DNA of 30,233 nucleotides from positions 1-30,233 of IMG/VR virus record IMGVR_UViG_3300014822_000084; one strand, given 5' to 3'. Below are positions 1-30,233 of the stretch, in pieces. The position numbers were made by a program, and so were the translations under genes. How positions within the stretch are numbered: the first letter of the stretch is position 1; each line of letters opens with the position of its first letter. The notes beneath the pieces were generated by a model. It was not told where the DNA came from, ran no database searches, and saw only the letters and a list, made by a program, of their open reading frames with translations. Origin of the DNA: a virus. Lineage: Duplodnaviria > Caudoviricetes.

Positions 1-86
1 AATGTAGCAAATGGTCAGGCAGCCGCAGCAGGCCAACCAGTAGCAATAAGCACCACCGGCCCGGCCGTGACCATTAATGTAGCAAA
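1..86. repeat. Terminal overlap identical to 30148-30233 (circular assembly junction)
   Basis: Bases 1-86 match 30148-30233 exactly. Joining the ends keeps the reading frame of the tail gene. Confidence 0.95.
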
Positions 87-1920
87 TGGTCAGGCAGGGG
101 CAGAAGGCCAGACGCTTACAGCGACCGGCCCGGCCGTGATTGTATCCACCATCACGGTAACCACTTCAACAACAGGCCAAGCAGTAGCAATAAGCCGAAT
201 AGGTGATGAAACCCTGATCGGCCCGCCAATACCAACCACAATCACACTCGCATCATTAAATGAAATAAATGAGGCAGCCGCCACAATCAGCCATGCAATT
301 GCAACAAGCAGCAGCCCCGGAGGGGCAGCCGCAATCTTAGCCACTGATAATAGTGGCTTACTTCACTTGAGAAGTTTGATCGCAGACGAGATCGCCGGCG
401 ATCTAACCCCAGACCAAACAGATACACGCAACATAGGCAGCATTACAAGCCTTTGGAGAACCGCCTACATATCTGAAATGCAGGCAACGTTATTCGCCAA
501 AAACACAGCAAGCTTAATTGGGGGATTATTCATTATTCCCCACAATGCCGGTACGCTAGCAGCAGACGTGTCAAATTCAACTACCCAAATTGACTTTGGG
601 CAGCCAATGACCACAGGTGATATTATTTTATTACGTGGATTGCTACAAGTTGAATACATGCAGATAGGAACGGCCGTTACCGGCACAACATACAACGTAA
701 CCAGAAACTTAGACGGTTCAGGGGTAAACACATGGCCCGCAGGCCAAGCATTTGCCGTTTTGGGCACAAGCGGCGACGGCCGCATAGAACTGGACGCGCA
801 AACCGGCCAGCCGCGTATCAGTATACTTGAGCAAGGAACAATATATAACAGCCAGGTGGAAAAAGTCCGCATAGGGGCATTAAATGGATGGGGATCATTG
901 ACAGGGAACGGAATCGCCATAGGCGACCCGACAGGCGAGCGAATCACTTATGATCCTACAAATGGCCTGATTATTGCAGGTGATGGAAACGGCATCACCA
1001 ACATAAACGGAGGCAATATACAGGCCAACACAGTTACCGCTACCCAAATAAATGTAAGCAACCTGTCTGCAATATCTGCCAATTTGGGAACAATCACGGC
1101 AGGAACAATCACCGGCGCAACAATCCGAACCGCAGCCACAGGCGCACGTGTTCAAATGGACACAAGCGGCATTTTTGGAACTAATGGAACGACTGAACAA
1201 TGGCGAGCAGATAATACAACAGGAAAATTTACAGCAGGGAACGGGTATCTAAATATCGATGAAAATGGATTAACCCTAACACCACGAACAAGCACACCCG
1301 ATTTTAGCTTCACCCCGCAAAGCCTGAAATGGGCAAACGGCACAACCACAAAGGCAATGATTGAGTTTGCTGAGATAGTTGATCATGGCACAAGCAGGAA
1401 GTTGGTGATGGGGATGCAGGGAGATACAAGAAAAGCCGAATTACGATTCACATGGGACAATGTAAGCGGAATAGAATACGCAGCCTTGGACGCATCTCTT
1501 ATCAGCTTAATTGCAGATGAAACAAGCGTGTCAGGTGACTTAAACGTTACCGGCAGCTACAAAAAAGAGAATACAACCGGACACATTTATGTACCGTTCC
1601 GTACCGGCCCAGTCCAACCGACCGGTTGGGCTGGCACGAGTAAAACAAGTGGCACATACACACTTACAGCCGCAGATTTAGGAGTACCTTCAAATGCAGC
1701 CGCGATAGCAATACAAATTGGGATCACCGGCGGCACAACCGGAAATAGTTTAGCAATTGGTTATGCCAGCTATGTAGACGCGATTTTTGCACAAATTCAA
1801 AGCGGTTTAACAATCGCTTTTGCGAGCGGCGTTACCAACCTTGACACAAGCGGCCAAATTACTGCAAGCGTGTCAGGAACAATTAATTGTTATATACGTA
1901 TCATTGGATATTACATCTAA
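1..1920 (+). CDS. Tail fibre / receptor-binding protein, C-terminal part (gene starts at 29482 and wraps; about 861 aa joined)
   Basis: Frame 1 is open from base 1. The protein is Thr/Gly/Ala rich, with fibre-type repeats (NLSAISANLGTITAGTITGATIRT), and is the last long gene of the tail module. Confidence 0.8.
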   Translation, partial: NVANGQAAAAGQPVAISTTGPAVTINVANGQAGAEGQTLTATGPAVIVSTITVTTSTTGQAVAISRIGDETLIGPPIPTTITLASLNEINEAAATISHAIATSSSPGGAAAILATDNSGLLHLRSLIADEIAGDLTPDQTDTRNIGSITSLWRTAYISEMQATLFAKNTASLIGGLFIIPHNAGTLAADVSNSTTQIDFGQPMTTGDIILLRGLLQVEYMQIGTAVTGTTYNVTRNLDGSGVNTWPAGQAFAVLGTSGDGRIELDAQTGQPRISILEQGTIYNSQVEKVRIGALNGWGSLTGNGIAIGDPTGERITYDPTNGLIIAGDGNGITNINGGNIQANTVTATQINVSNLSAISANLGTITAGTITGATIRTAATGARVQMDTSGIFGTNGTTEQWRADNTTGKFTAGNGYLNIDENGLTLTPRTSTPDFSFTPQSLKWANGTTTKAMIEFAEIVDHGTSRKLVMGMQGDTRKAELRFTWDNVSGIEYAALDASLISLIADETSVSGDLNVTGSYKKENTTGHIYVPFRTGPVQPTGWAGTSKTSGTYTLTAADLGVPSNAAAIAIQIGITGGTTGNSLAIGYASYVDAIFAQIQSGLTIAFASGVTNLDTSGQITASVSGTINCYIRIIGYYI

Positions 1921-1931
1921 GGAAGGTAAAA

Positions 1932-2105
1932 TTGACACAGGATCAGGTAATAAAACGATTGAATGAGATAAAAGCCAATCTGGAGGCCGACATCACTACG
2001 TTATCTAATCGCCTAGCAGCAACTACAGGCGCATTACAAATTATCAACAGTTTAATAAAGGAGTTTGAAAGTGAGCGAGAACAACATAGACATGAAGGAA
2101 ATTAA
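1932..2105 (+). CDS. Small coiled-coil protein (possible tail fibre chaperone)
   Basis: GGAAGG at 1921 precedes TTG 1932, in frame with ORF 1887. Heptad pattern; directly follows the fibre gene. Confidence 0.6.
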   Translation: MTQDQVIKRLNEIKANLEADITTLSNRLAATTGALQIINSLIKEFESEREQHRHEGN

Positions 2106-2325
2106 GCCGGGCATCAAAACTACCGAATTTTGGACCGCATTAATCGCCGTATCTGGAAATATCATCCTAATACTAGCAGCCATGAATCAAATTGATCATG
2201 AGGCCGTTGAACCCTTGACCAAAGCGGTCACGGAAATAATTGGGGCAGCAAGTGTATTATTTGCCAACGCTTTTATTATCATTAACTATGTCCAAAGCCG
2301 GACGAAGTTAAAAATGCTGAATTAA
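2092..2325 (+). CDS. Putative holin
   Basis: KPGIKTTEFW N-terminal motif, two hydrophobic segments and a basic C-terminus; located after the tail genes. Confidence 0.7.
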   Translation: MKEIKPGIKTTEFWTALIAVSGNIILILAAMNQIDHEAVEPLTKAVTEIIGAASVLFANAFIIINYVQSRTKLKMLN

Positions 2326-2332
2326 GTGAACA

Positions 2333-2817
2333 ATGCCAAATAAACAACTGGCAATTGAGTTGGCTGAAATAAAGCAAATTGTTGAAAATCTTTCTTTACA
2401 GATAGGCCAACTAATCGCCAGCATCAACGCAACAAAGCAGCAAGATAAAATACAAATAGAGCTGCTAAAAAAAAAATTGAATATGCACAGACACGGATAG
2501 ACAAGCTTGCCATCCAACTAGCGAAAACTGTTGAATGGCAGAGCATCGAGGACGATAAGCGCTATCGGTTTACTGCAAACAGCAACCGAGAACGTATATC
2601 AATTATCCGAAAATTAATGCTAAAGGCGTTCAGTGAGAACGAATTAAAGCAATTAATTTACGACATGGAATTATTTAATGTGGAAGATGCTCCCGCAGAA
2701 AGCCGCGCTGAATTAGTACAATACCTACTTGAATTTACAGAGCGACGAAACTATACCGATCTACTTTTACAAGAAGTACAAAGATTAAGGCCGCACCTAC
2801 CTTGGCCTATAATCTAA
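2333..2817 (+). CDS. Coiled-coil protein joined by a -1 shift at A10 (2467-2476) to an effector-associated (EAD1/EAD7-like) domain
   Basis: ORF 2333-2500 (MPNKQLAIELAEIK...) overlaps a -1 frame that is open from 2476 to 2817 and encodes IRKLMLKAFSENELKQLIYDM...LLEFTERRNYTDLLLQEVQRLRPHLPW. Confidence 0.65.
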
Positions 2818-2848
2818 AACGGGGCTGCTTTTAATTGCAGCCCCGTTT
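2817..2848. terminator. Bidirectional intrinsic terminator between convergent operons
   Basis: 12-bp stem aaacggggctgc/gcagccccgttt between the stop codons ending at 2817 (+) and 2849 (-). Confidence 0.8.
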
Positions 2849-3298
2849 CTATTTCAATTTTGAAAAATACTCCAACAACTTTTTTGCCTGATCTGACCTT
2901 TCATTCGCCCTATTCAGGTCTTGAGTGGGCAGTGAAAGGCAATCCCGGACGCTGATCGTGTTAAATGAAACCAGCCGGGCACGCAGTTTAACGCCCCTAA
3001 CAACCTGAGTGTATTCAGTTGAATAATAAGGAATGTCCCACAGCAGCAAGGCACTGGCCGCCGAGATTGCAAGAGCGCAATCAAAAACGGCAACACATTC
3101 GGTTTGTGGCATCTCATAATTATTTCGCATTAATTCAAAATGATGCGTCATACCGTATTTATGGTGACGATTATTATTGTAATTAATACGTAGGCCAGAA
3201 AATGGCGTATTTCTACGCCTGATATAAACCTTGCCTTTGTTAACCCTGTTAAACAAAGACAAAACAGCATCAAATAAAATCTTGTCAGCTTTTGTCAT
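2849..3298 (-). CDS. Hypothetical protein
   Basis: 149-aa ORF tightly packed in the - strand operon. Confidence 0.7.
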   Translation of the reverse strand: MTKADKILFDAVLSLFNRVNKGKVYIRRRNTPFSGLRINYNNNRHHKYGMTHHFELMRNNYEMPQTECVAVFDCALAISAASALLLWDIPYYSTEYTQVVRGVKLRARLVSFNTISVRDCLSLPTQDLNRANERSDQAKKLLEYFSKLK

Positions 3299-3299
3299 C

Positions 3300-3953
3300 T
3301 TACACCTTCACCTTGCCGAAACGGTAAACCGTTTCAAACAGCTTAACAAAACGATCAACGTCATTGCCCAGATAGTAAAATACAGAATCCTTAGTTACTC
3401 CCGGAACACTGAGACCCCCTTTTTGATAATTCAAACGGCCGTAAAATATCCCAAGCGGATACTCTAGCAACGGCCGAAACCACGCAGCAGATACGGCCGC
3501 GAAGCACACACCACATACGGCCGTGACAAGTCCAGTTTCATACGCTGAAACGACGGCTTTGATCCATTCTTTGTTACCCGCAACATCATAAGCGACGTGA
3601 TACCCACGCCGCCGACAAACAGCCTTTGTGCATTTATTCAAATCGCACGGCCGTTCACGGCGACTAAATGGATGATTAACCCACATGCACCCCCGCGCTA
3701 TCTGATGAAGGTCATATGGCATAACCATCTCATCTATCTGATTGTATACCGGCATCTTGTCATACGGATGATTGACCATAAAAACTTGATCCGGCTTGCT
3801 AACAAATGAGGCAGCCCCAACAATGACATTTGCTTCACTTGAAGAAGCCGGATCAAAGTCAATTACACCCATCAAGTCACGAGCCAAGTCAACCACTTTT
3901 TTAGGCGTGTGCCAATCACGGTCTCCACTATCTTGGTGAATTAAATGAATCAT
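3300..3953 (-). CDS. Phage DNA N6-adenine methyltransferase-like protein
   Basis: DWHTP, DFDPASS and WVNHPFS (NPPY/F-equivalent) motifs, plus WF..L and GRLNY. Confidence 0.75.
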   Translation of the reverse strand: MIHLIHQDSGDRDWHTPKKVVDLARDLMGVIDFDPASSSEANVIVGAASFVSKPDQVFMVNHPYDKMPVYNQIDEMVMPYDLHQIARGCMWVNHPFSRRERPCDLNKCTKAVCRRRGYHVAYDVAGNKEWIKAVVSAYETGLVTAVCGVCFAAVSAAWFRPLLEYPLGIFYGRLNYQKGGLSVPGVTKDSVFYYLGNDVDRFVKLFETVYRFGKVKV

Positions 3954-4192
3954 TACATATCCCTAATTTGGGCAACCGCCCAATTTACGCGCCCCATAAT
4001 CGCGTCAAATTGAGTAGCCCTAATGGTAACATCAATCAGCTTTGGCCCAGAAGGGAGATATATCGCTAATCGAGGCCGCCCCCGGTAAAGACCTAGAATT
4101 GATCGGCCACCACTGGCAGCGACATCAAATAGAGCATTAGATAACGCATACCGTTGATCTTCATTCAAATCGAACATATTAAAACTCCACAA
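3953..4192 (-). CDS. Hypothetical protein
   Basis: Overlaps its neighbours in the operon; the start may be the internal ATG (MFDLNE). Confidence 0.6.
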   Translation of the reverse strand: MWSFNMFDLNEDQRYALSNALFDVAASGGRSILGLYRGRPRLAIYLPSGPKLIDVTIRATQFDAIMGRVNWAVAQIRDM

Positions 4193-4481
4193 CTGATATA
4201 CCGTCAGGATAATCAGTAAGCATGTTCCCCAAATCTATGAGAATGTACACATGATCGTCAGCTAATTCTTGTTCGTCAACATATCCACCATCCGTATGAG
4301 TGGCATCCAAAACAACCCCAGAAAGCGAAGCATTTACCAATGCTTTAGCAATCATCACTTCACCCAATTGTTTTGTTCGTTGCAAATCTTTGATTAATTC
4401 ACTTGAAAATAAATGCCAAAGTAAATCTTCAAGCGTTTCTAATTTCCCGTACTCTTTTTGCTTGGTTTCTTTTTGCGACAT
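4179..4481 (-). CDS. Hypothetical acidic protein
   Basis: 100-aa ORF with AAGGA upstream, packed in the operon. Confidence 0.7.
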   Translation of the reverse strand: MSQKETKQKEYGKLETLEDLLWHLFSSELIKDLQRTKQLGEVMIAKALVNASLSGVVLDATHTDGGYVDEQELADDHVYILIDLGNMLTDYPDGISVVEF

Positions 4482-4776
4482 AATTTTGATAGTCCTTTTC
4501 CTTCATTGGTTTAATGGATTTTACACGCTTGGGTGAGGATTTTACCCAGACACCACCGCGCCGTTTCCATGACCGGCGGCGAGCGTAGTAAACACGTTCA
4601 CCAGCCTTATTTATCTTAATATCAAACTCTATCCACCCCCCCCGCTTTTCCCTGTAAATTTGCGCCTTTTTCGTGGGCATGGAGCGCGCCTTTTTCGTGG
4701 GCATGGAGCGCGCCTTTTTCGTGGGCATGGAGCGCACCTTTTTCGTGGGCATGGAGCGCGCCTTTTTCGTGGGCAA
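4429..4776 (-). CDS. Very basic protein with RSMPTKKA repeats (start uncertain)
   Basis: In-frame 24-bp repeats followed by a Lys/Arg-rich domain. The frame stays open upstream to 4869 with no ATG in that extension. Confidence 0.6.
   Translation of the reverse strand: MPTKKARSMPTKKVRSMPTKKARSMPTKKARSMPTKKAQIYREKRGGWIEFDIKINKAGERVYYARRRSWKRRGGVWVKSSPKRVKSIKPMKEKDYQNYVAKRNQAKRVREIRNA
4662..4775. repeat. Tandem repeat, 24 bp x about 4.75 (gcgcctttttcgtgggcatggagc)
   Basis: Units start at 4662, 4686, 4710, 4734 (one substitution) and 4758 (partial). Confidence 0.95.
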
Positions 4777-4853
4777 CGGCAGCGCAACAACCGCGCTAAC
4801 GGCCCCGTCACGTCCAGCCGGAACACTGGACGCGACGGGTGATGTTGCGCCGC

Positions 4854-5612
4854 CTACGAAGGGCGGACGCTATCATCAGGCCGGGCGATTGACGGCCCAG
4901 AGCCGTTAGGGAATGGTGTAACAGGTGTGGCAATGTCTTGAGGGGCATTTGAAGAATGAGTATCTTGGCCGTCACCAATCAGCTTTGAACCGTCATGTGT
5001 GATACCCATAATATCCAGCGTATATTTGTGCCCTTGCCGTGCAAGAAGCTCAACATATTGTTTTTTGTTTTCTTGCATACGTGCGGCAACATCAGCACGA
5101 ACATCTTGCATGATGTCAGCCGCCTGATCCATTATATAGTTGACCATATTTTCGTCAGGATCATAATAGACAAACAGGGCAGAGGCAATAATATGGGCAG
5201 CAGTAATTAAAATCATCACAGTTAGAGCAATCAGGCCGACGGTATTTTCGTACCCGGCCAAATCAACCAGCCCATAACTATTTGTAGCAAGTTGATTAAC
5301 AGTTGCCATGATGGAGGCGAACAGACTTGCCCCGGCCATCAACAAAGACAATGATCGTTGATTGCGACCATCAGCAAGTTTCAAATACACAGCGAACCAC
5401 GTCAGATAGCCTATATCCATCATAAGCAAACCATAAACCCCCGCGAGGCTTTTGGTAATGATGTTTACTCCCGAACCAAAAGCAGCAGGAAGATAAGTAC
5501 TGCTAAATACATACGTCAAGGCGGCATTGATAGCCACCACAAATATCCCGAATATTTTCAAGCCCCACTTTGCAAGTGGTGACACATTACGCCGTGTTTT
5601 AAGACCATTCAT
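4854..5612 (-). CDS. Multi-pass membrane protein with a C-terminal soluble domain
   Basis: About four hydrophobic helices; GAGG RBS upstream. Confidence 0.8.
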   Translation of the reverse strand: MNGLKTRRNVSPLAKWGLKIFGIFVVAINAALTYVFSSTYLPAAFGSGVNIITKSLAGVYGLLMMDIGYLTWFAVYLKLADGRNQRSLSLLMAGASLFASIMATVNQLATNSYGLVDLAGYENTVGLIALTVMILITAAHIIASALFVYYDPDENMVNYIMDQAADIMQDVRADVAARMQENKKQYVELLARQGHKYTLDIMGITHDGSKLIGDGQDTHSSNAPQDIATPVTPFPNGSGPSIARPDDSVRPS

Positions 5613-5689
5613 TAGTTAATCCTCTCTTTTCTAATTGAAATTCAACGGGGCAGGGGGATAAACCCCCTGCCATACCCAACACAAGCAAA

Positions 5690-5863
5690 CTATTTCTTTC
5701 TGTCAGCATCACCCCCTTTCAATTCAATATCAATCTTGAAGCCAATACGACGCAGCCAATCGACGAATACGGCCGTAAATCCATACACGGAAACGGCCGT
5801 ACCCCCGCCAAACACCAGCAGAATAATGAGCAGTGTGAAAGCATCACTAAAAGTCATAATCAT
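5690..5863 (-). CDS. Small membrane protein, 57 aa (not in the ORF track)
   Basis: Manual translation: MIMTFSDAFTLLIILLVFGGGTAVSVYGFTAVFVDWLRRIGFKIDIELKGGDADRKK. Confidence 0.6.
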   Translation of the reverse strand: MIMTFSDAFTLLIILLVFGGGTAVSVYGFTAVFVDWLRRIGFKIDIELKGGDADRKK

Positions 5864-6017
5864 TTTCTTTAACTGAGGGAAGGTCAGCGACGGCAGTCAC
5901 CCCACGCCGCAGAATATAGCGAACGATGGAGCGAAGCGCGTAAACACCAATGCCAACGACAATACCCGTAAAGCAGGCCAACATAAATGAATATGCCAAA
6001 AATTCAAATGTACTCAT
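5847..6017 (-). CDS. Small membrane protein, 56 aa (not in the ORF track)
   Basis: Manual translation: MSTFEFLAYSFMLACFTGIVVGIGVYALRSIVRYILRR...; its start abuts the stop of ORF 6018-6218. Confidence 0.6.
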   Translation of the reverse strand: MSTFEFLAYSFMLACFTGIVVGIGVYALRSIVRYILRRGVTAVADLPSVKENDYDF

Positions 6018-6218
6018 TTACTTCAACATTGTCAGTCCAAAAACTGTTCTATTAAACATCACCAAAGCAAGATAAGTACCTTCTTTATTTGAGGTATATT
6101 CAACCCCAAGCAGAAGATACTTCCCAATGTAAAACCCAATACAGTTACCCCAAGAAAGCTCATCATAGCACGTGTTAAACTCATAAAAAAAACGCATAAT
6201 CATACCCCTTTTCGGCAT
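6018..6218 (-). CDS. Hypothetical protein
   Basis: Fills the operon gap between 6226 and 6017. Confidence 0.55.
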   Translation of the reverse strand: MPKRGMIMRFFYEFNTCYDELSWGNCIGFYIGKYLLLGVEYTSNKEGTYLALVMFNRTVFGLTMLK

Positions 6219-6225
6219 TACCGAA

Positions 6226-7044
6226 CTAACTACGGCCGACCAATTCAGCCGCTAATGGCGACATCCAGACACATTCTTTTCCAATGCGCCGCCCGTTTGT
6301 TCGTTGTTGGAAATCCACACGAACAAAACCGGCATTTTCATATAAATCCACATACAACGGCGACCAGTAGCCAGATACCAGCACCGGCCCGCGCGCTTTT
6401 GTTAAAAGCCGCGCAGCTTCCCTATGCCAATTTTGGCCAGGTTCAACGTTATACCCGCGCTTACGCTTGCGGGTATCTGAAACATATGGCGGATCAAAAT
6501 AAATCAGCACATCATGTTTGATAAACATATCAATGACAGTCAGCCCGTCACGGTTAAGAATTTGAACACCTTTCAGGCGTTCAGCCGTGACAAGCAGATC
6601 GTCACGGCTTAAAGCATCAAATGGGGGAGGGGAATACCTGTTTTGAGGATTCTTTTGAAAACGGAAACCGTTTTCAAAAACAGGCCCCCCTTTGATCGAC
6701 ATCCAGCAAAGAAAGAAAAACCGGCGGGCATCTTCAAGCGGATCATCCGCAACCTGAGCAGTTAACTTGTATTCATTTTCTGCCCAGGGGGTTAGGTTGA
6801 TTAAGTCTAATAATTCATTACCAGAATCCCGAAGGACGCGAAAAAAGTTTGTTACACGTGAATCAGCGTCATTCACAGTTTCATATTTGGCACGGCTTTT
6901 TTTAATGAAAACACCACCGGCCCCGAAACAGGGTTCAAGGTAAGCATCATGGTTAGGCATCAATGCTATTATTTTTTTTGCCCGGCGAAACCCACCACCG
7001 TAATACATCAACGGCGGTCTTTTTGGGTGTTTTTCATTAAACAT
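6226..7044 (-). CDS. DNA adenine methylase (D12/Dam class)
   Basis: YYGGG, YLEPCFGAGGV, ETVND and YFDPPY motifs. Confidence 0.92.
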   Translation of the reverse strand: MFNEKHPKRPPLMYYGGGFRRAKKIIALMPNHDAYLEPCFGAGGVFIKKSRAKYETVNDADSRVTNFFRVLRDSGNELLDLINLTPWAENEYKLTAQVADDPLEDARRFFFLCWMSIKGGPVFENGFRFQKNPQNRYSPPPFDALSRDDLLVTAERLKGVQILNRDGLTVIDMFIKHDVLIYFDPPYVSDTRKRKRGYNVEPGQNWHREAARLLTKARGPVLVSGYWSPLYVDLYENAGFVRVDFQQRTNGRRIGKECVWMSPLAAELVGRS

Positions 7045-7577
7045 GAATTTTCAACCTTGTAACAATCATCACAGAGATTCATTACAAATCCCCGATACGA
7101 ATTAGGATGCGTAGCAGGCTGGCCGCAATCACACCAGCCCAAATCAGTTAGCCCGTCCAATTCTTTGAACGGACGAGGCCTGCCAAACTTTTTTTGATAT
7201 TGGTAACACAAGCGACACAGCCCCTTGATTAATGCCGTTGTCCGGTCACGAGGCCGCCCGCAATTATTACATTTTTCAGCCCAGAGGTAGGAAGGCCGCT
7301 GCTTTCCACCATGAGCATTTTGGTACTGCCAACAGGCATTACACAGTCCACCACGCCTGTTAGTTGCGCGAGACTGCTTACACCGGCGGCAGAGAGGCCG
7401 GGGATCATTGCGCCACCTGATTTTATTTTCAGGCTTACGAGGCCGCCCATGCCGATACTCATATATACGGCAGGCAGGACAAAGACCACGAACTATTTTT
7501 CCTTTTCCGCGAGGAGCTTCCCCGCAGTTAGAGCATTTTTTTACTTTTTTTATTTGATCAGCTTTGCACATTGCCAT
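7008..7577 (-). CDS. Tandem zinc-finger protein
   Basis: Three CxxC...GLCxxC(Y/W/R) units each followed by an RP motif, plus a fourth CDCG...LCDDC unit. Confidence 0.75.
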   Translation of the reverse strand: MAMCKADQIKKVKKCSNCGEAPRGKGKIVRGLCPACRIYEYRHGRPRKPENKIRWRNDPRPLCRRCKQSRATNRRGGLCNACWQYQNAHGGKQRPSYLWAEKCNNCGRPRDRTTALIKGLCRLCYQYQKKFGRPRPFKELDGLTDLGWCDCGQPATHPNSYRGFVMNLCDDCYKVENSCLMKNTQKDRR

Positions 7578-8280
7578 TGCACCTTAAACAAATACCGTCA
7601 AAAATGGCATCACTTTTCCCGCAGCTATCGCAAACGGGAACGGCCGTAACAACAGGGGAGGGGGGCAGCCGATTATCACGGCAGCCATTGCGGATCATTC
7701 CGCCCACGCCTTTTATGCCCCCCCTGAAATTTTCCACCGCACTTTCAGGCAGTGAATTAGCCCAATCTACCCATGCAGATACATTGGGATATTGCGTCAC
7801 AAATTTTTCAGCATCAACAAAGCCGTAATTTTTAAGGGAGTTTATTAAAGAAGGAAGTAAATCGTTATCAATTACCATATGATCATTATCATCATGATCA
7901 TATGGGGATGCACTCTCAGAGTGCGTCCCGATGCACTCTGAGAGTGCATCCCGCCTTTTTGCAAATAGCGCTGAAATGTTATCCACAGAGTTATCCACAA
8001 GGTTATCCACAGAATTAGGGGAGTTATCCACAAGATTGCGGAATATATCAAACCCAGTTTGACTAATCCGCCATGAATAGCGGTTTACTCGCTCAACTAA
8101 CCCCATCTTATACAGATTGTTCATTTGTTCCGAGACCGTATTACGGCCCAGACGCAATCTAAAAGCACAATCTTGAATACTGGAGTTTGCCGGATGCACC
8201 GCCAGCAAATCAACCAAGACCGCGATGCTATTGACGGGTAAAACTTGTGTAAGGGGGATTTTATTCAACATCTTCACCAT
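7558..8280 (-). CDS. Putative replication initiator (N-terminal winged HTH, C-terminal Zn ribbon)
   Basis: wHTH-like segment (LRLGRNTVSEQMNNLYKMGLV), a linker that carries origin-like repeats, and a C-terminal CDSC...CLRC. Confidence 0.7.
   Translation of the reverse strand: MVKMLNKIPLTQVLPVNSIAVLVDLLAVHPANSSIQDCAFRLRLGRNTVSEQMNNLYKMGLVERVNRYSWRISQTGFDIFRNLVDNSPNSVDNLVDNSVDNISALFAKRRDALSECIGTHSESASPYDHDDNDHMVIDNDLLPSLINSLKNYGFVDAEKFVTQYPNVSAWVDWANSLPESAVENFRGGIKGVGGMIRNGCRDNRLPPSPVVTAVPVCDSCGKSDAIFDGICLRCNGNVQS
7875..8032. promoter_or_regulatory. Putative replication origin: inverted repeats plus four DnaA boxes
   Basis: TTATCCACA at 7979, 7991, 8003 and 8024; 20-bp inverted repeat 7905-7924/7933-7952; 12-bp inverted repeat 7875-7886/7894-7905 in an AT-rich tract. 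Confidence 0.75.
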
Positions 8281-8509
8281 AACCGGGGAAACTTGTTACA
8301 TCATGGATATAGGCCAGTGGAATCATCCACCGGTAACCAATCAACCCGCGCCGTTCTTTTACAGCGCCGGGAATGTCCCCGGCAGCAGCCCGGCGGCGAA
8401 TAGTTGAGGGATTAACACCTAACATATCTGCTGCAACTGCAACAGATACATGAGTAAAGGGAGAGGGGAGGAGTGTTTTCTGTGCCATGTGTGCATTATA
8501 GGCACACAA
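8261..8509 (-). CDS. Excisionase/MerR-type HTH DNA-binding protein
   Basis: SVAVAADMLGVNPSTIRRRAAAGDIPGA...WMIP. The start may be ATG 8488. Confidence 0.8.
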   Translation of the reverse strand: MCAYNAHMAQKTLLPSPFTHVSVAVAADMLGVNPSTIRRRAAAGDIPGAVKERRGLIGYRWMIPLAYIHDVTSFPGYGEDVE

Positions 8510-8515
8510 TTATGA

Positions 8516-9076
8516 TTAGTCAACAGGCATTGTGCATTTAGCAGCCAATTGAATCAACCAACTGGCGAAAAGAACAGGCGTGGCTTCACGTTGTTTTTTT
8601 GAACACGTTTCTACTGTTTTGATTGGATTTTCATACCTAACTGGCATTAATGGCGGAATATCAAGCCGAGATACACCCACAATATACAGCCCAGTTAATT
8701 TATGAGCCAAGTGACCGTAATCAAATTGATTAAGCAATAGTGTAAAGCCCCCGTATTTATCAACCAATAAAGAGCCAGGTGAAGGGCAATTCGCAGCAAC
8801 CCACAATTTTGAATCATAGGGATGCTCAACAACACCTCCATATTTTCTTACATAATCAACAGCAAAAAGAGCCAAGTCACGTTCAGATTTTGGCGCAATC
8901 GACAATGGAGATAAACGACTCCACAAGCGGCAAGGGGGGTGGCAAACAGCAGGCAGATTCTTGTCACACGAAAGAGCATCACGCTCTTTATCGTAACAAT
9001 GATCAAGCGGCAACATCTTTTTATATACGCTATGTTTTCTAACAAACAGTGCAACTACATTATTAACCCCAATCAT
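8516..9076 (-). CDS. Compact C5-cytosine methyltransferase-like protein
   Basis: CHPPC (catalytic PC), VVEHP (ENV-equivalent) and Q..YGH...K.T.LY; the SAM-binding motif is atypical. Confidence 0.55.
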   Translation of the reverse strand: MIGVNNVVALFVRKHSVYKKMLPLDHCYDKERDALSCDKNLPAVCHPPCRLWSRLSPLSIAPKSERDLALFAVDYVRKYGGVVEHPYDSKLWVAANCPSPGSLLVDKYGGFTLLLNQFDYGHLAHKLTGLYIVGVSRLDIPPLMPVRYENPIKTVETCSKKQREATPVLFASWLIQLAAKCTMPVD

Positions 9077-9097
9077 GTCTACAATAATAGCATAAAA

Positions 9098-9723
9098 AGG
9101 GGGAAAGCCTTCCCCCTGCCTTCAAAGCTACGCTTTTCAGGTCACCCCCTTCAAGCGGGGACACCCCGCAACGCCCCGAATAAGGAAGCCGTTGGGGTGG
9201 CAAACAGCCGCCACCCCAACGGATTAAATAACGCTCCGCCGGAAAACAACCCCGGCAGAGCTAACAGCGCCGTTAATAATCCGGCGGCGGGCGAATCGCC
9301 GCCGGATTATTAATAAGAAGATTAATCAAAACGAGGCAAAAAGCCGCCACTGTTTTGATTAATCTCGCCCGCAAAAAAAAAGCCTTTGCGGGACGACTTT
9401 ATTAAAGTTGGGGGAAACCCCCAAACCCCTGAACGTATGGATAAAAATTGGCATGAAACAGCCCATGCCAATTTTTGCATAATGCCCCTGCCCAATTACT
9501 TCGTAAATTGGGCATCGCCAGGGGCATTATGGGACGCAGCCTAGGCCTACGGCCGCGTTTGCCGGAGTAAGAATAAATAAGAACCTGAACGCAAGCCCTA
9601 CGGGTTGTCAAGGGCAAGTGGCATTTTGAAAAGTTGGCAAACAGCCGCCAACTTTTCAAAACCCTTGACAACGTTCAGAACCTTATTTTTTTATCCGGCA
9701 AGCAAACGCGGTCATGGGGCTGC
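9098..9723. other. Non-coding hairpin array with a shared loop motif (structured RNA or ssDNA element)
   Basis: About 11 consecutive inverted repeats; seven have loops AAACAGCC, A(n)GCC or AAAACAACC. Confidence 0.7.
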
Positions 9724-9945
9724 TACGAAAATTAAAACAACGAACACGACACCCAGATCACGCGCACATTTACAACTTAATAACGGGATAGGCCGGACAC
9801 CTAACGGACGGCAGGCCGCACAGCCTAAACTTTGCCGAGTGAGCCAAGAGAAGATCGGGACAAGCAACGGGAGAACCCACCGCCGAGACGATCAGCCACA
9901 GCAAAGAGTGAATTTTACCAATCAACTAGCAAGGAGAAGCTAACG

Positions 9946-10206
9946 ATGCACGAAGAAATCATCGACAATTATTTATATGAGCTTGAAATGATGGAATACC
10001 ACGAAAACAGGAGAGAGGAAACAATGAGCATGACCGATGCAGTAATTGAAGCAATCGACGCAATGAGCAATCAAGACCGATATGAGCTTTTAGCGTATTT
10101 TGGCTTGAAAATAGAGCATACACCACACTACACCTTAATGACGTATGCGCTAACCCTTGCCACGCTGGACGAGCTAACCCTGATCATTGACACTGTAAAA
10201 AGCTAA
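9946..10206 (+). CDS. Hypothetical early protein
   Basis: AAGGAG at 9931 precedes ATG 9946, in frame with ORF 9832. Confidence 0.7.
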   Translation: MHEEIIDNYLYELEMMEYHENRREETMSMTDAVIEAIDAMSNQDRYELLAYFGLKIEHTPHYTLMTYALTLATLDELTLIIDTVKS

Positions 10207-10280
10207 CCCAACCGCACACGGCCGACGCACACCCAGACCCACCGCGCCGGCCGTGCTGCACCATTAAGGAGAATTAAACC
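10207..10280 (+). repeat. Intergenic hairpin+RBS repeat, copy 1
   Basis: aaccgcacacggccgacgcacacccagacccaccgcgccggccgtgctgcaccattaaggagaattaaacc followed by ATG. Confidence 0.95.
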
Positions 10281-10703
10281 ATGACTTACCAAATCGACTT
10301 GAACAAAAGCCCTTACCACATCACAGAGATAAGAAAAGAGACCACAAAGAGCGGTAAAACTGTTTTTAATTGCTATCACCCCCCCCTTGATTATCCACTG
10401 TTACAAATCTTTGATCCCGTTATTCTTGCAGCCGCAGGAATTGACCCAAACCGTGATCAGATTTTTACCGACCTTTTGATCCACTGGACGGAAGGCGAGA
10501 AAGTGAACCAACACGGCAACCCCTACAAAAACGCAACCCGCGTAGAGAACCGGCAGCCTGAACGAGCAACGGCAGCCATAGAACAGATCGCCAAAGAGTT
10601 GCAAACGTTACGCGAGCTTGTTACATATTTGGCAGAGACCAACGGAGGCCGGGAGACACTGATCAAATGGTACAAAAGCCGAAAGGAGACCGGGAAACGA
10701 TGA
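10281..10703 (+). CDS. Hypothetical protein
   Basis: Strong TAAGGAG RBS supplied by repeat copy 1. Confidence 0.85.
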   Translation: MTYQIDLNKSPYHITEIRKETTKSGKTVFNCYHPPLDYPLLQIFDPVILAAAGIDPNRDQIFTDLLIHWTEGEKVNQHGNPYKNATRVENRQPERATAAIEQIAKELQTLRELVTYLAETNGGRETLIKWYKSRKETGKR

Positions 10704-10924
10704 ACCGCCAAAAAATGGAAAAATGGCTTGCGATGGAGAGAGTGAGCAGCGCAAGCCGTGAGCAATTAATCAAATATATGAAGGAATTTAAGATTGACAG
10801 ATTTTTAATTGCTAAATTTGAGCGGGAAGAAATGAAACCGCACGACGTAACCCGCGCCCACAGACTGATCAATAAACACCTAGAAGCGAGTGACCAAGCC
10901 GTCACATTTGTTCTATTAAACTAA
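10700..10924 (+). CDS. Hypothetical protein
   Basis: ATGA overlap with the upstream stop; AAGGAG upstream. Confidence 0.7.
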   Translation: MNRQKMEKWLAMERVSSASREQLIKYMKEFKIDRFLIAKFEREEMKPHDVTRAHRLINKHLEASDQAVTFVLLN

Positions 10925-10997
10925 CAACCGCACACGGCCGACGCACACCCGGACCCACCCGCGCCGGCCGTGCTGCACCATTAAGGAGAGTTAAACC
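10925..10997 (+). repeat. Intergenic hairpin+RBS repeat, copy 2
   Basis: Near identical to copy 1; identity continues into ATGACTTAC. Confidence 0.95.
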
Positions 10998-11504
10998 ATG
11001 ACTTACTTTTCAAATTGTCAGACAGTAGCCGAGATCAAGAAAATCTACCGCCAGCTTGCAATGGACAACCACCCAGACCGGGGGGGATCAAACGCCAAAA
11101 TGCAAGCAATCAATGAGGCCTATCATAAGGCCTTGAAATCTTTCCACAAGAAAGAAATGCAAGGCCATACTTACTATTACAACAAAGCACACGAACAAGC
11201 GATCATGGACATGATCGCAAAACTGAAAAAAGCGACTTTCCCCGAAGGCGTTAACATTGCGCTTATTGGAAAATGGTTATGGATCACCGGAACACAAAAG
11301 GGAGACGGAACAAGAGAAACATTGAAAGAATTAAACACAGAGGAAGCCCGCTGGAAGTGGCACAGCAAGCGCAAGGCGTGGTACTGGAAGCCGACCCAAT
11401 GGAGCGGGAAGGCGCATAAGGGCAGCCTAGAAGAGATCGCCGCTAAATATGGCGAGAACATGATCGACACGCCCCGCAAAAAACCGGCAGCCCTGAACGC
11501 ATAA
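10998..11504 (+). CDS. J-domain (DnaJ-like) protein with a Trp-rich C-terminal domain
   Basis: EIKKIYRQLAMDNHPDRGG...MQAINEAY with an intact HPD motif; C-terminal IGKWLWITG and WHSKRKAWYW. Confidence 0.88.
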   Translation: MTYFSNCQTVAEIKKIYRQLAMDNHPDRGGSNAKMQAINEAYHKALKSFHKKEMQGHTYYYNKAHEQAIMDMIAKLKKATFPEGVNIALIGKWLWITGTQKGDGTRETLKELNTEEARWKWHSKRKAWYWKPTQWSGKAHKGSLEEIAAKYGENMIDTPRKKPAALNA

Positions 11505-11570
11505 AAACAGAAACGGCCGACGCACACCCAGAAGCCGCCGACCGTTTCACCAGTTAAGGAGAATTAACCG
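11505..11570 (+). repeat. Intergenic hairpin+RBS repeat, copy 3 (divergent)
   Basis: Keeps acggccgacgcacacccaga and ttaaggagaattaacc; the stem ends are changed to gaaacgg/ccgtttc. Confidence 0.85.
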
Positions 11571-12017
11571 ATGACCCATAATAACATGATCCCCCGCACC
11601 ATTGCAAACGCTAAAGGCGTGATTGCAGACAATCAGCAGAAGATCGCCCGAATCAAACACCAAAACACCCGCACCGAACTGGAAAAGCGAGCAAACAAAG
11701 CCTTTGCAATAATCCAGACCGGCCGGATTGAGGAAGCACACGAATACACCGGCCGCGAACGCGACGAGAACGGCCGCAACTGGCATACATACACTGCCGC
11801 CCGTGCTATCGGTACAAAAGGCACATGCTACACAATCACGCTATGGATACCAGACGCGGACGATTATGAGCTAGCCGCACCCTTGCCCCCGATCCGCTAT
11901 ACTTGCACATGCCCAGATCGCCGCGCACCACTTATTAAAGGTACAAAATACTGCAAGCACGTGATCGCAGCCAAAACACTAAAAACCGCAAGGAGAAAAG
12001 CATATGGCACAAATTAA
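11571..12017 (+). CDS. SWIM zinc-finger protein
   Basis: YTCTCPD...YCKHVIAA (CxC-n-CxH). Confidence 0.85.
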   Translation: MTHNNMIPRTIANAKGVIADNQQKIARIKHQNTRTELEKRANKAFAIIQTGRIEEAHEYTGRERDENGRNWHTYTAARAIGTKGTCYTITLWIPDADDYELAAPLPPIRYTCTCPDRRAPLIKGTKYCKHVIAAKTLKTARRKAYGTN

Positions 12018-12306
12018 ATTTTGCCCGGTCTGTGATGACCCCTTTGAGGGGAGATCAGACGCTATTTTTTGTTCCCCAAAATGCCGGACGAAGGCGCACC
12101 GGCAGAAAAAACGGGAGGAAAAAGCCAAACAATGGCTTGATCAGACGACACCAGAGATCAGAGAAGATTTTTACTTGATCCGTAATTACTCAGACTATGC
12201 CGCTCGACTGATTGAAATAATTTCAGAGAAACACGGCAGAGAAGCCGCCGAGCTTGCCACCGTAGCCGGCCGCGCCATCATTGACGAGAAATTAATTTTG
12301 AGATAA
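12004..12306 (+). CDS. Zn-ribbon protein
   Basis: CPVCDDPF...AIFCSPKCR; AAGGAG RBS. Confidence 0.8.
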   Translation: MAQIKFCPVCDDPFEGRSDAIFCSPKCRTKAHRQKKREEKAKQWLDQTTPEIREDFYLIRNYSDYAARLIEIISEKHGREAAELATVAGRAIIDEKLILR

Positions 12307-12382
12307 ACCCAACCGCGCACGGCCGACGCACACCCAGACCCACCCGCGCCGGCCGTGCTGCACCATTAAGGAGAGTTAAACC
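12307..12382 (+). repeat. Intergenic hairpin+RBS repeat, copy 4
   Basis: Near identical to copies 1 and 2. Confidence 0.95.
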
Positions 12383-12997
12383 ATGACAAACCACGAACAC
12401 AAAGCAGACTTGATCGCCGAGAAGTTGACAGAAATCACCGGCAGCCAGTGGGAACAAGTCCCCCCAGAGGAAAACAGCCCCCACGCATGGGTTAAGGTGA
12501 TAACAAACGGGAATTTGACGCTTTTCCTGAATTTTGACGCATACGAAAACAGAGGAAAGGAAATGATCAAGGTGAGCGGGAAATACCGAACCCCCGCAGA
12601 CTACCCGCAGCCAATGATCGACATACCCGGCCCCGTCAACATATCCCAAAACAAAACACCCGATCGGATTGCCCGCGATATTATTAGAAGATACCTGAAA
12701 CAATACGAAAAGGCGGAAGCAAAAAACCGACATTTGATCAGCCAACACGAGGCCAAACTAGCCCGGCAGCGTGAGATCGAGACTTTGATCCAAATGAGCC
12801 TACCCAATTCCCACTTTGCCCAAATGCCCGGAGGATCAGACCGGCACATAACCGCCGGGAAATATGGCGGAACAATGATCCGGATTGAACCGAATCACCG
12901 AAAAGACGGAACAAAGGCAACTGTGATCTTGACCAACGTTGAGCAAGATCGCTTGTTTGAGCTTTTGGCCGTTATGCGCGGCATCTTTTCATTTTGA
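12383..12997 (+). CDS. Hypothetical protein
   Basis: 204 aa; RBS supplied by repeat copy 4. Confidence 0.85.
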   Translation: MTNHEHKADLIAEKLTEITGSQWEQVPPEENSPHAWVKVITNGNLTLFLNFDAYENRGKEMIKVSGKYRTPADYPQPMIDIPGPVNISQNKTPDRIARDIIRRYLKQYEKAEAKNRHLISQHEAKLARQREIETLIQMSLPNSHFAQMPGGSDRHITAGKYGGTMIRIEPNHRKDGTKATVILTNVEQDRLFELLAVMRGIFSF

Positions 12998-13001
12998 GGC
13001 C

Positions 13002-13043
13002 AAAATCCCCCGCTTGGCAGTAGCCAGGTGGGGGATTTTTTTT
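13002..13043 (+). terminator. Intrinsic terminator
   Basis: GC-rich stem with G-U pairs followed by T8, directly after the stop at 12997. Confidence 0.85.
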
Positions 13044-13190
13044 GTTGGGGAAAAGGGGGCGCACCCCCTTTTCCCCAAGCCCCATATCCCCCTGCCCCTT
13101 GGGGGAGATTAGGGGGATAATCCCCCTTTCCCCCAAACCCCCTTCACCCCGTACATGGGACGGTCACATGATCCAGTTTCATTTATTTAG

Positions 13191-13219
13191 TTGACAATAC
13201 AAGCTAGATGTGCTAATGT
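13191..13219 (+). promoter_or_regulatory. Sigma70-type promoter
   Basis: TTGACA-17bp-TAATGT with an extended -10 TGn. Confidence 0.65.
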
Positions 13220-13267
13220 ATTAACAGTGCGGAGCGCACAACATTCTATTCAGTAAGGAGAATTAGC

Positions 13268-13393
13268 ATGTTATTAGACAGAACGACACAAGAAAGGCAG
13301 CATCCGGCCGCCGTAAAAAACGAATTGTGGGGGAACGTGAACCGGCGTGCATACAAAAACCGGCGTGCATACAAAGGGGGAGGGGATGAGTAA
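13268..13393 (+). CDS. 41-aa peptide with an 18-bp duplication (not in the ORF track)
   Basis: TAAGGAG RBS; MLLDRTTQERQHPAAVKNELWGNVNRRAYKNRRAYKGGGDE; duplication 13340-13357/13358-13375. Confidence 0.5.
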   Translation: MLLDRTTQERQHPAAVKNELWGNVNRRAYKNRRAYKGGGDE

Positions 13394-13994
13394 CACGACA
13401 GAGAAAATTATTAGGCTGCTTGAGGAGCAGCCCTATGCCGGATATGCCGAAATAGGTCGGGATGTTGGGGTAGGCCGTGAATATGTCCGGCGTGTGGCCG
13501 TTGAGCACGGCTTGACGCACGCAGCTAGAAAAGCGGCACAGGTTGAGGCAACACTCAAAAGACTAATCCAGAAAAACCTGATCAGATTTTTAGGCAGTAT
13601 CAGCGATGAAGAGCTGGCAAAGCATGTTGGTAGCCCAGTGGCCGCAGTCCGCGACTTGCGTAAGCGTTACGGGCTGGCCGGAACGGTAAAACTACCAATA
13701 GGTTGTAGAATCTGCGGGGTGAACCCGTATGCCGACGGTCTGTGTCGCGCTTGCTACGAGCGCGACCGGCGGAAGTCCGGGAGAGTGACCATACGTGTTC
13801 AAGTTGAAGATGAAGGGTTGTCTAGATATTTTGCAAAGCTTTTTGCAATCGTCCGCTTGGACGATGAGACGCTGGACATGGACGATGCGGCAAATGGCAT
13901 TATTGCTGCATTACAACAGGAATTTGAGCGAGCCGCATTTGAGTATGACGGCCGTGATCATGATGATATTTTAATATTCGTTTCGTTGGACTGA
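13386..13994 (+). CDS. HTH plus zinc-finger protein (probable regulator)
   Basis: YAEIGRDVGVGREYVRRV, a second HTH-like SDEELAKHVG...VRDLR, and CRICG...GLCRACY; GGAGG precedes ATG 13386. Confidence 0.75.
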   Translation: MSNTTEKIIRLLEEQPYAGYAEIGRDVGVGREYVRRVAVEHGLTHAARKAAQVEATLKRLIQKNLIRFLGSISDEELAKHVGSPVAAVRDLRKRYGLAGTVKLPIGCRICGVNPYADGLCRACYERDRRKSGRVTIRVQVEDEGLSRYFAKLFAIVRLDDETLDMDDAANGIIAALQQEFERAAFEYDGRDHDDILIFVSLD

Positions 13995-14016
13995 GTTTAG
14001 TTTAAGGAGAATTGCT

Positions 14017-14214
14017 ATGAAATTTTATGCTAATTTTATTGAAGCAGCGCGTTATGCACTGAAAAAAAATCTACCTTTATGGGACACGCACGACTTATCA
14101 TATAGATATGCCGTAGGGTATCCAACCATTGAGGATGAGGAAAATGAGACAGAATGGGAAGAAATTCCCGGCCATGTTCTCAAAACAGAGCTTGAAATGC
14201 ACGAAGGAGAATAG
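14017..14214 (+). CDS. Hypothetical protein
   Basis: TAAGGAG RBS. Confidence 0.75.
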   Translation: MKFYANFIEAARYALKKNLPLWDTHDLSYRYAVGYPTIEDEENETEWEEIPGHVLKTELEMHEGE

Positions 14215-14216
14215 CC

Positions 14217-14603
14217 GTGAGAATTAAAGTGAGCCGCTTAAACGAGGCGGATTTTTACGAGATAGTGAACAATGCACAGCACCTGTCCTGTGAAGTAAGC
14301 ATACCCCATATACTTGATCAAATTGGGGAATTGCTAGGCGTATTCATTGAGCAAAAGGATTATGAAGCTAGTTTAGTCGAGCTATGGCCTACATTCAAAG
14401 AGAATGACAAGAAAATACTGGCATCTATTTACGTACCCGACGACTTGATCGCGGACGAATACTGGATAATACAGCAAATGATACATGACCTTGAGGATGA
14501 GCGGAGCGAGCTTAGGGAGCGTATTGATCAAGTTGAAGAAGCATTAGGTAAGCTTAAGCTTGTAAAAGCAAGAAACCTGATAGCCTTGAGAGGTGGAAAA
14601 TGA
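14217..14603 (+). CDS. Hypothetical protein with a C-terminal coiled coil
   Basis: AAGGAG RBS precedes a GTG start. Confidence 0.75.
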   Translation: MRIKVSRLNEADFYEIVNNAQHLSCEVSIPHILDQIGELLGVFIEQKDYEASLVELWPTFKENDKKILASIYVPDDLIADEYWIIQQMIHDLEDERSELRERIDQVEEALGKLKLVKARNLIALRGGK

Positions 14604-14738
14604 CACATTACGTTATTCAGTATCGTTATTCAGTATTTAGATAAATATTCAAGCCCTCACATTGAAACCGTTGAGGCGAATAGTGTGAAAGGCGCAATGA
14701 TTGGGCAATACGACAACGCCCCGGAGGACTGCCGTTAG
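14600..14738 (+). pseudogene. Small gene frameshifted by a 13-bp tandem duplication
   Basis: cgttattcagtat occurs twice (14611-14636); removing one copy restores MTHYVIQYLDKYSSPHIETVEANSVKGAMIGQYDNAPEDCR. Confidence 0.5.
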
Positions 14739-14754
14739 GCAGTCCTTTTTTTTT
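14725..14754 (+). terminator. Intrinsic terminator
   Basis: aggactgcc-gtta-ggcagtcct followed by a T run. Confidence 0.88.
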
Positions 14755-14763
14755 GCCACTTTC

Positions 14764-14792
14764 TTGACTATAACAAACAATACCATCATAAT
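14764..14792 (+). promoter_or_regulatory. Sigma70-type promoter upstream of the terminase genes
   Basis: TTGACT-17bp-CATAAT. Confidence 0.6.
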
Positions 14793-14883
14793 GAAATCAT
14801 ATACCTGTCATTACTTCCCATAGTCACCAACGGGGAAAGGACAGGCGGACAAACCACAGAAAACTGAACAAAACGGCATACGA

Positions 14884-15396
14884 ATGGACGACAATACATA
14901 TAATGGGGAAGGGGCAGAATGGATGGAGGCAGTAAGCGGTCAGCTTGACCGTTTGCAAGGCCACTGGAAACAGAGGTCAACCATCCTAGCGATTCTAGCC
15001 GCCGAGGTGACCGGTCAGGCATGGGATAAAAAGGAATTTTGGGGGAGGAGTGACACGGCCGCACGTTCTACATACTACAAATGGACGGCGACAGACCCCG
15101 TATTTTCGGCAGTCCTACAGGCTTGCCGAACGGCCGTGCAGAATTGGCGCAGCGACCGCGCCTTAAAATCAATTGCAGAAGCACAATTAATTTTGCAAGA
15201 GGCAGGCCCAGAGGTGGCACGGCAACTAGTTGCATTGGCACTAGGCAGCCGGTCAGACCACGTGAAGGTGCAGGCCGCATTAGGCGCACTTGACCGGATG
15301 CACCCCGACACGGCCGCAAAACAAACCCACATGATTAGTCCCGACGTGATTAATGCCACGCTTCACCAAATTTACGGCGATGATGAAAGCGAGTAG
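14884..15396 (+). CDS. terS: Terminase small subunit (putative)
   Basis: HTH-like ARSTYYKW...DPVF; overlaps the start of terL. Confidence 0.7.
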   Translation: MDDNTYNGEGAEWMEAVSGQLDRLQGHWKQRSTILAILAAEVTGQAWDKKEFWGRSDTAARSTYYKWTATDPVFSAVLQACRTAVQNWRSDRALKSIAEAQLILQEAGPEVARQLVALALGSRSDHVKVQAALGALDRMHPDTAAKQTHMISPDVINATLHQIYGDDESE

Positions 15397-16795
15397 CCAG
15401 CGTGACTTGTTGCTGAGAGCAGCAGAAGAAGCAAAAAAAGCGGGTTGCCCAAAGAGCCAGGTCAAACGCTTTTTTGAGGCGGGATATATCCCGCAGCCAC
15501 AGCAGTGGCAGTTTCACGCGGCGGCCAGAGCCGCCGACAAGCCCGACGGCCCAACAAGAATAGCGTTGGGCGGGGACAGGGGAGGGGCAAAGAGCCATGC
15601 TATCATTGCCCAAATTTTCATAGACGACATGCAGCGATACCCCGGAATCTACGCGCTTTATTTGCGTAAAGTGGGGAAGGCCGCAAGAAAGGCGTTAGAG
15701 CAAATCAGGGCAAAAACATTTGGGACGTTGCCACACAGGTTCAACAGCAATGATGGAACTGTGAGCTACCCAAATGGCAGCAGTGGCGTAATTGGTCACT
15801 TTCGTACCGAAAGCGACATTGACAAATATGTAGGCCTTGAGTTTCCAATCATGGCACTGGAAGAAGCCACGCAGCTACCAAAAACGGCCGTTGACTTGCT
15901 CTTTGGGTCAAATAGATCGAACCTACCGCACGTCCGGCCGAGGGGATATTTTGGAGCAAACCCCGGCGGCATTGGTCACCAGTGGTTTAAGCAGCAATTT
16001 GTAATACCCCACCGGCAGCACAAGCAAAAAGAAACCTATTTCATACCCGTATCATGGCGACAGAACGCATTTATAAGCCAAGCGTACATTAATTATCTCA
16101 ACAGCTTGACCGGCATTTTGCGGGAAATTTGGCGTGATGGAAATTGGGACGTAACCGCAGGCAGTTTCTTTACCAACTGGAGCGAGGATATACACGTCAT
16201 TGAGCCATTTGAAATAACCCCGGACATGCCAGCGTGGGCAAGCATGGATTATGGATATACACACCCAACGGCCGTGTATTTCCATGTAGCTTGGCAGGGC
16301 ATCATTTACACTGTTGTAGAGCATTGTCACGCACGCCGCTTACCAGAGTGGCACGCGGAAAAAATACACCAGCTTAGCAGCCAGGTCTTAAAGCGACCTG
16401 TCAGCGACCTAATATCATTTGTTGCCGGCCATGATATTTTCGCGCAGCGCTGCGACGCGGAAGGGCGCACCGTCGCCGACCAGTATGCCGCGCACGGCAT
16501 ACACCTATCACGAGCGAACATTGACAGGCAGGCCGGAGCAGCCGAGATGTTGAAACGGCTTGGAAGCAAAGACGACGGCATACCCCCCACGTGGTATATT
16601 TTCAAATCATGCACGCAGCTAATTAAAACAATGCCGCTTATGCAAACAGACCCCCGGAGGCCGGAGGATGTTTTGAAAATGGACGCAAGCGAGACCCAAG
16701 ACGGGGATGATCCATACGATGCAGCACGCTATGGCATCATGGAACGGCCGTTACAGGCCAAAGAGAAAAACGAGCAATTTATGATGAGCTACTAA
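15380..16795 (+). CDS. terL: Terminase large subunit
   Basis: Walker A GGDRGGAKS, Walker B MALEEATQ, motif GANPGGIGH, and nuclease motifs SMDYGYTHP and DDPYDAARY. The start is probably 15380 or 15383. Confidence 0.93.
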   Translation: MMKASSQRDLLLRAAEEAKKAGCPKSQVKRFFEAGYIPQPQQWQFHAAARAADKPDGPTRIALGGDRGGAKSHAIIAQIFIDDMQRYPGIYALYLRKVGKAARKALEQIRAKTFGTLPHRFNSNDGTVSYPNGSSGVIGHFRTESDIDKYVGLEFPIMALEEATQLPKTAVDLLFGSNRSNLPHVRPRGYFGANPGGIGHQWFKQQFVIPHRQHKQKETYFIPVSWRQNAFISQAYINYLNSLTGILREIWRDGNWDVTAGSFFTNWSEDIHVIEPFEITPDMPAWASMDYGYTHPTAVYFHVAWQGIIYTVVEHCHARRLPEWHAEKIHQLSSQVLKRPVSDLISFVAGHDIFAQRCDAEGRTVADQYAAHGIHLSRANIDRQAGAAEMLKRLGSKDDGIPPTWYIFKSCTQLIKTMPLMQTDPRRPEDVLKMDASETQDGDDPYDAARYGIMERPLQAKEKNEQFMMSY

Positions 16796-16816
16796 TTATA
16801 AAATGGAGCAAGACCA

Positions 16817-18280
16817 ATGATACTACCTGAGCAAGTAAATCTGGCAGAAGTGGCTTTTTTAGCGTTCAAAGAGGCCGAGGAACTAGAAACGCAAAGCCGC
16901 GTCGTTTTGGCCCGCAAGCGGGACGACACAGCAATGAGCCAACAGCTAGCGGCGGCAATCGCCGCCGACCTGTCCGCAACCCCATCAACCGAAGTTGATG
17001 GAATCAATTTAGCGCACATTGTGAAACGGAGTGTGGCAAACAGGCTGAACTTGCTTGGCTTTACGGCCGACAGCGAAAAAGCGCAATTATGGGTAGATGA
17101 ACTGTTTGAAAGAGGGAATCTTAATGCTATTCAATACGACGTGATTGAAGCCGCATTAAGAGACGGGGAAGCAGGTATCATTGTTGATTATGATGAAGAA
17201 GCCCAGTCCTTTAGATTCTATCCCCACCAACGGTTTACGGCCGTTGAAGTAGGGGGAGATGGGGAGGGCATACGGCCGTACTACAGAAACAACGACCCAA
17301 ACCAACCCTTGCAGGCCATCGCGAAGCGATGGACAGAAACCACTTGGAACAAAAGGAAGCCTGAGACCGCGCAACGACTAACGTTATACATTGCAGAGCA
17401 GCCAGGTTTACCAGCCAGAATTGAAAAATATAAAATGAATAACGCAGGGGCATGGCAGGAACATCAAGACCCAAGTGACCCCACGTGGCCGCTTTGGTGG
17501 ACGGATACCCGCACAAAACGAGGCCAATCGCTACCCATCCCCGCCATCATTTTTAGCACCCCAGACCGGCAGCCAATCAGCCGCCGGATTCTAGGCCTAC
17601 AGGCCGCAAGTAACGAGCTACTTGCAACCTACTTGGGGGCAAGTAGACTATCCGCATATCAAATTTTGGTTGCCTTTGGTTGGCTTCCCACAACGGACGG
17701 CAAGCCGCCCGCCGAAGATGGAAGCAATCTTCTCAAGATACGGCCGCGCCAAATTCTAGGCGCACCGAACAAACGGCCGTCAGAGGCCAGCTTATCAGCT
17801 ATCCCGGCCGGAGATACAAGCGGGCTGCTGGACGGAATCGACCGCCTGAACGTATGGGCTGCACTTGTCGCAGGGATGCCCGTAAAAAATTTCATTTTTT
17901 CACGCAGCGCAAACAGCGCACAAAGTTTAAGGCAAGGCGAAGCAGAGTTAGATGCAGAAGTGAATAAGCATCAAAGTTACTTTGGCGGCGCATGGAAATT
18001 ACTCGCCGCGACATGCGCGGCCATAGCAGCCGCTTACCAATCCCTGCCAACAGAAATTGAAGATGCCATATTCACCCCCCTGTTTGCCCCAAAGGAGAAG
18101 CAAGGTGACATCCTGAACGACGTTCAGGCTATGAAACTGGCAGGGATACCGGATGAAATTATTTGGCAGCGTATATTGAATTTACTGCCAAACGAGGCAG
18201 AACAGGTACAGAGGATTGCAGATGAAAACAGCCAGGAAACAGCCGGAAGCAACAATACAGCCAACGAAACAGGAGCTTAA
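16817..18280 (+). CDS. Portal protein
   Basis: 487 aa directly after terL; ALRDGEAGIIV and SANSAQSLR resemble SPP1 gp6-like portals. Confidence 0.8.
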   Translation: MILPEQVNLAEVAFLAFKEAEELETQSRVVLARKRDDTAMSQQLAAAIAADLSATPSTEVDGINLAHIVKRSVANRLNLLGFTADSEKAQLWVDELFERGNLNAIQYDVIEAALRDGEAGIIVDYDEEAQSFRFYPHQRFTAVEVGGDGEGIRPYYRNNDPNQPLQAIAKRWTETTWNKRKPETAQRLTLYIAEQPGLPARIEKYKMNNAGAWQEHQDPSDPTWPLWWTDTRTKRGQSLPIPAIIFSTPDRQPISRRILGLQAASNELLATYLGASRLSAYQILVAFGWLPTTDGKPPAEDGSNLLKIRPRQILGAPNKRPSEASLSAIPAGDTSGLLDGIDRLNVWAALVAGMPVKNFIFSRSANSAQSLRQGEAELDAEVNKHQSYFGGAWKLLAATCAAIAAAYQSLPTEIEDAIFTPLFAPKEKQGDILNDVQAMKLAGIPDEIIWQRILNLLPNEAEQVQRIADENSQETAGSNNTANETGA

Positions 18281-18434
18281 ATTACTAAGAATCCTGAGAG
18301 AGCAGGGGAATACCGGCAGGGCTGAAACGATTGTAATACGAATTGTACGCACCCATGCAGGCTTAACATACCAGCTAAATACATGCGTACAACGTGGATT
18401 AATCCACGTTGACAACCTGATGCAATCACCTTAA
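18216..18434 (+). CDS. Hypothetical protein (start uncertain)
   Basis: Short ORF between portal and scaffold. Confidence 0.4.
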   Translation: MQMKTARKQPEATIQPTKQELKLLRILREQGNTGRAETIVIRIVRTHAGLTYQLNTCVQRGLIHVDNLMQSP

Positions 18435-18500
18435 ACTATATTGAAACCCCATATCACACGCTACGGCGGCGCATCCTGAACGAATCAGATGCGCCGCCGT
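18390..18500 (+). promoter_or_regulatory. Promoter for the scaffold/capsid genes with an overlapping palindrome and leader hairpin
   Basis: TTGACA (18409)-17bp-TAAACT (18432); perfect 22-bp palindrome 18390-18411; 13-bp stem 18463-18475/18488-18500. Confidence 0.65.
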
Positions 18501-18551
18501 TTGCGTTTACGCAACCAACGGCGGTAAACGTTGAGAAAAGCGAGGTAACTA

Positions 18552-19154
18552 ATGCTAAACCTATTTTATGATGCACCAAACGAAGGCAACGGCGGCAGCC
18601 AGCCACCCAATGACCAAAGCAACGAAACAGGCGGAAACAACGGGAACGCCCCCGGATTAACACAAGAGCAAATTAATGAAATCATTGGGCAACGCGTTTC
18701 ACGCGCAAAGGAAACGGCAGTGAAGTCTCTTTTGCAATCATTAGGCGTTAACACGCCAGATGAAATTAAAGCTGCAATGGACGAACTAAACACGCTCAAA
18801 GGTCAACAGCTATCAGAGCGTGAACGGCTTGAAGCAAGAATCAAAGAGCTTGAAGAAGCCGAGGCTGAAAAGGCCAGGTTGCAGCAGATTGCAGAAGCCG
18901 CAAAAGAAACAATTACTGCACAATTGGAAGCAATGAAGCAGGAAATAACAATCCCGGATTATTTAGAGCCATTGCTAGCAAACATGGATGAAATAGAGCA
19001 ACTACGTTACCTAGCACAAAATAAAGCAAAATTATCCAAAATACCGCTAGGTGACCTGAACGCAGGTCAGCGCGGGAAAAACAGCACGCAAACACCAGAG
19101 CAGCGAGCCGAGGAATTAAGGAAACGATTTTCCGGCTTGCGCTCATTAAGATAG
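18552..19154 (+). CDS. Capsid scaffolding protein
   Basis: Low-complexity N-terminus, LTQEQINEIIGQRVSR, long coiled coil; precedes the capsid genes. Confidence 0.85.
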   Translation: MLNLFYDAPNEGNGGSQPPNDQSNETGGNNGNAPGLTQEQINEIIGQRVSRAKETAVKSLLQSLGVNTPDEIKAAMDELNTLKGQQLSERERLEARIKELEEAEAEKARLQQIAEAAKETITAQLEAMKQEITIPDYLEPLLANMDEIEQLRYLAQNKAKLSKIPLGDLNAGQRGKNSTQTPEQRAEELRKRFSGLRSLR

Positions 19155-19164
19155 GAGCGAACTA

Positions 19165-19581
19165 ATGGCAACAATCACTTACACAGCCGCCGACGTGGAC
19201 GCAGCCCCAAACGCGACAGTGGTACGCGGGAAACTTGGAGAGGCAGCCACCACAGGCGACGCGCTTTACTTGAACAGCGACGGCCGCTTTTACAAAGCGG
19301 ATAGCGCAGCAGCCGCAACCGCGAAGGCACGCGGCATTTTAGTTGGAGGCCAGCAGGGAACAAGCTACCCCGCAGGCATGGACGTGGACGTATGCGTATA
19401 CGGCCGTGTACTTGGCTACAGTGGCATGACCCCCGGCGGCAGCGTTTTTGTGACCAGTGCAGGCGCACTTGACCAAACCGCCCCTGCGGCAGTGGGGACA
19501 TTTACATGGGAACTGGGTTGGGCATTTTCCCCAACCGTTGTTTTTGTCGCGCCGCAAAACAATGAGCCAACCGCGAACTAG
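19165..19581 (+). CDS. Capsid decoration/cement protein
   Basis: Gly/Ala-rich beta protein (GEAATTGDALYL...YKAD) between scaffold and MCP. Confidence 0.7.
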   Translation: MATITYTAADVDAAPNATVVRGKLGEAATTGDALYLNSDGRFYKADSAAAATAKARGILVGGQQGTSYPAGMDVDVCVYGRVLGYSGMTPGGSVFVTSAGALDQTAPAAVGTFTWELGWAFSPTVVFVAPQNNEPTAN

Positions 19582-19587
19582 GAGATA

Positions 19588-20685
19588 TTGAACATGCTTA
19601 ACTTGAAAAACATTGCATTACCCGCAGGTTGGGACGCGGGAGAAATGGCACGACTAGCCCTATCCGACGGAGTAACCTATGAGACATTGGTGCAGGATAT
19701 TGACGATGCGTTACAGCTCGCAGCGACGGATGTGCTAAACAGCTACGTAGGCCGCTTGATCCATGTAACCACAGAAACGGCCGTTGAATACGCGGCAGCC
19801 GGAAGTAAAGGTTTTGAACGACGCACAGAACGAGCAACCGGCGACGGCCGTCGCCCCAAGACGGCCGGTCATATGCTACCGTTGGTATCCTATGACCATC
19901 CGCTTTTCTGGACATTTGATTATTTAAGAAACGCACGCAGCGCCCAAATTTACCGCGCTGTTAGCGACGTAATCACCAGCACAAAAGAGATTATTGAAAA
20001 ATCTGTGTTCGAGCGGCTTTTTAAGATGGAAGAAGAAACCGGCGAGGCATTTGGCTTGGGTGCAGGCGGCTTTTCTGTGCCCTTTGCCGACGGCGGCGCA
20101 GGTACAATCCAGTACACACCACCCCCCGCACCAAGCCGGGGAGGGACGTTCAGCGCGACGCACAATCACTTTTTACGGCTGAACGGCATCAATCAAACAA
20201 ACTTGGAACAAGCCGTCATGCACCTTTGGGAACATAACATTGACGGCCCGTTTGATCTTGTTATCTCGCTTGCCGACATCACAAGCTGGACAGACACCGC
20301 CAATGTAACCGGTTTTGTACTACGACCAGATGCAAACGTCACATACGGCAGCAGCGAAACGCTTGCCAACATTGATGATGTTTACATTGGTGGCGTAAAA
20401 ACACAATATGGCTTTGTTCGTATCTACGCCAACGGCCGTGTACCTAGCGGATATTGGGCAGTGACAAAGACAAACAACGTGGACGACCCAATGAACCCGC
20501 TATGGGTGCGCACCAGAACCGGCGTGATTGCGCCCCAACTTGTCGTAGAAAATGTGGGACATTTTCCATTACAAGGCGCAATTCCCATCCTTGACATGGG
20601 GGCAGGTGTTGGAGAAAACCGAGTGGCAGCCGTATGTGTGCAAAATGCCGCAAGCGGCACATACACAACCCCCGTAATTAGCTAA
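19588..20685 (+). CDS. Major capsid protein
   Basis: 365 aa; called from synteny (portal-scaffold-decoration-MCP); followed by a strong hairpin. Confidence 0.75.
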   Translation: MNMLNLKNIALPAGWDAGEMARLALSDGVTYETLVQDIDDALQLAATDVLNSYVGRLIHVTTETAVEYAAAGSKGFERRTERATGDGRRPKTAGHMLPLVSYDHPLFWTFDYLRNARSAQIYRAVSDVITSTKEIIEKSVFERLFKMEEETGEAFGLGAGGFSVPFADGGAGTIQYTPPPAPSRGGTFSATHNHFLRLNGINQTNLEQAVMHLWEHNIDGPFDLVISLADITSWTDTANVTGFVLRPDANVTYGSSETLANIDDVYIGGVKTQYGFVRIYANGRVPSGYWAVTKTNNVDDPMNPLWVRTRTGVIAPQLVVENVGHFPLQGAIPILDMGAGVGENRVAAVCVQNAASGTYTTPVIS

Positions 20686-20705
20686 CCCCTATCCTCTCTT
20701 TTCTT

Positions 20706-20737
20706 GCCGGGGCAGGTATAAGACCACCTGCCCCGGC
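20706..20737. promoter_or_regulatory. GC-rich hairpin after the MCP gene (no U tract; mRNA stabiliser or weak terminator)
   Basis: 12-bp stem gccggggcaggt/acctgccccggc; a similar hairpin follows the tail tube gene (23298-23323). Confidence 0.6.
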
Positions 20738-20749
20738 GAAGGCGGAATA

Positions 20750-20986
20750 ATGGCACGAAAGAAAAAAACTGTAAATTTTGAACCCGGTCAAACCGTTGAG
20801 AATCACGATGGTACTTACATTGTGACCACAATTGGACTGCCAAACACATGCAGCGTCACCGGCGAGCCGGTAACAGACGGCTACTGGCTGGCAAAATCGC
20901 CAGACCACGCCCGCGCCGGTCATGGAATATCAAAAGCGGCTTTTTTGAAAATGACCCCAGAGCAACCAGACCCGGATGAAGAATAA
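20750..20986 (+). CDS. Hypothetical protein
   Basis: Coupled to the next gene by TAATG. Confidence 0.7.
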   Translation: MARKKKTVNFEPGQTVENHDGTYIVTTIGLPNTCSVTGEPVTDGYWLAKSPDHARAGHGISKAAFLKMTPEQPDPDEE

Positions 20987-21333
20987 TGCCCATTGAAACA
21001 AGTCTGGCAACGGATATAGGGAAAGTGCGCCTGTTTATTGGAGATACAACAGACGGAAAAGGCGTAAAACCGGATGGGAGTAACTTCACGGACGCGGAAA
21101 TCACCGCTTTTCTGAATATGGAAGATAACAGCGTCCACAAAGCGACCGCAGCCGCTTTTGAGGCCTTGTCTGCAATGTGGGCAGCCCTAGCGGGCAGCCA
21201 CAAAACCGGTCCGCAGTCAGACACGAACGACCAAGCGGCACAATACGCCTTTCTTGCAAAAATGTACCGGGAGGAATACGGCTACACCGCAGACAAAGCC
21301 GCAGGCTTTTCAGCAAAAGTAATGGCCGTATGA
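20986..21333 (+). CDS. Head-tail adaptor
   Basis: DIGKVRLFIGDT...FTDAEITAFL motif; synteny. Confidence 0.75.
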   Translation: MPIETSLATDIGKVRLFIGDTTDGKGVKPDGSNFTDAEITAFLNMEDNSVHKATAAAFEALSAMWAALAGSHKTGPQSDTNDQAAQYAFLAKMYREEYGYTADKAAGFSAKVMAV

Positions 21334-21626
21334 CAGTTTCAAACCGATATACCCAAACATGCAGCATCATAGAACCACCAAAGGCAGGCCGCACAGGTAG
21401 CACAACAATAGCCACAAGCGTCTTATGCACCTTTCCCTATCCAGCAAATAACAGCCGTTGGGCAATGGGCAGCGACTTTAGAGGCTTTGAAATTCACTTG
21501 GATACCACAGAAACGGCCGTTACCCCCGGCATGATACTGGAAATGCCAACGGGTAAATTTATTGTTGAAAAAGTAAATCTATGGCCCAAATTCACAGAGA
21601 TTCTTGCAAGGAATGTAAATGCTTGA
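21330..21626 (+). CDS. Head closure protein (putative)
   Basis: ATGA overlap at 21330; small beta-rich protein; synteny. Confidence 0.6.
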   Translation: MTVSNRYTQTCSIIEPPKAGRTGSTTIATSVLCTFPYPANNSRWAMGSDFRGFEIHLDTTETAVTPGMILEMPTGKFIVEKVNLWPKFTEILARNVNA

Positions 21627-22089
21627 CGCAAAGCTAGAATTTATTGCGGGAGTTGCACTAGAAAACTTGTCCACACTTGGAATGGAAATGGGAAGCCACG
21701 TTTCAAGAAACGCGCTTGCAAGCCAGAAACTTGCAGAATACGCCCGCGCAGTATCCGAAAACGGGTTAAAGTTGATCGAGCTATACATAGCAGAAAAAGC
21801 CGCGCACATTGTGAGCGGCTTGACACCCGTCGTCAGTGGCAGCCTAGCGAGCGCACACGCGCCATTCCAAGTAGACAATGAAACCTATGTCGCAATCAAC
21901 CCCGCAGCAATCAACCCAACCAGCCCTGAACGGCCGTTTCAATATGGCCCGAAAGTGCATGAAATGGGAGGCGTAAGCAGGAGTGGGCACAGACGTGATT
22001 TTTACAATCACTTACTTGAAGAATTTGGTGACGACCTGATCGCAGCCGGAAAAGAACAGCTAGAGATCAGCTTAGGAGTTGCGGCCTGA
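21619..22089 (+). CDS. Neck/tail completion protein (HK97 gp10-like)
   Basis: TPVVSGSLASAH and YGPKVHE motifs. Confidence 0.65.
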   Translation: MLDAKLEFIAGVALENLSTLGMEMGSHVSRNALASQKLAEYARAVSENGLKLIELYIAEKAAHIVSGLTPVVSGSLASAHAPFQVDNETYVAINPAAINPTSPERPFQYGPKVHEMGGVSRSGHRRDFYNHLLEEFGDDLIAAGKEQLEISLGVAA

Positions 22090-22541
22090 TGGGAAAAACG
22101 CAGGAAGCCGTTACAGCAACAAAGAACTTTTTAGAGCTTAATTTTATGAACCCACCAGCAGGCTACAATGTGCCCATAGCGGCCAGTAACATTGTAGCCG
22201 GTAAAATCGCGCCCAGCCCGGAAACGACGGCAGGCGCACAATCACCTAACTGGATAATCGTTTACGGTCTACCCGTGACGATTGTCAATTATGTGCCAGG
22301 TGAGATAGAAATTAAGCCCAATATAGCAGTATCCTTAATCTCATTCGCCAACGACGCGACAAGCCGCGCCGAAGCGGAGAAATGGATTAATGATGCAGAG
22401 GAGCTAACAGCAGCATTATTACCATTCGGACTATTCCCAGATGAATATAAAGTCATCTCAATTAAACGAGACCAAGACCCGTTTTATTGGGGAATCGCAC
22501 GCACAAGCTATCTTAATTTTTCAGTGGAGAAATACACATGA
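22089..22541 (+). CDS. Tail terminator (putative)
   Basis: Size and position before the tail tube gene. Confidence 0.55.
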   Translation: MGKTQEAVTATKNFLELNFMNPPAGYNVPIAASNIVAGKIAPSPETTAGAQSPNWIIVYGLPVTIVNYVPGEIEIKPNIAVSLISFANDATSRAEAEKWINDAEELTAALLPFGLFPDEYKVISIKRDQDPFYWGIARTSYLNFSVEKYT

Positions 22542-22759
22542 GCAAAACCAAATATGATCCAAACGGCGAGTACATTTGTGTTAAAGGTGCAGTTAGCATC
22601 AAGCACAAAAACGGCCGTACCATCATTGCTGCAACCGAAACCGACGTGACCGGCAAACCGGTCACGTTCAAAATGCCACACCGAACACCAGAAGAAATCC
22701 AGTATTTAGTGGAAGCAGTAAAGGTAATCAAACCCGCACCCGCAGGAGGTAAGAAATGA
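22538..22759 (+). CDS. Hypothetical protein
   Basis: ATGA overlaps on both sides. Confidence 0.7.
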   Translation: MSKTKYDPNGEYICVKGAVSIKHKNGRTIIAATETDVTGKPVTFKMPHRTPEEIQYLVEAVKVIKPAPAGGKK

Positions 22760-23286
22760 AAACAGCTAACGCAGTAAGCCCACGACGGCCAAAAGTCGAA
22801 ATAGTGATCACGAGTGCAATTAAAACCGCGCTTCCATCAATGTTTCCAACGACAGTCCCACCAGAAACCATTGACCTGTCCCTAATTTTCAAAGGAAATT
22901 CAGGCGGCGGATTGACCCGTACCATCAATCGGGAATATGTTGCAGGCGACGACGCGCCGATACTGGACTACGATACCCGAATTGAAGTAGGGGAAAACAC
23001 ACTTACATTTTTGTACACTAACGGCAAAGAAACCGTTGGAACTGATAACGTTGACCCATACGACCTGTTTTTCAATTTGATTAAATACACGGCCGCCGAC
23101 CTGCCATTACAGGTAATTGTCAGCCCGGCAGGGGGAAACGTTGGTGATCAAGAATTTATCAGCGACCCCAATCAAACATTTATCCGCAGCGTAAGCGAAC
23201 CCACCGTAAGCGTGGACGCAAGCGGTAAAGTGCAATTTACTGTGACGTACTGGACGAGTGACGTAACAACTGCAACCGTAGCGTAA
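22756..23286 (+). CDS. Major tail (tube) protein
   Basis: 176 aa, beta-rich, GGAGGT RBS; precedes the chaperone and tape measure genes. Confidence 0.7.
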   Translation: MKTANAVSPRRPKVEIVITSAIKTALPSMFPTTVPPETIDLSLIFKGNSGGGLTRTINREYVAGDDAPILDYDTRIEVGENTLTFLYTNGKETVGTDNVDPYDLFFNLIKYTAADLPLQVIVSPAGGNVGDQEFISDPNQTFIRSVSEPTVSVDASGKVQFTVTYWTSDVTTATVA

Positions 23287-23332
23287 TGTAACAAGAGGCC
23301 TGCCCGTGAAATACCGGGCAGGCGAAAAAAAC

Positions 23333-23644
23333 ATGGAACTGAAAGCACCAAAAGTAGCATTTGAACCCAATGAACCGTTGACCGCGTTACACGTTGATCA
23401 ATGGTGGCGACGTACCCAAATCGTGACACAAAAGGCCGGAGAACTACCCGGAAACCTGTCCCACGAATCCCATCCACAATTTTTGTGGGTGTGGGTTAGG
23501 ACAGCATTGGGCACGTTTACCATTGACGGGAAGCCCGTTACTGAAGATGAAATTGCCAATCTGGAATACAACCCATTGGCATTACAGGGGATGCTTGAAG
23601 TCACCGAGCCATACATAGAAGCTATTTTCTCGAAAAAAAAATAG
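23333..23644 (+). CDS. Tail assembly chaperone (G-like)
   Basis: Ends in an A9 run (23633-23641) followed by TAG. The start is 23333 or 23306. Confidence 0.7.
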   Translation: MELKAPKVAFEPNEPLTALHVDQWWRRTQIVTQKAGELPGNLSHESHPQFLWVWVRTALGTFTIDGKPVTEDEIANLEYNPLALQGMLEVTEPYIEAIFSKKK

Positions 23645-23973
23645 CGATTGCTATGCGGGATCACTTTGATGATCCCAACTTTCCCCCGCCTTGGACGTGG
23701 GAACTTGTGATCTATCACATGAACCTTGAAAACGGTTCATTTATCCAGTTTCCCTATGAAGGAAACTGGAGAGATAATTACAAGTGGCTTGACCTAATGC
23801 GCTGGACGTACACCATTTGGCGACACTGCCAACAAGTGAAGGCAGGGGGAACGTGGACACCCCAAATGGTACAACTGGAAGGCCTATTAGATGAATGGCG
23901 GAACGGCCGACCACAAGCCCCAAGTAACTTTGAATTATGGATAAAAAATGAGCGAGAACACGCTAAGGTTTAA
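23641..23973 (+). CDS. Tail assembly chaperone -1 frameshift extension (GT-like)
   Basis: The -1 frame is open from the A run (IAIAMRDHF...); lambda G/GT position before the tape measure gene. Confidence 0.7.
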   Translation: MAIAMRDHFDDPNFPPPWTWELVIYHMNLENGSFIQFPYEGNWRDNYKWLDLMRWTYTIWRHCQQVKAGGTWTPQMVQLEGLLDEWRNGRPQAPSNFELWIKNEREHAKV

Positions 23974-26900
23974 TGTAGAGGCCAAATACAGAGGACGCGG
24001 CTTTGAGGCCGCCCAACGTGCTGCACGCGAATTTGAGGACGGCTTAATCAGCCTAAGCCGCGAATTACAGCAGCAAGCCGCAGCGTGGAAAGAAGCAAAC
24101 AGCCGGACAATCGCTCTGAAAACATCTTACAAACAGCTACAACGTGAAGGGTTTACACCGGCAAGCGAAACGTTACAAGACCTGTCACGCCAAATCAACG
24201 AGGCGCAAGAGGCCGAGCATGTTTTAATCAGCGAAACACGCAGATTAATTCAGGCCAATGAGGAAGCCGCGCAGGGAAACGACCGCGCAGCCGCTTCATT
24301 GGCTGAGTTAGGCGGACGACTGGACTACGCAGAAGCAAAAATTACAGGCCTAACCCGCGCACAGAAAAACGCGAACCAAAATGCTAAGGAGCTAACCAAA
24401 GCAACTGATCGCGTAGGGGATGAAATGGCGCAAGTGGGCCAGCAAACCCAACGCGCCGCAGATGGGATTGATCGCGTAGGGGATGAGAGCAAACGCGCCG
24501 CAGATGGAATTGACAGCCTAAACAGTAACCTAGCAAAAATTGGGATAGCGGCAAATGTCGTTGGGGACATGCTAACCGATGCTGCTTATGCAGCCGTGCA
24601 ATTTGCAAAAGATTCTAACCAAGCATTTTTAGACTTTGACCGAAGCAGCCGCGAAATTTTTACGCTTTTGCCAGAGGCAAGCGTACAAATGCGCGAAAGT
24701 CTAACCCGTGACGTACAACTATTGGGCACGGAGCTTGGGAGATTGCCCGAAGAAATGTTACCGGCCGTATACCAAGCACTGTCAGCAGGTATACCAAAAA
24801 ACAACGTATTAGACAGTGTTGAAACAGCCAGCAGCGCAGCCCGCGCAGGTGTAGCCGAATTAAGCGAAACGCTTGCAACCGGCGTGGGCATATTGAACGC
24901 TTACGGCCGCCCCGCAACCGAGCTTGAAAATGTTTATGATTCTTTGTTTTTCTTGATTAAAAACGGCGTGATAACAATGCGTGACCTTAATGCCACCATG
25001 AGCCAGGTCACTAGCGTAGCAGGTGAGGCAAATGTACCCATCGAGGACATCACGGCCGCGCTTGCCGTAATGACAAAGCAAGGCGACAGCGCAGGCGAAG
25101 CAACGGAACTTTTAAGCCTGCTTATCACACAACTTGCTACGGACGGAACGCAGCAGGCGAACGCTTTTGCAGAGGCCGCCGGACAATCATTCAGAAGCTA
25201 CATGGAACACGGCGGCAGCTTGGCAGGCGCACTAGAAACATTGCAAGCCCACGCTGAAAAAACAAACGTGAGCTTAGGCACAATGTTAAGCGGCGGCAGC
25301 CCATTTTTCCGAGATACCCAAGCAGCCCGCGCAGCAATGGAGCTTACAGGCGTTCACATGCAGGAATTTGCCGACTTGACCAAAGAAGCCGGTCAAGTAA
25401 GCGGCACAATGGCAGTGGCAGCCGCCGAAATGGGGGAAGCCGCCGAAATGAGCAGCTTACGCGCCAAAGCTGCAATGGAAGAATTTAAGATTGAGTTAGG
25501 TGAAACGCTTAATCAGGGAATGATCCCGCTTTATGAAAATGCTACAGAATTTTTAACGATTCTAAGCGGAAATAAAGCAGGGCAGATAGACGCAATCAAT
25601 GAAAGTATGATTGCAGCAGCCAGTAACAGCCAGGAGCTTGCAGATGCCGGTAAAAATATCGCCGACGCATACGACATAGCGACCGGCAGCATGATCGGCG
25701 TAATTGGAACGGGTAAGGAAGTCCGGCAAGAGCTTACAGCCGGAGCAGAAGAAACCATACGCGCACTTGCCCAACAAGCAGGAAGCCTTGAGGAATTTAG
25801 AACACTTTTGGCCGACATGGGCACAATGGGAGCAGAGAGCGGCACTTTTGCGCTTTTGGCAGGCTTTGAATTTAATCCAGAAGAAATTTTTAAGCAAGCG
25901 CAGCTTGACAGCGTAAACAACACGCTGCAAGAAACCGACCAACGAATGATAGCATTGGGCAATACAATGGCCCAAATAGCAGCACCGGAACTACCCGACC
26001 CAAACTTATTAAGTCAAATTGCTATAAATGCACTGGACGTATCCAGCGCATTTACCTATGGCGATGAAGCCATAGGCGCAGGCCTAACCGACGCGGCGCA
26101 GCTTGCAAGAGACACGGCCGACGAATTAATAGCAACCAGCGAGGCCATTGCTACAGTATCAGAGGAGCGAGCCGCCAGAATTGCAGCAGCCGCGCAAGCG
26201 GAACAAGCCGCCATAATGGAAAACAGGCAAGCCTATGGCAGCTATGTAAATGCTGCATTAAGCAGCACTGAAACTGAAACAAATTGGATTGATGTACTCT
26301 TTCAATCCGCTAACGCGGAAGGGATAAGCCAAGCCCAACGACTGGCTTTAATGGCGGCCACTGGTGAATACGACGAGGCCGCACAAAAAGCAATCTTGAC
26401 ACAAGCGGCAATGAAAATAGCCAGCGAGGAGCTTGCAACCGCGATTGCTAACGGGGAAATCACCGTCAGCGATGCAGTAACCGCATTAAACGATTTTCAA
26501 ACAGCCCTTGAAGATAATTACACTGTTGAATTTAACTATGACGACTTGATTAATGGGACTAATCAAGCAGCCACTATGAAAGCCGCCCTGCTGGACGCAG
26601 CAGGAGAATACAAAGCGACATTTACAACCACTTATGAAACCATACACAAAGATACCGGTACAAAAGGCGGAGCAACCGCACTTAGCACCGGCGGCACTTT
26701 CCAGCCAGGTGAATGGCTTATTGTCGGAGACGGCCCCGGCGGTCAAATACTACCAACAACTGAATTAGTTGTGTTCGACCGACCGGGAACTGTATTCAAC
26801 GGAGCAGAAACAAACCGGATGTTTAATAATGCTGCTGCTGGCACACCAGCGCAGGCCGGTATACACATTGACAATATCAGTATCATCATGCCGAACGGCA

Positions 26901-26974
26901 GCACACCAGAAATGGCGGCAGCCGCAAAGGACGGGACGATACAGGCACTAAGGGAAGCCGGGTTAACATTATGA
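23948..26974 (+). CDS. Tape measure protein
   Basis: 1008 aa, Ala-rich and helical; TP901-type core (AVYQALSAG, ITAALAVMTKQG); C-terminal GG.F...IVGDG...ELVV. Confidence 0.92.
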   Translation: MSENTLRFNVEAKYRGRGFEAAQRAAREFEDGLISLSRELQQQAAAWKEANSRTIALKTSYKQLQREGFTPASETLQDLSRQINEAQEAEHVLISETRRLIQANEEAAQGNDRAAASLAELGGRLDYAEAKITGLTRAQKNANQNAKELTKATDRVGDEMAQVGQQTQRAADGIDRVGDESKRAADGIDSLNSNLAKIGIAANVVGDMLTDAAYAAVQFAKDSNQAFLDFDRSSREIFTLLPEASVQMRESLTRDVQLLGTELGRLPEEMLPAVYQALSAGIPKNNVLDSVETASSAARAGVAELSETLATGVGILNAYGRPATELENVYDSLFFLIKNGVITMRDLNATMSQVTSVAGEANVPIEDITAALAVMTKQGDSAGEATELLSLLITQLATDGTQQANAFAEAAGQSFRSYMEHGGSLAGALETLQAHAEKTNVSLGTMLSGGSPFFRDTQAARAAMELTGVHMQEFADLTKEAGQVSGTMAVAAAEMGEAAEMSSLRAKAAMEEFKIELGETLNQGMIPLYENATEFLTILSGNKAGQIDAINESMIAAASNSQELADAGKNIADAYDIATGSMIGVIGTGKEVRQELTAGAEETIRALAQQAGSLEEFRTLLADMGTMGAESGTFALLAGFEFNPEEIFKQAQLDSVNNTLQETDQRMIALGNTMAQIAAPELPDPNLLSQIAINALDVSSAFTYGDEAIGAGLTDAAQLARDTADELIATSEAIATVSEERAARIAAAAQAEQAAIMENRQAYGSYVNAALSSTETETNWIDVLFQSANAEGISQAQRLALMAATGEYDEAAQKAILTQAAMKIASEELATAIANGEITVSDAVTALNDFQTALEDNYTVEFNYDDLINGTNQAATMKAALLDAAGEYKATFTTTYETIHKDTGTKGGATALSTGGTFQPGEWLIVGDGPGGQILPTTELVVFDRPGTVFNGAETNRMFNNAAAGTPAQAGIHIDNISIIMPNGSTPEMAAAAKDGTIQALREAGLTL

Positions 26975-27378
26975 GAGGTTATCTAAAATCTTTTGGCAGC
27001 ATCATTTTACATGATGGAACAAGCCGCTTTGCTAAGGAAGTGAAGATTGCAACAAGAGCAGCAACCTTCACACTGGTTAGAACCGCAGCAGGCGGATACT
27101 TTGACCCATACGGCGCAAACGACGCGCCTACCCAACTAAATCAAATTCAAAGCACCCACCTATTGAAATTTGCGTCGCCATCTTCACTTAATTTGGAAAT
27201 TGCGACGTTAGAAGCCGCAATAGGGACACGAGCAACGCTTACAGCCGTCCAGATGGACGGCAGCCCGGATCAAACTTGCCAAGCCCGTTTGATCCAAATG
27301 CAGCGCGGCAGCCCCAAAAACAGCAGCCGAAACGAACAGATAACATTGACGTTTCAGCCAGTAACAGAATGGGCATAA
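26971..27378 (+). CDS. Distal tail protein (putative)
   Basis: Directly follows the tape measure gene with an ATGA overlap. Confidence 0.55.
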   Translation: MRGYLKSFGSIILHDGTSRFAKEVKIATRAATFTLVRTAAGGYFDPYGANDAPTQLNQIQSTHLLKFASPSSLNLEIATLEAAIGTRATLTAVQMDGSPDQTCQARLIQMQRGSPKNSSRNEQITLTFQPVTEWA

Positions 27379-27379
27379 T

Positions 27380-29032
27380 ATGGCATTGTCATTCACAAAC
27401 GCAACGGCACAGGTGTATACACCGGCCGCAATTGCAACCGGAACACCTACCGCAACCATATCACCGGTAATAGCTGCAACTGGCACGCATTACGGCAATC
27501 GAATTGGTAACGGCCGATGCACAATACCAGTGGCAGCCACAAATAGCAGCGAGCTTAAAAAAGGCAGATTTTTGCGAGTGACCACGCAATCAGCCGAAAG
27601 CGGCTTATTATTTGTTTGCGGCTTTTACATTCAAGATGTTGAAATACGCTTTGCCGAAGGTACGGCCGTTTACGACCTTTCAGGCCCCGACCAATTAGCC
27701 GAACTATCGTACCGGCGAATTGGTTACGGATTAATCACAAACGCCTTTGACATCCTGAACAATGAACCCAACTGGACATTTTTTAATACTACCTTGCCCC
27801 CTGTTTACATTGCTGGAGATAATCAAACAATCTACGACGCATTGAAACAGATGGAAGCCCAGACCGGCTTACGCTTTGCCATGCAAAGCTACGAAACCCC
27901 ATCAACCCGGCAAATTATCTTTTTTGAAGATGATAGCCAAGTCCCATACATCACGCTTACAGATAATGCACCCGAAAACGACCCGATACAGAACCCGATT
28001 TTTACACTAACAAGACGGGACAACACGGCCGCACCCGTGACCCGCTTATATGTATTCGGGGCAGGTATCGGAGCAGACCGCGTGAAAATCACAGAGGCAC
28101 AGGGACTTGTAACCCCACCAGCAGGATATTCAGTAAGTTGGGCTGCTTCATTAATTACATATGATGCAGCAGAAGCCGCAGGAGCGACCATCATTGAGGA
28201 TGAAAAAACGTTCGGCAGCATACGGCCGATAGACGACACAGCCGCAGAGAAACAAAACGCGGCAGTTAGTCTATTTAATGCTGCAATCAATTACATGCAA
28301 GAAATCAATGCCCCGGATGAAATACTTACAATTGAAACACGCTGGCATACAGGTGACGTTTATCCCGGCATGAAAGTGAATGTTTACCACAATTCACCTT
28401 TATATGGCGTGATAAACGCAGGGTTTACCGTGCAGCAAGTAACCTATGAGCTATCACCACAAACCGCATGGAGAAAGGTCACTTTAATTTTGTCCAATGT
28501 CGTGAACAAAATTATTGAGGGCAGCGACGCAGTTGCCGAGATATTGAAAAAACACGAAGCGCAGCTAACAAGCAGCAGCGCACCGGCAACCGGCAGCCCA
28601 ACAACCACCCCCATCAACCATGACCAGCTATTAGGCCTACTCGACGACGACCATACGCAGTATTTACGAGCGGACGGAGGAAGGATTTTAGTTGGTCATT
28701 TAAGCGTGGGGGCAGGATATACCATTGACGGCGTAGACGTTTCTCAATTGAGTGACGACTACACAACACACGTAAGCAGGCCGGACGCGCACCACAGCCC
28801 CGGCACACTTACGGTCACATCAACAAACAGCACGGCAGGCGGCACAGAAACACACGCGATTGCTGCAAGCAGCAACCCCGGCGCAGCCGCCACCATTCTA
28901 GCAACCAATGGCGCAGGACAACTAACATTGCAGCGCCTTGACGTGACACAGATCGTCCTAACGGACGAATTAAACGGCAATAAGTATCAATTAATCATCA
29001 AGGACGGCCGTTTATACAAACGGCCCATATAA
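27380..29032 (+). CDS. Tail tip / baseplate hub protein
   Basis: VTRLYVFGAG hub-like motif; C-terminal HDQLLGLLDDDHTQYL and IDGVDVS virion motifs. Confidence 0.7.
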   Translation: MALSFTNATAQVYTPAAIATGTPTATISPVIAATGTHYGNRIGNGRCTIPVAATNSSELKKGRFLRVTTQSAESGLLFVCGFYIQDVEIRFAEGTAVYDLSGPDQLAELSYRRIGYGLITNAFDILNNEPNWTFFNTTLPPVYIAGDNQTIYDALKQMEAQTGLRFAMQSYETPSTRQIIFFEDDSQVPYITLTDNAPENDPIQNPIFTLTRRDNTAAPVTRLYVFGAGIGADRVKITEAQGLVTPPAGYSVSWAASLITYDAAEAAGATIIEDEKTFGSIRPIDDTAAEKQNAAVSLFNAAINYMQEINAPDEILTIETRWHTGDVYPGMKVNVYHNSPLYGVINAGFTVQQVTYELSPQTAWRKVTLILSNVVNKIIEGSDAVAEILKKHEAQLTSSSAPATGSPTTTPINHDQLLGLLDDDHTQYLRADGGRILVGHLSVGAGYTIDGVDVSQLSDDYTTHVSRPDAHHSPGTLTVTSTNSTAGGTETHAIAASSNPGAAATILATNGAGQLTLQRLDVTQIVLTDELNGNKYQLIIKDGRLYKRPI

Positions 29033-29049
29033 ATAAAGGAAGGTGAATC

Positions 29050-29475
29050 ATGGCAGCAGGTGACGTAACAATAACTAATCAGTTAGTGGAAGAAATGGCA
29101 ACCGCCTTTTTTGGCAGTGGTACATTTAAGGCATCGTTACACAATCTAACAGGCGGCTTCAACAAAGATACAATGAATCATTTTTCAGATGTTACCGGCG
29201 AAATCGCCGCAAGCGGGTACACCGCCGGAGGTATCACACTGGTGAATGTTGCAGCCACCAGAGATAACACCAATGACCGGATGCAGATAACATGGGATGC
29301 AGCGACCATCACAGCATTAGGCGCAGCAACTATCACCCATATTATTATCAGAAAAGACACCGGCACGGCCGCTACAAGTCCAATTGTGTGCGCCATTGAC
29401 GCATTAGATTCTAATGGCAATGACTATCAAATCACGCCAGGAGCAAACGGGGTTATCTGGCTTAATTCATTCTAA
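29050..29475 (+). CDS. Minor tail / virion structural protein
   Basis: FKASL...EIAASGYTAGG motif; GGAAGGT RBS. Confidence 0.7.
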   Translation: MAAGDVTITNQLVEEMATAFFGSGTFKASLHNLTGGFNKDTMNHFSDVTGEIAASGYTAGGITLVNVAATRDNTNDRMQITWDAATITALGAATITHIIIRKDTGTAATSPIVCAIDALDSNGNDYQITPGANGVIWLNSF

Positions 29476-29481
29476 AAACCA

Positions 29482-30233
29482 ATGCCACAAGTAACCAGAC
29501 TACCAACCACCGGAACGAGCGACGGCAGCAATGGCGGCAGCAAGGCATGGAGCAATCCATCACGAGTTACCACTAGTGATAATTCGGAGGCGCAAGCAAA
29601 TCTAAGCCCCGGTAATACAACGCACTGGCTTAGAGCAGGCGGCTTTGATTTTTCTGTTATCCCCGACACCGCAACCATCAACACCATTAATGTGCGTGCA
29701 GAATGTCGCACAAATGGAACTGTATTAGATGTTGATTGCTTACTTGAGTTACCCGCATTTGGCGGAACAGGAACAAACCAGCCAAACGCAGCAACATGGC
29801 CGACATTGGCAAATACGTACCATGAACACAGCCACACGGCCGCGCAATGGGGAGGCACGCTAACAGGAAGCGATATAAAAGACCCCGCCTTTTACGTGCT
29901 TATATCAGCAACGAACACCGGCGGCAGCAACGCAGGTACACGCATTGACAGCATTGAAGTAGTCATAGACTACACAGAGAGCGGCGGCACACCCGTGACC
30001 ATCAATGTAACGAATGGTCAGGCAACCGCAGCAGGCCAGCCGCTTGCAGCGACCGGCCCGGCCGTGATTGTATCCACCATCACGGCAACCACTTCAACAA
30101 CAGGCCAAGCAGTAGCAATAAACCCCGGAACGGCAGCCGTGACCATTAATGTAGCAAATGGTCAGGCAGCCGCAGCAGGCCAACCAGTAGCAATAAGCAC
30201 CACCGGCCCGGCCGTGACCATTAATGTAGCAAA
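29482..30233 (+). CDS. Tail fibre protein, N-terminal part (continues at base 1; not in the ORF track)
   Basis: ATG 29482 (MPQVTRLPTTGTSDG...GGFDFSVIP...) is open to the window end and in frame with 1-1920 across the overlap. Confidence 0.8.
   Translation, partial: MPQVTRLPTTGTSDGSNGGSKAWSNPSRVTTSDNSEAQANLSPGNTTHWLRAGGFDFSVIPDTATINTINVRAECRTNGTVLDVDCLLELPAFGGTGTNQPNAATWPTLANTYHEHSHTAAQWGGTLTGSDIKDPAFYVLISATNTGGSNAGTRIDSIEVVIDYTESGGTPVTINVTNGQATAAGQPLAATGPAVIVSTITATTSTTGQAVAINPGTAAVTINVANGQAAAAGQPVAISTTGPAVTINVA
29995..30233 (+). repeat. Mosaic coding repeats in the fibre linker (continue to about 193)
   Basis: VTINV(A/T)NGQA unit at 29995, 30139 and 30214/67; a block of about 73 bp at 30049-30121 recurs at 121-193. 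Confidence 0.85.

What the first reader, a model, noticed from the sequence alone, without database searches (positions are those of the whole stretch)
9098..9661. Non-coding hairpin array with unrelated stems but a shared AAACAGCC-type loop
Seen in sequence: three perfect stems with mostly different sequences carry the identical 8-nt loop AAACAGCC. They are 9189-9222 (13 bp), 9443-9476 (13 bp) and 9624-9661 (15 bp). Four more stems carry variants: AAAGCC (9098-9117), AAAACAACC (9233-9261), AAAAAGCC (9319-9365) and AAAAAAGCC (9368-9392). Further stems lie at 9155-9169, 9273-9313 (17 bp perfect), 9410-9422 and 9478-9531. A conserved loop on interchangeable stems implies selection on a single-stranded structure presenting a multivalent binding site. 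Inference: either a phage ncRNA acting as a protein sponge or scaffold (CsrB/RsmZ-like logic, but a different loop), or an ssDNA element such as a priming signal (the other strand reads GGCTGTTT). I recognise no known family.
Basis: partly seen in the sequence, partly recalled or inferred. Interest (0 to 1): 0.85.

Follow-up and report, generated by a model that had tools for sequence, protein, structure and literature searches.

The report
Single-strand DNA signals in tailed phage
This hairpin array in a hot-spring tailed phage contains a module shared with conjugative plasmids and single-stranded DNA phages, and it likely works not as an RNA but as folded single-stranded DNA that primes replication and switches on the neighbouring genes, which is unexpected in a double-stranded phage.

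Summary
The array is real: 7 perfect stems of 8 bp or more, against 0.18 in shuffles. It lies in a circular 30-kb tailed phage, probably of Chloroflexota. The evidence points to folded single-stranded DNA of the MINUS strand (loops GGCTGTTT), not a plus-strand RNA sponge. (1) 9095-9182 is a covarying three-hairpin module also found in conjugative plasmids ahead of ardC-type genes, in two microviruses on the gene (virion) strand, and in many other tailed phages. (2) DNA-type cGNAg triloops favour that strand 24:1, and 17:2 in held-out loci. (3) 9536-9722 folds into an Frpo-like promoter: TTGACA and TATTCT lie 30 nt apart in duplex DNA but 17 apart when folded, facing a plasmid-like gene cassette; an inovirus carries a relative. 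The repeated loops extend the module's conserved GGCT/GACT loop, but GGCTGTTT loops were found in no other genome, so their ligand (primase is my guess) is untested. No Rfam family or paper holds the module. The scan earlier noted Frpo-like hairpins in another tailed phage (e1-6269607). Verdict: new variant of single-strand origin/promoter in an unexpected host; when the strand is exposed is open.

The parts
9095..9182 (-). Conserved three-hairpin module: P1 9098-9117 (minus-strand loop GGCT), P2 9119-9144 (cGTAg triloop, tandem G-A pairs), P3 9155-9169 with an extra G run to 9177. Likely a single-strand initiation signal.
   Evidence: blastn to 57 plasmid records, best E 2e-9; microvirus hits; model R1 matches; covariation
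9189..9222 (-). 13-bp perfect hairpin, loop GGCTGTTT on minus (AAACAGCC on plus)
9233..9261 (-). Hairpin with variant loop GGTTGTTTT
9273..9313 (.). 17-bp perfect hairpin with an unrelated loop
9319..9365 (-). Hairpin, 14-bp outer stem, loop GGCTTTTT
9368..9392 (-). 8-bp hairpin, loop GGCTTTTTT
9410..9429 (-). G-run / G-run / C-run unit with the same layout as P3 of the module
9443..9476 (-). 13-bp perfect hairpin, loop GGCTGTTT
9478..9531 (-). Nested hairpin (13 bp + 9 bp) capped by a cGAAg triloop on minus
9536..9722 (-). Long imperfect stem predicted to be a fold-back (Frpo-like) promoter firing towards higher coordinates; the 9624-9661 hairpin (loop GGCTGTTT) is its tip
   Evidence: DNA fold z -7.8; geometry; family of similar stems including an inovirus
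9606..9611 (-). -35 hexamer TTGACA, paired in the fold
9592..9604 (-). 13-nt extrusion containing a cGTAg mini-hairpin; looping it out shortens the spacer from 30 to 17
9570..9575 (-). -10-like hexamer TATTCT in a partly mismatched stretch; the facing arm reads TTTTTA on plus
9946..12997 (+). Cassette of small genes facing away from the array; no TTGACN-16/18-TAnnnT promoter upstream of it in duplex DNA
10208..12387 (+). Four related about 78-nt leader repeats with ribosome-binding site (10208, 10925, 11502, 12310), each before a cassette gene
10281..10703 (+). Protein with a probable OB-type fold (possible ssDNA-binding protein; weak)
   Evidence: model pLDDT 91.7; best Foldseek E 0.02; best Z 5.5, OB-fold proteins dominate the list
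10998..11504 (+). J-domain protein typical of conjugative plasmids; the same family stands in cassettes of other module-bearing phages
   Evidence: Pfam DnaJ; 1715 plasmid records, 1266 conjugative; phrog_15863 in L203 and L250
7558..8280 (-). Probable replication initiator (HTH_36-like) with internal tandem TTATCCACA repeats at 7975-8017: likely the double-strand origin, 1.1 kb from the array
   Evidence: reading the repeat as DnaA boxes is recalled knowledge
14884..16795 (+). Terminase small and large subunits, downstream of the cassette

Best explanation
The array is likely a cluster of signals that fold only when the minus strand is single-stranded, and it is predicted to serve as a single-strand origin plus fold-back promoter, probably taken over together with its gene cassette from plasmid-type mobile elements. 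Shown: the hairpins, the conserved module and its covariation, the strand bias of DNA triloops, the promoter geometry, and the plasmid-like cassette. Inferred: host RNA polymerase reads the folded 9536-9722 stem and transcribes rightwards, giving a primer for second-strand synthesis and early mRNA for the 9946-12997 cassette. Also inferred: the three-hairpin module recruits a conserved host priming factor. Most speculative (about 0.3): the GGCTGTTT/GGCTTTTT loops are extra copies of the module's GGCT loop that hold a CTN triplet clear of SSB for DnaG primase. I think the strand is most likely exposed during the phage's own replication (displaced or lagging strand, stalled forks), since no phage primase or helicase was recognised in the genes scanned.
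For: Module: 57 plasmid records, 11 viral loci with the exact 23-nt core, 21 further viral loci at E <= 4.4e-5. Covariation score 0.255 against 0.117 shuffled and at most 0.123 for slid partners, 37 sequences; G and C runs of P3 match in length in 33 of 35. Strand: in microviruses MG945216 and PQ007040 the window-minus form lies on the gene strand, the virion strand by established knowledge (G4 record). In plasmids it is the template strand of ardC, DUF932 and ParB genes. cGNAg triloops 24 vs 1 in 21 loci (about 3.9 expected per strand) and 17 vs 2 in 20 held-out loci; window 4 vs 0. Promoter: spacer 30 linear, 17 folded; inovirus L226 has the same hairpin top with TTGACA, a bulge and TATTAT on its gene strand. 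Cassette: J-domain gene. Same order module, cassette, terminase in G408 and L277.
Against: No experiment shows folding, priming or transcription. Both strands fold about equally well as DNA (-188.8 vs -186.0; -56.2 both). The GGCTGTTT loops were found in no other genome, and 9180-9730 has no plasmid match. In the hairpin family a -10-like hexamer 14-21 nt after the -35 occurs in 9 of 17 stem-forming loci against 3 of 15 others, and several are close relatives; four have a plain 17-nt spacer and could be ordinary duplex promoters. In five or six of them (L214, L217, L219, L224, L229, probably L221) that strand is the sense strand of the ParB/methylase/ArdA genes. The module is missing from 76 loci of capsid relatives. 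One myovirus has 4 copies in both orientations, which also fits a dispersed repeat. No relaxase or rolling-circle initiator was recognised here. oriT was not located in the plasmids. The triloop count may be inflated by purine skew and by related loci. The alignment was fitted to the model.
Confidence: 0.62

Rival explanations
1. The hairpins extrude as cruciforms from supercoiled double-stranded phage DNA and act as a supercoiling-dependent promoter or protein-landing region, as in the hairpin promoters of phage N4 (recalled), without a long single-stranded stage.
For: Stems are long and perfect, and both strands fold equally. A dsDNA phage with no recognised rolling-circle initiator has no obvious ssDNA stage.
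Against: The module sits in microviruses and plasmid leading-type regions, where true ssDNA is established. The 187-nt imperfect stem is unlikely to extrude from a duplex (inference). No phage RNA polymerase was recognised.
Confidence: 0.1
2. The region is a passenger or dispersed palindromic element: a plasmid leading-region fragment captured with useful genes, or a REP/MITE-like repeat, with no working ssDNA role in this phage.
For: Patchy distribution: absent from 76 capsid-relative loci. Four copies in both orientations in one myovirus. Repeat-bounded cassettes suggest modular exchange.
Against: Stems are still perfect and the promoter geometry is intact. The module recurs at the head of cassettes in unrelated tailed phages. 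One copy in this genome, and none in 401 (pattern) or 151 (model) sampled Chloroflexota genomes, although those searches had no positive control genome.
Confidence: 0.14
3. The array is transcribed as a structured non-coding RNA whose repeated loops titrate a host protein (plus strand, AAACAGCC loops; or minus strand, like the Collinsella-1 motif).
For: Strong RNA folding. Sub-threshold Rfam match to Collinsella-1 on the minus strand (24 bits, gathering 35, E 7e-4), whose hairpins also carry GGCUG at the loop start.
Against: cGNAg triloops are a DNA-stabilising motif (PMC3201870, PMC13037366, abstract starts) and are confined to the minus strand. No consensus promoter flanks the array. Homologous module contexts are DNA-transfer and ssDNA-phage regions.
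Confidence: 0.1
4. The plus strand is the working template and the loops are G4-type primase sites, exposed as the lagging template of a rightward fork from the origin at about 8000.
For: Stem-loop I of the phage G4 origin, fetched, has GGCG-AAAGCC-GCC on the template strand, close to GGCA-AAAAGCC-GCC at 9335 and GGCA-AACAGCC-GCC at 9199 and 9636.
Against: In G4 a CTG follows the stem; it does not follow the 9189 or 9624 hairpins. Every other strand cue points to the minus strand. Model R1 does not match G4.
Confidence: 0.04

Closest known systems
[quoted passage not shown]
   Same: Long imperfect stem that rebuilds -35 and -10 boxes on folding, placed before small leading-region-type genes; proposed dual use as promoter and primer site.
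   Different: No sequence similarity (no plasmid match; four motif strings absent from 10 supplement files of PMC11541004, one scanned PDF not searched). It lies in a tailed phage with no recognised oriT or relaxase, and comes with a three-hairpin module and six loop-bearing hairpins.
Single-strand origins of ssDNA phages and rolling-circle plasmids: ssi of phiX174 (primosome), sso of pT181 (RNA polymerase) (PMC5714925 passages)
   Same: Hairpin-rich non-coding region on the strand that is single-stranded; both the module and the promoter hairpin have relatives in microviruses and an inovirus.
   Different: Which host factor is used was not determined; the host element is a dsDNA phage with a theta-type initiator candidate.
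Phage G4 origin of complementary-strand synthesis (record NC_001420)
   Same: Several hairpins; stem-loop I carries AAAGCC flanked by GGC/GCC.
   Different: Polarity is opposite to the strand inferred here, the downstream CTG is missing at two of the three main hairpins, and R1 does not match G4.
Collinsella-1 RNA motif RF01700 (PMC2864571; table row and supplement passages)
   Same: Row of hairpins with GGCUG at the start of loops; weak match on the minus strand.
   Different: 24 bits against a gathering score of 35; different stems; described as an RNA candidate.
CsrB/RsmZ sponge RNAs (recalled)
   Same: Many hairpins with a shared loop.
   Different: Loops are not GGA on either strand; DNA-type features; no Rfam match.

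Membership tests
Frpo/ssi ssDNA promoters | Long stem-loop that rebuilds -35 and -10 boxes at proper spacing in the folded strand | tested here: met
   TTGACA-17-TATTCT after a 13-nt extrusion, minus strand; a prediction, and the DNA MFE register around the -10 varies
Frpo/ssi ssDNA promoters | No working promoter in the duplex form | tested here: met
   By consensus only: spacer 30 on minus, TTTTTA at the -10 position on plus; 0 promoter-like sites in 8800-10100
Frpo/ssi ssDNA promoters | Sequence homology to F Frpo or ColIb ssi (class 1) or to classes 2 and 3 | tested here: not met
   No blastn match of 9180-9730 in 72,556 plasmids at E 1; motif strings absent from the Frpo table
Frpo/ssi ssDNA promoters | Lies in the leading region behind an oriT, on the transferred strand | tested here: inconclusive
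   No relaxase recognised by PHROGs (41 ORFs) or Pfam (27 ORFs); many ORFs are unannotated; cassette genes are plasmid-like
Frpo/ssi ssDNA promoters | Transcription from ssDNA and not dsDNA in vitro or in vivo | not testable with these tools
   needs bench work
Single-strand origins (sso/ssi) | Strand-specific structured non-coding region on the strand that is single-stranded | tested here: met
   Orientation in two microviruses and one inovirus; triloop bias. Met for homologues; exposure in this phage is inferred
Single-strand origins (sso/ssi) | Supports conversion of ssDNA to dsDNA by host enzymes | not testable with these tools
   needs an M13 rescue or in vitro priming assay
G4-type primase site | Stem-loop with CTG directly 3' of it on the template strand | tested here: not met
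   Compared with G4: no CTG after 9222 or 9661 on plus; on minus the CTG is inside the loop
Collinsella-1 RNA (RF01700) | Score at or above Rfam gathering threshold | tested here: not met
   24 bits vs 35
CsrB/RsmZ sponges | Repeated GGA loops and an Rfam match | tested here: not met
   Loops listed; 0 matches at gathering score
REP/MITE repeats | Many dispersed copies in the host chromosome | tested here: inconclusive
   0 of 401 and 0 of 151 Chloroflexota genomes, without a positive control and with the true host unknown; 4 copies in one phage

The most novel reading that the evidence does not exclude
Many tailed phages have a plasmid-style leading region. The DNA just upstream of the terminase genes carries a single-strand origin, an ssDNA-only promoter and anti-defence cassettes because one defined strand becomes single-stranded on entry, or when host nucleases resect it. 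The phage would then express counter-defence genes and rebuild its second strand from that state, with the GGCT loops as a multivalent primase platform.
Probability: 0.2. Interest if true: 0.9.

Novelty: new variant of a known kind. Interest (0 to 1): 0.66.

Why it matters
ssDNA promoters and single-strand origins are known from conjugative plasmids, rolling-circle replicons and ssDNA phages. Here an apparently undescribed module, nearly invariant over 23 nt in Alphaproteobacteria, Campylobacter, Acidobacteria and Treponema plasmids, microviruses and at least 16 tailed-phage records, points to a shared host factor and to an unrecognised single-stranded step in tailed-phage life cycles. It gives short, testable DNA parts: a 90-nt module and a 190-nt promoter that should be silent in duplex DNA. 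It also offers a marker for anti-defence cassettes in phages.

Tried and rejected
Rfam at gathering score: 0 matches in the window, only 2 tRNAs in 16 module loci; no tRNA/tmRNA. Exact search for the 16-nt loop-plus-stem motif gave 24 viral loci, none with an extended stem or array: chance hits. Terminase search found 1 distant locus. Capsid relatives (33 viral, 9 genome, 80 metagenome loci) hold no AAACAGCC-type loop on a stem of 7 bp or more; nine extra flanking stretches of five close relatives also lack the array. Loci reach only 10 kb from the capsid gene and many are fragments, so this is not proof of absence. Model R1 was run on 67 of those 122 loci plus the 9 stretches: no match. A P2-based pattern found nothing. 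Four repeated hits in G001 were an unrelated palindrome. No RNA holder listed; this says nothing on expression. Runs X2 and X3 laid nothing. Single-sequence fold of 7558-8280 was unusable (pLDDT 35). The SSB reading of 10281-10703 stays weak (E >= 0.02, Z <= 5.5). ORFs overlapping the array (8939-9313, 9402-9671, 9605-9943) were translated but not scanned against family libraries; I set them aside because homologous modules vary in stem length. A REP reading (GTAG before P2) failed: the tetramer varies. Paper searches for the module text found one unrelated paper; searches for ssDNA promoters or origins in tailed phages listed nothing relevant (listings only; library is open-access only). One search was a mistaken search with no bearing. 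The Collinsella-1 seed record was not in the collections.

Full report
Observation. 9098-9722 holds 7 perfect stems of at least 8 bp, 4 of them at least 13 bp; 300 dinucleotide shuffles give means of 0.18 and 0. AAACAGCC occurs 10 times in the genome; the 3 copies in the array close 13-15 bp stems and the other 7 close at most 1 bp. Rfam gives nothing at gathering score.

Setting. The window looks like a whole circular phage genome: it has an 86-nt end overlap and terminase, portal, capsid and tape-measure genes. The only run holding it is a hot-spring metagenome, possibly its source. The closest capsids (59-60%) are in Chloroflexota genome bins, so the host is probably of that phylum (inference). 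The array lies between divergent gene blocks. To the left is a probable replication initiator with tandem TTATCCACA repeats. To the right is a cassette of small genes led by four related 78-nt repeats, followed by the terminase genes.

The 5' end is a conserved module. 9090-9190 matches 57 plasmid records, 44 typed conjugative, best E 2e-9; 33 of them are near-identical Campylobacter plasmids. Among the records opened, it stands directly before ardC in Ketogulonicigenium and Granulicella plasmids and before DUF932 and ParB in an Agrobacterium plasmid. It precedes hypothetical genes in three others and faces a converging gene in two. An exact 23-nt core occurs in 11 viral loci. A covariance model built from 19 copies finds 21 further loci at E <= 4.4e-5 among the 24 new loci. 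On 37 aligned copies the covariation score is 0.255, against 0.117 for shuffles and at most 0.123 for slid partners (alignment fitted to the model, sequences related). G and C runs of P3 change length together in 33 of 35.

Which strand, and DNA or RNA. In two microviruses the form that equals the window's minus strand lies on the gene strand (the second has only P1-P2, model E 0.011). That is the packaged strand by established knowledge; the G4 record places its complementary-strand origin on the gene strand. In the ardC-type plasmid contexts the same form is the template strand. That would be the transferred strand if these regions follow F (recalled; PMC11541004 passages), but I did not map oriT. 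cGNAg triloop hairpins, a DNA-stabilising motif (PMC3201870 and PMC13037366, abstract starts only), number 24 on that strand and 1 on the other in 21 loci, with about 3.9 expected per strand. I had seen the pattern before that count; in 20 non-duplicate held-out loci it is 17 against 2. In the window it is 4 against 0, and 4 of the 5 minus-strand cases genome-wide lie in the array. Purine skew and kinship among loci may inflate these ratios, and folding energy alone does not separate the strands.

A promoter that appears on folding. On the minus strand TTGACA (9611-9606) and TATTCT (9575-9570) are 30 nt apart. In the fold a 13-nt stretch with a cGTAg mini-hairpin loops out and leaves 17. The facing arm has TTTTTA at the -10 position, so neither duplex strand carries a consensus promoter, and none was found before the cassette. 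Polymerase would run towards higher coordinates, into the cassette. A pattern from the stem's top found 34 viral loci; 17 of 32 non-duplicates form the same kind of stem. One is an inovirus with TTGACA, a bulge and TATTAT on its gene strand, and one element with a rolling-circle initiator carries the hairpin top on its gene strand but only a short stem. Against: a -10-like hexamer at 14-21 nt occurs in 9 of 17 versus 3 of 15, four have a linear 17-nt spacer, and in the ParB/methylase/ArdA group the strand is the sense strand, so there the arm may be an ordinary promoter. This layout is that of Frpo and the class 1-3 ssDNA promoters (passages of PMC11541004 and PMC12672017), without sequence likeness.

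The shared loop. The module's P1 loop on the inferred strand is GGCT in 12 and GACT in 11 of 35. Five of the six loop-bearing hairpins of the array begin with GGCT followed by a T-rich run, and one reads GGTT. GGCTGT also sits at a stem junction about 140 nt from the module in two related phages, and a pVir hairpin has a GGCTTT loop. Full GGCTGTTT loops were found nowhere else. DnaG starts at CTG or CTA in Proteobacteria and CTA or TTA in Firmicutes (PMC2978363, abstract and section 20); three loops hold CTG, the others CTT or TTG, and the Chloroflexota triplet is unknown to me. A primase role is therefore a guess. The plus-strand form resembles G4 stem-loop I, but in the opposite polarity.

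Tailed phages carry it repeatedly. Head or packaging genes flank the module in 5 of the 10 records, plus L201, and in 10 of 20 further loci, for which 50 of 93 listed ORFs were scanned. G408 and L277 share this window's order: module, cassette (amidoligase and amidotransferase; ArdA), terminase. L203 and L250 have the same J-domain family in the cassette, and that protein has homologues in 1715 plasmid records, 1266 conjugative. The collection searched is viral by design, so these shares overstate the phage bias. The module is patchy: it is missing from 76 capsid-relative loci, and one myovirus has four copies in both orientations. The second cassette gene probably has an OB fold, but the evidence for SSB is weak.

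Mechanism. I commit (0.62) to a minus-strand ssDNA origin and promoter cluster, acquired with its cassette from mobile-element leading regions. It would be used when that strand is exposed, most simply during replication, to prime the second strand with host enzymes and to drive the cassette. Structure, conservation, polarity in homologues and promoter geometry are shown by calls; folding in vivo, the bound factor and the timing are inferred. Rivals are a passenger or dispersed repeat (0.14), cruciform extrusion (0.10), a non-coding RNA (0.10) and plus-strand G4-type sites (0.04).

Novelty. It works like Frpo/sso but fails sequence membership of the named classes. I found the module in no Rfam family and in no open-access paper by text search; older subscription literature on ssi sequences, bioRxiv supplements and one scanned PDF were not visible and could hold it. 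Earlier notes of this scan report Frpo-like hairpins in a Bacteroidota tailed phage and in several mobile elements; I reached the reading before that call (note) and did not check their loci. Score: new variant of a known kind, interest 0.66.

Noticed in passing
window 10205-10289: Contigs of run X1 include a 1394-nt piece whose two ends both map to this leader repeat at similar depth: probably an extra gene cassette missing from the window's assembly or present in a variant.
   Followed up: no
window 10208, 10925, 11502, 12310: Four related about 78-nt leaders, each a hairpin plus ribosome-binding site before a cassette gene; they fold slightly better on the minus strand. They recall conserved upstream repeats of plasmid establishment genes (recalled).
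   Followed up: partly
window 12998-13145: Second hairpin cluster with G-run/G-run/C-run units like 9410-9429, followed by a consensus duplex promoter at 13191.
   Followed up: partly
window 7905-8017: A 20-bp palindrome and tandem TTATCCACA repeats at 12-nt spacing inside the probable initiator gene.
   Followed up: partly
window 4638-4781: 24-nt tandem repeat encoding a basic repeated peptide at the start of ORF 4429-4776.
   Followed up: no
window 3300-3953 and 6226-7044: Two DNA methyltransferase genes in the leftward block; no integrase or lysin was recognised among the 41 ORFs scanned.
   Followed up: no
L202 and L203 (records G406, G407): Small elements with integrase, terminase, portal, a LuxR-type gene, protease and capsid, then a converging cassette ending in the module; they may be capsid-forming satellites or prophage fragments.
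   Followed up: partly
L206 4998-5091; L207 4637-4727, 6197-6298, 19357-19431: Myovirus G410 has four diverged module copies among structural and replication genes, in both orientations.
   Followed up: partly
L157-L160 (G001): An unrelated about 60-nt palindromic repeat occurs at least four times between genes in this Chloroflexota bin.
   Followed up: no
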